Program-made: the position numbers and the translations under genes
The notes under the pieces: model-generated
Database searches by the model: none
What the model saw: only the letters and a program-made list of their open reading frames with translations
What the model was told of the DNA's origin: nothing
From: Obrimoposthia wandeli
Lineage: Eukaryota
Assembly: GCA_977020255.1 (NCBI GenBank)
Contig: CDROCS010005249.1
Location: 1 to 64,000, forward strand
Length of the DNA: 64,000 bases
Reading direction: 5' to 3'
Shown: in pieces, positions 1-64,000 of the stretch
Numbering within the stretch: the stretch's first letter is position 1
Layout of the letters: the number at the start of each line of letters is the position of its first letter

Positions 1-17
1 GATAAGCGGCTAAAATT

Positions 18-404
18 TTGGTGTTATCTGGCTTCGACTCCGCTCCGTTTCCAAGTACCGTCATTAAAGCAGGAGCGAAAGGTTTTTTAACTAAGCGCGG
101 ACCTGCCGATGAGCTAATAATTGCGGTTAAAACAATTGTAAGCGGAAAGCAGTACTTATCCCCAACAGTAAAGGAGCAATTAGAGGGGGGAGAATCAGAA
201 AGTCCGTTGTCGGTTCTAACTAAGCGAGAAATCCAAATATTCTCCTTGTTAGCAGAGGGGTTAAAGGCCGCTGAGATAGCAGATAATATGTGCCTTTCTA
301 ATAAGACAGTTCATGCCCACAGGGCTAATATTTTAAGAAAACTATCTCTTAATAATAACTCGGAACTTTGGTATATTTCTAAACTAAACATGTGGGGTAG
401 TTAG
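18..404 (+). CDS. NarL/FixJ-family response regulator, C-terminal part (end of REC domain + LuxR HTH); begins upstream of the window, with an in-frame TAA at 3-5
   Basis: KILVLS...GAKGFLTK receiver beta4/beta5 motifs; LTKREIQIFSLLAEG...LSNKTVHAHRANILRKL LuxR HTH. Confidence 0.85.
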   Translation: MVLSGFDSAPFPSTVIKAGAKGFLTKRGPADELIIAVKTIVSGKQYLSPTVKEQLEGGESESPLSVLTKREIQIFSLLAEGLKAAEIADNMCLSNKTVHAHRANILRKLSLNNNSELWYISKLNMWGS

Positions 405-1579
405 ACATAAATGGCCTTTTATCTTTCATGGCTTTTAAAAATAAGCTCAATACCGATATGCTCTGTTCTTTCGTTTCAAAAGAACAAACATGCCCCATTT
501 GTAGAGGCAGCAGCTACCGCGCACTAGCTGCAGTAACCTTTGATTGGTAACATCATAGAAGGGCTTTATTGATACGCCAAATGTTCGCCCTATAGCTTTG
601 AAATACAAATGGTGGCTTAAATTCATAACATATTTAAAAATTCAAATGGATTCCTTTTTTATTACATGCCGCCTGCAAATCTTGAGGGAATAGCTGTCCA
701 TCTAAAAGATTATCTGATTGTAGTCGAATTGTGTTTTCAACATATTGTATTTTCGGCCTTTTCAGTTGCCATCAATCTTTCCATATGTGTGAGTAAACAT
801 CTTCTGCAACCCACTTGGGCCTTGGGTGGCAAATTGGAAGAAAACAGACAAGGCGGTATGCAAGAGTTCTTTAATGCGCTAATGAGTGCTTATAGAAGGT
901 GACCTTAATTCAGTTTTAGGCATAACTTCATCACCAAATTAGCTTCAATCAACTGGGGGGTAACTCTTGAGTTAAATCATGATGTATCTGGTGAGGTGAT
1001 CACTCAGGAGGTGCGTCATATAAAATCAGCCCACTTTACTAAGTCATGTAACGATCACTCATCTGCTGTTCTATCTACCTCAGGTGTCGAGGCATGACAG
1101 AGTGCATACCTAATTCTGGCTTGCTGGCATTGGAGCTTTTCACTTTTGAATTGAATAGCCAATAAACGACAGGCACATTTGAGGAAGGCAGAGTATGCTC
1201 CCCCAGAAAGTCATATCACTGGCATTGCTGAATAATGTCTTGAACACCTTTAAAGTGAAAGGCTGTGGCAAGCTCCGGCATTGTCAGCAATTATGGCGTA
1301 ATTATTGCGCGTATTTTTTGTGTAATACAAATTCTACAAGGTTTCAGATAATTTGCATTTTGTTTGCAGACGTAACTAATATTGCTAAAAGATTAATAGA
1401 AACTAGTTTGTCTCAGTCTCAATTATCCAAGGGTGCTTTTCTAAAACTAGTTACTAGGAGGCTGTGGGGCTTAACGCTAATCTACTGCGAACGGCAAACT
1501 CGATAAACTCCTAGTATATTGTTTTAAATACACTAGTTTACTTCGCAAATATAACATCAGCCAAAAATTGAGAATATAA

Positions 1580-2164
1580 ATGACTGAACTTAGCTCATTA
1601 CTTAGCCAAGTAAAGGCTTGCACGCTATGCGAGCCAAGCCTTCCTCTAGGCGCTAGACCTGTACTGCAAATAGATACGGCGGCTAAAATTTTAATTGTAG
1701 GACAAGCTCCGGGTAAAAAAGTACATGAAACTGGCGTTCCATTTGATGATGCTAGTGGGGCAAGATTACGAGATTGGCTGGGCCTTACATCAGAACAGTT
1801 CTACGATGCTAAAAAGGTAGCAATACTGCCGATGGGCTTTTGTTTTCCTGGTACCGGAAAATCCGGTGATCTACCACCAAGGAAAGAATGTGCGAGTGCG
1901 TGGCGAGAACATCTACTCGCTCAACTGCCAAATATAGCGTTAACAGTAGTGATAGGACAATACGCGCAAGAGTATCAGTTTAAGAAGCCGAAAATGTCAG
2001 TGACTGAGCGAGTAAAGTTATGGCGTAAACACTGGCCTCAGGTTATTTCTTTACCACACCCAAGCCCTAGAAATAATATTTGGTTATCTAAAAACTCTTG
2101 GTATGAAATTGAAGTAATACCCGAGCTACAAAAACAGGTCGCTAAAATACTGAGTGCTAAATAG
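1580..2164 (+). CDS. Uracil-DNA glycosylase superfamily protein
   Basis: IVGQAPG motif, PF...SG.RL..WLG, and C-terminal LPHPSPRN motif; N-terminal CxxC. Confidence 0.88.
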   Translation: MTELSSLLSQVKACTLCEPSLPLGARPVLQIDTAAKILIVGQAPGKKVHETGVPFDDASGARLRDWLGLTSEQFYDAKKVAILPMGFCFPGTGKSGDLPPRKECASAWREHLLAQLPNIALTVVIGQYAQEYQFKKPKMSVTERVKLWRKHWPQVISLPHPSPRNNIWLSKNSWYEIEVIPELQKQVAKILSAK

Positions 2165-2342
2165 CCAGTGCTAAATGTTATAGTTAGTAGTGCTTATCGG
2201 CATGTTTTCTTGGGCTTTTAAGTAGTGCCAAGGGTTTGAAATAACACTAAATTGATGCGAGGGTTGAGGGGCTTTCACTATTAAACTGTTGTGAAATAAT
2301 GTATCTTATCCTCAGTTAAATTAAATAGAGAAACGCTTTATT

Positions 2343-3536
2343 ATGATTATTAAACCAAAAATTCGTGGCTTTATCTGTACAACAACCCATCCAGAGGGTT
2401 GTGCATCAAATGTGCGTGAGCAAATACAATATGTTCAGCAAAAGGGTGAAGTAGCAGGTGGTCCAAAGCGGGTCCTGATTGTTGGTGCATCAAGTGGCTA
2501 TGGCTTGTCATCGCGTATAGCAGCAGCTTTTGGTAGTGGTGCGGCAACGATAGGTGTTTTTTTTGAAAAACCAGCATCTGAAACTAAGCCTGGAACAGCA
2601 GGCTGGCACAATAGTGCTGCATTTACAATGGAAGCAGAAAAAGCCGGTTTATATGCTAAAAGCCTAAACGGCGATGCGTTTAGTGATGAAGCGAAGCAAA
2701 AGACGATTGAGCTGATAAAAGAAGATTTAGGTCAAATTGACTTAGTTGTCTATTCTTTGGCATCTCCAGTACGAAAAATGCCTGAAACAGGCGAAGTGGT
2801 TAGATCAACACTAAAGCCAATTGGTAATTCATATGAATCAACGGCGATAAATACTAATAAGGATACCTTATTTAGTGCACAAGTTGAGCCTGCCACCGAG
2901 CAAGAAATTGCCGATACGGTAACGGTAATGGGTGGAGACGACTGGCAGCGTTGGATTGATGCCTTAATGGATGCAGATGTTTTAGCGCCGGGTTGTAAAA
3001 CAGCAGCTTATAGCTATATGGGTTCAGATATTACTTGGCCAATTTATTGGCATGGAACAATTGGTCGCGCCAAGCAGCACGTTGATGAGATTGCAGCTGT
3101 TTTAAATACTAAGATGCAAGGTATTGGCGGACAGGCAAATGTTGCTGTGTTGAAATCAGTCGTTACTCAAGCGAGTTCTGCAATACCTGTTATGCCGTTA
3201 TATTTATCTATGGTGTTTAAGGTCATGAAAGAAAGTAATGTTCATGAAGGATGCATGGAGCAAATTGATCGCTTATTCCGCACGGGTCTTTATTCAGATG
3301 ATGTTGTTTATGATGAAGGCAATCGCTTTCGTATGGATGATTGGGAGCTGCGCGATGATATACAAGCACGTTGTAAAGATATCTGGGCAAAAGTAACAGA
3401 TGAAAATGTATTCGAAATTACAGATTATGCCTATTATAAGTCAGAATTTTTGAAGCTGTTTGGTTTTGATATCGATAGCATTGATTATGAAAAAGATGTT
3501 GAAACATTAGTGCCTTTTGATGTTATAGATATCTAA
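2343..3536 (+). CDS. fabV: Enoyl-ACP reductase FabV (trans-2-enoyl-CoA reductase family)
   Basis: [21 protein letters not shown]-terminus, GASSGYG nucleotide-binding motif, [11 protein letters not shown] catalytic Y/K segment; 397 aa. Confidence 0.96.
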
Positions 3537-3553
3537 CGGGTAGCTATCAAAAT

Positions 3554-3590
3554 AATAGCAAGGTGCATATGATTATGACCTTGCTATTTT
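3554..3590 (+). terminator. Probable intrinsic terminator after fabV
   Basis: AATAGCAAGGT/ACCTTGCTATT stem followed by T run, 17 bp after the stop. Confidence 0.6.
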
Positions 3591-4070
3591 ACACACCTTA
3601 TCCCTTTCTATTGGATATCCAAAATCCTACTTCTGAAGCAGGTTTAGCTTCGCTCTAAGCTCTTTTTATTTAAGCTGTTCCCACTCTGAATTATTGTTCT
3701 GCTTATCGTTATATTCCCGCTTATCTCAACCCCAAGCCTTTATCTAACTGTCTATATCGCATTAGTGTGCTTATTTTAAGATCGATCGCCTCCAGATTAT
3801 GTATTCTTTAAAAATGCCGTTCCACTTATAAAATGTCGATTTTTATGCCTAAGTTATGAATATTACCTATCTAGAGTAGTGCTGTTTATAGTTCAAGATT
3901 AAGGAAGGGGTGAACAAATTTGAATGAAATAAAATCAATTTATTTCATTTAAAGTAGATTATATGTATTAATTTTCATTGAATATGCTATTTTATACTTT
4001 AAAAAATCATAAAATTTACCTTACTTAGTAGGCTAGCAGAACCTACTAGTGCAGTTTCTTGAGATGATAC

Positions 4071-5054
4071 ATGACGAATAAACAAAAAAAATCACCGATT
4101 CGATACGGCTTCTTACTTGTCAATAAATACTCCATGATAGTGTTGAATACAGCGATAGAGCCGTTAAGAATGGCGAATAGGCTGGCTAATCAAGACTTAT
4201 ACGAGTGGCCTATTTATACCTTAGATGGCGAGCCAGTTTCAGCTAGCAATGGTTTAATGGTTGCATCTGAAGGAGCGTTAGAGACAGCTAAAGATTTGGA
4301 CATATTATTTATATGTGCTGGGGTAGATGTATCTAATATTTACAGTAAAAGGTTAGACTCTAGTTTAAATAAAATAGCGTTGCAAAAAATCAAACTGGGC
4401 GGTATTTGCACGGGTACCTATTTACTGGCGCGATCCGGTTTACTTGATGGCTATAAATGCACTATCCATTGGGAATATAAAACCAGCATGCGAGAAGAGT
4501 TTAGTCAGGTATCAATTAATGATGAGTCTTTTGAAATAGACCGTGATCGCATCACATGTGGAGGAGGCCAAGCGCCATTAAACATGATGTTAAGGCTTAT
4601 TAGTGATTCAAGTAATGATAAGTTGTCGGCTAATATATCAGAGCAATTTATGTGTGATAGGACATGCAGCCGTAATGATAGGCAGCGAACGCCATTGCAG
4701 CAGCGTATAGGTACTAATCAGCCAAAGCTTATTGAAGCGATTGAGTTGATGGAGTCAAGTATTGAAGAGCCAATGAGTATTAGTGAGCTGTCAAAAGTGG
4801 TTGGGATATCAGGAAGGCAATTAGAGCGGTTATTTCAAAAATACCTAAGCTGTGTACCTACTCGTTATTATATGGATTTGCGCTTAAACTGTGCTCGTAG
4901 GCTGTTGTTGCAAACGAGTAAGTCGATCATTGATATATCTCTAGCGTGTGGTTTTGTATCCTCTTCACATTTTAGTAAATGCTATAGAGATTATTTTGGA
5001 GATTCCCCTCGAGGTGAAAGATTACAAAAGCTATCGGGTGTTGATGTGTATTAA
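4071..5054 (+). CDS. GlxA-family transcriptional regulator (DJ-1/PfpI-like amidase domain + AraC HTH; GbdR/CdhR-like)
   Basis: AIEPLRMANR, GGICTGTYLLA, TIHWE, and C-terminal RQLERLF...LACGF.SSSHFSKCYR AraC motif. Confidence 0.93.
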   Translation: MTNKQKKSPIRYGFLLVNKYSMIVLNTAIEPLRMANRLANQDLYEWPIYTLDGEPVSASNGLMVASEGALETAKDLDILFICAGVDVSNIYSKRLDSSLNKIALQKIKLGGICTGTYLLARSGLLDGYKCTIHWEYKTSMREEFSQVSINDESFEIDRDRITCGGGQAPLNMMLRLISDSSNDKLSANISEQFMCDRTCSRNDRQRTPLQQRIGTNQPKLIEAIELMESSIEEPMSISELSKVVGISGRQLERLFQKYLSCVPTRYYMDLRLNCARRLLLQTSKSIIDISLACGFVSSSHFSKCYRDYFGDSPRGERLQKLSGVDVY

Positions 5055-5471
5055 AGGTATTAACGTCGCCTTTTAAGCCTCTTAGAAAGGCTTAGTCATC
5101 TTGTTAATAGCTCTAGCTTTCAAGCTAGCTCTGCGCTGGCTCTTTTAAACAGGCTCTAATTTTGCTTTATGGTCTGTTTTTTTAACGCATTAATGATCTA
5201 TTTTGATTAAATGACGTCACAGTTTTTGTAAAAAAACACTTGACTAAGGTAATCTTAAGAACATCAATTAACTGTTTGATATTCATACAAAATTACCTAT
5301 ATTATAAGTGCGACGAAAAGATATGGCCACTCGGTATATACTTGAAGGTTTGACTTCCCAAAAGATGCGATCTAAAGTTATCTTATCGTTATTCCTATCC
5401 ATCCACATTACATGTGCTCTGCTATAAATTTGTTTATTTTGATCAGTGATTTTTATAAAAGTGGTGTATAA

Positions 5472-7910
5472 ATGATTGAAGCATTTGCTCTTCAGGTTAT
5501 TATTTATTCGATATTTCCGTTTTACCTAGCCCGACTTGAAAAACCAACCAGAACAGTCGCATTTTATATTTACATCAGTGTTTCCCTTTTTTTGGGCGGC
5601 TTTATCGGCTCAGTCCTATCTATACCTATTTCAGACACTATCAATATATCAGCAGGAAACCTTTCTTATGGTGCTGTAATGATGACCAGTATATTGTTCG
5701 TCATTATCGAGCGCGATCTATTTATTATTAGAGGGATAGTTCGTTTAGTCATTACGGTTAACATTTTCAAAATTTTAATCTTCTCTGCCATCGGGTGGAG
5801 CTTAGCAAAAGAGGGGGTCATTAATCCGAACAACACATCTGCTTCTATTTTTAAGGTGTCGGTATGGTTCACAGTACTCGGAGGTGTTTTGATCATAAGC
5901 GAGCTTACTGTTTTACTCTATCTATTTGATAAATTAAAGAAATCTATTAAAAGCAGTTTTAAACTATCGATAGCTTACATATCAGCGTTCGTAATAGTGA
6001 TATGCCTTGATGGGGTTCTGTTTCCAAGCATAGCATTTGGTTTTAGCGATAGACTAATAGACTTTGTTGTAGGTGGCGTGAAAGGAAAGTTAATAATGGC
6101 AAGTGCCTATAGTATTCCTATGGCAATATTTCTTTATCTTAATAGAGAAATACTTGCAGAATATGCTTCAGACCCTCCTTTTGCTTGGCGCCACTTACTT
6201 GTGTCAAGTGAAGAGTTGATGCGCAATATACATAAGAATGACGAGCGACTTAAGCAGGCGGCCGTGGTTTTCGATAATACGCGTGAAGGTATTGTTTTAA
6301 CCAATTCAGACTTTGCTATCATTAGTATTAATAATGCGTTTACAAAACTAACGGGGTTTACTGAAAAAAAAGTGATTAGCGGGGCTCTTAAGTTGAATCA
6401 GATTGTCGAGTTTTCCCATGAATCAGAGATGCTAGTCCATAGGGCTCTTTCGACAGATCACTATTGGCAGGGCGAAATTACCTACAATAATAAGTCTGGC
6501 GTTAGTTTTTCAGCGTTATTTTCTATCAATTTAATAGAGGATGCGCAAAGGAAAAAAAATACCTATGTAGGTGTCATAACAGACATTAGCGAGATAAAAC
6601 ATGTACAAGAGCAGCTTACTTACCTTGCTAATCATGACTCACTGACAAAGCTATCCAATAGGCGGCATTTAATAGAGCACTTAGATATGTCCCTCATTGC
6701 AGCACAGTGCAACCAAAAACAACTGGCTCTGTTAATTATCGATCTGGATAACTTTAAAGATGTAAATGACAGCTACGGTCATACATTTGGGGATGAGTTG
6801 CTAGTAGATATCTCGACAACGTTACAAAACAACACGGGTGAATCTGATCTCTTGTGTCGAATTGGTGGAGATGAGTTTGCATTACTATTAGTGAATCTTA
6901 ATGAGCCAGAAGAGGCGAGTCATATGGCGATGAAGCTCATGGACGTTATTAGTGGTTCATGGAAGCTCACTAACGGTCTGAGTGTCCATTTAGGAGCTAC
7001 AGTGGGTATAAGTATTTATCCTGATCACGGTAATACGACAACGTTATTACTTCAACATGCAGATTCCGCGTTATATAGTGCAAAAAATAAACAGCGAGGA
7101 TCATTTCAATTCTTTACAGAGAGCATGACGATAATTGCTCGTAATAGAATAGAGCAAGGATATCAATTGCGAAAATGTATCAGGGATGAGCATTTAGAAG
7201 TATTTTATCAGCCGCAAGTAAATTTTAAGACAGGTGAGGTATATGGAGCAGAAGCTCTCGTTAGATGGAATGATCCAATAAAGGGCTATATTCTACCTGG
7301 CGACTTTATACCGCTTGCAGAAGAAACGGGTTTAATTAATATCATTGGTGCGCAGGTCTTGAAGAAAGCCTGCCAGCAAGGTAAAGAATGGCTTGATGAA
7401 GGGGTAAGGCCTATACAATTGTCAGTTAATATATCTGCCCACCAACTTCGTCATGGTGATATTGTTGGTACGCTAAAATCAATTTTGAAAGAAACAGGGT
7501 TTCCCGCTAAGTCTCTTGAATTAGAGCTAACAGAAAGCTCGTTAATGGAGAGGGAGAGACAAGTGGCTCCTGTCTTGGAAAAGTTTAAAGAAATGGGTAT
7601 TAGTTTAGCTATTGATGATTTTGGAACAGGTTATTCGTCATTGTCATACTTAAAAGACTTCCCAATAAACACGCTGAAAATTGACAAAAGCTTCATTGAT
7701 GGAATCCCAAATGATAATGATAATATGGTCCTGACATCTACGATTATATCTATGGGTAAAAATCTAGGCTATATGGTTATTGCTGAAGGTGTTGAGAAAG
7801 TAGAACAGTTTGATTGTTTAAGAGCAATGGAATGTGATTCGTTTCAAGGATATTTAAAGAGCAGTGCTGTACCCGCCAAGGAGTTTATCAAAATTATACA
7901 TAAGACATAG
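5472..7910 (+). CDS. Membrane-anchored PAS-GGDEF-EAL protein with a VUT/YhhQ-like N-terminal membrane domain
   Basis: HDSLTKLSNR, IDLDNFKDVNDSYGH, RIGGDEF, EALVRW and DDFGTGYSS motifs are intact; PAS at about aa 265-375; about 225-aa hydrophobic N-terminus. Confidence 0.92.
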   Translation: MIEAFALQVIIYSIFPFYLARLEKPTRTVAFYIYISVSLFLGGFIGSVLSIPISDTINISAGNLSYGAVMMTSILFVIIERDLFIIRGIVRLVITVNIFKILIFSAIGWSLAKEGVINPNNTSASIFKVSVWFTVLGGVLIISELTVLLYLFDKLKKSIKSSFKLSIAYISAFVIVICLDGVLFPSIAFGFSDRLIDFVVGGVKGKLIMASAYSIPMAIFLYLNREILAEYASDPPFAWRHLLVSSEELMRNIHKNDERLKQAAVVFDNTREGIVLTNSDFAIISINNAFTKLTGFTEKKVISGALKLNQIVEFSHESEMLVHRALSTDHYWQGEITYNNKSGVSFSALFSINLIEDAQRKKNTYVGVITDISEIKHVQEQLTYLANHDSLTKLSNRRHLIEHLDMSLIAAQCNQKQLALLIIDLDNFKDVNDSYGHTFGDELLVDISTTLQNNTGESDLLCRIGGDEFALLLVNLNEPEEASHMAMKLMDVISGSWKLTNGLSVHLGATVGISIYPDHGNTTTLLLQHADSALYSAKNKQRGSFQFFTESMTIIARNRIEQGYQLRKCIRDEHLEVFYQPQVNFKTGEVYGAEALVRWNDPIKGYILPGDFIPLAEETGLINIIGAQVLKKACQQGKEWLDEGVRPIQLSVNISAHQLRHGDIVGTLKSILKETGFPAKSLELELTESSLMERERQVAPVLEKFKEMGISLAIDDFGTGYSSLSYLKDFPINTLKIDKSFIDGIPNDNDNMVLTSTIISMGKNLGYMVIAEGVEKVEQFDCLRAMECDSFQGYLKSSAVPAKEFIKIIHKT

Positions 7911-7930
7911 AGCTTCCCTAACAGCTTCTT

Positions 7931-9600
7931 AGCCCCCTGTGTCAGGCTAGTTGTCGCCTCTAATTATTAGTTAGAGGTAATTGTAATGAAGAGATCTTTT
8001 ACTCAATCATTTAAAATACAATCAGTTGAAAAAGCCTTAAATCGAAGTGCTGGTACTACTTTAAAAGAAGTGGCTATCGCATTGAACATGGGTGAATCCA
8101 CTTTAAATAAATGGATAATCAAAGCCAGAAATCAAGAGTTTGAAATGGTTTCATCTAAAGAAAGATTGATCGCGTGACCAAGAGAAAAGATCTCATGAAT
8201 GGACAGCAGAAGAGCGGTTAAAGAGCGGTGGGCAAGGCAAGTGCTTCTTAGAAGAAGAGTCAATTAATGAGCTCTGTCGTGAAATGGGTATTTATCCGCA
8301 TCATGTTCAACAGTGGGAAACTTGATTTCATTACTGGCAGCTCTGGTAATAACAAACAGATACACGATCTGAAGTTAAAACGCTTAAGCATGAAAACAAA
8401 AACACTAAAAAGAAATAAATCGTAAAGATAGAGCATTAGCAGAAACAGCAGCACTATTGGTTCTCCAAAAAAAAAAGTACAAGAGATATGGGTCGGGACG
8501 AGGACAACTGATTAATGAATACTGAGCGCCAGGAAATAATAGGATCTGATTACACAGGCAAAAACACTGGCGCCAGACAAAAAGAAAGCCTGTGAGATTA
8601 TAGGAATAAGTGCCAAAACGATTCAGCGTTGGGAAGCATCAACCAGTCATGAAAGATGGTTTTGATTGCTAAGCATGCTCCAAAAAACAAGCTATCTAAA
8701 ATGGAGTATCAACGCGTCTCCAAGTAGCCAATAGCCCTGAATACGGGCATTTACCGCCTAGTCAAATGGTGCCAAAGCTTGTTGATATGGCATATACATT
8801 GCCTCAGAAGCCACTGTGTATCGAATATTGAATAAGCGAAAGCAGCTTAAACATCACACAAAAGTAAAGTGACCAACAAAAGGCACAAGCCAAGAGCGCT
8901 AATATTAGCAACGAGCCCAAACGAAGTTTATACGTGGGATATAACCTACTTACCGACTCAAATTAAGGGCGTTTTGTATATTTGTATTTGGGTACTTGAT
9001 GTGTTTAGTCGAAAAAATTGTCGGCTGGCAGGTTCACAGCGAAGAGCTGAGTGCGCTTGCCGCTGATATGATGAAAGATATTTGTTATAAAGAAAAAATA
9101 AAGCCCAATCAGGTGGTGCTACATTCAGATAATGGTAGCCCGATGAAAGGACAATGCTAGCGACCTGCAGGAATTAGGCGTAGTACCTTCATTTAGCAGG
9201 CCATCGGTGAGTAACGATAATCCTTATTCAGAATCCGTGTTTAGACATTGAAATACCGCTCAGAATACCCTGAAAGTGCCGTTTTCAGATATCAACAGCT
9301 CGGCAATGATGTTGCTAAAGGCTTTGTGCATTGGTACAACAATGAGCATCTGCACAGTCGCATTAAATTTGTCACCCCTCCTCAGCGCCACAGTGGAAAG
9401 ACATCGAAATATTACTCCAATAGAAAGAAACTATGTAGCTGAAAAAGCTAAGAACCCGATAAGATGGTCAGGCGATGTTAAAAACTGGGACTATATTGAT
9501 GAAGTTCATCTGAACCCAGAGAAAGAAAAAACTAAGGATGAAAATGAAGTGGCGGCATAAAATTAAACTTTAGGCGACAACTCCCTTGAAAAACACCGTT
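7931..9600 (+). mobile_element. Decayed IS3-family insertion sequence (ends approximate)
   Basis: Imperfect terminal inverted repeats sharing AGTTGTCGCCT (7949-7959) / AGGCGACAACT (9572-9582); OrfA HTH plus fragments of a DDE integrase core. Confidence 0.82.
7986..9560 (+). pseudogene. IS3-family transposase OrfA/OrfB, multiply frameshifted
   Basis: Fragments MKRSFTQSFKIQ (HTH), PNEVYTWDITYLPT, LHSDNGSPMKG, SRPSVSNDNPYSESVFR, WYNNEHLHSRIKFVTP lie in different frames. Confidence 0.88.
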
Positions 9601-9707
9601 AGGGAGCCTATGATTTTGTGTATTCTATCCACGGTATTTTAAACGACAATAAACACAGTGGCCCGCATCCGGTTTTATGAATTCAATCCTAAAACGCTAT
9701 TTTTATT

Positions 9708-10988
9708 CACTAGTGTCCGGTTTAAAAAAAGATGTAAGGCTATAGAGCATTAACCTCGGGAATTACGGTAAAATTGTTGTTACCTAGACAGCTATTTTCC
9801 CAACCAGAGGTTAAGCGTGAAACATTCTAACAGTATTTTCTACCAACTATTGAAATTTATTCCCCGTCATACCTTCCAAAAAGCAGTTGATCGACATAAG
9901 GGCGATCATCGCATAAGAACTCTTTCATGCTGGGATCAGCTAGTCGCCTTACTCTTTGCACAGCTTAATAATCAGACTTCGTTAAGAGGTATTGAAACGA
10001 CATTTAACAGCCAAAAATCTAAACTTTATCATCTAGGTGCGAATCGTATCAGCCGCTCATCGTTAGCTGATGCCAACGGCAATAGGTCCTCTGCTATTTT
10101 CAGTGAAATACTCTATTTCTTGCTCAGTAAGGTGCGCTCAAAACTGCCTAGAAGTGATGCGGGACAAATGATAAGGTTGATTGATTGAACGACGATTGAT
10201 TTGAATCTTAATCAATTTAAGTGGGCAAAGTTTCGATAAAAGAAAGCAGGGATAAAGCTTCATACCGTGTACGACCCTAATGCCGCAGTCCCTGTTTATT
10301 TTTCATTAACAGAGGCTAAAACAAATGATGCTAAAGAACTAAACAACCTGCCGATGATGCCAAACACGACCCATATTGTTGATCGTGCTTATAATAATTA
10401 CAGTTGGTTTTATTCATTGAATCAGGATAACTCTATATTTGTTGGTCGAATGAAGACAAACACTTGCTATCAAGTAGTGGAAAAAAGGTTCCTATAGGAA
10501 TGGGAGTCGCTGCAGATGAAATTATTCGACTAAGCAGTGCTAAAGGAAAGAAGCTCTGCCCAATTGATTTACGCCGCGTTACCTTTGCTCGAGAAGAAGA
10601 TCAAAAAGAGCTGGTATTTATTACCAACGATTTATCGCGTTCAGCGGTTGAGGTTGCTGCATTATATAAACAGCGCTGGGAAATAGAATTGTTTTTTAAG
10701 TGGATAAAAAAAACCTAAAAATAAAACGTTTTATCAGCCAAAATAAAAACGGTGTGATGATTCAAATATTGATAGCACTCATATCCAACCTGCTACTAAA
10801 GTTGACACAATTAACATACTTGAGCAAGCAAACACTCTATCAGATATGCCTATTAATTGGTGCAAACCTGATGGAGCGTAGAGGTATGATGGAGTTGCTA
10901 AATCCATTTTTAAAACGGCTGAAACCAGACAAAAACAGCGTGGAACAAATGAATTTGGGGCTTTTAAATGTTTAACCGGACACTAATG
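9708..10988 (+). mobile_element. IS4-family insertion sequence, 1281 bp, decayed
   Basis: TIRs CACTAGTGTCCGGTTTAA (9708) and, on the reverse strand, CATTAGTGTCCGGTTAAA (ending 10988); no matching target-site duplication. Confidence 0.88.
9817..10975 (+). pseudogene. IS4-family transposase (DUF4372-type N-terminus), with nonsense codons and frameshifts
   Basis: MKHSNSIFYQLL...CWDQLVALLFAQL; LID*TTIDL (TGA) and KFR*KKAGIKLH (TAA) in frame; IVDRAY; LYKQRWEIELFFKWIK signature. Confidence 0.9.
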
Positions 10989-11823
10989 AAGCTATTAATT
11001 AAAACGCTGCACGTTTTAGGTTTAAAATTGTCAAATCGCAAGCTGTTCTGGATTTATCTAAATAATTTTTTAATGTATCTTTTGTTAATTGCTGATCATT
11101 AAAGAGAGCATATAAATCAATAGTTATTTCATTTAACCTTGAAATTCCTGTCAGGCTGATGCCTACGGGGGTATTTATCTCATGAGCAACGCCCGCTACT
11201 AAATCTCCCAAGACAATCATTTTTTGCGCGGCGACTAACCTGTCTCTGGTTTGTTTTAAATCATTGATTGTATGAGCAAGCTCTTGATTAGATTTTGATA
11301 ACTCTTTATTTTTTTGTTTATTTAAAGATTCTAATGACTTTTTTTCATGGATATTCCTACATATCATATGTAGGGCAGTATCATTTTTAAATTCAATCCC
11401 TGTGATCACGATTTCTAACCAAATGATCTCTCCATTTAAACGCTTAGATTGCCATTCGAATCTAGCAGAACCAGTAGTGTTAGCTTGTTTTAAGTAATCA
11501 GCCATTTTTACTAAAGATAGTTCGCCATCATACTGATAAGTAGGGGCTATGCTACCTGCTTTAGTTGTCAGTAACGCTTGTATATCTGGATAGCCAAATA
11601 ATGTGACAGCGGCGGTATTTACAGCCACATAAACACCATCATTGATCAATATCATTGCATCTGAGCTTTGCTCAAACAGCTTTTCAAATTTTGTATTGTT
11701 TTGTACTTGCTTGCTATTATGAGCCTTGAGCCTTTTTAGTTTTATCAGTAGCGCTACAACACAAGCGACTAACGCTACCAAAAGCACCAACAAAGCAGTT
11801 ACAAGCGGATTATTCATACGCAA
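10989..11823 (-). pseudogene. TM-PAS sensor histidine kinase truncated after the HisKA domain by the IS4 element
   Basis: N-terminal TM helix, PAS (LFEQSSDAMILI...FEWQSKRLNGEIIWLEI), H-box VAGVAHEINTPVG; no HATPase domain. Confidence 0.85.
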
Positions 11824-12160
11824 AAAACTCTATGTAGAAATAAAAAAGTTCCTTTCTAAAAGGCGTTTTATTAATGAAGTCAGCATCGTTTTTTATAGAT
11901 GTGTGCAAAGAAAAACAAGAAAACATTGAAGAATTAATAGGTGGTAAGTAGTAGTAAAACAATCTAAATTTTGTATTAATAGTCATCTAAGTACCTATTT
12001 GTTTAACTTAAATAAAAAGTCTATTTTAAATAGCCAACAAGTTCTTATGCTACTAGTGTCGTCTTTGACGAAGGTATTGGAAATATTTGTAAAAGCACGT
12101 ACAGTAAATTATAAGTTTAATAGAAATCAAATAAAGGTAGCCTAAATTATTAAACTTTTC

Positions 12161-12220
12161 GTCACCTCGCCCCGCAAAGTGAAGCTGAGCGTAGCGAGAG
12201 AGCTTTCCTGGGGATCTTTA
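12161..12220 (-). repeat. Degenerate REP-like/composite repeat related to 20245-20300 and 47381-47446
   Basis: Reverse strand TAAAGATCCCCAGGAAAGCTCTCTCG resembles TAAAGATCCCCGGGATAAGTCCTCTCG at 20245; CTTCACTTTG is shared with 25316. Confidence 0.55.
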
Positions 12221-12510
12221 ATGAACATTACAGCTCATAAAGGTTTTCATTTTTAGGCTGTGTGGTGGATCAGTGTTTGGATAACGTTGCATTAATACAA
12301 AGTAAGTTTTGCAAAAAGGAGTAAAAATAGTTAATTGAGAATTAACTTCAAAAAAACCAAAAAGTAGAATCGCTATTTTTTATTACGTAGAATGTTAGCT
12401 CTTTAAGTAAGCAAAGCGAGTGCTTATTAAAGCACTGGGGACGACAGACTGAGTTTTACCCAGTTATAATTGCTAGGAGATTAGCACTAAGTCCTGCACA
12501 GGCCCATGAT

Positions 12511-15456
12511 CTACACGATGATTTCTAGAGGGAGTAAAACTTCCAGTTTAAAACCTTTAGCTGAGCTTTTAGCAAGGCTTAGATCTCCTTGTAAGGTCTG
12601 CGTGATTAAGTTGTAAACTATATGCCCTCCTAATCCGCTGCCTCCGTCACCACGTGTGGTGGTATAAAAAGGCTCAAACATTTTAGCTTTGCTCTCTTCA
12701 GTTAGCCCGACTCCCCAATCAGAGTATTTAATGAGTAACCCAGCCCTGGATTGAGTGGCTTCTATAGACACTTTTCCTTGCTGTAACGGTTGGTAACCAT
12801 GAATGGAGCTGTTCATTAGCAGGCATCCTAATACTCTTGAAATAACACTTGGATAGCTATTTAAAGTTAAGCTTGGGTCGCAATTAAATTCTACTGTTAT
12901 ATTATCCAAATTACATTTTGCTTTGATCTCTTGTAAGCTGCTGTGGAGTAGCTTAGCTAATAAAAATACTTTTTGCTCTTCGCTGGATAAATCGACCGCA
13001 ACCTGTTTAAAATTTGTGACTAAATCTGCAGTTTTTTTAATGTTTTTAATCGCTAAACTATTAGCTGCTTGGATTTGTTTTAAAAATTTATCCATGTCAT
13101 TTTTTGATACTTTTTGCTGTAAATAATTATCTTCAAATGTTCTATGTTGATCTTCTAATTTAGATACAGCTGTTAATATAATGCCGACAGGTGTGTTTAT
13201 CTCGTGGGCAACGCCTGCTACTAAATTGCCTAATGAAGCCATTCTATCTGCTTCTACTAACTGGTGTTGGGTATTGCGCAGTTGCGCTAAGGTGTTGGAT
13301 ATTTCAGTATTTGCTTGAGATAACTCTTGCGTACGAGAGAGTACTCGCGTTTCTAGTTCATCATTTAGTTCTTTCAACGACTGCTTGGCTTTATTGGTTA
13401 AATCTTGTTCTTGTTCCAACTGCTCAATGGTTAATTGCTGCTGTTGGGAATGATCTTCTAATAGCTTTTGCTTATCTTGAAAGTAATCTACTTTTTCTAA
13501 CAGTTCATCAGGGGAAAGTTGAGATTCAGCTAACAGCTGAGAATAGCTAACTTGTAGTTTTTGCTGTTCCGATTCACTAATTAGATTGAGTTGTTGGATA
13601 GAGCGATTGGCACTGGCCATGCCGATGATCCCAGCAAGTAACCCTGTTACATCAGATCTTAGTTTAGCTAACTGTAATATGTTAACTTTACTGTCATTGC
13701 TGAGGTCATTCTCCTCAAAATATTTATTGAGCTTTTCACGAGCGGCTTGCTTGCCTAAGTATCTTGCAAATAGGGATAAAAGTCGGCGATATTTTGCAGC
13801 CAAAGAAATATCAGCGGCCATTTTAGTTTTTAAGGCTATGTGCGCTTCTCCAGCGCCTATCCTGATAAACTCTTGGCTGTGGGCCAATTCTTCAGAAGAC
13901 CGGTTAGAAAAGTAATGTGAGACCATCACGTAAAGAGAGCAGTTCACGAATAGCGTCCAAAAAAAACTGTGTGCTGTTGATGATTGTAAAGTAACGCCAA
14001 ATAAGTTCTCTGGGCGTAACCAGTAGTATGAAAATAAACCATTCATTAAAATGTCATTACTAAACCAACCGCTCGCTATAAGAGCGGGCAAAAGTGAGGT
14101 ATAGCCCCACAATAAGGCCCCACCTGATACGCCGGCAATTGCACCTTGTAAAGTGCCTTTTTTCCAAATTATTGCGCCGACTAATATGGGTAATAATTGT
14201 GCGATTGCAATGAACGAAATAGAGCCTATTTTTACAAGAATAGCTGATTCGCCAACACTTCTATAAAACAATAAGCTCAGAAATATAATTAATGCGACAA
14301 CTAACCAACGTACTATCAGTAAATATCTTCGAAAGAAACGCAGCACTGGAAGAACTTCTAGCACAGGTACAACTATATGATTTGTCGCCATAGTAGATAA
14401 AGTCATTGCACTGATCATTATCATCCCGGTGCTTGCTGTGAAGCCGCCTAAAAACACCAGTGCAGAAATATTTGAATGGCCTGTATTTATCGGAAATTCT
14501 AATAAGACTAAATCAACCATATAATTCTCTGGCAAAGACAATGTGCCGGCCATAGCAATTGGAATTACAAAGAAATTAATTAAGAGTAGATAGAGCGGAA
14601 ATTGCCATTTTGCTTTATCAATTAATTTCTCATTAGTGCATTCAACAATACCTACATGGAACTGACGCGGCATTGCTAAAACACCAACAATACCTAAAAT
14701 AATTCCAGCAAACCATCCAGAAGGAGATGGAGGAGAGCTGAAGGGAGAAGTGAGTAGATCAAAACTAGCTTTGGACTCAACCTGGTAAATAATATCGCTA
14801 GGACCGTCAAATAATACAAAACAAATGAGAATAGCAGCGATGAGAAAAGCTACCATTTTAAAAACACCTTCGGCCGCTAAAGCGACCATCATGCCAGGGT
14901 GTCGTTCGGTTGGGTCTAATTTTCTGACACCGAATGCAATGGTAAAAATAATGATAAAAACTAAAATTATAATTTCTAATCGTTCAGTGATCTCATCACT
15001 GCTTTGTGATTGACCCGTTAGTAGATTAAAAGCACTAAAAATTGATTTAAACTGAATCAAAATATAAGGAATTATACCGATAAGGCAAAGTAGGCTAATA
15101 ATGGCTGCAAGTAGATATGAGTTATTGTATCGAGTAGAAATAAAATCCGCGATGCTGGTAGAGTGATAGTAAGTTTTGATCCTAACCATTCGCTTTAAAA
15201 GTGGCGAAAAAAACACATAAGCTAAAGTGCTACCCAGGAATAAAGCAATATGGTTAATCCCTTGACCTGTTGCTTGGCCTATATTGCCGTAATATGTCCA
15301 AGATGTGCAAAAAACGGCTAAACTGAGAGAATAAGTAATAGCTGAATTTTTGACTTTAAGAACCAGTATTGAATTTGAATCACCCCATAATGCAATTAAA
15401 AATAAGATAAAAAAATACACTATAATCAGCACAAAGACCCAATAAATAGAAAACAT
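12511..15456 (-). CDS. Sodium:solute symporter (SLC5)-STAC-histidine kinase (CbrA/CrbS-like)
   Basis: About 520-aa multi-TM SSS-like region (YSLSLAVFCTSWTYYG, PRQFHVGIVE); STAC-like ARYLGKQAA...LLAGIIGMASA; coiled coil; H-box AHEINTP; N, G1, F and G2 boxes (LMNS, DWGVG, FEPFYTT, GGSGLG). AGGAG RBS. Confidence 0.92.
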   Translation of the reverse strand: MFSIYWVFVLIIVYFFILFLIALWGDSNSILVLKVKNSAITYSLSLAVFCTSWTYYGNIGQATGQGINHIALFLGSTLAYVFFSPLLKRMVRIKTYYHSTSIADFISTRYNNSYLLAAIISLLCLIGIIPYILIQFKSIFSAFNLLTGQSQSSDEITERLEIIILVFIIIFTIAFGVRKLDPTERHPGMMVALAAEGVFKMVAFLIAAILICFVLFDGPSDIIYQVESKASFDLLTSPFSSPPSPSGWFAGIILGIVGVLAMPRQFHVGIVECTNEKLIDKAKWQFPLYLLLINFFVIPIAMAGTLSLPENYMVDLVLLEFPINTGHSNISALVFLGGFTASTGMIMISAMTLSTMATNHIVVPVLEVLPVLRFFRRYLLIVRWLVVALIIFLSLLFYRSVGESAILVKIGSISFIAIAQLLPILVGAIIWKKGTLQGAIAGVSGGALLWGYTSLLPALIASGWFSNDILMNGLFSYYWLRPENLFGVTLQSSTAHSFFWTLFVNCSLYVMVSHYFSNRSSEELAHSQEFIRIGAGEAHIALKTKMAADISLAAKYRRLLSLFARYLGKQAAREKLNKYFEENDLSNDSKVNILQLAKLRSDVTGLLAGIIGMASANRSIQQLNLISESEQQKLQVSYSQLLAESQLSPDELLEKVDYFQDKQKLLEDHSQQQQLTIEQLEQEQDLTNKAKQSLKELNDELETRVLSRTQELSQANTEISNTLAQLRNTQHQLVEADRMASLGNLVAGVAHEINTPVGIILTAVSKLEDQHRTFEDNYLQQKVSKNDMDKFLKQIQAANSLAIKNIKKTADLVTNFKQVAVDLSSEEQKVFLLAKLLHSSLQEIKAKCNLDNITVEFNCDPSLTLNSYPSVISRVLGCLLMNSSIHGYQPLQQGKVSIEATQSRAGLLIKYSDWGVGLTEESKAKMFEPFYTTTRGDGGSGLGGHIVYNLITQTLQGDLSLAKSSAKGFKLEVLLPLEIIV

Positions 15457-15468
15457 ATCAGCTCCTGT

Positions 15469-15657
15469 TCAATGGTTTTTATCTTCACTAAGAAAGGTGC
15501 TTATCGCACATACACATAAGACGATGAACCAAGCGAGGAATGGGTAAAGCCACATAATTTTTGGAGAAATAGTCATTTGCGTAATAAAAGGCCAGCTAAA
15601 GACCAAAAATACTAACAATAAGTAATATAATCGGAAAATATTCAAAGGCTGCTCCAA
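15469..15657 (-). CDS. Small two-TM membrane protein directly upstream of the SLC5 kinase
   Basis: 62 aa with two hydrophobic segments (FLVFSWPF; WLYPFLAWFIVL); its stop lies 12 nt before the kinase ATG and is followed by that gene's RBS. Confidence 0.75.
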   Translation of the reverse strand: MEQPLNIFRLYYLLLVFLVFSWPFITQMTISPKIMWLYPFLAWFIVLCVCAISTFLSEDKNH

Positions 15658-15973
15658 TGACTATTAGTTATAGCGCTTAATTTAAAATGCTATTATAAAA
15701 ATAATGAAGGTAATTCACTACAGTATTAATAAAACATTAACATTTTTTACGCATATTATTGATAAGCTTTTTTCCTAATATAAGTTAGGCTTAAACTGTC
15801 GGAATTAAAGCGATTAAAAAGTGATATCGCAGGTTGAATGAGTAAGTAAGATACCGGCGAAGTATTATCAATAAGTGTTTTTGCAATATCGTTTAATTGA
15901 ACCGAAGGAGTTGATCAGTTTATTTAACTCATAACCCCTTTTTTGTCTAACTCACATCCAATTGAGACTAAAT

Positions 15974-16423
15974 ATGACATATTGGCTATTAAAAACAGAA
16001 CCCAGCGACTATTCAATTGATGATCTACAAACCGATAAAATCACTTCATGGACAGGAATTAGGAACTATCAAGCGCGTAATTTTATCCGAGACAAAATGC
16101 GCATTGGAGACAGTGTTTTTATATATCACTCTAGCTGCAAGCAGGTAGGTATTGCAGGGATAGCCACGGTAGTAACTAAAGCGTACCCAGACCCAGATCA
16201 ATTTGACACTAGTAGTAAATATTTTGATGCGAAAGCACAAACAGTTGATCCGAAATGGTTTGTTGTTGATGTTCAGTTTAAATTAAAAGCCGCGCAAATA
16301 TACAGCTTAAAGGACATGAAGCTGTCATCACAATTATGTGACTTGGTGTTGTTAAAACAGTCTAGATTATCGGTATCTCCAGTTGATAGCCTGCAGTGGG
16401 AGTATATTAAATCCAAACTTTAA
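15974..16423 (+). CDS. EVE domain protein
   Basis: MTYWLLKTEP, WTGIRNYQARNF, GD.VFIYHS, LSVSPV motifs; ATG 15974 preferred over TTG 15962. Confidence 0.92.
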   Translation: MTYWLLKTEPSDYSIDDLQTDKITSWTGIRNYQARNFIRDKMRIGDSVFIYHSSCKQVGIAGIATVVTKAYPDPDQFDTSSKYFDAKAQTVDPKWFVVDVQFKLKAAQIYSLKDMKLSSQLCDLVLLKQSRLSVSPVDSLQWEYIKSKL

Positions 16424-16508
16424 ATTAAATCCTTTGCTGATAGAGTTAACAGGATTTTTCTAGAACTTAAAAACGGCAGTCTAATCAAATAACAGGATTA
16501 CTTTTAAA

Positions 16509-17825
16509 ATGACGTCTAAAACTAATCAATTTTCTACTCAGCCTTATTGGCATTAAGATATAGATTTTCACAGGCATAGCTCCCATGAAAACTTATTGTC
16601 TAATAGTGATCAATTAGATAATCATTTTGATGTAGTTATCATTGGGTCAGGATTCACTGGTTTGTCGGCGGCTTATACTTTAGCGAAAGCTGGTAAAAAA
16701 GTATCTATTATAGAAAGTGGTTCATTAGGTAATGGCGCCAGTTCTAGAAATGGTGGCCTACTAGGGCCAAGTTTTCATAAACTTGGGATGCAAGGTTTAA
16801 CCAAAAAATATGGTACTGATACGGCTAACGCGGTATTACAAGAGAGCCTTGCAGGTTTCGATTGGCTAATTAATTTCATAGAAACAGAACAAATAGCCTG
16901 TGATTTACAACACTGCGGTCGGTTTCGTGGTGCCTTAAAACAAAGTCACCATACCTCCATGTGTAAACAGGCAGAATCATTAGCTAAAAGCCTGAATTAC
17001 CCAGTTGAATTAGTAGCACAATCCAAACAAAATGAACATGTAGGAACTAAAAAATACCATGGCGGTGTGTTGTATACTAAGGATGCAAGCTTACACCCAG
17101 CTAAACTGGTAGCGAGTTTAATTAAAAAAAACCTGGAAGCTGGTACAAAAATGCTGCCAAACAACGCGGTTACCCGTTTAAGAAAAACCAGCAACGGCTT
17201 TGAAGTACATATAAATAAACGCCATATAACAGCAAATCAAGTGTTAGTAGCCACCAATGGATATACCACAAAATTAACTCAATACTTTAAACAGCGCATA
17301 TTACCGATTCGATCAAGTATGATAGCAACTGAAAAATTGCCTTTAGATTTAATGCACAGTATCACGCCAAAGCAGCATACTCATGGGGGAACAGATCGAC
17401 TGGTCTTTTACTATAGACCAACACCGGATAATACACGTTTATTATTTGGCGGCAGAGCGATTCATTATGCAGATAAACCACACGAATATGCCCAGTATTT
17501 ACATCAGACAATGTTAGATTTATTCCCCCAGCTAAAAGGAGCCGCTATCTGTAATGCATGGTCAGGTTTGGTTGCGTACAGCTTTGATCATGTACCACAT
17601 TTAGGTGTTAATGATGGCATATATTACGCCATGGGCTATTGCGGTTCAGGGGTTGCTAGGGCCAACTATTTAGGTGATAAAATAGCGCTTAAAATGCTAG
17701 GAGAGGGGGGCGATAGCGTTTTTGATCAGTTCGCTTTTAATTCAAAACCATTTTATTCAGGTAACCCTTGGTTCATGCCAACTGTAATGCGTTGGCATGC
17801 AATCGCGGATAAATTTGGTTTGTAG
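16509..17825 (+). pseudogene. FAD-dependent oxidoreductase (DadA/PuuB-like) with an in-frame TAA at codon 16; ORF track restarts at TTG 16596
   Basis: GSGFTG dinucleotide motif, GASSRNGG, VATNGY, GYCGSG. ATG 16509 is in frame and encodes the family-typical ..PYW.. N-terminus before TAA at 16554-16556. Confidence 0.75.
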
Positions 17826-17978
17826 TGCATCGTTTGTTTAAAACTATTTGTGGCATCTAAAGTGTCGGCAGCTAACTCTTTAGACCTCACTATACCCATA
17901 TTCCTTATATACCAAGCTCATTGCATTGATTAATTCTTGACATTAATGCGAACAATTATCAATATGTTTATTAATTAG

Positions 17979-18134
17979 TGTTCGTCCAGAATCGGACCGT
18001 TGCGAGGCTGATCCAATGTGTCGATATGGGTGTTACTAGATGTGGGCGTTTGGTTGATCCAAATTACTACATCTAGTAATGATCAAATCGATTCAGTGGG
18101 GCTGTAGCAGCAGGCAACTGTTTCTGGATGGGCA
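17979..18134 (+). repeat. 156-bp palindromic element, copy 1
   Basis: Folds end to end; about 85% identical by eye to the reverse complement of 27468-27624; flanks TTAATTAG / CTTATTAG. Confidence 0.9.
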
Positions 18135-18295
18135 CTTATTAGATGTCTATAGCAATTAGCTTAAGCATAGGCCTGATCGAGAAGAATGCCTAAAATTACG
18201 ACATAGCAATATTACACAACATTTAAGTATGTCAGTATCATTTTACCGTTTGACTTTTAACACATTGAATTTAATACAGGGATTTAGAGTTTTTT

Positions 18296-19459
18296 ATGCC
18301 CAATACAGCCATTTTTCGCTCACTGTTTATACTAGCAGCGACTTCAACCATCATTAGCAGTCCACTAACAGCCCAAGAGATCTATAAGACCAAACAAGAT
18401 TTGGGTTCTGCATTGTATTTCGATGTAAATTTATCCCTCAATCGCAATCAATCTTGTGCTACTTGCCATGCACCTACCGCAGGTTTTATTGATAATAGGA
18501 AAAACTCACTTAATAGTGCGGTATCCCTTGGTAGTGATGACAAATCTCTTGGAGATAGAAACACACCAACAGCAAGTTATGCCAGTTTTATTCCTGCGTT
18601 TTACATTAAGAAAAATGGAAAATATACCGGTGGTCAGTTTCATGATGGAAGAGCGAATACACTACAAGATCAAGCGGCTGGTCCACCTTTAAACCCCGGC
18701 GAAATGGCAATGCCAACTAAACAAGCAGTGCTTGATAGGTTACTAGAAAATGAGAGCTACAGAGCGAGCTTTAAGACTTTATATAATGATAAAGTGCTGA
18801 AAAATCCTAGCAGTGCATACAATGCAATGACTCAAAGTATTGCACGCTTTGAGAAAAGTGAGTTCTTTTCACCGTTTGACTCTAAGTACGACCGTTACCT
18901 GCAAGGTGAATACGCGTTAAGCGAAGAGGAAAAACTAGGAGAAACCGTTTTCTTTTCTAAGCAGTTTAGTAATTGCAATGTGTGTCACCAATTAAAGAAA
19001 TTACCCGCTCAGCAAAAAGAGACCTTCACTAATTATGAATATCGCAACATAGGAGTTCCTATTAATAAGGCTGTGCGTACAGCCAACGGCAATGCTAGCA
19101 ACTTTATTGATCACGGTTTATTAGAAAACCCATTAGTAAATGATATTAAGCAAGATGGTAAGTTTAAAGTGCCAACTTTACGAAATGTCGCCATAACTGG
19201 CCCTTATATGCACAATGGCGTCTTTAGTGATCTAAAAACAGTGGTTTTATTTTATGACAAATACAATAGCCGTAAAGATTCTCGTAAAATAAACCCTGAA
19301 ACCAAGCAAAACTGGCAGGCACCTGAAGTTGAACCTACTATTGCTTTAAACGAGTTAAGTAAAGGTAAAGCGCTAACCGATAAACGTATTGATGCTTTGG
19401 TGGCTTTTATGAAAACCTTAACCGATAAAAGATACGAGCATTTATTAAAAGCAAATTAA
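18296..19459 (+). CDS. Di-heme cytochrome c peroxidase family protein (CcP/MauG family)
   Basis: Signal peptide, two CxxCH motifs (CATCH, CNVCH), QFHDGRA, FKVPTLRNVAITGPYMHNG. Confidence 0.92.
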   Translation: MPNTAIFRSLFILAATSTIISSPLTAQEIYKTKQDLGSALYFDVNLSLNRNQSCATCHAPTAGFIDNRKNSLNSAVSLGSDDKSLGDRNTPTASYASFIPAFYIKKNGKYTGGQFHDGRANTLQDQAAGPPLNPGEMAMPTKQAVLDRLLENESYRASFKTLYNDKVLKNPSSAYNAMTQSIARFEKSEFFSPFDSKYDRYLQGEYALSEEEKLGETVFFSKQFSNCNVCHQLKKLPAQQKETFTNYEYRNIGVPINKAVRTANGNASNFIDHGLLENPLVNDIKQDGKFKVPTLRNVAITGPYMHNGVFSDLKTVVLFYDKYNSRKDSRKINPETKQNWQAPEVEPTIALNELSKGKALTDKRIDALVAFMKTLTDKRYEHLLKAN

Positions 19460-19478
19460 GCAGCTTCTAAATATATAA

Positions 19479-19515
19479 AATACACTCCCACTGGTCGTAG
19501 TGGGGCGTATTCTTT
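19479..19515 (+). terminator. Possible terminator hairpin after the peroxidase gene
   Basis: AATACACTCCCACT / AGTGGGGCGTATT imperfect stem. Confidence 0.45.
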
Positions 19516-19618
19516 ATGTGATTGATAAATCACATCTTAGCAATCAAAAAACGTATTCAAATTGGCTACTTTTAGTAATAATAGCCCTCACTTTATTCTA
19601 AAGAACAAGGATTTATCA

Positions 19619-20179
19619 TTGAGATACGCAATATACTGTGGTTCTAGTTTAGGTAACCATTCTATCTATAAACACAGTGCTGTTAGTTTGGCAGAACAAA
19701 TATGTGAGCGTCAGGATTCAATTGTTTATGGTGGGGCAAGTGTTGGTTTAATGGGAACGATTGCTGATGCTGTAATAAATGGCGGCCAAAGCGTAATTGG
19801 AGTGATGCCCAAAGCATTAACAGATAAAGAGTTACAGCATCAAACTTTAAGTGAGCTATTTATCGTTGAAAATATGCACCAGCGTAAAGCAAAAATGTCT
19901 GACTTAGCCGATGCATATATTGCAATGCCCGGTGGAGTCGGGACCTTAGAAGAAATATTCGAGGTTTGGACAGCAGGGCAGCTAGGTTTTCACCACAAGC
20001 CTTGCGCCTTTTACAATGTAGATGGATATTACGATGAAATGCTAACCTTTCTTAACTCTATGGTTAAAAAAGGCTTTATGAAAGGTCTTTATATGGATAA
20101 GTTAATCGTCAGTGATGATCCTAAAGTGTTATTACAACAAATAGCTGATTATCAAGCACCTAAAAACAAGTGGGATTAA
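19619..20179 (+). CDS. LOG-family nucleotide 5'-monophosphate nucleosidase (TIGR00730 type)
   Basis: YCGSS, VYGGASVGLMG, MHQRK, PGGVGTLEE motifs; TTG 19619 has AAGGA upstream (ORF track start 19562). Confidence 0.92.
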   Translation: MRYAIYCGSSLGNHSIYKHSAVSLAEQICERQDSIVYGGASVGLMGTIADAVINGGQSVIGVMPKALTDKELQHQTLSELFIVENMHQRKAKMSDLADAYIAMPGGVGTLEEIFEVWTAGQLGFHHKPCAFYNVDGYYDEMLTFLNSMVKKGFMKGLYMDKLIVSDDPKVLLQQIADYQAPKNKWD

Positions 20180-20244
20180 TGTGAGCTAAACAGCTGTTTT
20201 ATTTACCGGTTTATTCGATAAGTTAAGCTGCATCCTGTAGCCGG

Positions 20245-20380
20245 TAAAGATCCCCGGGATAAGTCCTCTCGACATCACTTCGTGAAGTGGGGTATCTCCA
20301 GTAACATTTGGTGCTAATAAGCTCACGCCTCAAGAGGCGAGGGATAAACTTTTGATGATTTAGGCTACGCCTAATTCATC
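20245..20380 (+). repeat. Composite REP-like element ending in a 27-bp palindrome (20354-20380)
   Basis: GATGATTTAGGCTACGCCTAATTCATC plus upstream small hairpins (CACTTCGTGAAGTG; CGCCTCAAGAGGCG). Confidence 0.8.
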
Positions 20381-20395
20381 TCTATTAAACAACGG

Positions 20396-22063
20396 CTATT
20401 GAATATCCTGCAACACACTCAAAATAGCTTTTACTCCACTGGTCCTTGATGGGCTTAAAAAAGGTAGAAGCTTTACTTGAGTTAGAAACAAATGTGCATC
20501 CAGAATGGCTGCATCTTTACAACTTAGCAGCATGACAATTAGGCCGCGCATAATTCTTGCATCTGACCAAGCAGCGTAGCGTTTTTCGCCAGTTGTCTGA
20601 GATATGATACATTGCAACCAAACACCCGACTCACACCCCGCTAGCCTATTATCAACGATTATAAGGCCTTGATTAGGTGTTGGTAATAAATCACCTAGCT
20701 TTAATAAATAACTAAAGCGCTGTTGCCATGAAGTTGCAGCACTTAGGCTTTCAATGACTGTTATTGCCTCGGGTAAATGAATGGTATCGTTTTCAAGCGC
20801 CACTTTTTGATCAAGCGCTATAGAGGGATTCTGTGTTCCACTGAGCATTTCAATTGCTTGCTGCAAAGCCTCTAAAAAATACATAATTTCTTGTTCTGTA
20901 TTATAAAAGCTAACAGAGGCTCTTAAAGTACCCTCTATATTGAGAGATTGCATTAATGGCATAGCACAATGATGACCACTTCTCACCGCAATACCGCTTT
21001 GATCAAGTATTAAGGCTAAATCTTGATGATGTACACCATCAACATAAAAAGAGACAATACCTACATTGTTTGTTTGCGGTGAGATACAAGTAACTTGCTC
21101 AATATTAGCGCAACCTTGGCTAAGTAATAGCATTAAACGCTGTTCATACGCCGCGAGTTGCTGTTTGTTTTGGGAGCTTAAATAAGTTAATGCCGCTCCT
21201 AAGGCAATAGCATCAGCAATAGGCGGTGTACCTGCTTCAAATTTGAAAGGCAATTTGTTAAACGTCGTACCCGTAAAGCTCACCTTATCAATCATTTCAC
21301 CGCCACCTTGCCAGGGAGGCATTTTCTCTAAAAGGGCGCTCTTACCCCAAAGTACCCCAATACCCGTTGGCCCATAACATTTATGGCCCGAAAAACAATA
21401 GAAATCACAGCCTAAGTGTTGCACATCGACCGTGAGGTGGGCGATAGCTTGCGCACCATCAATTAAAGTTATGGCGCCTATTTTTTTTGCTTTAGCAATC
21501 ATCTCTTGTATTGGATGAATAGTGCCAAGTGCGTTAGATACATGACCTAAAGCAACAATTTTTGGTTTATGTGATTCAAGTAAAGCTTGATATGCCTGTT
21601 GATCAATATGCTGCTCACACGTCAGTGGAATAGAAATGACTTGCGCCTTATTGCGTTGAGCGAGTAATTGCCAAGGCACTATATTTGCATGGTGCTCACT
21701 GACACTCACTAATATAGTATCACCCTCATTTACTATTAAAGAGCCTAAGCTATTAGCGACTAAATTAATTGCTTCGGTAGTGCCTTTGCACCAAATAATT
21801 TCTTGTGTATTAGGCGCATTAATAAAGCCTGCTACGGTTAATCTTGCCTGTTCAAATGCAGTAGTAGCGGCATTAGACAAACTGTGTGAGCCACGATGAA
21901 CATTTGCATTAGCCAATTTATAAAATTGGTTTAATTTATCAAGTACCGCTCTTGGCTTTTGAGTAGTTGCGGCATTATCAAAATAAATCAAAGGCTTAGC
22001 ATTAACTCTTAAAGAAAGAATAGGGAAATCTCGGCGCGCTTTTGCAAAGTTGAATTCAGTCAT
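20396..22063 (-). CDS. csdA: Cysteine desulfurase CsdA/SufS fused to a C-terminal CsdE/SufE sulfur-acceptor domain
   Basis: YFDNAATTQKP, FSGHK (PLP lysine), RSGHHCA catalytic Cys; C-terminal GCESGVWL, SDARIMRGL, LSPSR SufE motifs. Confidence 0.92.
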   Translation of the reverse strand: MTEFNFAKARRDFPILSLRVNAKPLIYFDNAATTQKPRAVLDKLNQFYKLANANVHRGSHSLSNAATTAFEQARLTVAGFINAPNTQEIIWCKGTTEAINLVANSLGSLIVNEGDTILVSVSEHHANIVPWQLLAQRNKAQVISIPLTCEQHIDQQAYQALLESHKPKIVALGHVSNALGTIHPIQEMIAKAKKIGAITLIDGAQAIAHLTVDVQHLGCDFYCFSGHKCYGPTGIGVLWGKSALLEKMPPWQGGGEMIDKVSFTGTTFNKLPFKFEAGTPPIADAIALGAALTYLSSQNKQQLAAYEQRLMLLLSQGCANIEQVTCISPQTNNVGIVSFYVDGVHHQDLALILDQSGIAVRSGHHCAMPLMQSLNIEGTLRASVSFYNTEQEIMYFLEALQQAIEMLSGTQNPSIALDQKVALENDTIHLPEAITVIESLSAATSWQQRFSYLLKLGDLLPTPNQGLIIVDNRLAGCESGVWLQCIISQTTGEKRYAAWSDARIMRGLIVMLLSCKDAAILDAHLFLTQVKLLPFLSPSRTSGVKAILSVLQDIQ

Positions 22064-22208
22064 AGGGTTGTTGTCTTTATAAGAAATGTTTGGCGAAGCT
22101 TAAATCGTTAAACACAGTAGGTTGGATATTTAAGGGTTTATTGTTACTAAGTTTAAAAGCTCTCTTCGCAAACCATTGTTTCGCAAAGAGAGTATCTTCA
22201 TAACGTAT

Positions 22209-22625
22209 TTATTTACGATCAGGATGGCGGCTATATTGTCCAGCCCAGCGCGCAAACATCATCGCGCTTATGAACAATACAACAATAATTAATGAATTAA
22301 AGGTACCATACCATCTAGAAACAACCACGGTGGTAGCCTCAAGAACAGCCTCGTTAAAATAGAGAATCAACAAAAAGCATAGCCAAGCGTGTCCTCTTGG
22401 GTTTCCTGTTTGTATCACTTTAATAAAAGCGGCTAGCGGTAAAAAATGTAGTAACCATATAACCCAAGGGTGGGCAGTATTGACAGGGTGTATGATTAAG
22501 TACCATGCACTTAAACTGGTAATTAAAATAAAATAACAAGCGACTGATAAGTATCTACATATTTTAATTCTAGGTAGTAAAAAGCTAACGGGCGGTAAAA
22601 TTTTTGTTTTCAAACTCATATTCAA
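22209..22625 (-). CDS. DUF2069-family membrane protein
   Basis: Four TM segments, AW..F..L.YF motif; follows wrbA as in the conserved arsC-wrbA-DUF2069 block. Confidence 0.75.
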   Translation of the reverse strand: MNMSLKTKILPPVSFLLPRIKICRYLSVACYFILITSLSAWYLIIHPVNTAHPWVIWLLHFLPLAAFIKVIQTGNPRGHAWLCFLLILYFNEAVLEATTVVVSRWYGTFNSLIIVVLFISAMMFARWAGQYSRHPDRK

Positions 22626-22717
22626 AACTGCTCTATTTGAAGTTCAAAGGGTTTTAGTGCTATAGACAAAGCTATTGCACTGGATATTGGTATTGATAAT
22701 CATCTCTTGAACAGTGC

Positions 22718-23323
22718 CTATGGCTTTAACTTCAAACTAAGCTGGGCAATACGTTTGCCTTGAATTTTACATAAATCTATTTCATTATCATCCAGCAAGT
22801 TATCACTGTCTTTACCTGCTAAATGCGTGGCACCGTAAGGTGTACCACCAGTGGTTGTATCGAGCAATTGGGTTGCACTATAAGGAAGGCCTGCCAATAA
22901 CATGCCGTGATGCAGAAGAGGAAGCATCATAGTTAATAAAGTGCTTTCTTGCCCGCCGTGTAAGCTAGAGCTTGAGCTAAATACGGCAGCAGGCTTACCT
23001 ATTAAACCACCTGACATCCATGTGCTAGAGCTTGAATCAATAAAATGTTTCATAGCACCAGCCATATTGCCAAAGTGCGTAGGGCTACCTAATATTAGCC
23101 CTGAACAATTCGCAAGTTCTTGTTGGCTACAATAGACGGCACCTTCACTGGGTACTTTAGGTTGAGTTGCTTCACAGGTAGTAGATATTTCAGGCACTGT
23201 TCGCACTAGTGCTTTAACACCTGCTAGTTCAACACCCAAAGCGATATGCTTTGCCATTTGGGCTGTGCCACCGTGCTTGGAGTAATACAGCACGAGTACG
23301 TAATCAGCATTTGAGTCAGTCAT
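22718..23323 (-). CDS. wrbA: NAD(P)H:quinone oxidoreductase WrbA
   Basis: YYSKHGGT, GSPTHFGNMA, HGGQESTL, GGTPYGA flavodoxin-fold motifs. Confidence 0.93.
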   Translation of the reverse strand: MTDSNADYVLVLYYSKHGGTAQMAKHIALGVELAGVKALVRTVPEISTTCEATQPKVPSEGAVYCSQQELANCSGLILGSPTHFGNMAGAMKHFIDSSSSTWMSGGLIGKPAAVFSSSSSLHGGQESTLLTMMLPLLHHGMLLAGLPYSATQLLDTTTGGTPYGATHLAGKDSDNLLDDNEIDLCKIQGKRIAQLSLKLKP

Positions 23324-23332
23324 TTACACTCT

Positions 23333-23680
23333 CTATAAAATTTCAAGTACAGATTCAGGGGGGCGGCCAATACGTGCTTGATCACCTTTAACAACAATAG
23401 GGCGTTCAATCAATTTCGGGGAAGCGATCATTGCAGCAATAATAGTCTCTTCGCTCGAATCTTTATTTAAATTATGCTCTTTATATTCCGCTTCACTAGT
23501 ACGCAATAATTGGTGAGCGTCAATTTTTAAAAACTGTAAAATAGCCTTTATTTTATCGCTAGTAGGTGCTTGTTTCAGGTACTCTATAACAATAGGGTCT
23601 ATGCCTTGCGCTTTAACTAGCTCAAGGGTTTGTCTGGATTTTGAACAACGCGGATTATGATATATTTCTACTTGGCTCAC
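23333..23680 (-). CDS. arsC: ArsC/YfgD-family reductase
   Basis: IYHNPRCSKSR and LIERPIV...RIGRPPE motifs. Confidence 0.88.
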   Translation of the reverse strand: MSQVEIYHNPRCSKSRQTLELVKAQGIDPIVIEYLKQAPTSDKIKAILQFLKIDAHQLLRTSEAEYKEHNLNKDSSEETIIAAMIASPKLIERPIVVKGDQARIGRPPESVLEIL

Positions 23681-23941
23681 AATAAAATCTCAACTAATGG
23701 CAATTTAAGTGCGTATTGTACCTTGGAATACTTTTAGGGCAATCTAAAACTTACTTGCACTCTAGACTTGAAGAATATGTTATTAGATTGCCAATGCATC
23801 ATCAAAAACTGTGATTAGAACAGCGTTCACTTAACCCTATGTTGCTTTACTTTCACAGGTTAGGTATTTAACCTTAACGATTTAAATCATCAATTATCCT
23901 CTTTGGTACAAAGAAAAGAGCGCAAGGAAAAGCAAGTCATA

Positions 23942-25219
23942 ATGAAAAAATGGCATTTTAAAGAAAGCTTTGATTTTATTACCACATTATTGAAACAGTT
24001 TTTGCGTAACGGTGGGGTAGTGAATGCCTCGGCTTTAACTTACACCACATTATTTGCGGTGGTTCCCTTAATGACAGTAAGTTACTCAGTGTTGGCAATG
24101 ATCCCTTCATTTCAAGGCGTTGGGGAGTCTGTTCAAAGCTGGGTGTTTTCAAACTTTGTACCAGCAACCGGTGAAGTGGTACAAAACTATCTAGCAGACT
24201 TTACATCGCAAGCGAGACGATTAACTGCAGTAGGTGCTATTTTTCTATTTGTCACCTCTGTCATGATGATGAAAAATATAGAAGCTGCATTTAATCGCAT
24301 TTGGCGGGTTAAGCACTCACGTAAAGGGATGTCTAGTTTCTTATTGTATTGGGCTATTTTAAGTTTGGGGCCTATTCTTATCGGTGTCGGCTTATTGGTT
24401 ACATCTTATATAGCATCGCTTTCAATTATTTCTGAAGCAACTGAGATGGTAGGCAAAGGAAACTTACTTTCTCTTTTGCCGCTGTTCTTATCTATAGCAG
24501 CGTTTAGTTTGTTGTATTCAGCAGTTCCTAACTGCTCGGTTCCTTTTAAAAACGCCTTAATAGGAGCAGTGGTTGTCGCCTGTTTATTTGAGGTCGCAAA
24601 GAGAGCCTTTGCATTTTTTGCCGTGCAATTTCCATCATACGAACTGATTTATGGCGCATTTGCGGCGGTTCCATTGTTTCTAGCATGGATCTTTATTACT
24701 TGGACAATTATATTACTGGGTGCTGAGCTAACTAAACTACTCACTGTATATAACAGTACCGCATCTGGTGGATTTCAATCACATTTGCATACCATTTTAG
24801 GGGTGCTAAAGAAATTACGCATCGCACAACTGGATGGGAAAACTTTATCGGATGATAAACTAATCCGCTCTGTTATCGGCCTAAACCAACATAGATGGGA
24901 TGAGTATCAACAATTATTATTAGATAACGCCATTATATGCCGCTCTGATCAAGGAGAATACCTACTTGCCCGAGCACTTGATGATTTATCGGTAAATCAA
25001 TTAAATGATTTGTTGCCCTGGCCAATACCTGAGCCAAAAGCTAAGCATAAATCGACACCAAATATAGACGCTAACCCAGACACTGCTGATTGGATTGCCT
25101 CACTAGATGCCAAGCTTTGTTTGGTAAAAACACAGCAGGGGCAAATACTGGATGTTTCAGTTGAAGCGCTACTTAGCAGCAGTGAATCTGTGTCTAAAAA
25201 AGTACCAGCAAAGCAATAA
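23942..25219 (+). CDS. YihY/BrkB-family inner membrane protein with C-terminal extension
   Basis: ASALTYTTLFAVVP, IEAAFNRIW, YWAILSLGP, YGAFAAVPLFL motifs; ORF track start 23903 (TTG). Confidence 0.9.
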   Translation: MKKWHFKESFDFITTLLKQFLRNGGVVNASALTYTTLFAVVPLMTVSYSVLAMIPSFQGVGESVQSWVFSNFVPATGEVVQNYLADFTSQARRLTAVGAIFLFVTSVMMMKNIEAAFNRIWRVKHSRKGMSSFLLYWAILSLGPILIGVGLLVTSYIASLSIISEATEMVGKGNLLSLLPLFLSIAAFSLLYSAVPNCSVPFKNALIGAVVVACLFEVAKRAFAFFAVQFPSYELIYGAFAAVPLFLAWIFITWTIILLGAELTKLLTVYNSTASGGFQSHLHTILGVLKKLRIAQLDGKTLSDDKLIRSVIGLNQHRWDEYQQLLLDNAIICRSDQGEYLLARALDDLSVNQLNDLLPWPIPEPKAKHKSTPNIDANPDTADWIASLDAKLCLVKTQQGQILDVSVEALLSSSESVSKKVPAKQ

Positions 25220-25345
25220 ATCCAACGCTAAAAAAAGTGGTAATGTGAGCATTTATTGAGTTATTTGCAAGAAAATAAAATACAGCCCACGAGCGAGAGT
25301 TCAAGCTACAATCAACTTCACTTTGTGAGGTGAAAATTTACCCTG

Positions 25346-25372
25346 GATGATTTATGCTACGCCTAATTCATC
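25346..25372 (+). repeat. 27-bp REP-like palindrome, copy 2
   Basis: GATGATTTATGCTACGCCTAATTCATC preceded by TTACCCTG; 17 bp upstream of the likely ATG at 25390. Confidence 0.8.
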
Positions 25373-25389
25373 GCTATTTAGGAGAAGAA

Positions 25390-27300
25390 ATGTCTAATAT
25401 ATATGTTCAAAGTTTAGTTTCATACCCACTTAAATCGGGTGCGGGTATTAGTTACGATTTAATCGAGGTTTTGAACGAGGGCATGTTAGGTGATAGACAA
25501 TTCATGCTGGCTAAAATGGACGGTACATTTGTCACTGGTCGCACACATCCACGGATAACTGTAATAAAATGTATGTTCAACGAGGATACACTAGAGCTTA
25601 GTCATCCAGGTGTAGAGTCATTGTCTTTGAGTAAAGATAAATTCTCTTCTCAATATCACAGTACGATTGTTTGGGGAACGAAACTATTAGGCCAAGGGTG
25701 TGGTTATAACGCTGATCAATGGATTAGTGAATTATTGGGTGAACCTTTACGGATCCTCTACTTCGGAGAAAAATCTAAACGTTTAGTTGAAGGCCACCAA
25801 GAACATAAAGTAGGGTTTGCTGATGGCTTTCCTTTGTTGATAGCCAATACTCAATCATTAGAGCATTTAAACTCTCGACTACCTGCACCGGTAAATATGG
25901 CAATATTTCGGCCCAATATAGTCATTAGTGGCGCCCTAGCTTGGGCTGAAGATGAGTGGGCTGAAATAAAAATTGGCGAAGTGATTTTTGCAATGCCTAA
26001 GCCTTGTAGTCGCTGTGTGTTTACAACAGTAGACCCTGCAACATCTACCTTCGATGTTGCCAGCGAGCCGCTTAAAACTTTGACTAGTTACCGACAACAA
26101 AAAGACGACACTAGCAATGTGATTTTTGGAGAAAACATGCTGGTAGTAAAGCCTGGTGTCATTAAAGTGGGTGATAAGGTTGAGATACTAAAAACTAAAA
26201 CTAGACCTGAATATCTTGATAACTGGCTCCCGACTCAAAGTCGATTGGCAAAGTCACTTGCATTGTGTAACGAACCAGCAGAAGCGCCGATTAACGCGCT
26301 GCGCTGCGTACAAATAGATGAAGAAACAGTTGATGTTAAAACCTTTAAATTTAGTATTGATCCTATAGGTCAGGCCGCCTATTACCCTGGCCAATTCATT
26401 ACTATTCACCCAGAGATTGCAGGTATTAAACATAACCGCTGTTATACTTTGTCCTCTAGCCCTTCACGGCCTAACATTGTTAGTATCACGGTAAAAAGAG
26501 TTGAAGAGGGCATTGTGTCTAATTGGTTACATGACTATTTTGCTGTTGGCTCCAGTCTAAAATGCACGCCTGCAAGTGGCGTATTTCATTTAAATGGGGA
26601 AAACCAAAACAAGCTTTTACTGTTATCAGCGGGCTCTGGCGTAACCCCTATGTTATCCATGCTCCGTTTTATTACTGATCTCGAGTTAGCTATCAATATA
26701 CACTTTCATCACAGTGCCAAAACGGTAGCAGATTTAATTTGTATAGAAGAGATAACGTCATTAGCAAAACAGCATAATGGGATAACTTTATCGTTTAACT
26801 ATACCCGAGAAACTTCGAACATTAACGCCCCTCATGCATCTATAGGAAGGTTATCGAGCGAAATATTAGATAACGCATGTCCTGACTTAAAGGATAGGGA
26901 TGTATTTGTTTGCGGCCCAGATGGATTTATGCAAAGCGCGAAGAACATTTGTACCCAACTAGGGTTGCCTGCGGCACAATACGACCAAGAAAGTTTTGAA
27001 ATTAGCCAAAGCGTGCCTGCTGCTGAGCAATCACAACAAAGTTATAAAGTTAAATTTTTACAAACAGGGGTAGAAGTTGAAGTATCTGCGGATCAAACAA
27101 TACTTGATGCTGCAGAGGAGGCGGGTATTTATCCAGATTATAGTTGTTTAGCCGGTATTTGCGGAAGTTGTAACTCGACGTTAATCAACGGTAATATCCA
27201 CGCACCTGATGCGAGGGCATTAGACGCTGAGGACATTACAAACGGTGAATTTTTACCTTGCTGTAGCTATCCTAGGTCAGATTTAGAAGTAGATTTATAG
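25390..27300 (+). CDS. YcbX-like MOSC protein fused to an FAD/NAD(P) ferredoxin-reductase domain and a 2Fe-2S ferredoxin
   Basis: YPLKSG, GDRQFM, FADGFP, FRPNIV, KPCSRC (MOSC); RCYTLSSSP, SAGSGVTPM, VCGP..FM (FNR); SCLAGICGSC...CC (ferredoxin). ATG 25390 has an AGGAG RBS. Confidence 0.92.
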   Translation: MSNIYVQSLVSYPLKSGAGISYDLIEVLNEGMLGDRQFMLAKMDGTFVTGRTHPRITVIKCMFNEDTLELSHPGVESLSLSKDKFSSQYHSTIVWGTKLLGQGCGYNADQWISELLGEPLRILYFGEKSKRLVEGHQEHKVGFADGFPLLIANTQSLEHLNSRLPAPVNMAIFRPNIVISGALAWAEDEWAEIKIGEVIFAMPKPCSRCVFTTVDPATSTFDVASEPLKTLTSYRQQKDDTSNVIFGENMLVVKPGVIKVGDKVEILKTKTRPEYLDNWLPTQSRLAKSLALCNEPAEAPINALRCVQIDEETVDVKTFKFSIDPIGQAAYYPGQFITIHPEIAGIKHNRCYTLSSSPSRPNIVSITVKRVEEGIVSNWLHDYFAVGSSLKCTPASGVFHLNGENQNKLLLLSAGSGVTPMLSMLRFITDLELAINIHFHHSAKTVADLICIEEITSLAKQHNGITLSFNYTRETSNINAPHASIGRLSSEILDNACPDLKDRDVFVCGPDGFMQSAKNICTQLGLPAAQYDQESFEISQSVPAAEQSQQSYKVKFLQTGVEVEVSADQTILDAAEEAGIYPDYSCLAGICGSCNSTLINGNIHAPDARALDAEDITNGEFLPCCSYPRSDLEVDL

Positions 27301-27363
27301 CATCTTTACTAGTTATTAATAAGTAGCCATTAAGAAACAGTCACTAAGATGTAATTACTAAAA

Positions 27364-27402
27364 TGCAGTTCAAAGTAATAAGAAAGTTTACTTTGAGCTG
27401 CA
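27364..27402. terminator. Hairpin between convergent genes
   Basis: TGCAGTTCAAAGTAA / TTACTTTGAGCTGCA stem. Confidence 0.5.
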
Positions 27403-27467
27403 AGTTTTCTGCGCTTTAGATAATAGCAAGAAAGCGACATTCCTAGAGATTTCAACGTACTAGTTAG

Positions 27468-27624
27468 TGCCCATCCAGAAACAGTTGCCTACTGTGGCAG
27501 TCCCACTGGATCAATCTGATCATTACTAGATGTAGTTGTTTGGAATAACCAAACGCCCACATCTAGTAACACCCATCTCGACCCATTGGATCAGCCTCAC
27601 AACGGCCCCGTTTCTAGGTGAGCA
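27468..27624 (-). repeat. 157-bp palindromic element, copy 2
   Basis: Inverted relative to 17979-18134; flanked by a perfect 8-bp direct repeat CTAGTTAG (27460-27467, 27625-27632). Confidence 0.9.
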
Positions 27625-28515
27625 CTAGTTAGCTTGTTTCTTAACCGATTGACTCTTCACTACAAAAATAACCCCTATGATACTCAAAACAGAGCCAATA
27701 ATGGCAAATAGGCCCAGTTTTTCATCAAAGAACAACCACGTTTGAAACACAGCAGCAGGAGGCACTAGGTAAAAATAGCTAGTGACTTTAGCAACTTCCC
27801 CCTCACGTATCATATAAAGCAACAGCAAAATCGCTAATACGGATAACCCAAGCACTAACCAAGCCATGGCTGCAAATAATTCAAAGCTATAAACGACTGT
27901 TTGTTCTTCTAAGCTAAACGTTAAGGCAGCTACAATAACAATACCACCAATGTATTGATAAAAAGATCCTGTTAATAATGGGGTGTCACTGGCCAGTTTC
28001 TTTTGTAATATCGTGCCTAATGAGATACTAAATAGAGCAACTAAACAGGCCACTATACCTAACACATTAATATTACCAACGTCGATTGTCGCACTTTCTA
28101 AAATAACTAAACTGATGCCACTAAAACCTAATGCCATGCCCAATAATTGACGAGAATTAACTTGTTGGTTCAAAAACAGTCGTCCAATAGCCGTGGTAAC
28201 AATCGGTTGCATGCCGACAATAATCGCTGATATCCCTGCAGGAATACCTACCTTAATCGCGAAAAACACACCGCCTAAATAGCCGCCGTGTATTAAAGAG
28301 CCTATCACAATTTGTTGTATGCTTTGTTTCGAGTTTAACCAACTCGACTTATACAGCAGGACTAAAAAGTAGAAAATAACCAACACCAAACTAAAGCGCA
28401 CAAATAGCATGAAAAACGGTTCAATATAAGGCAATCCATATTTAGCACCAATAAATCCAGTACTCCATAACCATACAAAAAGTATCGGGATGGCTTGCGT
28501 TAACTTAAAAGGCAT
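27625..28515 (-). CDS. EamA/DMT-family transporter
   Basis: WSTGFIGAK N-terminus, two EamA repeats, about 10 TM segments. Confidence 0.9.
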   Translation of the reverse strand: MPFKLTQAIPILFVWLWSTGFIGAKYGLPYIEPFFMLFVRFSLVLVIFYFLVLLYKSSWLNSKQSIQQIVIGSLIHGGYLGGVFFAIKVGIPAGISAIIVGMQPIVTTAIGRLFLNQQVNSRQLLGMALGFSGISLVILESATIDVGNINVLGIVACLVALFSISLGTILQKKLASDTPLLTGSFYQYIGGIVIVAALTFSLEEQTVVYSFELFAAMAWLVLGLSVLAILLLLYMIREGEVAKVTSYFYLVPPAAVFQTWLFFDEKLGLFAIIGSVLSIIGVIFVVKSQSVKKQAN

Positions 28516-28551
28516 AGTGATTCCTAATGAGCGCTAATACAAGCTAGCGAC

Positions 28552-29478
28552 TCAAGTAATATTCTGTAATAAAACAGAATTGAAGATGTTGATGAGTGTG
28601 TTGTTTTTTGAACTTTTGTGGTAAATAGCTTGGTATGTATTGGAGTATCCGTATTTCTCTACCAGTAGAGGCTTTAATCTATCAGTCACTCCCCATTGGT
28701 TCACTAGTTGACTGGGTAAGAAACCCAAATAGTGACCGCTGAGAATTAATGACATTCTGGCTTCTTGATGATGCGCTTTACTGACAATTTGCCAATTTTT
28801 CATATCTAGGTGCGGCTCTTGACCCGCTCTTAGCCTCGGAGATTCTACAAACTTATAGGCAGATAAATCAATACAATTCATCACAGAATCGGCTAAATGA
28901 TACAAGGGGTGCTTATTCGAGCAATACAGTAACATTTGCTCTGTAAACAACGGAGCAGATTCTAATTGAGAATAGTTTTGTAACGGTACTGTAATGCCTA
29001 TATCTGCTTTGTTATCACTAATGGCACTAACGATGGTATTTGACTCCATAACACTAATATTAATGTTTACATCGGGCGCTATTTTTAAAAAAGCATCTAT
29101 CGCGTTGACTATGCAATAATGGTTGGCACCTAAAGTATGCTCTGCACAAATAAGGTGTAACTCCCCCAATAACAGCTGATGGGAGTCGTTTATAGTATTT
29201 CTAAATTTTCTTAGTGCATCGAGTAACTCCAAAGAAGCATCATAAACCAATTGACCTTGTTCAGTGATTAAAAAACCTTTACGCCCACGCTCGCACAGCT
29301 TCATATCTAAACGTTTTTCAAGATCAGATAAATAGTTAGAGATAGTTGAGTTAGCCAAATTTAAAGGAATCTCAGCAGCGGTCACGCCTTTTTCATCTAC
29401 GACAGCGACAAATACCCGCAATAATTTAATGTCAATATCTGCCAGCTGACCGCTAAGTGCTACTTTTTTAAATCCCAT
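28552..29478 (-). CDS. LysR-family regulator, divergent from gabD
   Basis: LRVFVAVV...STISNYLSDLEKRL.MKLCERG HTH. Confidence 0.92.
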   Translation of the reverse strand: MGFKKVALSGQLADIDIKLLRVFVAVVDEKGVTAAEIPLNLANSTISNYLSDLEKRLDMKLCERGRKGFLITEQGQLVYDASLELLDALRKFRNTINDSHQLLLGELHLICAEHTLGANHYCIVNAIDAFLKIAPDVNINISVMESNTIVSAISDNKADIGITVPLQNYSQLESAPLFTEQMLLYCSNKHPLYHLADSVMNCIDLSAYKFVESPRLRAGQEPHLDMKNWQIVSKAHHQEARMSLILSGHYLGFLPSQLVNQWGVTDRLKPLLVEKYGYSNTYQAIYHKSSKNNTLINIFNSVLLQNIT

Positions 29479-29668
29479 GCTTACCTCTTAACAATAGTGT
29501 TATCAGCGATACTATTGCATATTCAATTATAAATTTCTAGAAATCCTTATATAACCAATAATAAAATTCATTTATAAAGACAGCCAATCTTCAATCTAGA
29601 ATCAAAACAATTACTTTCGCGAAACACACTTATAAGAGTAAAAGCGAATTAATGGAGCACGATAGATA

Positions 29669-31138
29669 ATGCAACTAACTAAACAATTAAACGATGTAAA
29701 TTTACTTAAGCACCAAGGCTATATTGACGGCCAATGGGTAAATGGTGAAGGTGACGCTACCTTTGATGTCATAAATCCAGCGACTCAAGAATTGATTGGT
29801 AAAGTAGCAAATCTTAGTGCAGCGCAAACTAAAATAGCCATCGAAAAAGCCTTTGTTGCACAGACACAATGGAAAGCTCAAACAGCAAAACATAGAGCAG
29901 ATGTGTTAGAGCGTTGGTACAACCTAATACTAGAAAACAGCGAAGACTTAGCTGTTATTATGAGTGCTGAGCAAGGTAAAACATTGGTAGAGTCGCGTGG
30001 TGAAATAGGCTATAGCGCGTCTTTTATAAAATGGTTCGCTGAAGAGGGCAAGCGGGTATATGGTGATGTATTACCCAGTACTAATGATCGTCAATCAATC
30101 GTCATAAAACAGCCTGTTGGGGTTGTGGCCGCAATTACTCCCTGGAACTTTCCAAGTGCTATGATTACTCGAAAAGTAGCACCAGCGCTAGCTGTCGGTT
30201 GCGCCATGGTCTTAAAACCTGCTGCAGAAACGCCTTACTCGGCACTTGCTTTAGCCCAACTTGCAGAGCAAGCAGGTTTGCCTGCTGGCTTGTTCAATGT
30301 TATACCCACAGATAACGCAGTTGCAGTAGGGGAAGAGCTAACGTCCAACACAACCGTCAAGAAACTAACATTTACTGGCTCTACACCGGTAGGTAAATTA
30401 TTGATGGCACAGTGCGCTAATACCGTAAAAAGAACATCAATGGAACTGGGTGGAAACGCACCTATTCTTATTTTTGATGATGCAGATTTAGATCTAGTAA
30501 TCCCAGGCATCATCAACGCTAAGTTTAGAAACAGTGGCCAAACTTGCATCAGTGCCAACCGCATTATTGTACAAGAAGGTATTTATGAAGAGTTTGTGCA
30601 GCGTTTAAGCGAAGCAACTAAGGCATTTAATTTTGGCTCTTACACTAATAGCCAAGTAACACACGGGCCATTGATTACTGCAAAGGCTGTCGCTAATGTT
30701 AATTTAAAAGTACAACAAGCGATTAAAGAAGGTGCGAGCGTTGTTTGCGGCGCACAAATCAATAATACCGATGGTTTCTTTTATCCAGCGACTATTTTGA
30801 GCAACGTACGTGATGATATGGCGATCTTTAATGAAGAAATATTTGGCCCAGTTGCTGCTGTTTACTCTTTTAAAGATGAACAGCAGGGTGTATCAATGGC
30901 CAATGATACTGAATTTGGCTTAGCCGCTTACATCTACACTGAAAGCATGCGCACCAGCTGGCGTGTAAGCGAAGCGTTAGAGTACGGTATGGTTGGAGTA
31001 AACGAGACCGCTATCAGCTCAGAAGTTATCCCATTTGGTGGCGTAAAAGAATCAGGGCAAGGTAGAGAAGGCTCAAAATATGGCTTGGATGATTACTTAG
31101 AAACAAAGTATATCTGCCTAGGTTCAATGAATAGATAA
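29669..31138 (+). CDS. gabD: NAD(P)-dependent succinate-semialdehyde dehydrogenase
   Basis: ITPWNFPSAM, FTGSTPVG, MELGGNAP, GQTC, EEIFGPV, FGGVKESGQGREGSKYG. Confidence 0.93.
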   Translation: MQLTKQLNDVNLLKHQGYIDGQWVNGEGDATFDVINPATQELIGKVANLSAAQTKIAIEKAFVAQTQWKAQTAKHRADVLERWYNLILENSEDLAVIMSAEQGKTLVESRGEIGYSASFIKWFAEEGKRVYGDVLPSTNDRQSIVIKQPVGVVAAITPWNFPSAMITRKVAPALAVGCAMVLKPAAETPYSALALAQLAEQAGLPAGLFNVIPTDNAVAVGEELTSNTTVKKLTFTGSTPVGKLLMAQCANTVKRTSMELGGNAPILIFDDADLDLVIPGIINAKFRNSGQTCISANRIIVQEGIYEEFVQRLSEATKAFNFGSYTNSQVTHGPLITAKAVANVNLKVQQAIKEGASVVCGAQINNTDGFFYPATILSNVRDDMAIFNEEIFGPVAAVYSFKDEQQGVSMANDTEFGLAAYIYTESMRTSWRVSEALEYGMVGVNETAISSEVIPFGGVKESGQGREGSKYGLDDYLETKYICLGSMNR

Positions 31139-31276
31139 ATAGATAAAATCCAACAAATTATAAATAAACCTCGACTATCATTTATATCAGCATAGCTAGC
31201 AATTTATCGAGGTTTATATTTCAGGCAAACGTAACCGTGTTAAGTTTGCCCTAAATACAAAATTAGGAATAGATGT

Positions 31277-32554
31277 ATGAATAACCAACAATTACAAGCA
31301 CGCAAAACTAAAGTAATAGCGAGAGGCCAAGGAAACCTTTATTCAGCGTATATAGAACGCGGAGAAGGTTCTGAGCTTTGGGATGTTGAAGGTAATAGGT
31401 TCATTGATTTTGGTGCGGGTATTGCTGTATGTAACACCGGACATAGCCACCCTAAAGTAGTCGCTGCTGCACGCGAGCAATTAGAAAAATTTAGCCATAC
31501 TTGTGTCATGGTAAACCCATATGAAGTGGCTGTAGAACTGGCAGAAAAATTGGTTGATATAGCGCCTGGCGACAGTGAAAAAAAGGCCATTTTTGTATCG
31601 ACAGGTGCAGAAGCAGTTGAAAACTGTGTAAAAATTGCCCGTGCACACACTGGCAGACGCGCAGTGGTTGCTTTTAATGGGGCTTTTCATGGTCGTACTA
31701 ATTTAACCATGGCACTCACCGGAAAAATAACTCCCTACAAAAACTTATTCGGACCTTTTCCCGCTGATATATTTCATGTGCCTTACCCAGTAGCTTTACA
31801 TGATGTCAGTGTTAAGCAATCACTAAAAGCGCTAGAGAACCTATTTAAAGTAGACATAGCCCCTTGTGATGTAGCGGCAATTATTATTGAACCTGTGCAA
31901 GGTGAAGGCGGGTTCTATCAGGCTCCGGCTAGTTTCCTACAGGCGTTACGCGACATTTGTGATGAACATGGCATTGTTTTAATTGGAGATGAAATTCAAA
32001 CAGGCTTTGCTCGCACCGGAAAAATGTTCAGCTTTGAACATGCTGGAGTTGAGCCAGATTTAATAACGATGGCAAAAGGCATTGCTGGTGGGTTTCCACT
32101 AGCAGCAGTGGTTGGCAAAAGCGAAATCATGGATGCACCATTACCAGGTGGCTTAGGCGGAACGTACGGCGGATCTCCAGTAGCATGTGCAGCCGCGCTG
32201 GCAGTATTGGATGTGATTAAAGAAGAAAATTTAGTAGAAAAATCTCAGCAAATAGGCGCTTTATTTAATCAGCGCTTATCTTCTTTACAAGCGCAGTACC
32301 CATCTTTAATCAGTGAAGTACGTAATCAAGGTTGTATGATTGCAATGGAGTTGATGTGTGAAGGTGATGTAGAGCAACCTAATACAGAGCTAACCCAAGC
32401 GATCATTGCTAAGGCGTGCGAACATGGTTTAGTACTGTTAGCCTGCGGCTTCTATGGAAACGTCATTCGTTTCTTGCCCGCACTAACAATCAGTGAAGAG
32501 CTAGTAAATGAAGGTATGGATAGCTTTGAGAAGTTATTTAAAAGCTTGGTTTAA
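31277..32554 (+). CDS. gabT: 4-aminobutyrate-2-oxoglutarate aminotransferase
   Basis: STGAEAVEN, FHGRT, IEPVQGEGG, DEIQTGFARTG, AKGIAGG (PLP Lys), GGTYGGSP; directly follows gabD. Confidence 0.93.
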   Translation: MNNQQLQARKTKVIARGQGNLYSAYIERGEGSELWDVEGNRFIDFGAGIAVCNTGHSHPKVVAAAREQLEKFSHTCVMVNPYEVAVELAEKLVDIAPGDSEKKAIFVSTGAEAVENCVKIARAHTGRRAVVAFNGAFHGRTNLTMALTGKITPYKNLFGPFPADIFHVPYPVALHDVSVKQSLKALENLFKVDIAPCDVAAIIIEPVQGEGGFYQAPASFLQALRDICDEHGIVLIGDEIQTGFARTGKMFSFEHAGVEPDLITMAKGIAGGFPLAAVVGKSEIMDAPLPGGLGGTYGGSPVACAAALAVLDVIKEENLVEKSQQIGALFNQRLSSLQAQYPSLISEVRNQGCMIAMELMCEGDVEQPNTELTQAIIAKACEHGLVLLACGFYGNVIRFLPALTISEELVNEGMDSFEKLFKSLV

Positions 32555-32592
32555 ATAGCTCGCTAAAAAGAGCCCGTTATTTAAAAACAAAC

Positions 32593-32625
32593 CCAGCGAG
32601 TAGCAATGAAATATCTACTCGCTGG
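32593..32625. terminator. Probable terminator between gabT and chaC
   Basis: CCAGCGAGTAG / CTACTCGCTGG perfect 11-bp stem between convergent genes. Confidence 0.6.
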
Positions 32626-32698
32626 CAGTTAAACTATTAAGAGAAAGCACAGTTTAAAGCACTATTTATTATGAGTTTTATGAAAAATAGTTAATATA

Positions 32699-33313
32699 TC
32701 AAAGGTGTGCAGCGATAGCTTCAAGCCTAGAATCATGGATGCCATCTAAACGAAGGTGCTCTAAAGTAGAGTTCAAATACTCACTACTCTTACCATTTAA
32801 ACCTTTTGCAACTGCAACTATTTGCGCTAACTGCTGACTACTTTTACCCTTTGTATATTGCGGGTGGTTTCGATCAACCACAAAAGTGAGCGCATTAACG
32901 CAACGTCCATCTTTAGCAAAAAGCTTAACAATACGCGCACTGTAAACCATAGTGGGTAGCTCTCTGGTATACAAATACTGAGCAACGGCTTCTTTATTTG
33001 CTTCACTTACTTTAAACAACTTTCCGGTACAGCTGCCGCCTTTATCTAACCCCAACACTAAACCTGGCTGTTGCTGAGTACCTCTATGTACCCAGGAGAG
33101 CACACAAAGGGCTCGATGATATCCAAAAATACGACCATCTACTTTTTCAATGTACTCAAAATCTGGACGCCACATCAGTGATCCATAACCAAAAACCCAT
33201 AAATCGCCATCGGGTAGTGTAGGGAAAACTGCATTTTGATGCGCTTGTAAAAGCTGTTCTGAAGCAGGCAAAGAATGTGAAAAATGTTCGAGCTGGCAAT
33301 GAGTATTCTTCAT
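32699..33313 (-). CDS. chaC: ChaC-family gamma-glutamylcyclotransferase
   Basis: WVFGYGSLMW, HRGT..QPGLVLGL, YL..RE, G..G....YL motifs. Confidence 0.9.
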   Translation of the reverse strand: MKNTHCQLEHFSHSLPASEQLLQAHQNAVFPTLPDGDLWVFGYGSLMWRPDFEYIEKVDGRIFGYHRALCVLSWVHRGTQQQPGLVLGLDKGGSCTGKLFKVSEANKEAVAQYLYTRELPTMVYSARIVKLFAKDGRCVNALTFVVDRNHPQYTKGKSSQQLAQIVAVAKGLNGKSSEYLNSTLEHLRLDGIHDSRLEAIAAHL

Positions 33314-33340
33314 AGGTGTGATTAATGCCTTTTATAGTGA

Positions 33341-33493
33341 CATTGCTGTGCGGTTTAGTTTTTGTTGCGCTCTAATTGATTGATTTTACGTTACAGGTAA
33401 AGGCAATTCAGTTACAAATTCACCTTTTAGCTATAGCAGATAGTTAGAAATCAATTAGTTAGACGGCTTACATTTCTTAACCAGACAGTCATG
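33341..33493 (+). mobile_element. 153-bp IS4-related MITE, copy A
   Basis: TIRs CATTGCTGTGCGGTTTAG / reverse CATGACTGTCTGGTTAAG; degenerate 9-bp TSD TTATAGTGA / TTATAGAAA. Confidence 0.85.
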
Positions 33494-33829
33494 TTATAGA
33501 AAATAAAACGAAATAAACTAACAGCTAAAATGTATCAGTGTTTATTATCTAGCATAATAAATTAAGATGCTAGTAATGCAAACCTCAAGCAAGGTTTTAC
33601 TATAGGCTAGGTGATGGATGCTAAAGAGAAACAAATTTATTGGGTAGGTAACTCTAACGCTTAAAGTGTCATCCGTAAAAGCAACGCCTTTAGGGATTAT
33701 TTACTCATCAGAGAGCTATATTTGTATTTAATTCATCACTCATTTGAACCATAATCCAAAAATATAAATACTGAGATGCTGATGACACAAGCCATAGTAG
33801 CATTACCTTAATAACAGAAGTGATTTAAG

Positions 33830-34786
33830 CTATTTACCCATGTTTACTAATAAATCATAATTATTTTTCTTAAAATGCTGATGAATGAATTCACGTAAGC
33901 ATTTAGCTCTAGCACTGAGTAATTTTCCACTGGGCCATACCGTGTAAAGATCTCGGTCAGGCCCTCTCCAATCAGTTAACAGATGCACCAACTTTCCTTG
34001 CTCAATAAGATGAAATACTTCACTACTGGGTAATAATGAAATACCTATATCATCACACACTAATTGCGTCACTAACTTAATATCATCAGTGATTGTTGAA
34101 AATCTAGGGCGAAGTAATTGCTGTTTATTCTCCTTCACACTACTCATAGCCCAACTTGATAAGGTATTAGTGCCTATTAAACGATGATCATCAAGCGCTT
34201 CTATACTTTTAGGTTCACCCTTTAAAGCTAAATATTCTGGTGATGCAACTAACAAAGTACACAGTGAACCCAAGCGTTTTTGATAGAGTAATGATGACTC
34301 TTGAGGCCCTATTCGCAATGCAATATCAGCGCCTGATGAGAGCATACTTTGCATGCTGTTACTTAAACTTAGCTCTAACTTAATATCGGGATAAGTTTGA
34401 ATAAATTCAGACCACATGGGTTGCAAAATACCTGTTGAAATATTATTAGGTGCCAGTACTTTTAAGGGCCCTGCAAGTGTATGCATTTCATGACTCAATT
34501 TGTGCTGAGCTTGTTCAAACTGTTCAACTAAACCAGCATAAGCTTGATAGTAACTCTCCCCCTCAGGTGTTAGCACAAATTGGCCAGCAGATCGATGAAT
34601 CAACTGATGAGCTACTTGCTCTTCCAACCTTTTTAAACGCCTAGTTACCGTTGCAGCGGGAAGATTCAGTTTATTTGCCGCGCCAGCTAAACTTTGTTGT
34701 TGGACTATATGCACAAATAACACAATGTCGTCGATCATGATTTCACTATTGGAATTATTGATTGATTTATCTAGCATATATTCCAT
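33830..34786 (-). CDS. LysR-family regulator (true start may be a downstream ATG)
   Basis: IDDIVLFVHIVQQQSLAGAA...VTRRLKRLE HTH; LELSLSN...DIALRIG. Confidence 0.92.
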   Translation of the reverse strand: MEYMLDKSINNSNSEIMIDDIVLFVHIVQQQSLAGAANKLNLPAATVTRRLKRLEEQVAHQLIHRSAGQFVLTPEGESYYQAYAGLVEQFEQAQHKLSHEMHTLAGPLKVLAPNNISTGILQPMWSEFIQTYPDIKLELSLSNSMQSMLSSGADIALRIGPQESSLLYQKRLGSLCTLLVASPEYLALKGEPKSIEALDDHRLIGTNTLSSWAMSSVKENKQQLLRPRFSTITDDIKLVTQLVCDDIGISLLPSSEVFHLIEQGKLVHLLTDWRGPDRDLYTVWPSGKLLSARAKCLREFIHQHFKKNNYDLLVNMGK

Positions 34787-34843
34787 CTATGCAAATGTCT
34801 ATGCTGTCTTTTCCTACAATGCACACCCACAACGGAGATACAC

Positions 34844-35131
34844 ATGACTAAACTATGGATTAGTGCCGGTTTAAAAAACACTTCTGACAAATCAGCCAGC
34901 TATGTAAATAAAGCCCTAATAGATTTACAAAAAATGACCATAAAAGAGCAAGGCTGCATGCAATTTGACATTTTACAGCATAGAGATGATTCTAAACTAT
35001 TTACACTTTGGGAAGAATGGGTAAACGAGCAAGCATTGAATGATCATTTCAAGAAAGATCACACAACTGCCTATTTAGCGTTGCAACTCACTGACGTTAC
35101 TTACATAGAAAAACTGGTGAAACTATCATGA
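34844..35131 (+). CDS. ABM-domain protein (putative quinol monooxygenase)
   Basis: EQGCMQFDI...FTLWEEW...AL..HF..HT pattern. Confidence 0.82.
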   Translation: MTKLWISAGLKNTSDKSASYVNKALIDLQKMTIKEQGCMQFDILQHRDDSKLFTLWEEWVNEQALNDHFKKDHTTAYLALQLTDVTYIEKLVKLS

Positions 35132-35361
35132 TTCACCGTATCCTTTTCGCACTGCTAATGTCGTTATTACTCTCTTTTTTAATGTCTGCATGGGTCATAT
35201 GGCTAAATTTGGGATGGAGCACAATGTTTTATCAGCAGTGGTTACAAGCATTTATTTTAGCTTGGCCAGCCGCTGCTTTAATCTCCCTGTTTAGTGCACC
35301 AGAAATCCACAAACTCGCCACAGTATTGAGTAAAAAAATTAATATTAGGCTAGCTACTTAG
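35128..35361 (+). CDS. DUF2798-like small membrane protein
   Basis: LLMSLLLSFLMS..V...W..AF.LAWP pattern; overlaps the ABM gene stop (ATGA). Confidence 0.72.
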   Translation: MIHRILFALLMSLLLSFLMSAWVIWLNLGWSTMFYQQWLQAFILAWPAAALISLFSAPEIHKLATVLSKKINIRLAT

Positions 35362-35489
35362 TAATAAGAGAACTTTTCATGCAGTAACGAGCGAAGTTCA
35401 GGTAAGGCTAAAATAGATAATAAATATATAAACAACAATAGATTAGATCATGTCTAGAGGATAAACTGCTGAATCTAGGTTGAAAGTAA

Positions 35490-36344
35490 TTATGCTGCTT
35501 GGTAACTTTGCTGAGCAGTTTTACGCCAAATTACATGGCTAGATTTTAAGCCAAATGAAGCATTATCAAATACCGCCGATTCTCGCGCTTTTACTCTATC
35601 AAGGCTACTTTCTTGCAACCAAGATTGTTGCTCATTGATGTTTATGGAATACTCGTAAGCGTCTCTAAAAAAGCCTAATTCAACGCCATTATTAGAATCA
35701 ATGACCACAGGGACTACAATTGTGGCACAGCTATTAAAAGCCATGATATTTGTATGATTAGATAACCATACAGTAATATTATCTGTAGCAGCTTTTACTG
35801 AAAAATAAGAGAAATATTCTTTTGCCAACTTATCTCGATGACATAACTTCTCATCGAGAAGCACTGAACTTGCCTGTAAGTCGCACTTTATACTTGCAGG
35901 GCTAATAGCAAATAAATTAATGAATTTTGTATTTAGCACAAAGTTATGTTGAATTGTTTTTAGCCATTTCATGCGAACAGAAGCAGCAAAAGATTTTAAG
36001 CGCCATAATTCAGGAATATCTTGTACATTGATGCTGAAGCCTCTCTGATCTATTTCAAATGCAATGTTAATGGCAAATTCACGGGCAGACGGGAAGCTTT
36101 TATCAACTTGAAAAGTGTTAAGCATAATGCGCAATAACGAAGCAGATGAAGCCAATTGGGTAGCGAGTTTTACCGAGATAACATTGGTTTCTTTCGCTAC
36201 TTTAATAAATGTTTTTAACCAAGGGCGCGGTGCTATAGAGAGGCTTGCACTGGTTTTCCAATTTGGTAGCATAATTTGATCAAAAACATCATTTGCAACT
36301 TTATTAAACATCCATGTTATCCCTAACGCACACAGTGATATCAC
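35490..36344 (-). CDS. Hypothetical protein, no family recognised (start may be ATG 36311)
   Basis: 284-codon ORF filling an otherwise empty region in AT-rich DNA. Confidence 0.7.
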   Translation of the reverse strand: MISLCALGITWMFNKVANDVFDQIMLPNWKTSASLSIAPRPWLKTFIKVAKETNVISVKLATQLASSASLLRIMLNTFQVDKSFPSAREFAINIAFEIDQRGFSINVQDIPELWRLKSFAASVRMKWLKTIQHNFVLNTKFINLFAISPASIKCDLQASSVLLDEKLCHRDKLAKEYFSYFSVKAATDNITVWLSNHTNIMAFNSCATIVVPVVIDSNNGVELGFFRDAYEYSININEQQSWLQESSLDRVKARESAVFDNASFGLKSSHVIWRKTAQQSYQAA

Positions 36345-36846
36345 TGTAAAATTCCCTATTACGCTTCCTGTCTAGAAAACGCGAGTATATAAAATATATC
36401 CCTATCTTTTTACGGTACAAATAAAAAACTTTCAAGATTAAAGCAAAAAATAAATTAAATACTTTGTGCTTAAAGCAAATTAAATTTATGGATTATATCT
36501 TAAGCAAGTAGGTGATATAAAATGTATTCAACATGTAAATATATTAATGTTTCATTAACTTTTGTGGCTTTTCTTACCTTAACCAACTATTACCAGTTAA
36601 CTGTATCTAAAATCGAGAGATGCCAATAAATTATCAGGCTCTTTGTATCAAGAGTGATAGCTAGAGTCCTATGCCTATCCTAGACCTATATATGAGCAGT
36701 GATTTGGTTCTTTGCTAAGGCAAAGGACACAATGAGGAAGTTTATGTTAATAAATGGCCAATTAAGCTCACCTTAAATGCCAGCAAAGGATAAACTAACA
36801 ACCTAGTAAGGTCTTAATGAATATATAAGGTTTAAGAAAAGGTTCT

Positions 36847-37386
36847 ATGTTACATTTTTGGCTGCTCACACACCCTCGTGAATTATCTCGATTGAACAAC
36901 ACCGGGAAAATCGTTTTAGATACGCTTGATCGCACCGAGTCACCCGTACTTAAAAATATAACAGCGACACTGGTCAATTGGGATAGAGTAGCGCCTTGTG
37001 AGCGTTTGTTAAATGCATTGATAACACAGCCTAGTGTGCTTTTATACCCTGATTTAGCAAGCAAAAAGCGTAACTGTGTTGTCGAAAATAAGCATAAAGA
37101 TACGCTAATAAATTTACAAAATACGCAGCTCAATGTCGTGATTTTAGATGGCACCTGGCAAGAGGCTCGAAAAATGTACAATAAAAGTGCCTATCTTAAA
37201 GAGCTGAGTAAGTTGTATTTGCAAACTAATACAACCTCCAAGTATCAACTAAGACGTAACCAACAGGAGTTTGGGTTGTGTACGGCTGAAGCCGTGATTG
37301 AACTGCTAAAACTAGGCTCTCATTCACAACTTGCAACCAGTATAGAAAATAGTTTTATCGCGTTTCTTGGTCAGCAAAAAAAATAG
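36847..37386 (+). CDS. DTW-domain protein (tRNA-uridine aminocarboxypropyltransferase family)
   Basis: LLTHPRE..NNTG, LLYP, VILDGTWQEARKM, LCTAEA motifs. Confidence 0.88.
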   Translation: MLHFWLLTHPRELSRLNNTGKIVLDTLDRTESPVLKNITATLVNWDRVAPCERLLNALITQPSVLLYPDLASKKRNCVVENKHKDTLINLQNTQLNVVILDGTWQEARKMYNKSAYLKELSKLYLQTNTTSKYQLRRNQQEFGLCTAEAVIELLKLGSHSQLATSIENSFIAFLGQQKK

Positions 37387-37397
37387 AGGTTTAAGCG

Positions 37398-37880
37398 TTG
37401 TTAGATAATCCAGATGTATATTATATTGCTAGAGCTTTGCACATTATCGGCGTTGTTTTTTGGATTGGTGGTGTAGCCTTTGTCACCTGTATTTTAATAC
37501 CCGCACTTAAAGAGTTTCAGCAAGCGGATAATAAAATGCAGCTGTTTGAAAAACTGGAAGGTAAGTTTGCCAAACTAGCTAAAATAGCCACGTTGCTCAC
37601 CGGTTTGTCAGGCTTTTATATGTTGAACTTTGTGCAAGGGTGGGCAAGGTATAGTGCGGTCGAATACTGGTGGCTACACTTAATGACCTTTGTTTGGCTA
37701 ATCTTTAGCTTAGTATTATTTGTTTTTGAGCCTTGGTTTTTACATCGCTGGTTTAAACAATCAGCAACCAAAGACAGTGTTAAAACATTCAATATTTTAC
37801 ACATAATGCACATTATACTACTCAGTATCAGTGTAATTGCTATTGCTGCAGCGCTTTTAGGTAGCCATGGCTACCTGTAA
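37398..37880 (+). CDS. Membrane protein, CopD/DUF2269-like four-helix type
   Basis: RALHIIGVVFWIGG; LTGLSGFYM; several His residues in TM helices. Confidence 0.65.
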   Translation: MLDNPDVYYIARALHIIGVVFWIGGVAFVTCILIPALKEFQQADNKMQLFEKLEGKFAKLAKIATLLTGLSGFYMLNFVQGWARYSAVEYWWLHLMTFVWLIFSLVLFVFEPWFLHRWFKQSATKDSVKTFNILHIMHIILLSISVIAIAAALLGSHGYL

Positions 37881-37905
37881 AAACCTTCCTTTGCTTATTG
37901 AAGAC

Positions 37906-38823
37906 TTAAACGTAATTCAAATTATCTTTAATTATTCTAGCGCATAAATCTCTAAACCATTTATGCGCAGGATCTCTTTGTAAAGTAGGCGGCCAACTTA
38001 AGTAATATTTGGTAGCCGATAGCTCAAACGGTATGTTCTTACTCACTAAGTTAAATTGCTGTAAAAACCTTTGCGCTACTATGGGGGATGAATTGAATAA
38101 CATTTGGGTTTGGCTAATGACATCTAATGCATTTAAGTAGTGTGGGGTTCTAAAACCAATTTTTCTGGTTTTGCCCATGACTCTCAGTTGATTTTCTAAC
38201 GGCATGTTTGGGCCACCGCCGAGCGATACGACCACATGAGGAAAACTTAAGAATGATTCTAAATCAAGATCTGTATTTGCTAATGGGTGAGTGGCACTCA
38301 TAAAGCAATGCATATCCTCTATACCTACATATAACTGATGAAAATATTCAGGTACATAAGTCATTTGGCTACCTAGAGCAAGGTCTATTATTTGCGAGCT
38401 CTGATGTTGTAAAGACTTACCTCTAATATCGACAATTTCTAGTTGCGCACTAGGTGCTTGAATATAAAACTCTTTTACCAAACGGGTTAAGTGGGCCTGT
38501 GACGTATAATTACTCATATGTAATCTAAAATTACGCTGACACAGCTCAGGCACAAAATCTTGACTAATAAACAGCGAACTCAATTGATCTAAGGTGCTTT
38601 GCAGAGGCTGTATTAATGAAATCGCCCTAGAAGTTGGCTCCATACCATGGCTTGTTCTCACAAAAAGTGGGTCATCAAATAGCGCTCTTAATTTACCAAG
38701 TGATCGGCTCATAGCCGGCTGGCTCATCTTCATCTCATCAGCCGCTCTACTAACATTACGAAGCTCTAACAATGAATTAAGGCACAGTAGAAGCTTAAAA
38801 TCTATTTGTGATAAATCGATCAT
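37906..38823 (-). CDS. LysR-family regulator (LeuO/NodD-like subgroup)
   Basis: IDFKLLLCLNSLLELRNVSRAA...QPAMSRSLGKLR..FDDPLFVR; D.AHKWFR. Confidence 0.92.
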   Translation of the reverse strand: MIDLSQIDFKLLLCLNSLLELRNVSRAADEMKMSQPAMSRSLGKLRALFDDPLFVRTSHGMEPTSRAISLIQPLQSTLDQLSSLFISQDFVPELCQRNFRLHMSNYTSQAHLTRLVKEFYIQAPSAQLEIVDIRGKSLQHQSSQIIDLALGSQMTYVPEYFHQLYVGIEDMHCFMSATHPLANTDLDLESFLSFPHVVVSLGGGPNMPLENQLRVMGKTRKIGFRTPHYLNALDVISQTQMLFNSSPIVAQRFLQQFNLVSKNIPFELSATKYYLSWPPTLQRDPAHKWFRDLCARIIKDNLNYV

Positions 38824-38950
38824 GGTAAATACTCAGATAATTAATGCTTATGATATTCACTAAACGAATAATGGTAAGCCAGTATATGTATTAGATTATA
38901 TATTAAATATGGTTCATGCTACGCCAAACTGAGTTTATGAGAATATTTTT

Positions 38951-39907
38951 ATGCAAACGCAATACAATTTCAAATTGGGTTTTATTTTTGTTATCACAGC
39001 AGTAGTGTTTTGGGGGATGTTGCCAATCGCCTTAAAGTTATCTGCAGATTTTATTGATCCAGTAACCTTGACTTGGTTTCGTTTTTTTGTCGCTTTTATT
39101 GTCAGCATAATACTGCAGCGTTTATCCGGCAATTTAGCGCAATTTAGAAAATTGTTACTTCAAGATTGGGCTATTCTTACATTAGCGGCAGCTTTCTCAC
39201 TGACTAATTATATTACCTTTGTTTATTGTTTAGATTATTTACAACCTGGGCCTGCACAGCTTAATTTTCAAAGTGCACCGTTCTTTTTAGCTTTTGGTGG
39301 GGTTATCTTTTTCAAAGAGAAGTTAAATGCTATCCAAATGTCGTGTTTTGCCACACTTGCGCTGGGTATGCTGCTCTTTTTCCATCCCACATTAAGTATT
39401 TCAGGTGCTGAGGGTAACAGTGCCTGGGTCGGTGTGATTTTTGTGCAATTTTCAGCATTATCTTGGGCTTGTTATGCGTTGATACAAAAGAAATTAATCT
39501 CAAAGTTATCACCTGGAAATGTACTATTGTACATCTACGGTTCTGGCTTAGTTTTATTATTGCCATTTAGCAATTTTGAACACTTTGCCAGCATGCAAAC
39601 CAATCAATGGATTATTGCCATTTTTTGCGCAATAAATACGTTAATTGCCTACGGCGGCTTTGCGCAAGCGATGAAATACTGGCCAACGGCACAAGTTGGG
39701 GCAAGTGTAGCCCTTACTCCCATTTTTAGTTTTAGCTTTACGGTCGTGGTAGTGGCTATGCAGTGGTGGCCTAATAAAATTATTGCTAATGAGCTGAACA
39801 CGTTAGCGGTGTTAGGTATTTTTATGGTGGTAGCATCGGTATTAATTGTACAACTTATGCCTTTAATCAAAAGGAGGATGAGCAAAGCAATTGAGTCTGC
39901 GATATAG
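38951..39907 (+). CDS. EamA/DMT-family transporter, divergent from LysR
   Basis: FWGMLPIALK..PVTLTWFRF; two EamA repeats. Confidence 0.9.
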   Translation: MQTQYNFKLGFIFVITAVVFWGMLPIALKLSADFIDPVTLTWFRFFVAFIVSIILQRLSGNLAQFRKLLLQDWAILTLAAAFSLTNYITFVYCLDYLQPGPAQLNFQSAPFFLAFGGVIFFKEKLNAIQMSCFATLALGMLLFFHPTLSISGAEGNSAWVGVIFVQFSALSWACYALIQKKLISKLSPGNVLLYIYGSGLVLLLPFSNFEHFASMQTNQWIIAIFCAINTLIAYGGFAQAMKYWPTAQVGASVALTPIFSFSFTVVVVAMQWWPNKIIANELNTLAVLGIFMVVASVLIVQLMPLIKRRMSKAIESAI

Positions 39908-39954
39908 GAGCTATTAAGCACGACAGCCGTAAACTAGCATACAGATTCATGCGC

Positions 39955-40869
39955 TTACAGGTATGAATCGATGGGTGTATTATTCACAAAAAAGTCTTTT
40001 AAGAAGTTAATGAGTAGGCGTAATTTCTTAGTGTTTGCTGTACCCGGCGGAAACACTCCATACACGTCAATATCGCGCAATGCAAAGTCTTCCAGAATTA
40101 GCTCCAACGCGCCTGATTGAATTTTAGGCCAAGCATCATACTTTGGTATACGCCCTAAGCCATGGCCGCCTTCTACAAATGCTGTTCTTGCAGCAGCGTT
40201 ATTGGTATTGATCTTTCCTTTTATATCAACTTTATAGTTTTTGGGTCCTTTGGATAGCTCTAATACCCCGGATGTTAGTTTATATACAACCCATTCATGT
40301 TTGTCTAAATCGGCGGGTGTAATAGGGCGCCCATTTTTTTTGAAGTATTCAGGAGAGCCGCAAAGGCAAGTAGCAAGTGTCGCTAATTTACTTGCCTGTA
40401 ATCCAGAGTCCGCCAGCGGGGCACCGCGAATGGCAAGATCAATACCTTCTTTCATTATGTTAACTACTTCATCAGTCAACATAACATCGAGTTCTATTTT
40501 AGGGTACAACTTACAAAACTCATTAAGTGCGGGAACAACTATTTGCAGCCCTACGTTAACAGGACAGGTTATTTTAAGTAGCCCTACAGGGTCATGCTTA
40601 ATGCTTTCTATTTGCTGCTGCGCTTGAGTGGCTTGCTCTACAATGGTACGACAATGTAAATAAAATTGGCTGCCTGCTTCAGTTAAGGCAATGGAGCGTG
40701 TGGAACGGTTTAATAATTTGACATCTAAATTACTCTCTAACTTTTTTAGATGGTAGCTAACCACTGCCCTCGATAAGCCAATATGCTTTGCCGCTGCACT
40801 TAAACTTCCCTGTTCTACTACTTGTGCAAATACCATCATGCTCTTTAACAGTTCAAATGAAACATCCAT
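39955..40869 (-). CDS. LysR-family regulator (CrgA-like), divergent from the PfpI gene
   Basis: FAQVVEQGSLSAAA...VSYHLKKLE...LLNRSTRS; EGIDLAIRG. Confidence 0.93.
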   Translation of the reverse strand: MDVSFELLKSMMVFAQVVEQGSLSAAAKHIGLSRAVVSYHLKKLESNLDVKLLNRSTRSIALTEAGSQFYLHCRTIVEQATQAQQQIESIKHDPVGLLKITCPVNVGLQIVVPALNEFCKLYPKIELDVMLTDEVVNIMKEGIDLAIRGAPLADSGLQASKLATLATCLCGSPEYFKKNGRPITPADLDKHEWVVYKLTSGVLELSKGPKNYKVDIKGKINTNNAAARTAFVEGGHGLGRIPKYDAWPKIQSGALELILEDFALRDIDVYGVFPPGTANTKKLRLLINFLKDFFVNNTPIDSYL

Positions 40870-41056
40870 AATTAGAAAACACCTATTGTCTTATTAATTG
40901 AAACAATGTTATCAAATTAATCTGCATTGTTTAACATAATAAGCGAATATATAATGTAATTATTATTAAAAGCTCGCTTGATAGCAGTGTGTTCACAAGG
41001 TATTGGTTATCAAGTTTATCGCTCATCAACTTCGCATCTAACAATTAGGAAAAACT

Positions 41057-41740
41057 ATGTCTAGCAAGATATTAATGGTACTTACCTCACATTCTGAATT
41101 AGGAAACACTGGAGAAAAAACCGGCTTTTGGGTAGAGGAATTCGCTACACCTTATTATCAGTTTGTTGATGCAGGTTATCAGGTGACTATTGCATCAGTA
41201 TTAGGAGGGCTGCCACCAATAGATCCAAAAAGTGAATTACCAGATTTTCAAACCTCTGCAACACAGCGTTTTAAGCAAGATTCTCAAGTGCAATCTCTCT
41301 TATCAGATAGCGCTGTTCTCTCTTCACTAAATAGTTCTGACTTTGATGGCGTTTTTTACTGCGGTGGACATGGTCCATTATGGGATTTAACAGATAATAA
41401 GGTATCTATTAGTTTAATCGAAGGTTTTTTAGCCGCAGATAAACCTGTAGCTGCAGTATGTCATGCATCAGCAGTATTGCTTAACGTTAAAGACATAACA
41501 GGACAATATGTCGTACAAGATAAAGCGGTGACAGGCTTTACTAATACAGAAGAGGATGCAGTACAGTTAACCAATGTAGTGCCATTTCTTTTAGAAGATG
41601 AGCTTATTAAGCGCAAAGCTAATTTTAAAAGAGGAGACGACTGGGGAGTATTTGCACAACAAGACGGTTTGATTATTACAGGTCAAAACCCTGCGAGTTC
41701 TGCGCTAAGCGCACAAAAATTAATGGCACACATTGGCTAA
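41057..41740 (+). CDS. DJ-1/PfpI (type 1 glutamine amidotransferase-like, Hsp31-type) protein
   Basis: TGFWVEEFATPY, GGHGPLWDL, AVCHA, ITGQNPAS. Confidence 0.92.
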   Translation: MSSKILMVLTSHSELGNTGEKTGFWVEEFATPYYQFVDAGYQVTIASVLGGLPPIDPKSELPDFQTSATQRFKQDSQVQSLLSDSAVLSSLNSSDFDGVFYCGGHGPLWDLTDNKVSISLIEGFLAADKPVAAVCHASAVLLNVKDITGQYVVQDKAVTGFTNTEEDAVQLTNVVPFLLEDELIKRKANFKRGDDWGVFAQQDGLIITGQNPASSALSAQKLMAHIG

Positions 41741-41865
41741 ACATTTACCAGTCGCTCTTTTTTATACTAAAGAGAGCGAATATTAACAGGTATAAACTAG
41801 CCACAGACGCATATGTCTGTGTTAAAGCTTTAAAAAAATTGTATAACCCTTCGTAGGAAATCACA

Positions 41866-42906
41866 TTGAATCAGTCAAAAACTAGCAATCGTCAGGTTCT
41901 TCTAGCATCTAGACCCACAGGCTCTCCTGTATCAGACAATTTTGAAATATGCAGCAAAGAGATCGCCAGCCCTCAACAGGGTGAAGTCTTGCTAAGAACC
42001 GTCTATTTATCATTAGACCCTTACATGAGAGGCCGGATGAATGATGCACAATCTTATGCCCCACCTGTACAGTTAGGCGAAGTAATGGTTGCAGGCTCTG
42101 TATGTAGAGTAGAAGAGTCTAAGCACAAAGATTTTACAAAAGGCGATTGGGTGTTAGCTTATGACGGTTGGCAAGATTACAGCATTAACGATTGTAGCCA
42201 GGTAATAAAGCTTGATAATGATTTCACCAACCCATCTTACGCCCTTGGTGTTTTGGGCATGCCTGGCTTAACTGCCTATATGGGCTTGCTAGATATAGGT
42301 GTACCAAAAGCCGGTGAAACCGTCGTCGTTGCTGCCGCTAGTGGTGCAGTGGGTTCTGTAGTAGGACAAATTGCGAAGTTATATGGCTGCAAAGTAGTCG
42401 GTATCGCAGGCAGTGCTGAAAAATGTAGTTATGTTAAAGAAACATTAGGATTTGACCATTGCTTAGATCACAAAGCCGCAGATTTTGCCGATAAACTAGC
42501 AAGTGTTTGCAGTGAGGGCATAGATGTATATTTTGAAAATGTTGGCGGTAAAGTCTTTGATGCAGTCATTCCACTGCTGAATGCGTGTGCCAGAATACCG
42601 TTATGCGGTTTGATTTCGCAATATAACGCCACGCAACTGCCAGAGGGGCCTGATCGTCTGTCATTTTTGATGGGTAACTTGTTAGTGAAACGAATCAAAA
42701 TGCAAGGTTTTATCGTTTTTGATGACTATGGACACCGCTACGCTGAGTTTGCACAACAAATGTCTAAATGGGTAAGTGACGGCAAAATTTTATATAAAGA
42801 AGATCTAGTTGAAGGCTTAGAGAATGCACCAAATGCCTTTATCGGCTTATTAAAAGGGGAGAACTTCGGAAAATTAGTGGTTCGAGTTGGTCCTGATAAT
42901 ATCTAA
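41866..42906 (+). CDS. NADP-dependent oxidoreductase, CurA/YncB (prostaglandin reductase-like) family
   Basis: LSLDPYMRG, LGMPGLTAY, AASGAVG, YFENVGG, CGLISQYN, GENFGKLVV. Confidence 0.92.
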   Translation: MNQSKTSNRQVLLASRPTGSPVSDNFEICSKEIASPQQGEVLLRTVYLSLDPYMRGRMNDAQSYAPPVQLGEVMVAGSVCRVEESKHKDFTKGDWVLAYDGWQDYSINDCSQVIKLDNDFTNPSYALGVLGMPGLTAYMGLLDIGVPKAGETVVVAAASGAVGSVVGQIAKLYGCKVVGIAGSAEKCSYVKETLGFDHCLDHKAADFADKLASVCSEGIDVYFENVGGKVFDAVIPLLNACARIPLCGLISQYNATQLPEGPDRLSFLMGNLLVKRIKMQGFIVFDDYGHRYAEFAQQMSKWVSDGKILYKEDLVEGLENAPNAFIGLLKGENFGKLVVRVGPDNI

Positions 42907-43027
42907 TGGCACTAGAGTATATTGAGCATAAAATCATAGCTCAAATGCTCTTCTTTGCCCTGTATGAATAAAGTTAAATATAATGCGTAAATCAGCTTGG
43001 TATTATACTTTTTTATTCATTCAATAT

Positions 43028-43180
43028 CATTGCAGTCCGGTTTAGTTTTTGTTGCTCTCTAATTAATTGATCTTACGTTGTATACAAATAAAATTTAGTG
43101 ACAGAGTCAACTTTTAGCTATAAAAGGTCTCTAAAAATCAATACGTTAGAGGGCTTGCATTTCTTAACAGGAAAGTAATG
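43028..43180 (+). mobile_element. 153-bp IS4-related MITE, copy B
   Basis: TIRs CATTGCAGTCCGGTTTAG / reverse CATTACTTTCCTGTTAAG; 9-bp TSD ATTCAATAT / ATTTAATAT. Confidence 0.87.
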
Positions 43181-43199
43181 ATTTAATATACATTTTATA

Positions 43200-43820
43200 G
43201 TGAGTAAATCGATGATCAATGTTCATCATTTAAATAAATCCCGCTCAAACAGAGTAATTTGGTTACTAGAAGAATTAGAACTACCTTATAGCGTAACTAA
43301 GCATCAACGTGATGCAACGACCAACTTAGCACCTCAAAGTTTAAAGGAAATCCATCCTCTGGCTAAAGCGCCTATAATTGAAGAAAACGGCAGGCTAATC
43401 TGCGAATCCGGCGCTGTAATGGAGTTCATTTTAAGCAAAGTTGTGCATAATAATTTACGCCCGGAGCTAGATGCAGATAATTATTACACCTACCTTGAGT
43501 GGCTGCACTTTGCAGAAGGCTCACTTAGTTTGCCGTTAATATCGAAATTATTGATGAGCTATGAGACACGTGAATCAAACCACGTATTAGATCAATATAT
43601 TGATAAAGAAATAAAGCTTGATTTGTCATATATTGAATCGCACCTACAGCAGGTGCCATATTTTGCGGGTACTCAATTTAGCGCAGCAGATATTATGATG
43701 ACGTTTATGCTGGAAGTGGCATTAAGTATTGGTGTATTAACCGAGAAAACACATACATTAAAATACCTAGAAACTATGCACAAAAGAGCAGCGTACCAAA
43801 GAGCTAAAGCGTACGAGTAA
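43200..43820 (+). CDS. Glutathione S-transferase
   Basis: HLNKSRSNRVIWLLEEL, HPLAKAP, ESGAV, FSAADIMM. Confidence 0.92.
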   Translation: MSKSMINVHHLNKSRSNRVIWLLEELELPYSVTKHQRDATTNLAPQSLKEIHPLAKAPIIEENGRLICESGAVMEFILSKVVHNNLRPELDADNYYTYLEWLHFAEGSLSLPLISKLLMSYETRESNHVLDQYIDKEIKLDLSYIESHLQQVPYFAGTQFSAADIMMTFMLEVALSIGVLTEKTHTLKYLETMHKRAAYQRAKAYE

Positions 43821-44061
43821 ACCGTTAAGAGTATAGCTGTGCTCCATGGAATCTTTTGATACTCCCGGTCTAATCAAAACTCTTAAACTCTGTTTTAAAC
43901 TAGAAATAAAAACCCAAAAGTGCTACATCTTTAGATGTGTTAAATCCTATTTATTTTCAATGATAAAAACCGATTGACACAAAACAGGGAGTATTTAAAC
44001 GCTATCAGTTGGTAAATCAGCGACAACTATAACGCTTAAAATAAAATTTATTGGAGATACT

Positions 44062-44451
44062 ATGATGTACGCACATAAAAAAGCCTTTTTAATGGCGCTT
44101 ATAACAACTATTGGCTTGTCAGCATGCGCAACGGTTGAACAAAAAATGACGGACGCTGGAGCACAGCGATTAAACCAGGAGCAAGCAATAGCGCATGTAA
44201 CAGGTAATACTGAAGTATGGAGTCAAGGAGGAGGTTATTATGATCCTGATGGCAGCATGCAGACTGTTTGGAAAGGGGTTAAGTCTTCAGGTACCTACAC
44301 TGTCAGTGAAGATGGAAAAGTCTGTAACAAACTAGATAAAAATTATTGCCATATTTATATGAACGATAATGGTGCCATTATTATGGTCTATAATGGAAAA
44401 AATGAAGGGGTTAGAGAAATGCTAGTCGGTAATAAAGTCTCTGAACTATAG
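44062..44451 (+). CDS. Small lipoprotein (possibly DUF995-like)
   Basis: Signal peptide with LSAC lipobox; beta-rich G.Y.V..DG.VC segment. Confidence 0.7.
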   Translation: MMYAHKKAFLMALITTIGLSACATVEQKMTDAGAQRLNQEQAIAHVTGNTEVWSQGGGYYDPDGSMQTVWKGVKSSGTYTVSEDGKVCNKLDKNYCHIYMNDNGAIIMVYNGKNEGVREMLVGNKVSEL

Positions 44452-44602
44452 CTTAAATAAATCCTAATCGTCTTAAAACTAGAAACGACTAAGTTATACT
44501 TTTAAGTGCTTTAACTGAAACCTTTGCATGTAAAACAACACATCACAATATACGTGCAAAGGCCTCTGGTTTTATCAATACTGTCTCTTATCCTCTGTGC
44601 TT

Positions 44603-46279
44603 TTAAGTATTCAGCTCCTCTATCGCCATTTCTCGCAACTTAAACTTTTGCACTTTACCGGTAACCGTTAAAGGATATTGACTAACAATTTTTATATGAC
44701 GAGGGATTTTGTAATGGCTAATTTTCCCCTTACAGTATGCTTGTATCTCTAGTGCATCAATTACGGGTGTATCAGGGCGCAGCTTCACCCATGCCACAAG
44801 TTCTTCACCAAATTTTTCATCTGGGATACCTACAACTTGTACATCACTGATATCTGGATGAGTGTATAAAAAGTCTTCTATCTCTTTAGGATAAATGTTT
44901 TCCCCACCGCGAATCACCATATCTTTTATGCGACCTACAATGCGAATGTAACCCTCCTCATCCATTGTGGCTAAATCACCGGTATGCATCCAACCATCAC
45001 TCGCTAGTACCTCATCAGTGGCCGCTTGGTTTTCCCAATAGCCTAACATCACAGAATAACCACGTGTACATAGCTCTCCTGAACAGTTTATAGCGACAGT
45101 TTTACCTGTGAGCGGGTCGATGATTTTGCTCTCTAGATGCGGTTGAGTGCGCCCCACAGTACTCACACGTTTATCAAAAGGATCATTAGCCGCTGTTTGT
45201 GCAGATACAGGACTTGTCTCTGTCATACCGTAGGCTATCTGTAATTCGCCAATGTGCATTTTACCATTGACCGCTTTCATTATTTCGGCCGGGCATATAG
45301 AACCCGCCATAATGCCAGTACGTAAAGTAGTTAAGTCGTACTGTGCAAAGTTAGGATGCTCTAACATGCTAATGAACATGGTAGGCACGCTGTAAAGCGC
45401 CGTTGCTTTATGCTGATCTACGGTCTTTAATACAGTCTCTGGATCAAATGCTGCACTAGGATAAATCATGGTTGCACCATGAGTTATACAGCCTAAATTA
45501 CCCATCACCATACCAAAGCAATGATACAAAGGGACAGGGATAATCAATCTATCTTGGTCGGTAAGAGTAAGGCTTTGCGCAACAAAATAACCGTTATTTA
45601 ATATGTTGTAATGCGACAGCGTAACGCCTTTTGGCGCGCCAGTTGTGCCGGATGTATATTGAATATTGATCGGGTCATTAAAATGAAGTGCTGTCTGTTC
45701 TTGTAACAATTGCTGATCTGTAATTTTTGCTGAGCTTTCGATGAAATCAAGCCAAGTGTACATGCCAGATTTTGGTTCTTCAGATAAGTTGATGACACTG
45801 TGCAGATGAGGTAATTTGCTGGCATCTAATGCACCAGGCTCACAGGTTTTTAATTCAGGCGCTATTGACTCTAATATATGATAGAAACTGCTCTTTTTAA
45901 AACTGTCAGCCATAACTAAATGACTAATACTTGCTTGATTTAAAGTATATTCAAGCTCATATGACTGATAAGCCGGATTGACGTTAACCAATACCGCACC
46001 AATTTTAGCCGTTGCAAACTGACATAGCGCCCACTGAACACAGTTTGGTGCCCATATACCAACACGATCACCTTTTTTAACGCCACTTGCCATAAATGCT
46101 TTAGCGGTTCGGTTCACTTCTATCTGCAAGGTTTTATATGAATAGTGTATCTGTTGATCTACAACAATCAGTGCATCATTGTCAGGGAAGCGTTGCACTG
46201 TTTGATCAAATAGATCGCCGATAGTCATTTCCAGTAATGGCGTATCCGCATTACCTTTAGTATAGCTAGTTGAAAGCAT
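44603..46279 (-). CDS. AMP-binding acyl-CoA synthetase
   Basis: YTSGTTGAPKG, YGMTE, TGDLA, RIKDMVIRGGENIYP, GKVQK. Confidence 0.94.
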   Translation of the reverse strand: MLSTSYTKGNADTPLLEMTIGDLFDQTVQRFPDNDALIVVDQQIHYSYKTLQIEVNRTAKAFMASGVKKGDRVGIWAPNCVQWALCQFATAKIGAVLVNVNPAYQSYELEYTLNQASISHLVMADSFKKSSFYHILESIAPELKTCEPGALDASKLPHLHSVINLSEEPKSGMYTWLDFIESSAKITDQQLLQEQTALHFNDPINIQYTSGTTGAPKGVTLSHYNILNNGYFVAQSLTLTDQDRLIIPVPLYHCFGMVMGNLGCITHGATMIYPSAAFDPETVLKTVDQHKATALYSVPTMFISMLEHPNFAQYDLTTLRTGIMAGSICPAEIMKAVNGKMHIGELQIAYGMTETSPVSAQTAANDPFDKRVSTVGRTQPHLESKIIDPLTGKTVAINCSGELCTRGYSVMLGYWENQAATDEVLASDGWMHTGDLATMDEEGYIRIVGRIKDMVIRGGENIYPKEIEDFLYTHPDISDVQVVGIPDEKFGEELVAWVKLRPDTPVIDALEIQAYCKGKISHYKIPRHIKIVSQYPLTVTGKVQKFKLREMAIEELNT

Positions 46280-46401
46280 TTTTTAATTCACTTTTTTTAT
46301 TATATTTTGAGATATTGCACGACAGTGATTTTACTTTTTAATAAGATCCAGAATAAAATTAAAAATCGTGCAATGTATTGTTATTTATGTAAATAAGCTA
46401 A

Positions 46402-47298
46402 TTATTGACTACGCATCGCTAAGCCAACTTTAGAGCTATTTGGCTTATTAATATGCTCACTGATCCAGTGGCCAATGTCAGCCAGCTTATTTAAATCTAC
46501 GCCGCTCTCTAAGCCCAGCCCATTGAGTAGATAAACCACATCTTCGCTTGCTACGTTACCGCTGGCACCTTTTGCATAGGGACACCCACCAAGGCCAGCG
46601 ACAGAGCTGTCTATAGTGCGTATACCCATTTCAAGAGCGGCATATATGTTAGCGATCGCTTGTCCATAACTGTCATGAAAATGCACCGCAAGTTTGTGCA
46701 TAGGAATATCATTGGCGACAACATCGAGCATGTGTTGAACATTTTTTGCAGTACCAACACCAATAGTATCGCCAAGCGACACCTCATAGCAGCCCATATC
46801 AAACAAACGTTTACTGATAGACGCTACTTGATCAAAGGCGACATCGCCTTGATAAGGGCAACCAAGCACTGTAGATACATAGCCTCTCACTGCAATGTTT
46901 TGTTGTTTCGCAATGTGCATAATTTCATCGAATCTAACCAAGCTTTCATCAATAGAGCAGTTAATGTTTTTTTGGCAAAATGCTTCAGAAGCCGCTGTAA
47001 ATATAGCAATTTCTTGTACGTTTGCATCTATAGCTGCTTGCAAACCCTTTAAGTTAGGTGTTAATGCACTATAAGTTACGCCCCGCTGGCGCTGTATAGT
47101 GTTCATTACAGCACTGGCATCTCCCATTTGCGGCACCCATTTAGGTGACACAAAACTGGCAGATTCAATACATTTCATCCCAGCATCAGCAAGGCGTGCT
47201 ATAAGCTCAACTTTTATTTCAGTACTGATAATTTTTTTTTCATTTTGTAGGCCATCTCGTGGGCCTACCTCTACAATTTTTACTTTATCGTTGACCAT
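46402..47298 (-). CDS. liuE: Hydroxymethylglutaryl-CoA lyase
   Basis: EVGPRDGLQNE, HFHD, GLGGCPYAKGASGN. Confidence 0.95.
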   Translation of the reverse strand: MVNDKVKIVEVGPRDGLQNEKKIISTEIKVELIARLADAGMKCIESASFVSPKWVPQMGDASAVMNTIQRQRGVTYSALTPNLKGLQAAIDANVQEIAIFTAASEAFCQKNINCSIDESLVRFDEIMHIAKQQNIAVRGYVSTVLGCPYQGDVAFDQVASISKRLFDMGCYEVSLGDTIGVGTAKNVQHMLDVVANDIPMHKLAVHFHDSYGQAIANIYAALEMGIRTIDSSVAGLGGCPYAKGASGNVASEDVVYLLNGLGLESGVDLNKLADIGHWISEHINKPNSSKVGLAMRSQ

Positions 47299-47353
47299 GT
47301 TATGCCTATATCACTGATTACTTTAAAAGAGCAGGGGCTTAGGTTTTAATAGC

Positions 47354-47446
47354 GATGAATTAGACGCGGCCTAATTCATCAAGGGTAAGTCGTTCGCTTG
47401 CTAAGTAAAACCTAGCTAAGAGAGGGCTTACCCTGGAGAGTTTTTA
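47354..47446 (-). repeat. 27-bp REP-like palindrome (47354-47380, reverse orientation) plus adjoining hairpin
   Basis: GATGAATTAGACGCGGCCTAATTCATC then AGGGTAAG...CTTACCCT inverted repeat; lies between liuD and liuE. Confidence 0.78.
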
Positions 47447-49534
47447 GGTATCTTCATCCACAGTTTCTGTAGTTTCAACCGTTTCAAGAATTGCGCTCAT
47501 GCCAATCAACGTATCGCCTTCACTGACTAAATCAGATTCACAGTAAAATACATCATCTATTTGGCCATCCTCTAGCGCGACAATGGTGTGTTCCATCTTC
47601 ATCGCTTCGATAATTATGAGTGGTGTGCCTGCTTTAACGATAGCACCCGCTTGGGTGAGAACCGCAATGACACGACCATTCATTGGTGCACTAAGTGCTC
47701 CTTCGCTGTGTGTATCATCATGTTGTACTGACAAATCAGGTTGCTGACACTCAAATCTATCACCTGCTAAGAATAAACTAACCTGTAATTGATTAATATA
47801 TACATGTAGCTTTAGCTGTTTACTGGTATCCCCACAATCAAGATTTATTGTTAGCTGGTCACTGTTTAGCGACGCACTTATATTAAATATTTGTGTTTTA
47901 CCATTATCTAAAACAGTGGCAATAAAATTTTGAGTTTGACCTGAATTGTTAGTCAAATTTAATTCGGTGCTTTCTATTGTGACTACTGTATTCTCAGTGC
48001 ACTCGCTCTTTTCACTTGATAGCCATTGCAGCTCTCGAGATGAACTTTGATTTAAACGCCATTGACGCGTACTGCTAGCAAAAGGGGAGAGTGTTGAGCT
48101 TGAATCACTGCTTTGTTGTGCTTGATACAAAATAGTTGCACAGCTAGCAATCGCTAAATTCTCACTATAATTACTTGAAGTATCAAACAGTACTGATTGA
48201 TTTTTATCAATAAACTGCGTGTCTATTGGTTGGTTGCTAAATGCATCACTGCTGATAACTTTGTGTAAAAACGGGATATTATTTTTGATACCTACAATAC
48301 GATACTGCTCTAAAGCTGCACGCATCTTCGACACTGCTTGCGCACGATTTTCTCCCCATACGATCAGTTTTGAGATCATAGGGTCATAAAACACACTTAC
48401 CTCATCACCTTCAATGACACCAGTATCAACACGTAATGTCTCGGTTTGCTCAGGGGTACGTAAATAATTTAACACCCCAGTGGCCGGTAAAAAATCATTA
48501 CTTGGATCTTCAGCGTATATACGACACTCTAAAGCGTGACCATTAACACTCACTTGTGACTGATCAATAGGTAATGGCTCACCGCTGGCGATTTGTAATT
48601 GCCATTCAACCAGATCCACATTAGTGATCATCTCTGTCACCGGGTGCTCTACTTGTAAGCGTGTGTTCATTTCCATGAAATAGAAGCTTTCATCCGCGTT
48701 ATACAAAAACTCAACGGTACCCGCGCCAACATAGTCAATGGCTTTAGCGGCATTAAGTGCTGCAATGCCCATCGCTTCAACAACTTCAGCACGGATATTA
48801 GGAGCAGGGGCCTCTTCTACAATTTTTTGATGGCGCCTTTGAATAGAGCAATCTCTTTGCGATAAGTAGACACCCTTGCCTTGTTTATCACAAAACACTT
48901 GTACTTCAATATGTCGAGTACTGGGTAAGTAGCGCTCTAACAGCATATCACTGTTACCAAAAGAGTTTTGAGCTTCACGTTTAGCGGCAGCTAATGCGCT
49001 GTCAAATTCATCTAACGATTCAACAACACGCATGCCTTTGCCACCACCACCTGCCACAGCTTTTAGTAACAGAGGAAAGCCACAAATAGCACCTTGCTCT
49101 TTTAGTAAAACAGGGTCTTGATCATCACCGTGATAACCAGGTACTAATGGCACATCTGCTTTAGACATAATTTCTTTAGCCGCAGATTTTGAACCCATAG
49201 CAGCAATTGCTGAGGCAGGCGGGCCAATAAAGGCAATATTATTATCTTCACACGCACTTGCAAATTCAGCGTTCTCTGACAAAAAACCGTAGCCTGGATG
49301 CACTGCTTGTGCCCCACATTGTTTGGCAATTTTTAGTATCTTGTCGTGTAACAAATAGCTCTCGCTACTTTGAGCTGGGCCAAGCAAATAGGCTTCATCT
49401 GCCATTTTTACATGTTGTGCATTAGCATCGGCCTCAGAATAGACTGCGATACAATGCACACCTAGTTGCTTCGCCGTTTTTATAATTCTGCACGCTATTT
49501 CGCCACGGTTTGCTATTAAAATTCGATTAAACAT
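47444..49534 (-). CDS. liuD: 3-methylcrotonyl-CoA carboxylase biotin-containing alpha subunit
   Basis: ANRGEIA, HPGYGFLSEN, GGGGKGMR, EMNTRLQVEHP, EAMKME biotin-attachment motif. Confidence 0.94.
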   Translation of the reverse strand: MFNRILIANRGEIACRIIKTAKQLGVHCIAVYSEADANAQHVKMADEAYLLGPAQSSESYLLHDKILKIAKQCGAQAVHPGYGFLSENAEFASACEDNNIAFIGPPASAIAAMGSKSAAKEIMSKADVPLVPGYHGDDQDPVLLKEQGAICGFPLLLKAVAGGGGKGMRVVESLDEFDSALAAAKREAQNSFGNSDMLLERYLPSTRHIEVQVFCDKQGKGVYLSQRDCSIQRRHQKIVEEAPAPNIRAEVVEAMGIAALNAAKAIDYVGAGTVEFLYNADESFYFMEMNTRLQVEHPVTEMITNVDLVEWQLQIASGEPLPIDQSQVSVNGHALECRIYAEDPSNDFLPATGVLNYLRTPEQTETLRVDTGVIEGDEVSVFYDPMISKLIVWGENRAQAVSKMRAALEQYRIVGIKNNIPFLHKVISSDAFSNQPIDTQFIDKNQSVLFDTSSNYSENLAIASCATILYQAQQSSDSSSTLSPFASSTRQWRLNQSSSRELQWLSSEKSECTENTVVTIESTELNLTNNSGQTQNFIATVLDNGKTQIFNISASLNSDQLTINLDCGDTSKQLKLHVYINQLQVSLFLAGDRFECQQPDLSVQHDDTHSEGALSAPMNGRVIAVLTQAGAIVKAGTPLIIIEAMKMEHTIVALEDGQIDDVFYCESDLVSEGDTLIGMSAILETVETTETVDEDT

Positions 49535-49661
49535 AATTTTTTCCTTTGAGCTTTGCTATAAATTTGTTCAAAGCTAAGCTTTACTATACCTAGATTAGAG
49601 GCTGCTAATAATTACACAGTAGCTAACAGTCGTTTGTTCTCGCACTACTTTTTACTACTAG

Positions 49662-50486
49662 CTACTGCGCTGGCCAATTAGGCTTGCGCTTTTCTAGAAA
49701 TGCGGCTAAGCCTTCTTTTGCTTCTGGCGTCGCTCTTATATCTGCAATGCGCTTGGCGGTTTCAAGGCTTAGACCTTCATTAATGTCTTGTAAGCTAACA
49801 TCTAGCGCTAATTTTTTTGCCGCTTGCATTGCCAGTGGGCCATTACTTAACACGCCGCTCATCCACTGATCATTCAATAGTTGTAGCTCATCTATATCAG
49901 CTGCTACTTCATGTACAAGTGCTAACTCTTTAGCTTTTAGGGCACTAAATACTTCAGCACTGACAAAGTATCGTCTGGCTTGTCGCTCACCTATTGCTCT
50001 TACAACAAAAGGGCTAATAGCTGCAGGGATTAAACCTAATTTAACTTCGCTCAAACAAAATTTTGCATCTTGTGTTGCAAACACCATATCGCAACAGGCC
50101 GCTAAACCAACGGCTCCACCAAAAGCAGCACCTTGAATAAGTGCAACACTAGGCTTTGACAAGTTGTTTAAGCTAGACATTAGTAGCGCCAGTTGTTTGG
50201 CATCAGCTAAGTTCTGCGCTGCTGTGTTTTGTGCCATGCGCGCCATCCAGTTTAAATCTGCGCCCGCTGAAAAATGCTTACCATTGGCTTTAAGTAACAA
50301 CACCTTAGCTTGAGAGCTGTTTTCTATCTGTGCTATGCTTTTAATGAGTGTGCCAATCATTTCATCATCAAACGCATTGCGCATTGCCGGACGATTTAGC
50401 GTCAGTGTTGCAATACCTGATGAGGCGATATTCAAAATAACGTTGTCATCAACCGTTTTATTATCATGCATAGTATCTGTACCCAT
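49662..50486 (-). CDS. liuC: Methylglutaconyl-CoA hydratase (crotonase family)
   Basis: FSAGADL, GAAFGGAVGL, LSEVKLGLIPA; position in the liu cluster. Confidence 0.9.
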   Translation of the reverse strand: MGTDTMHDNKTVDDNVILNIASSGIATLTLNRPAMRNAFDDEMIGTLIKSIAQIENSSQAKVLLLKANGKHFSAGADLNWMARMAQNTAAQNLADAKQLALLMSSLNNLSKPSVALIQGAAFGGAVGLAACCDMVFATQDAKFCLSEVKLGLIPAAISPFVVRAIGERQARRYFVSAEVFSALKAKELALVHEVAADIDELQLLNDQWMSGVLSNGPLAMQAAKKLALDVSLQDINEGLSLETAKRIADIRATPEAKEGLAAFLEKRKPNWPAQ

Positions 50487-50575
50487 TACTAAACTATCTC
50501 TAAGTGTTACAAAAAGCGATTACGCAGCGACGTGTGACACCTTATCAATTTTGATTAAGTTAAAAACTGCATTCA

Positions 50576-52195
50576 CTACATTCTAAAAATACCAAACTTG
50601 GTCTCTTCGATTGGTTTGTTTAGGGCTGCGCTTAAACCTAAGGCGATTACATCTCTGGTTTGGATTGGATCAATCACACCATCATCCCAAAGTCTAGCAG
50701 AGGCAAAGTAGGGGTGACCTTGATGCTCGTAGGTTTCAATAATTGGCGCTTTAAAGGCGGCTTCCTCTTCACTTGACCAAGTTTCACCTTTACGCTCTTT
50801 ACCATCGCGGGTAACCGTAGCCATAACACCTGCAGCTTGCTCACCGCCCATTACAGAGATACGCGCATTTGGCCACATCCATAAAAAGTTAGGATTATAG
50901 GCACGTCCACACATACCATAGTTTCCAGCACCAAATGAGCCACCAATTAAGATAGTCAGTTTTGGAACTTGAGCACAAGCCACTGCATTGACAAGCTTAG
51001 CGCCGTGTTTCGCAATGCCTTCTGCTTCGTATTTTTGTCCCACCATGAATCCGGTAATGTTTTGTAAAAACAGTAATGGAATTTTTCTTTGACAGCACAG
51101 TTGAATAAAGTGAGCGCCTTTTAGCGAAGATTCGCTAAACAGCACCCCATTATTTGCAATAATACCTATTGGATTGCCATGTATGTGCGCAAACCCTGTA
51201 ACGAGTGTCGTGCCATAGTGTTTCTTGAACTCATCAAATTCAGAACCATCAACTAATCTGGCAATGACTTCACGTACATCAAAAGGCTTTCTTAAATCAG
51301 TACCGACAATGCCATATAACTCTTTGGCATCGTACAAAGGATCTTGTACTGGCTTTGTCGATTGCTCGCTATTTGCCGTAGGTTTTGCCAACGCATTAAG
51401 GCTGGCTATACAGTCGCGAGCAATACTGAGTGCGTGATTATCGTTTTGCGCCATGTAATCGGCTACGCCTGAAATTTTACAGTGTACGTCGGCACCACCT
51501 AAATCTTCAGCTGATACCACTTCACCTGTCGCCGCTTTAACTAGCGGCGGGCCTGCTAGAAAGATAGTCCCTTGCTCTTTAACAATGATCGATTCATCAG
51601 CCATAGCAGGAACATAAGCACCACCTGCGGTACACAAACCCATTACAACCGCTATTTGCGCAATGCCTTTGGCGGACATACGCGCTTGATTATAAAAAAT
51701 TCGGCCAAAGTGTTCTTTATCTGGAAACACTTGATCTTGTTGAGGTAGGTTAGCGCCGCCAGAATCTACCAAATATATACAAGGCAGATTGTTCTGTTCT
51801 GCTATTTCTTGTGCACGTAGATGCTTTTTAACCGTAAGCGGAAAGTAAGTACCGCCTTTTACTGTGGCATCGTTAGCAATAATCATGCACTTAACGCCAC
51901 TGACTTGACCAATACCTGTGATAACACCAGCGCAGGGAACATTTTCTTTATACACTTCAAAAGCCGCGAGCTGAGACAGTTCTAAAAAAGCAGTACCTGG
52001 ATCGAGTAATGCATCAACTCTGTGCCTAGGTAATAATTTACCTTTATCAATGTGACGTTGACGATAGCTTGGGCCACCACCATTTAGAACGGTAGAAATC
52101 TTGCTGTGTAAATCGTCTACTGCAAGCTGCATGTCTTCGTGGCGTTGCAAGAATTCAGCAGAGTTAGTGTTTATTTTGCTGTCTAAAATTGGCAT
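50576..52195 (-). CDS. liuB: 3-methylcrotonyl-CoA carboxylase beta subunit
   Basis: [40 protein letters not shown]. Confidence 0.95.
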
Positions 52196-52368
52196 GTATA
52201 TAGTTCCGTGTCAAATTCAAAGTAATGATTAATAATGCTTAGAAGCCGCTGTACTTAGTTCATTCCAACAATTGATTTAAAGGTAAAGTGGCTCTTTGTC
52301 ATACAAATATAGCAACACCAAAGCGCCAGCTTTAAAACCGCATTACCTAAAATCAAGCAAATACAAAA

Positions 52369-53535
52369 TTATTTATTTAAATACAGTTCGCGACCAATAA
52401 GCATACGTCGAATTTCTGAAGTACCCGCGCCTATTTCATAAAGCTTGGCATCGCGAAGCAATCTACCCGTTGAGAATTCATTTACATAACCGTTACCACC
52501 AAGTAGTTGAATAGCATCAAGCGATATTTTAGTTGCCATTTCCGCGGTGTACAAAATGCAACCTGCAGCATCTTTACGGGTAATTTCTCCACGCTCAGCT
52601 GCCTGCGCGCAAATATAAGTGTAAGATTTAGAAGCATTCATTAAAGTGTACATATCTGCAATTTTACCCTGCACTAATTGGAATTCACCAATCGCTTGAC
52701 CAAATTGTTCACGATCACGGATATAGGGAACACTGATATCTAATGCGGCTTGCATAATGCCTAACGGTCCTCCTGACAAGACTAAACGTTCGTAATCCAG
52801 TCCACTCATTAATACAGCGACACCACGGTTAAGCTCGCCCAAGATATTTTCTTTAGGAACAGGGCAGTCTTGAAACACTAGCTCACACGTGTTTGAGCCA
52901 CGCATGCCCAGCTTGTCTAATTTTTGCTGACGAGAAAAACCAGGGAAATCGCGCTCAACAATAAAAGCTGTAATACCCTTAGGGCCAGCCTCTATATCAG
53001 TTTTTGCGTAAATCACATAGGTATCAGCATCTGGGCCATTGGTGATCCACATCTTATTACCGTTTAATAGGTAATGATCACCGTTATCTCTCGCACTAAG
53101 CTTCATTGAAACCACATCAGACCCTGAATTAGGCTCACTCATTGCTAATGCACCAACATGATCGCCGCTGATCAATTTTGGTAGATATTTTTCTTTTTGC
53201 TCCGGGCTACCGTTGCGGTTAATTTGGTTGACACAAAGGTTAGAGTGCGCACCGTATGAAAGGCCAACAGACGCACTGGCTCTGCTTATTTCTTCCATCG
53301 CAATGACATGCGCTAAATAACCCATTTCGACACCGCCGTATTCTTCACCAGCGGTTATACCTAAAAGGCCCATGTCACCAAATTTTTTCCATAAATCCAT
53401 TGGGAATTCGTTATCTTTGTCAATCTGTGCAGCTCTTGGTGCTATCTCTTTAGCAGCAAAGTTATTTACTTGCTCGCGTAACATTCCAATTGTTTCACCG
53501 AGACCAAAATTCATCTGACTAAATTGTGCAATCAT
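52369..53535 (-). CDS. liuA: Isovaleryl-CoA dehydrogenase
   Basis: [45 protein letters not shown]. Confidence 0.96.
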
Positions 53536-53678
53536 GGGGCTTCCTTTTTATTAATTTAAGCTTAGCTACTTTCCATTAATAACTGCGAAAGATCGACAAC
53601 TGGATCTAAGCTTGAGTAGATACAGTGATTGAAATTTGGTGTTATAGCCTTATTAGCTGGAAACTAGTTAATTGATTC

Positions 53679-53831
53679 CATTGCTGTGCAGTTTAGTTTT
53701 GGTTGCTCTCTAACTGATTGATTTTACGTTGTAGACAAAGGCAATTTAGTTGCAAAATCACCTTTTAGCTATAACAGATAACAAGAAATCAATGAGTGAG
53801 AGGGCTTGCATTTCTTAACCGGACAGTAATG
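53679..53831 (+). mobile_element. 153-bp IS4-related MITE, copy C, in the liuR-liuA spacer
   Basis: TIRs CATTGCTGTGCAGTTTAG / reverse CATTACTGTCCGGTTAAG; perfect 9-bp TSD AATTGATTC (53670-53678, 53832-53840). Confidence 0.92.
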
Positions 53832-53930
53832 AATTGATTCGCTTCATTTAAATTTATTTAAAACCTTTAAGTACTGATTAAAAGGTTTAATGAGTCGTAT
53901 TCTTATTGCTATTAATTTGGGTTACCTAAG

Positions 53931-54341
53931 TTACTCTTGTGAGTTATCAGGTGATGTTTTCAAATCATTTAACGCCTCTTCGCAGCGTTTTTGTGCGTTA
54001 TTAAGCTCTAATTGCAACATATTTATATCTTGCTGCTGCTGTTCAAGGGCAATCTTACGTTCTTCAATTTTCGCTTGTAATAGCAATAACTGCTTATACG
54101 TGCCGCCTTTGGTCGCATCCCAAAGATCAAATAGCTCTTTAATTTCGATGAGTGAAAAGCCTAGACGTTTACCACGTAATATTAATTTCAGCTGTACTCT
54201 GTCTTGGCGAGAGTAGATACGAGTCTGACCACGACGCTTAGGATTTAACAATTGGTGATCTTCGTAAAAACGTATGCTACGCGTAGTTAAATCAAATTCG
54301 GCAGCTAATTCGCTAATGCTATAAGTTATTTGATCAGGCAT
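53931..54341 (-). CDS. liuR: MerR-family regulator LiuR
   Basis: YSISELAAEFDLTTRSIRFYED...GQTRIYS.RDRV.LKLILRGKRLGFSL; heads the liu cluster. Confidence 0.93.
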   Translation of the reverse strand: MPDQITYSISELAAEFDLTTRSIRFYEDHQLLNPKRRGQTRIYSRQDRVQLKLILRGKRLGFSLIEIKELFDLWDATKGGTYKQLLLLQAKIEERKIALEQQQQDINMLQLELNNAQKRCEEALNDLKTSPDNSQE

Positions 54342-54385
54342 TTGTGGTTCACATGTTTAATATTTGAAATAACAATATAAGGGAA

Positions 54386-54403
54386 GTTTACGTAAACGTA
54401 AAG
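54386..54403. promoter_or_regulatory. LiuR operator upstream of liuR
   Basis: GTTTACGTAAACGTAAAG matches the published LiuR consensus TTTACGTwwACGTAAA (recalled), about 45 bp upstream of the ATG. Confidence 0.85.
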
Positions 54404-54726
54404 CAAATAAAAGCAGAATTTTACAAATTACATAAGAGCGCAATTACGATAATAGAGGAAAAGTAGTTGTCAGCTAGATTGTTTATTATGGGTTATCACC
54501 TTCACAAGGTTACAAATTTTATCCATAAACAACTTTATCAAAAAACCTTAAACTGTTTATTTATATAAATTTAATAGCTAGCACCTATAAAACACACTCT
54601 AAGTATAATTTGTAAAATATCTATATCGCTTTGACTCAATTAGTCAGCAATAAGATACTTCATGCTTAACTTGTGAATTAAGGCCATCTGCATTTAAGGC
54701 ATTAAGAAAAAGATAGGAGTAATGTT

Positions 54727-55536
54727 GTGTTTGCCAGTATTTATAAAAAGTATAGTATTTTGATTTGTTTAGTTTTAATGCTTGTGTCCGTCACTGTGTT
54801 AGCGACAGAATTAAGTATTTCTACTGCACAATTTCCTCCCTTTAAATATATAGATAAAAAAACATCTAAAATTATTGGTTTTGATACAGAAATTATTACG
54901 CAAGTGTTCAATTTAATGGGAATTGAGCCAAAAATCACAGTACTTCCTTTTACCCGAGCTGATAAAAAGACGCGTGAAGGTGTTTATGCAGCTTACTATA
55001 CGTTTACAAAAAATGCAGAAAGGGAGCTGTTCTACTATTATTCTGATCCAATAAGCTCTGTCCAAGATGTTATCTTTAAGTTAAAAAGCTTACCTTTAGT
55101 TTGGGAGAACTATCAAGATTTAGCGAAATATAGGTTAGGTTATGCTGAAAAATATAATTATGACGCTGCCTTTCTAGGCGCTATAACAAACAAACAGGGG
55201 ATATCTGCTGAGCATAACGAATTACAGTTGCTTAAATTATTAGCGAGAAAAAGAGTAGATATGATTGTATGCGAAATATCAGTGTGTTCTTTTATTATCC
55301 AACAAAACAAAAGTGAGCTGGGGGCAATCAATTATTTCGAAAAGCCTGTTGGTCAAACTACTGTACGGCCATTTTTTATAGCATTTTCAAGAAAGTGGCC
55401 AAACGCGAAACAACTAAGAAATAATTTCAACAGCGCCTTGCATACTTTTGCAAATAGAGCTGATAAGCCACGTAAAACTATTATTGAGAAATATGGAGCG
55501 ATATGTTCCCCATTTTTATTTCCTGAATGTCGCTAA
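54727..55536 (+). CDS. Orphan family-3 (polar amino acid type) periplasmic substrate-binding protein
   Basis: Signal peptide, FPPF, GFDTEI, LPFTRA, RVDMIV; AGGAG RBS before GTG. Confidence 0.85.
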   Translation: MFASIYKKYSILICLVLMLVSVTVLATELSISTAQFPPFKYIDKKTSKIIGFDTEIITQVFNLMGIEPKITVLPFTRADKKTREGVYAAYYTFTKNAERELFYYYSDPISSVQDVIFKLKSLPLVWENYQDLAKYRLGYAEKYNYDAAFLGAITNKQGISAEHNELQLLKLLARKRVDMIVCEISVCSFIIQQNKSELGAINYFEKPVGQTTVRPFFIAFSRKWPNAKQLRNNFNSALHTFANRADKPRKTIIEKYGAICSPFLFPECR

Positions 55537-55682
55537 TAACATTTGTCCTGCATCGTTTAACCGCAATCAAGCAAACAAGTAAAGGGAGGAAGAGGGAGTG
55601 TATTGCCTACTGTTTAAATAGGATAATACATCGAAGATTTTTGCAGATAAAATTAAGAGTAATAAGCTGCGCGATACAAATG

Positions 55683-55709
55683 AAAAAGCCCTCAACAGAT
55701 GAGGGCTTT
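55683..55709. terminator. Terminator downstream of fhs (possibly bidirectional)
   Basis: AAAGCCCTCA / TGAGGGCTTT stem with A and T tracts. Confidence 0.75.
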
Positions 55710-55747
55710 AGTCTTACGCTATAAATCTATTCAACTATAAAATATTT

Positions 55748-57418
55748 TTAGAATAAACCTTGAATCAAGCCGTCTTCATCAACGTGTATCTTGTTTGCTG
55801 CCGGTACGCGAGGTAGACCAGGCATTGTCATGATATCGCCACAGACTGCCACTACAAATTCTGCACCCGCTGCTAAACGTACTTCACGTACGTTAACAGA
55901 GTGTCCAGTAGGTGCGCCGATTAGGTTCATATCAGTAGAGAAGCTGTATTGCGTTTTAGCCATACAGATAGGTAGATCACCAAAACCTTGCTCTTCAAAT
56001 ACTTTTAACTTAGCGCGTACTGCTTTATCAGCAGCCACTTCGCTAGCACCGTAGATCTTAGTCGCAATTGCTTCAATCTTGTCGAAAAGCGGCTGATCTA
56101 AGCTATAGATAGGAGAGAACTGAGAGTTACCCGCATCAATCATTTCAACAACTTTAGTTGCTAGCTCTTCAGTACCCGCAGAACCATTAGCCCAATGGCT
56201 AGCTAGAACGGCTTCAACACCTTGCTCTTTAGTCGCTTCTTTAATCGCTTCAATTTCAGCATCTGTATCGTGAATGAACTGATTGATAGCAACAATAACC
56301 GGTACACCGAATGATTTAACATTCTGGATATGTCTAACTAAGTTAGCACAACCTTTAGCTACAGCTTCAACGTTTTCGCCTGAAAGTTCAGTTTTTGCAA
56401 CACCACCGTGCATCTTAAGTGCACGAACAGTCGCAACAATAACAGTCGCTTCAGGTTTTAGACCTGCTTTACGACATTTGATGTCGAAGAATTTTTCAGC
56501 GCCTAAATCAGCACCAAAACCTGCTTCTGTTACAACATAATCACCCAGCTTAAGCGCTGCTTTAGTTGCGATAACTGAGTTACAACCATGAGCGATGTTC
56601 GCGAAAGGGCCACCGTGGATGAAAGCAGGGTTGTTTTCAAGTGTTTGTACTAAGTTAGGATTAATTGCATCTTTTAACAATGTTGCCATTGCGCCATCTG
56701 CATCAACTTGCTTTGCAAGGATAGGCTGGCGTTCACGCGTTTCAGCAATAACGATGTTGCCAATACGGGTTTGTAAATCTTTAATATCAGTCGCTAGGCA
56801 GAAGATAGCCATGATTTCAGACGCAACTGTGATATCAAAACCATCAGTACGAGAGTAACCATTACCTGGGCCGCCCAAACCAATCGCTAATTCGCGAAGT
56901 GCACGGTCATTCATATCGATAACGCGCTTAAATGCGATACGACGGCTGTCGATACCTAAATCGTTACCCCAATGAATATGGTTATCAATTAAAGCTGCAA
57001 GTAAGTTGTGCGCTGCGCCAATTGCATGGAAATCACCGGTAAAGTGTAAGTTGATGTCTTCCATAGGTACAACTTGAGCCATACCACCACCTGCAGCACC
57101 GCCTTTCATACCAAAACATGGACCAAGACTTGGCTCACGCAAACAGATAACTGTCTGCTTACCGATGCGGTTTAAACCATCACCTAGACCAACAGTAGTA
57201 GTGGTTTTACCTTCGCCTGCTGGCGTTGGGCTAATTGCAGTTACAAGAATTAGCTTACCGTCTTTTTGATCATTTAAGCTGTTAATGTATTCAACGTTTA
57301 CTTTCGCTTTATCATGACCGTAAGGCGTAATATGCTCAACTGGAATGCCCAATTTTGCAGCAATTTCGGTAATAGGTTTTTTGTTTGCAGCTCTTGCAAT
57401 ATCGATATCTGAGTTCAC
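55748..57418 (-). CDS. fhs: Formate-tetrahydrofolate ligase
   Basis: [53 protein letters not shown]; GTG 57418 has an AAGGA RBS (ORF track start 57433). Confidence 0.97.
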
Positions 57419-58129
57419 TGTTGTATCCTTCAAATTACGTGGTGTTATGGTATGACCGTTTTATTTTTCCGGTCTATTTTAAATTCTTGTATACAATAAA
57501 ACGGGCCTAACGGAAAAAATATCTCAGCAAAGCCTGCATTTAAATGGATCATAGCATTGTTCTGCATAATTAAACAAAGTTTCCTATAAGAAACTTTTGC
57601 TAATTATCGGATATTTATCCCTGATTAGCCCGTATCTATATATATTCAGTAGAAATATGCCTTATACATCTTTTTGCTAAGTACATTTCAATTTTATGAT
57701 CATTGCATTTTTCGAAATAATGCCACTTGACGAAGCACAATGTTTGTTCAAAAAAAGCTAAAGACTCTTTCATATGTAAAGGTGTATTTAATACACTTAT
57801 CCAACAGGATTAATGCTTAAAATAACCGTTTATATGCACTGAAAACCCCTTTATGAAAACTATAGAGGAATACAACGCTAATTCATCTCTAGTTTTAATT
57901 AAAATCGCATAAGAGCAATACTGTAATGCAACCGTGAAAGTAATAGCTTTCTGCAAGCGACATAAACTACATTTTATATGCATTTTATTGACCTATGTCT
58001 TACTTTCATCAATATACAAATTTTATGGAAGAACTCACTTACGTAGTGAAATTTCACAATGTAATAGAGGGAATTTTAGACACCTCTAACTCGGCATATT
58101 GACCTATAGAAACAGGCGAGTTTACTCTT

Positions 58130-58156
58130 GATGAATTACGCTACGCCTAATTCATC
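58130..58156 (+). repeat. 27-bp REP-like palindrome, copy 4
   Basis: GATGAATTACGCTACGCCTAATTCATC preceded by TTACTCTT. Confidence 0.8.
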
Positions 58157-58232
58157 TTTATTAAGCGGCTTTTATCTGCAAGTTAACGTTATACTATTAA
58201 CCCAACTAAACGCTTCAGGATTAATACCACTC

Positions 58233-59147
58233 GTGATATTTCAAAACAGTCACCTTTATTTAAAGCTATTAACACTCTCTGTTCTGTTAAGCGCTTTAAC
58301 AGCTTGCAGTCAGCTATCTATTGCAGGGGCAACGAATGCTAAAGTAAAAACACTCTTTGCCATATCGCGTACCACTTTAGATCCTATTGTGAATGAGATA
58401 TCCGGGTTAGCTAATACTCAAAGCAAATACTGGGGGATAAATGACAGTGGAGGAGAAGCGGCTTTGTATAGCTTTGATAAAAAGAGCAAACGCCTTAGCA
58501 ATGTGGTGGCTATTGAAAATGCCATCAATATAGATTGGGAGGATATGGCCCAAGACAAACAATTTATATATGTATCAGATAGCGGTAATAATTTTGCACT
58601 GCGCCAAAGTGTCGATATTTATAAGATAAGCAAAAACGAACTACTTAAAACGGGTATTAATCAAAGTATCGGTAGTGATATTTTGAATATCAGCTACGCC
58701 GATAAAGATAATTTTTTACCATTGAAATCACACAATTTTGACAGTGAAGCACTGACCTCTGTTAAGAGTAAACTCTGGCTTTTCAGTAAAAACAGAAAAG
58801 ATCAGCAAACTAAATTGTATATAATCGACAAAACTACTCGAGCGCAAACAGTAGAGCCAATTGCTAGCTATCCGGTAAACGGTTTGATTACAGGCGTAGA
58901 TTACAATCAAGATAATAATAAGTTGATCTTTCTTGGCTACTCTAAAAGTGCGGTATTTGGCCACTCATTTATTTGGGTAGTCAATGTAAAAGACGACTTA
59001 CCTGCTTGGGATAGCGCTGTTAGATATAAATTAAAACCCTATGCTCAATGGGAAGCAATAAAATGGACGTCAAATAAAGGGTTTGTCATAGCAGCTGAAA
59101 ACAGTAGATTAACGAAGCAGACTATAGCTGAATTCAAATTACCCTAA
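58233..59147 (+). CDS. Predicted lipoprotein with repeat-like, probably beta-propeller architecture; function unknown
   Basis: LTAC lipobox; EISGL, INDSG, DWEDM, SDSGNN, FDSEAL, WEAI motifs. Start uncertain (ORF track 58128 overlaps the REP). Confidence 0.72.
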   Translation: MIFQNSHLYLKLLTLSVLLSALTACSQLSIAGATNAKVKTLFAISRTTLDPIVNEISGLANTQSKYWGINDSGGEAALYSFDKKSKRLSNVVAIENAINIDWEDMAQDKQFIYVSDSGNNFALRQSVDIYKISKNELLKTGINQSIGSDILNISYADKDNFLPLKSHNFDSEALTSVKSKLWLFSKNRKDQQTKLYIIDKTTRAQTVEPIASYPVNGLITGVDYNQDNNKLIFLGYSKSAVFGHSFIWVVNVKDDLPAWDSAVRYKLKPYAQWEAIKWTSNKGFVIAAENSRLTKQTIAEFKLP

Positions 59148-59285
59148 ATACTAAAAGTAATCATATGAATAGGGCTGATGAAGCGTGTAATGACCTTTTG
59201 ATAGGGTTTTATCAATAAATCCTGTCGAAAACATCTAATCAATATGCTAATTTTATAGCTGATTGATAATAAAACACAGGGAGTA

Positions 59286-60197
59286 GTGGCAATGAAATTT
59301 AAAACGATTGGGTCAACTTTAATTGTTTGCAGCTTGTTTTCTGCACAGATTTTCTCCAAAACAATTAGCTATACTAACTATGACACGAAAGATCATCAGC
59401 CAATTTTTAACAATGATTGGAAGGTTAACGGGTATAAGGCTAAAGTCGGTTTTCATAAATCTAAATCAACATCAGCAAACCTGGTTGTCTTTAGTCCAGG
59501 CTGGGGAGGTGCTGATAAATACAAAAGCGCTTTTAAAAACATCCAATCTAAGCTTGGTAAAAGTAATCACTATGCTTATCTACACCACTCTAAATCAATT
59601 GATTTAGCAGCCAGGACCGTCAGTATATTTCAGGCAATTAAAGCGATTAAAAAGACCGGCGTATCGATTAAAAAAGTGATCGTTATTGGTGCCTCTGGTG
59701 GTGCGCAAGAAGGGATTCATACGACACACACCAAAGTAGCAAATGCTTTAGGAGAAGGTGTTAAAGTTGATGCGGTGGTTGGCTTTTATCCCAGTTGTAG
59801 AGTCAAATACAGTGACAAAACATTTAACAACGCACAAGTACTGATGTTCTTAGGTGGTAAAGATGGCACCGCTCCTGCAAAACTTTGCTATGACTTAAAG
59901 CAAAATGGCGGTTTATCACATGCGAAGATAACCGAATTCCCTAAGGCTGGTCATAGCTGGTTATTCAGCAAGTCGCAAAATGTTAATAAAACAAGAACTT
60001 GGCAAGATTGTACATTAGAGATCCAACAATCAGGTGTTTGGACAAGCGGTAATTTATCGAGCAAGGACGGTATAGATCCATTTTTAACAGCGATGGGCAA
60101 GCAATGCGCTACTAAAAAGCAATTGCTATCAGGAAGAAATAAGAAAGCTTATAAAGAAAGCATTAATGCTACGATCAACTTTGTAAACAATTTATAA
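59286..60197 (+). CDS. Secreted alpha/beta hydrolase (dienelactone hydrolase-like)
   Basis: Signal peptide; GASGG nucleophile elbow, FYPSC, GGKDG (Asp), AGHSW (His). Confidence 0.8.
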   Translation: MAMKFKTIGSTLIVCSLFSAQIFSKTISYTNYDTKDHQPIFNNDWKVNGYKAKVGFHKSKSTSANLVVFSPGWGGADKYKSAFKNIQSKLGKSNHYAYLHHSKSIDLAARTVSIFQAIKAIKKTGVSIKKVIVIGASGGAQEGIHTTHTKVANALGEGVKVDAVVGFYPSCRVKYSDKTFNNAQVLMFLGGKDGTAPAKLCYDLKQNGGLSHAKITEFPKAGHSWLFSKSQNVNKTRTWQDCTLEIQQSGVWTSGNLSSKDGIDPFLTAMGKQCATKKQLLSGRNKKAYKESINATINFVNNL

Positions 60198-60217
60198 GTC
60201 CTGTGTCGTTAAATTCT

Positions 60218-60245
60218 GCCTCTGTATTTACAGAGGCTTTTTTAT
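60218..60245 (+). terminator. Intrinsic terminator
   Basis: GCCTCTGT / ACAGAGGC stem followed by a T7 run. Confidence 0.8.
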
Positions 60246-60280
60246 GTAAAATATAAGACCAAATACAGATGTAGCTGTAA

Positions 60281-60709
60281 TTAAGGTCGTTTATCTACCA
60301 TATAAACGGCTTCGCCAGATACCACTAATTTACCGTCAACACTTACGTTTGTTGACATAGTAACGCGACCACGTCTTTGGTTTATTTCTGTAATCGTCAA
60401 CGTCGCTAATACTGTGTCATTTATAAAAATGGGCTTCCGAAATTTTAGCTCTTGTGAAAGGTAAACGCCTCCATATCCTGGTAACTTGGTTCCTGCAACT
60501 GCTGAAATCAGCGCAGCACTGAACATTCCATGTACAATACGCTGGCCAAAGTCTGTGCTTTTTGCATACTCTTCATCTAGGTGTATTGGGTTATTATCAC
60601 CGGATAAGCTTGCAAACATGTCTACATCACTTGCAGATATTTTTTTCTCTATGCTATCAGACATACCTACGTCTAAATCTTCTAAATAATAACCGTGCTT
60701 GTGAGTCAT
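60281..60709 (-). CDS. MaoC-family dehydratase (PhaJ-like (R)-specific enoyl-CoA hydratase)
   Basis: FASLSGDNNPIHLD..YA...FGQRIVHG hydratase motif. Confidence 0.9.
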   Translation of the reverse strand: MTHKHGYYLEDLDVGMSDSIEKKISASDVDMFASLSGDNNPIHLDEEYAKSTDFGQRIVHGMFSAALISAVAGTKLPGYGGVYLSQELKFRKPIFINDTVLATLTITEINQRRGRVTMSTNVSVDGKLVVSGEAVYMVDKRP

Positions 60710-61156
60710 TTAATCACCTTAAGTAAAATTTTTTATATTGTAACAGCTAAATGACAAGAGCCAAACATTGGTTTTTCTTATAATTTTTTACAATTAAGCA
60801 AGTACAACTACAACCAACTGATTATAAATAAACAGTATGAAAATAAAACCTTAGACCTGGATGATAGATTTTAAATTGCCTATTTTGTCACTGTGTTCTA
60901 TTTTTAATGAGCCATGGTAAAAAGTGCTATTAATTTACTGCTCTGTTTTGAATTTAGCTTCACTGATTTACCAATTATTATTTGTTATCCAAAACAGTGC
61001 TTACCTTTATATACAAATAAATGTTATGTTTTATTTGAATTTAAATTAAGCAGGAAATTAATCTAAAACCTGTTTTAGTTAATAGATTAATAGGGCGTTA
61101 ATAAAAACAGGAAATTAAACGTAGAATTCGCTGCGTTAAAAAGGAGATTTACCACA

Positions 61157-62137
61157 ATGAAGTCAAAAATAAAAACAACGACACTCGCAGGAACAGTAGC
61201 CGCACTAGGAATCTGTTCTATGCTGATTACACCTACGGTATCTGCACAACAGTTCGTCTCGATAGGAACAGGCGGGGTGACCGGCGTATATTATCCAACA
61301 GGTGGTGCGATATGTCGTTTGGTTAACAAAAAGCGTAAAGAGCATGGTATTCGTTGCTCGGCCGAGTCTACTGGCGGCTCTATTTATAATATTAATACGA
61401 TTAAAGCAGGTGAGCTAGAGTTTGGTGTTGCGCAATCTGATTGGCAATTTCATGCGTACAATGGCACCTCAAAATTTGCAGAGGCGGGTAAGTTTGAAAA
61501 GCTAAGAGCTGTTTTTTCTGTGCATCCAGAACCAGTAACGGTTATTGCTAGAGCGGATGCAAAGGCAACCAACATTACCGATTTAAAAGGTAAGCGTATG
61601 AACATTGGTAACCCAGGTTCTGGTACGCGAGGTACTTGGGATGTTCTTGAAGAGACGTTGGGGTGGAAACGCTCTGACCTTGCGCTGGCAGCAGAAATGA
61701 AATCTGCCGAAACAGGCGCTGCTATTTGTGATGGAAAAATTGACAGCTATTTCTGGTTAGTGGGTCACCCATCAGCACTAACCCAAGAATCTCTAGCCTC
61801 TTGTGATGCAAACTTAGTTAACGTTGATACGCCAGAAATTGATAAATTAGTGGCCGATAAACCTTATTATCGTAAAGCGACTATCCCAGCAAATATGTAT
61901 AACAACAAGGAAGATATCACGACCTTTGGCGTGGGTGCCACGTTCGTCTCTAGTTCTGATGTGCCAGTAGATGTTGTTTATACTGTTGTTCAAGCTGTTT
62001 TCGAAAACTTTGATCAATTCAAAAAGCTTCATCCAGCTTTTGCTAATCTAAAGCCTGAGGAAATGATTAAAGACTCTCTATCTGCACCGCTTCATGATGG
62101 TGCTATCAAATACTACAAAGAAAAAGGTTGGATGTAA
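61157..62137 (+). CDS. TAXI-family TRAP transporter solute-binding protein
   Basis: [41 protein letters not shown]. Confidence 0.95.
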
Positions 62138-62152
62138 TATCCATTAGCTTTT

Positions 62153-62178
62153 TAGGTGGGGCTATAAACCCCACCTTT
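62153..62178 (+). terminator. Hairpin after the TAXI gene (terminator or mRNA stabiliser)
   Basis: AGGTGGGG / CCCCACCT stem. Confidence 0.55.
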
Positions 62179-62452
62179 AGTCATCCATATCTTAGTTAAA
62201 AGTGAGTATTATCCCTGTCTTATCGTTGTTTTTAAACACGGTTTAAGACGTTGATTTTTTTATTTAAACAACACAGCTAGTGTTATAGCTTTACGCTCCT
62301 TGATAGCCATGTAATTAAGATAATATAAAAATAATAATTTTACTAAGTTGAACTAGAACTCAATTATATTCCATAAAAAAATAACCCATTGAATATGAAT
62401 TCGTTTTTGATTTCTAAAACCGACTTAGCCGCTCTTTTTATGAGGGAATATA

Positions 62453-64000
62453 ATGACCGATAATAAAAGCACCACCAGTGCTGATGAATTAGTGGCACAA
62501 GTTGATACCGGAGCCCGAAACCCAATGGGTTGGCAGCAGGGCATTATCCCGTTTGTCTGTTTCAGCTGGGCGCTTTATCAAATTTATATTGCATCAGAGC
62601 TACCGTTTTGGCTGAGTACCACAACAGGCATTGATTTTTTCCAATTCATAGGTAATTTATCGATTTCTCGTAAAGTGCATCTAACATTCGCAATAGTATT
62701 AGCCACACTCGCTTTCCCTTTATTTAAAACAAGCCCTCGAAATAAAATCCCTTGGTATGACTGGCTGTTATTAAGCTGCGGGGTCGCGTCCATGTTGTAT
62801 ATGATTGTTATGTACAACGACATATCCAATCGAGCAGGTGATTTTTCTCACCAATCTATTACCGCTGATATGAGTTTGGCTATTATCGGGTTTATTGTTT
62901 TAACCTTGGCTGTTTATCGATCCTTAGGCCTTCCTTTAATTATTGTCGCTGGTCTTTTAGCAGGTTATGTATTTGTAGGGGGCGGTAACTGGGGCGGGGC
63001 TTCATTTGTAAAAGGCATGTGGCATTTTTGGATGCAAGAAGAAGGCGTTTTTGGTAAGCCATTGGCCGTATCTACCCAAACTATTTTCCTATTTGTTCTG
63101 TTTGGCGCTATCTTAGAAAAAGCAGGCGCTGGCGGTTATTTCATTAAAATTGCATTCGCATTATTAGGGCACTTTAAAGGGGGGCCGGCTAAAGCGGCTG
63201 TTATTGCATCAGCGCTAAGTGGTTTGTATTCAGGATCTTCCATTGCCAATACCGTTACTACGGGAACATTTACTATTCCATTGATGAAGCGCACCGGCTT
63301 TTCAGCTGAAAAAGCAGGAGCTGTTGAAGTCGCCTCATCTACTAATGGTCAGTTAATGCCACCGGTCATGGGAGCAGCTGCATTTCTTATCGCTGAATTC
63401 ACAGGGGTTGAATATACAACACTACTAAAACACGCCTTACTTCCTGCCATTGTCTCATACATTGCACTTATCTATATTGTGCATATTGAAGCCTGTAAGT
63501 TAGGGTTGAAGGGGTTGCCTAAACCGCCTTCTTCGAAAAGTCTAAGTCAAAAATTAATCGGCTTTTTAGGTGGGTTTATTACAATATCCATCTTGTTTAT
63601 ATTGGTGTATTTCACTTTAGGCTGGGTAAAAGCAAGTTTCCCGGCTATCACTGTATTTACGGTGATGCTTATTTCTTGCCTCATTTATTTAGTTTTACTC
63701 TACATTGCATCTAAACGTCCAGATCTAGAGCAAGATGATCCCGACTCACCTATTACCGAACTACCCGTTGCATCTGATACTGCTTGGACAGGGCTATATT
63801 TTTTGTTACCTATCATTATATTACTGTGGTGTATTTTACCGTCACCTGAAAGGCTCTCTGCCCATATTTCAGCCTATTATGCCTGCATGGCGATGCTATT
63901 TATCGCTTTGACACAACATCCTTTAAAAGCCTTTTTTAGAAAGACCGGTGGCTTTCAGCAACAGTTCAATAAAGGATATGCCCAAGCAGTGGATGGTATT
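62453..64000 (+). CDS. TRAP transporter 4TM/12TM fused permease, truncated by the window end (absent from the ORF track)
   Basis: MTDNKSTTSADELVAQVDTGARNP...; IFLFVLFGAILE; GGPAKAAV; SGSSIANTVTTG; AVEVASSTNGQLMPPVMGAAAF. Confidence 0.93.
   Translation, partial: MTDNKSTTSADELVAQVDTGARNPMGWQQGIIPFVCFSWALYQIYIASELPFWLSTTTGIDFFQFIGNLSISRKVHLTFAIVLATLAFPLFKTSPRNKIPWYDWLLLSCGVASMLYMIVMYNDISNRAGDFSHQSITADMSLAIIGFIVLTLAVYRSLGLPLIIVAGLLAGYVFVGGGNWGGASFVKGMWHFWMQEEGVFGKPLAVSTQTIFLFVLFGAILEKAGAGGYFIKIAFALLGHFKGGPAKAAVIASALSGLYSGSSIANTVTTGTFTIPLMKRTGFSAEKAGAVEVASSTNGQLMPPVMGAAAFLIAEFTGVEYTTLLKHALLPAIVSYIALIYIVHIEACKLGLKGLPKPPSSKSLSQKLIGFLGGFITISILFILVYFTLGWVKASFPAITVFTVMLISCLIYLVLLYIASKRPDLEQDDPDSPITELPVASDTAWTGLYFLLPIIILLWCILPSPERLSAHISAYYACMAMLFIALTQHPLKAFFRKTGGFQQQFNKGYAQAVDGI

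What the first reader, a model, noticed from the sequence alone, without database searches (positions are those of the whole stretch)
5472..6150. Diguanylate cyclase/phosphodiesterase whose input domain looks like a VUT/YhhQ (queuosine-precursor) transporter
Seen: the ~225-aa membrane N-terminus has the ordered features IPIS..ISAGNLSYGAVMMTSIL / IRGIVRLVI / ISELTVLLYLFDKLKK / CLDGVLFPSIAFG / GKLIMASAYSIPMAIFL. These line up in order and spacing with E. coli YhhQ as I recall it (LPVS..TTWGAFSFPFIFLATDL / ARRIIFAV / GQILDVHVFNRLRQ / SDTLAFFFIAFW / FKVLISIVFFLPMYGVL). Downstream PAS, GGDEF and EAL catalytic motifs are intact, and the RxxD I-site is absent (GESD). Established: YhhQ (Vut_1) imports preQ0/preQ1. 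Inference: a transporter fold repurposed as a receptor that couples a deazapurine or other micronutrient to c-di-GMP. I know of no characterised example.
Basis: partly seen in the sequence, partly recalled or inferred. Interest (0 to 1): 0.75.

Follow-up and report, generated by a model that had tools for sequence, protein, structure and literature searches.

The report
Transporter-like VUPS sensor on c-di-GMP enzyme

Summary
Window 5472-7910 (+) is one intact 812-aa ORF: a 7-helix membrane domain, PAS, GGDEF and EAL.

The N-terminal domain is a member of Pfam PF20973, VUPS ("Vitamin uptake-like sensor"), at 70 bits against a cut-off of 27. It does not hit Vut_1 (PF02592) directly.

Four lines of evidence here support homology to Vut_1/YhhQ:
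- Profile-profile alignment gives P 1.6e-5 over 175 columns; reversed and shuffled controls are null.
- One natural histidine kinase hits both models.
- An AF2 model matches a Vut_1 cluster at TM 0.67/0.70, and its top PDB matches are ECF S-components.
- Protein-language-model neighbours are all Vut_1.

Asp180, Lys206 and a helix-4 acidic residue are kept. Several residues that are conserved only in the transporters are lost.

No link to queuosine was found: no conserved neighbours and no riboswitch. The transporter-fold-turned-receptor idea is published for 5TMR-LYT (Partipilo & Slotboom 2024). No characterised VUPS protein was found in the searchable literature.

Verdict: correct reading, known domain family, ligand unknown, modest interest.

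The parts
5472..7910 (+). Complete ORF, 812 aa: VUPS-PAS-GGDEF-EAL inner-membrane c-di-GMP turnover protein
   Evidence: ORF list; Pfam domains. Orthologues are 67-83% identical over the N-terminal 240 residues; a Psychromonas MAG copy is 70% identical over residues 1-809.
5475..5528 (+). Helix H0 (residues 2-19), an extra N-terminal transmembrane helix in front of the 6-helix core
   Evidence: AF2 models. It is not covered by the structural alignment to a Vut_1 cluster, which spans residues 23-226. 5TMR-LYT receptors carry the same kind of addition (PMC11109136).
5544..6134 (+). VUPS domain (Pfam PF20973, residues 25-221): six-helix core with the VUT/ECF-S-component fold
   Evidence: Pfam 70.1 bits against a cut-off of 27. 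AF2 pLDDT 89.7. Atlas Vut_1 cluster TM 0.67/0.70. PDB: RibU 3p5n Z 9.6, BtuM Z 9.0. hhalign to Vut_1 P 1.6e-5.
5901..5903 (+). Glu144, acidic residue inside helix 4 (E or D in every VUPS branch examined)
   Evidence: Conservation tables.
6009..6011 (+). Asp180 in helix 5, invariant in VUPS; aligns with the invariant Asp154 of Vut_1 (the IDT motif)
   Evidence: hhalign residue map; family-wide check.
6087..6089 (+). Lys206 at the outer end of helix 6, 98% conserved; aligns with Lys186 of Vut_1
   Evidence: hhalign residue map; family-wide check.
6141..6278 (+). Juxtamembrane linker (residues 224-269): short helix 225-233, a Pro-Pro break, then helix 246-269 leading into PAS
   Evidence: AF2 model of residues 1-385, pLDDT 84.5, pTM 0.62.
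6285..6593 (+). PAS domain (PAS_9, residues 272-374)
   Evidence: Pfam E 7.5e-12; PAS fold in the AF2 model.
6627..7097 (+). GGDEF domain (residues 386-542), with an intact GGDEF motif at 465-469 (nt 6864-6878)
   Evidence: Pfam E 1.2e-43; alignment to MorA 4rnh; motif scan.
6837..6848 (+). I-site position (residues 456-459) reads GESD instead of RxxD
   Evidence: Motif scan: orthologues P0001-P0004, P0006, P0007 and P0010 keep RETD/REVD/RGVD.
7167..7859 (+). EAL domain (residues 566-796) with all catalytic motifs present
   Evidence: Pfam E 4.1e-71; alignment to MorA; EALVR at 594 and DDFGTG at 715.
5073..5095 (+). Terminator-like hairpin after the upstream GlxA/AraC-type regulator gene, suggesting the VUPS gene has its own promoter in 5100-5470
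   Evidence: Consensus scan only; the number of sites is not above the shuffle expectation.

Best explanation
The gene encodes an inner-membrane c-di-GMP turnover enzyme. Its input module is a VUPS domain.

The VUPS domain:
- It is a six-helix bundle homologous to VUT-family secondary carriers (YhhQ/Vut_1) and, more distantly, to ECF S-components.
- One extra transmembrane helix (H0) precedes the bundle. This puts the N-terminus outside and the C-terminus inside the cell.

Shown here:
- The domain order.
- Membership of PF20973.
- Homology and shared fold with Vut_1.
- Retention of an Asp (helix 5), a Lys (helix 6) and an acidic residue (helix 4).
- Intact GGDEF and EAL catalytic motifs.
- Loss of the I-site arginine in this copy only.

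Inferred mechanism:
- The former substrate pocket, in the outer half of the bundle around Asp180 and Lys206, binds a small extracytoplasmic or membrane-soluble ligand without carrying it across.
- The resulting shift of helix 6 passes through the juxtamembrane helix and the PAS domain to the GGDEF-EAL pair.
- This changes the balance between c-di-GMP synthesis and hydrolysis.
- The output pair is most like bifunctional MorA and PDE-type enzymes such as DosP and DibA.

The ligand is unknown and is probably not the one carried by YhhQ. The gene is an accessory, horizontally mobile one; it is not part of a conserved operon.
For: Domain identity:
- Pfam VUPS 70.1 bits (cut-off 27), plus PAS_9, GGDEF and EAL.
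- VUPS is N-terminal in all 49 full-domain homologues. It is fused to GGDEF-EAL, GGDEF alone, EAL alone, histidine kinases and hybrid kinases, as expected of an input module.

Homology to Vut_1:
- hhalign P 1.6e-5 over 175 columns, with null reversed and shuffled controls.
- Eleven identical pairs of jointly conserved residues, including D82/D57, R91/R69, D180/D154, K206/K186 and P216/P196.
- The kinase L085:286-2178:- hits both VUPS (50.5 bits) and Vut_1 (23.3 bits, E 9e-5).
- The Pfam VUPS model cross-hits genuine 222-275-aa Vut_1 genes at 20-29 bits.
- Language-model neighbours are all Vut_1 once VUPS clusters are excluded.

Fold:
- AF2 pLDDT 89.7.
- Vut_1 cluster TM 0.67/0.70 over 199 residues.
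- RibU, BtuM, BioY, FolT, ThiT and PanT head the PDB list at Z 7-9.6, covering residues about 21-230.

Topology: K+R residues concentrate in the loops predicted to be cytoplasmic.

Output domains: MorA 4rnh E 1.3e-97 with all motifs aligned; motif scan.

Precedent: S-component-fold receptors with an added H0 helix; the pyruvate sensor BtsS binds its ligand in the membrane domain (PMC11109136).
Against: - No ligand, binding assay or phenotype exists for any VUPS protein that I could find.
- No conserved neighbouring gene points to a ligand.
- The linker between helix 6 and PAS is not one continuous helix, and the interdomain confidence is low (pTM 0.62). The transmission path is therefore conjecture.
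- Foldseek against the PDB gave nothing significant.
- The VIA Z scores of 8-9.6 lie in the range that helical bundles can reach by chance (note).
- The PAS domain could be the real sensor.
Confidence: 0.7

Rival explanations
1. The VUPS domain is mainly a membrane anchor and dimerisation scaffold, or it reports a physical state of the membrane (lipid composition, fluidity, proton-motive force) and not a specific small molecule. The cytoplasmic PAS domain would then be the real ligand or redox sensor.
For: - A PAS domain follows directly.
- No gene neighbourhood hints at a ligand.
- The helix 6 to PAS linker is kinked and not a rigid transmission helix.
- The organism carries very many PAS-GGDEF-EAL paralogues with other N-termini, so membrane placement may be the variable feature.
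Against: - A plain anchor would not be expected to keep buried charged residues. D180 is invariant, K206 is 98% conserved, and position 144 is E or D across phyla and across different output domains.
- It would also not be expected to keep glycine-rich helix faces and conserved outer-loop residues (N118, P119, S60, G62).
- About half of the VUPS proteins listed have no PAS hit (for example P0026, P0029 and P0040-P0045).
Confidence: 0.18
2. One reading: the domain binds a queuosine precursor (preQ0, preQ1 or queuine) or a related 7-deazapurine, and so couples its availability to c-di-GMP.
For: - The closest transporter family by sequence profile, fold and language-model features is Vut_1. Its characterised member YhhQ imports preQ0/preQ1 (PMC5372724, seen; RefSeq annotation).
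- The Asp/Lys pair shared with Vut_1 is kept.
Against: - Positions highly conserved in Vut_1 are replaced in VUPS: S27, N28, Q123 and D126 by aligned position, while P50, G64 and W140 have no conserved counterpart.
- No Vut_1 hit at E<=10.
- No gene recurs next to VUPS across genera in the 66 loci; the neighbours were clustered but not annotated, so queuosine genes were not looked for by name.
- No Rfam family, preQ1 riboswitch included, in the window.
- 4 of 5 VUPS genomes tested also have an ordinary Vut_1 gene.
- VUPS has diversified into branches only about 30-40% identical, which suggests several ligands.
Confidence: 0.06
3. The domain still transports a substrate, so the protein is a transporting receptor whose flux or occupancy sets the enzyme's activity.
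For: - Conserved charged residues are kept on both faces of the membrane, as in the carriers: D82 and R91 at the inner face, D180 and K206 in the outer half.
- One true 222-aa Vut_1 carrier scores above the VUPS cut-off, so the two families are not sharply separated.
Against: - The extra H0 helix and the large cytoplasmic extension of helix 6 are the features argued to block carrier movements in the analogous 5TMR-LYT receptors (PMC11109136).
- Several carrier-specific conserved residues are lost.
Confidence: 0.06

Closest known systems
Pfam PF20973 VUPS (Vitamin uptake-like sensor) domain family
   Same: - Scores 70-73 bits against a cut-off of 27 over model positions 10-206 of 206.
- N-terminal position.
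- Same partner domains as other members: PAS, GGDEF, EAL, HisKA/HATPase, REC.
- An ESM Atlas cluster of 144 proteins has this same VUPS+GGDEF+EAL make-up and matches the model at TM 0.91.
   Different: - This branch is a divergent one. Other VUPS genes score 168-289 bits on the same model; this one scores 70.
- It has DG where those have DT or DS at positions 180-181.
- To my knowledge the family has a database entry but no experimental study.
VUT family / Vut_1 (PF02592), e.g. E. coli YhhQ, the preQ0/preQ1 importer
   Same: - Six-helix core with the same fold (TM 0.67/0.70).
- Profile-profile alignment over nearly the whole length.
- Shared conserved G, D, R, F, D, F, A, F, K and P positions, including the helix-5 Asp and helix-6 Lys.
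   Different: - No direct Pfam hit and no pairwise similarity (E 1.8).
- Extra H0 helix.
- Fused to about 590 residues of signalling domains instead of standing alone at about 220 aa.
- Carrier-specific residues S27, N28, P50, G64, Q123, D126 and W140 are not kept.
- Not next to queuosine genes.
5TMR-LYT (PF07694) receptors such as BtsS, YpdA and LytS; 'S-component fold' transceptors (Partipilo & Slotboom 2024, PMC11109136)
   Same: - Same design principle: a micronutrient-transporter fold of six helices plus an added N-terminal H0 gives 7 TM helices.
- Helix 6 continues into cytoplasmic signalling domains, which include PAS, GGDEF and EAL.
   Different: - No PF07694 hit at E<=10.
- This domain's nearest transporter relatives are VUT secondary carriers, not ECF S-components (TM 0.67-0.70 against 0.45-0.52).
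- The paper does not mention VUT, YhhQ or VUPS.
P. aeruginosa MorA and other GGDEF-EAL tandem enzymes (DosP, DibA, RbdA/PA0861)
   Same: - The output half aligns to MorA 4rnh at E 1.3e-97 with GGDEF and all EAL motifs conserved.
- NCBIfam best partial matches are DibA, DosP and PdeR-type phosphodiesterases.
   Different: - All NCBIfam scores lie below the equivalog cut-offs, for example DibA 543 against 980.
- The input domains differ: none of those proteins has a VUPS domain as far as these searches show.

Membership tests
Pfam PF20973 VUPS | Score at or above the curated gathering threshold of the family model | tested here: met
   70.1 bits (whole protein) and 73.4 bits (residues 1-240) against a cut-off of 27; 73.3 bits in the six-frame genome search.
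Pfam PF20973 VUPS | Membrane domain at the N-terminus of a signal-transduction protein, followed by cytoplasmic output domains | tested here: met
   Order VUPS 25-221, PAS 272-374, GGDEF 386-542, EAL 566-796; the same layout in all 49 full-domain homologues.
Pfam PF20973 VUPS | Helical bundle resembling vitamin-uptake transporters | tested here: met
   AF2 model pLDDT 89.7; Vut_1 cluster TM 0.67/0.70; ECF S-components at the top of the PDB list. These are predicted structures only.
VUT / Vut_1 (PF02592), YhhQ-type carriers | Score at or above the Pfam gathering threshold (27.2 bits) | tested here: not met
   No Vut_1 hit even at E<=10 for the full protein or for residues 1-240.
VUT / Vut_1 (PF02592), YhhQ-type carriers | Same fold and detectable remote homology | tested here: met
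   hhalign P 1.6e-5 over 175 columns with null controls; bridging protein L085; TM 0.67/0.70.
VUT / Vut_1 (PF02592), YhhQ-type carriers | Family-conserved residues (S27, N28, G45, P50, D57, G64, R69, Q123, D126, W140, D154, F158, K186, P196 in the numbering of L012) | tested here: not met
   Kept: G45, D57, R69, D154, F158, K186, P196. Replaced or unmatched: S27, N28, P50, G64, Q123, D126, W140.
VUT / Vut_1 (PF02592), YhhQ-type carriers | Stand-alone protein of about 190-280 aa that imports preQ0/preQ1 | not testable with these tools
   The protein has 812 aa with signalling domains, so it is not stand-alone. Transport needs an uptake or complementation assay.
5TM-5TMR_LYT (PF07694), MASE and MHYT sensor domains | Match to the family model | tested here: not met
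   Only VUPS is reported for residues 1-240 at E<=10.
ECF transporter S-component | Six-helix S-component fold | tested here: inconclusive
   RibU Z 9.6, BtuM 9.0, BioY 8.0, FolT 7.7, ThiT 7.5 over about 150-170 residues. Atlas TM is only 0.45-0.52 and Foldseek PDB gave nothing at E<=0.001.
ECF transporter S-component | AxxxA motif in helix 1 for docking to the ECF module (PMC11109136, section heading) | tested here: not met
   Helix 1 (residues 26-48, printed) contains no AxxxA.
GGDEF diguanylate cyclase | GG[DE]EF active-site motif and the upstream metal- and GTP-binding residues | tested here: met
   GGDEF at 465-469; the DLDNFKDVND region aligns with MorA. Enzyme activity was not assayed.
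GGDEF diguanylate cyclase | RxxD inhibitory I-site five residues before the GGDEF motif (not obligatory for the family) | tested here: not met
   GESD at 456-459; orthologues have RETD, REVD or RGVD.
EAL c-di-GMP phosphodiesterase | Catalytic motifs EALxR, N, ExxE, DDFGTG, KxD, EGVE and Q | tested here: met
   All are present and aligned with MorA 4rnh; EALVR at 594 and DDFGTG at 715. Enzyme activity was not assayed.

The most novel reading that the evidence does not exclude
The VUPS domain could be a true micronutrient receptor derived from a VUT secondary carrier. It would use the retained helix-5 Asp, helix-6 Lys and helix-4 acidic residue to bind a 7-deazapurine (preQ0, preQ1 or queuine) or a similar vitamin-like base outside the cell. 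A marine bacterium would then set its c-di-GMP level, and so its choice between biofilm and motility, by the supply of a shared tRNA-modification precursor. This would be a second, independent transporter-to-receptor conversion beside ECF-S to 5TMR-LYT, and the first link between queuosine salvage and c-di-GMP.
Probability: 0.07. Interest if true: 0.7.

Novelty: new member of a known kind. Interest (0 to 1): 0.3.

Why it matters
c-di-GMP enzymes are numerous, but the signals feeding most of them are unknown. VUPS is one of the input domains with no known ligand.

This work adds a tested statement that VUPS descends from VUT/YhhQ-type carriers. It keeps an Asp/Lys/acidic core, gains an H0 helix and loses several residues conserved only in the carriers. 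That gives concrete residues to mutate (E144, D180, K206) and a defined ligand class to screen.

It also shows that the design reported for 5TMR-LYT receptors (PMC11109136) has a counterpart on the VUT side of the fold.

For the scan itself, the finding is a correct reading of a domain that is already catalogued. It is not a new system.

Tried and rejected
- Pairwise BLASTP of the N-terminus against E. coli YhhQ gave nothing (E 1.8).
- The first, shallow profile comparison (43 VUPS against 6 Vut_1 sequences) gave only a weak C-terminal match (E 0.049, probability 1%). It became clear only with deeper alignments.
- The word-based protein search with a Vut_1 query returned only Polaribacter proteins at least 83% identical. 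It added no diversity, so I took diverse Vut_1 genes from genome searches instead.
- Foldseek against the PDB found no match at E<=0.001.
- Profiles of VUPS and of Vut_1 find no solved structure by sequence.
- Neighbourhood clustering of 317 genes lying within three genes of the VUPS gene, in the 66 loci and the window, showed only genus-level synteny (Pleomorphomonas, Sulfitobacter) and other signalling genes. No partner is shared across genera.
- Rfam finds nothing in the window.
- Four literature searches found no paper that mentions VUPS or a YhhQ-like sensor.
- I had assumed the organism was a Psychromonas. This is rejected: its FabV is only 63-65% identical to Psychromonas genomes.
- The large representative-protein search was not run.
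- The read-mapping tools were not used.
Full report
**What is there**

Window 5472..7910 (+) is a single open frame of 812 codons. Pfam places four domains on it:
- VUPS (PF20973, "Vitamin uptake-like sensor"), residues 25-221, E 2.6e-19, 70.1 bits against a curated cut-off of 27.
- PAS_9, residues 272-374.
- GGDEF, residues 386-542.
- EAL, residues 566-796.

Scanned alone, the first 240 residues hit only VUPS (73.4 bits). At E<=10 there is no hit to Vut_1 (PF02592) and none to any MASE, MHYT or 5TMR-LYT model. NCBIfam has no model for the N-terminus. It gives only sub-threshold matches of the output half to DibA, DosP and PdeR-type phosphodiesterases.

**Check of the observation**

The five quoted stretches of the membrane domain are in the translation, in the stated order. 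I fetched E. coli yhhQ from RefSeq and translated it. The first differs only in LPIT against LPVS.

Pairwise BLASTP between the two proteins shows nothing (E 1.8), so the likeness is not above chance at single-sequence level.

On the output side:
- GGDEF is intact at 465-469.
- The EAL motifs are all present and align residue for residue with P. aeruginosa MorA (4rnh, E 1.3e-97).
- The I-site position 456-459 reads GESD. The close orthologues P0001-P0004, P0006, P0007 and P0010 have RETD, REVD or RGVD there. The arginine was therefore lost in this lineage, not in the family.

**Is the membrane domain really related to YhhQ-type carriers?**

Five independent lines say yes.

1. Profile against profile.
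   - A shallow comparison (43 VUPS domains against 6 Vut_1 proteins taken from other bacterial contigs of the same assembly) gave only a weak C-terminal match.
   - With 103 VUPS domains and 35 diverse Vut_1 proteins drawn from genome searches, hhalign aligns 175 columns locally. Probability is 79%, P 1.6e-5 and score 41.5.
   - In global mode it aligns 204 columns.
   - The reversed template gives 18.3 over 13 columns. Twenty column-shuffled templates give at most 10.6.
2. Conserved residues. Of 20 aligned positions that are at least 70% conserved in both families, 11 carry the same residue. These include D82/D57, R91/R69, F152/F130, D180/D154 (invariant in both), F184/F158, K206/K186 and P216/P196.
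3. A bridging sequence. A 631-aa histidine kinase of an Anaerolineales MAG (L085:286-2178:-) hits VUPS at 50.5 bits. It also hits Vut_1 at 23.3 bits (E 9e-5) over nearly the whole Vut_1 model. In the other direction, the Pfam VUPS model hits genuine 222-275-aa Vut_1 genes at 20-29 bits. One of these is above the VUPS cut-off (same coordinates).
4. Fold.
   - An AlphaFold2 model of residues 1-240 is confident (pLDDT 89.7, pTM 0.87).
   - In the ESM Atlas, beyond VUPS clusters, it matches a "queuosine precursor transporter" cluster (Vut_1 in 100% of members) at TM 0.67/0.70 over 199 residues.
   - ECF riboflavin-type and BioY clusters follow at TM 0.45-0.52.
   - In an exhaustive comparison with PDB representatives, ECF S-components head the list: RibU Z 9.6, BtuM 9.0, TmRibU 9.0, BioY 8.0, FolT 7.7, ThiT 7.5, and also PanT and CbiM. 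All cover residues about 21-230.
   - Taken singly, these Z values are in the range helical bundles can reach by chance. The agreement among the hits is what counts.
   - Foldseek against the PDB gave nothing significant.
   - No VUT protein has a solved structure detectable by sequence.
5. Language-model neighbours. With VUPS clusters left out, they are all Vut_1 (scores 0.80-0.86). This is a lead, not proof.

**What differs from the carriers**

- The model has an extra N-terminal helix (H0, residues 2-19) that the Vut_1 alignment does not cover.
- With the output domains necessarily cytoplasmic, this gives a 7-TM topology with the N-terminus outside and the C-terminus inside.
- Lys and Arg concentrate in the loops predicted to be inside: residues 20-28, 81-91 and 153-164.
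- Positions strongly conserved in Vut_1 but not kept in VUPS are S27, N28, P50, G64, Q123, D126 and W140.
- Conserved across every VUPS branch I looked at are G137, an acidic residue at 144, D180, F184 and K206. Those branches are this one, four high-scoring VUPS genes on 29-31% GC contigs of the same assembly, and the bridging kinase.
- By the topology, D180 and K206 lie in the outer half of helices 5 and 6, and E144 lies in the core of helix 4. I could not measure distances, because model coordinates are not exposed to scripts.

**Distribution and context**

- Among the 50 hits to residues 1-240, 49 carry the full domain, and it is N-terminal in each (the 50th matches only the last 65 residues). 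It is joined to PAS-GGDEF-EAL, GGDEF alone, EAL alone, histidine kinases and hybrid kinases.
- A pattern scan of one genome per species found 66 loci. They come from Gamma- and Alphaproteobacteria, Desulfobacterota, Chloroflexota, Acidobacteriota, Actinomycetota, Spirochaetota, Cyanobacteria and Bipolaricaulota.
- In an even sample of 301 Pseudomonadota genomes, 11 have a VUPS match above the cut-off. None of the 14 control genomes has one.
- Clustering the genes within three positions of the VUPS gene showed only genus-level synteny. No partner is shared across genera.
- In the window, the upstream genes are a LuxR-type regulator, a UDG-family protein, FabV and a GlxA/AraC-type regulator. Downstream lie two decayed insertion sequences.
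- The closest orthologue (P0001, 83% identical over the N-terminal 240 residues) sits in quite different, island-like surroundings: a toxin-antitoxin pair, a transposase, an integrase fragment and a type I restriction system.
- Only 1 of 41 Psychromonadaceae genomes sampled has a full-length orthologue, at 70% identity. A second has it broken.
- No Rfam family, preQ1 riboswitches included, matches anywhere in the window.
- Four of five VUPS-bearing genomes tested also have an ordinary Vut_1 gene.

**Mechanism**

Shown: the architecture, the family membership, the homology and fold, the retained and lost residues, and the intact catalytic motifs.

Inferred:
- The former substrate pocket now binds a ligand without translocating it.
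- Movement of helix 6 is passed through a short juxtamembrane helix (225-233), a Pro-Pro break and the PAS N-cap helix (246-269) to PAS and the GGDEF-EAL pair (model of residues 1-385: pLDDT 84.5, pTM 0.62).

The low interdomain confidence and the kinked linker leave this path conjectural. The output pair resembles bifunctional MorA. Orthologues keep an I-site, so the cyclase half was probably active ancestrally. This copy, lacking the I-site arginine, would escape product inhibition if it is a cyclase.

**Comparison with what is known**

- The same architecture forms a 144-member ESM Atlas cluster.
- Partipilo and Slotboom (Commun Biol 2024, PMC11109136) published the concept for 5TMR-LYT kinases. 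They describe a six-helix S-component fold plus an added H0 helix, with helix 6 running into PAS, GGDEF, EAL or kinase domains, and a binding site near the outer face.
- That paper does not mention VUT, YhhQ or VUPS.
- I found no paper in the searchable library that names VUPS or describes an experiment on such a protein. Subscription journals are not covered.
- That VUPS may share a Pfam clan with Vut_1 and the ECF S-components is my recollection only. I could not check it here.

**Verdict**

The deazapurine-sensing part has no support and some evidence against it. This is a new member of a known kind, of modest interest. Its main value is a defined set of residues and a ligand class to test on an input domain whose signal is unknown.

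Noticed in passing
window 7986-9560 and 9817-10975: Two decayed insertion sequences lie directly downstream of the VUPS gene. The first is an IS3-like element split into short frames (an HTH-type orfA at 7986-8177 and integrase-core fragments at 8869-9442). The second is an IS4-type transposase broken into three ORFs (DUF4372 at 9817-10188, a DDE_Tnp_1 fragment at 10464-10718, and a tail at 10700-10975). The IS3 assignment rests on my reading of the translations, not on a family scan.
   Followed up: partly
window 10999-11823 (-): A 274-aa ORF has one TM segment, a PAS domain and the start of a kinase dimerisation region, but no HATPase domain. It abuts the decayed IS4 element, so it looks like a histidine kinase gene truncated by the insertion.
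   Followed up: partly
G000 as a whole; L001-L004, L006, L007-L014: The window's assembly is 1.35 Gb in 6912 contigs and plainly holds several different bacteria beside a large host genome. There are five more VUPS loci on 29-31% GC contigs. One of them (L006) is broken by five stops. Another (L001) lies in an open frame of 3655 aa on a contig longer than 1.18 Mb. There are at least seven Vut_1 genes, one of them 92% identical to Polaribacter proteins.
   Followed up: partly
L085:286-2178:- (Anaerolineales bacterium UBA6055): This 631-aa PAS histidine kinase has an N-terminal domain that scores on both Pfam VUPS (50.5 bits) and Vut_1 (23.3 bits, just under the cut-off). It is a natural intermediate between the sensor and carrier families.
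   Followed up: yes
L074 / L116 (Psychromonas sp. KJ10-2 chromosome, about 1558360-1560650): The orthologue in this complete genome is broken inside the VUPS domain. It is in two pieces of 164 and 653 aa, and the genome search reports two TAA stops.
   Followed up: partly
window 2343-3536 compared with 5472-7910: FabV of the window is only 63-65% identical to Psychromonas genomes and 68-70% to some more distant relatives. The VUPS protein is 70% identical (full length) to a Psychromonas MAG copy. Together with the IS remnants and the island-like context of the closest orthologue (L121), this suggests the gene moves horizontally.
   Followed up: partly
L053 (Gynuella MAG), 7968-10403 and 10579-12993: Two VUPS-bearing genes of about 800 aa sit in tandem. 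The second is much more diverged from the window's branch.
   Followed up: no
I did not examine it.
   Followed up: no
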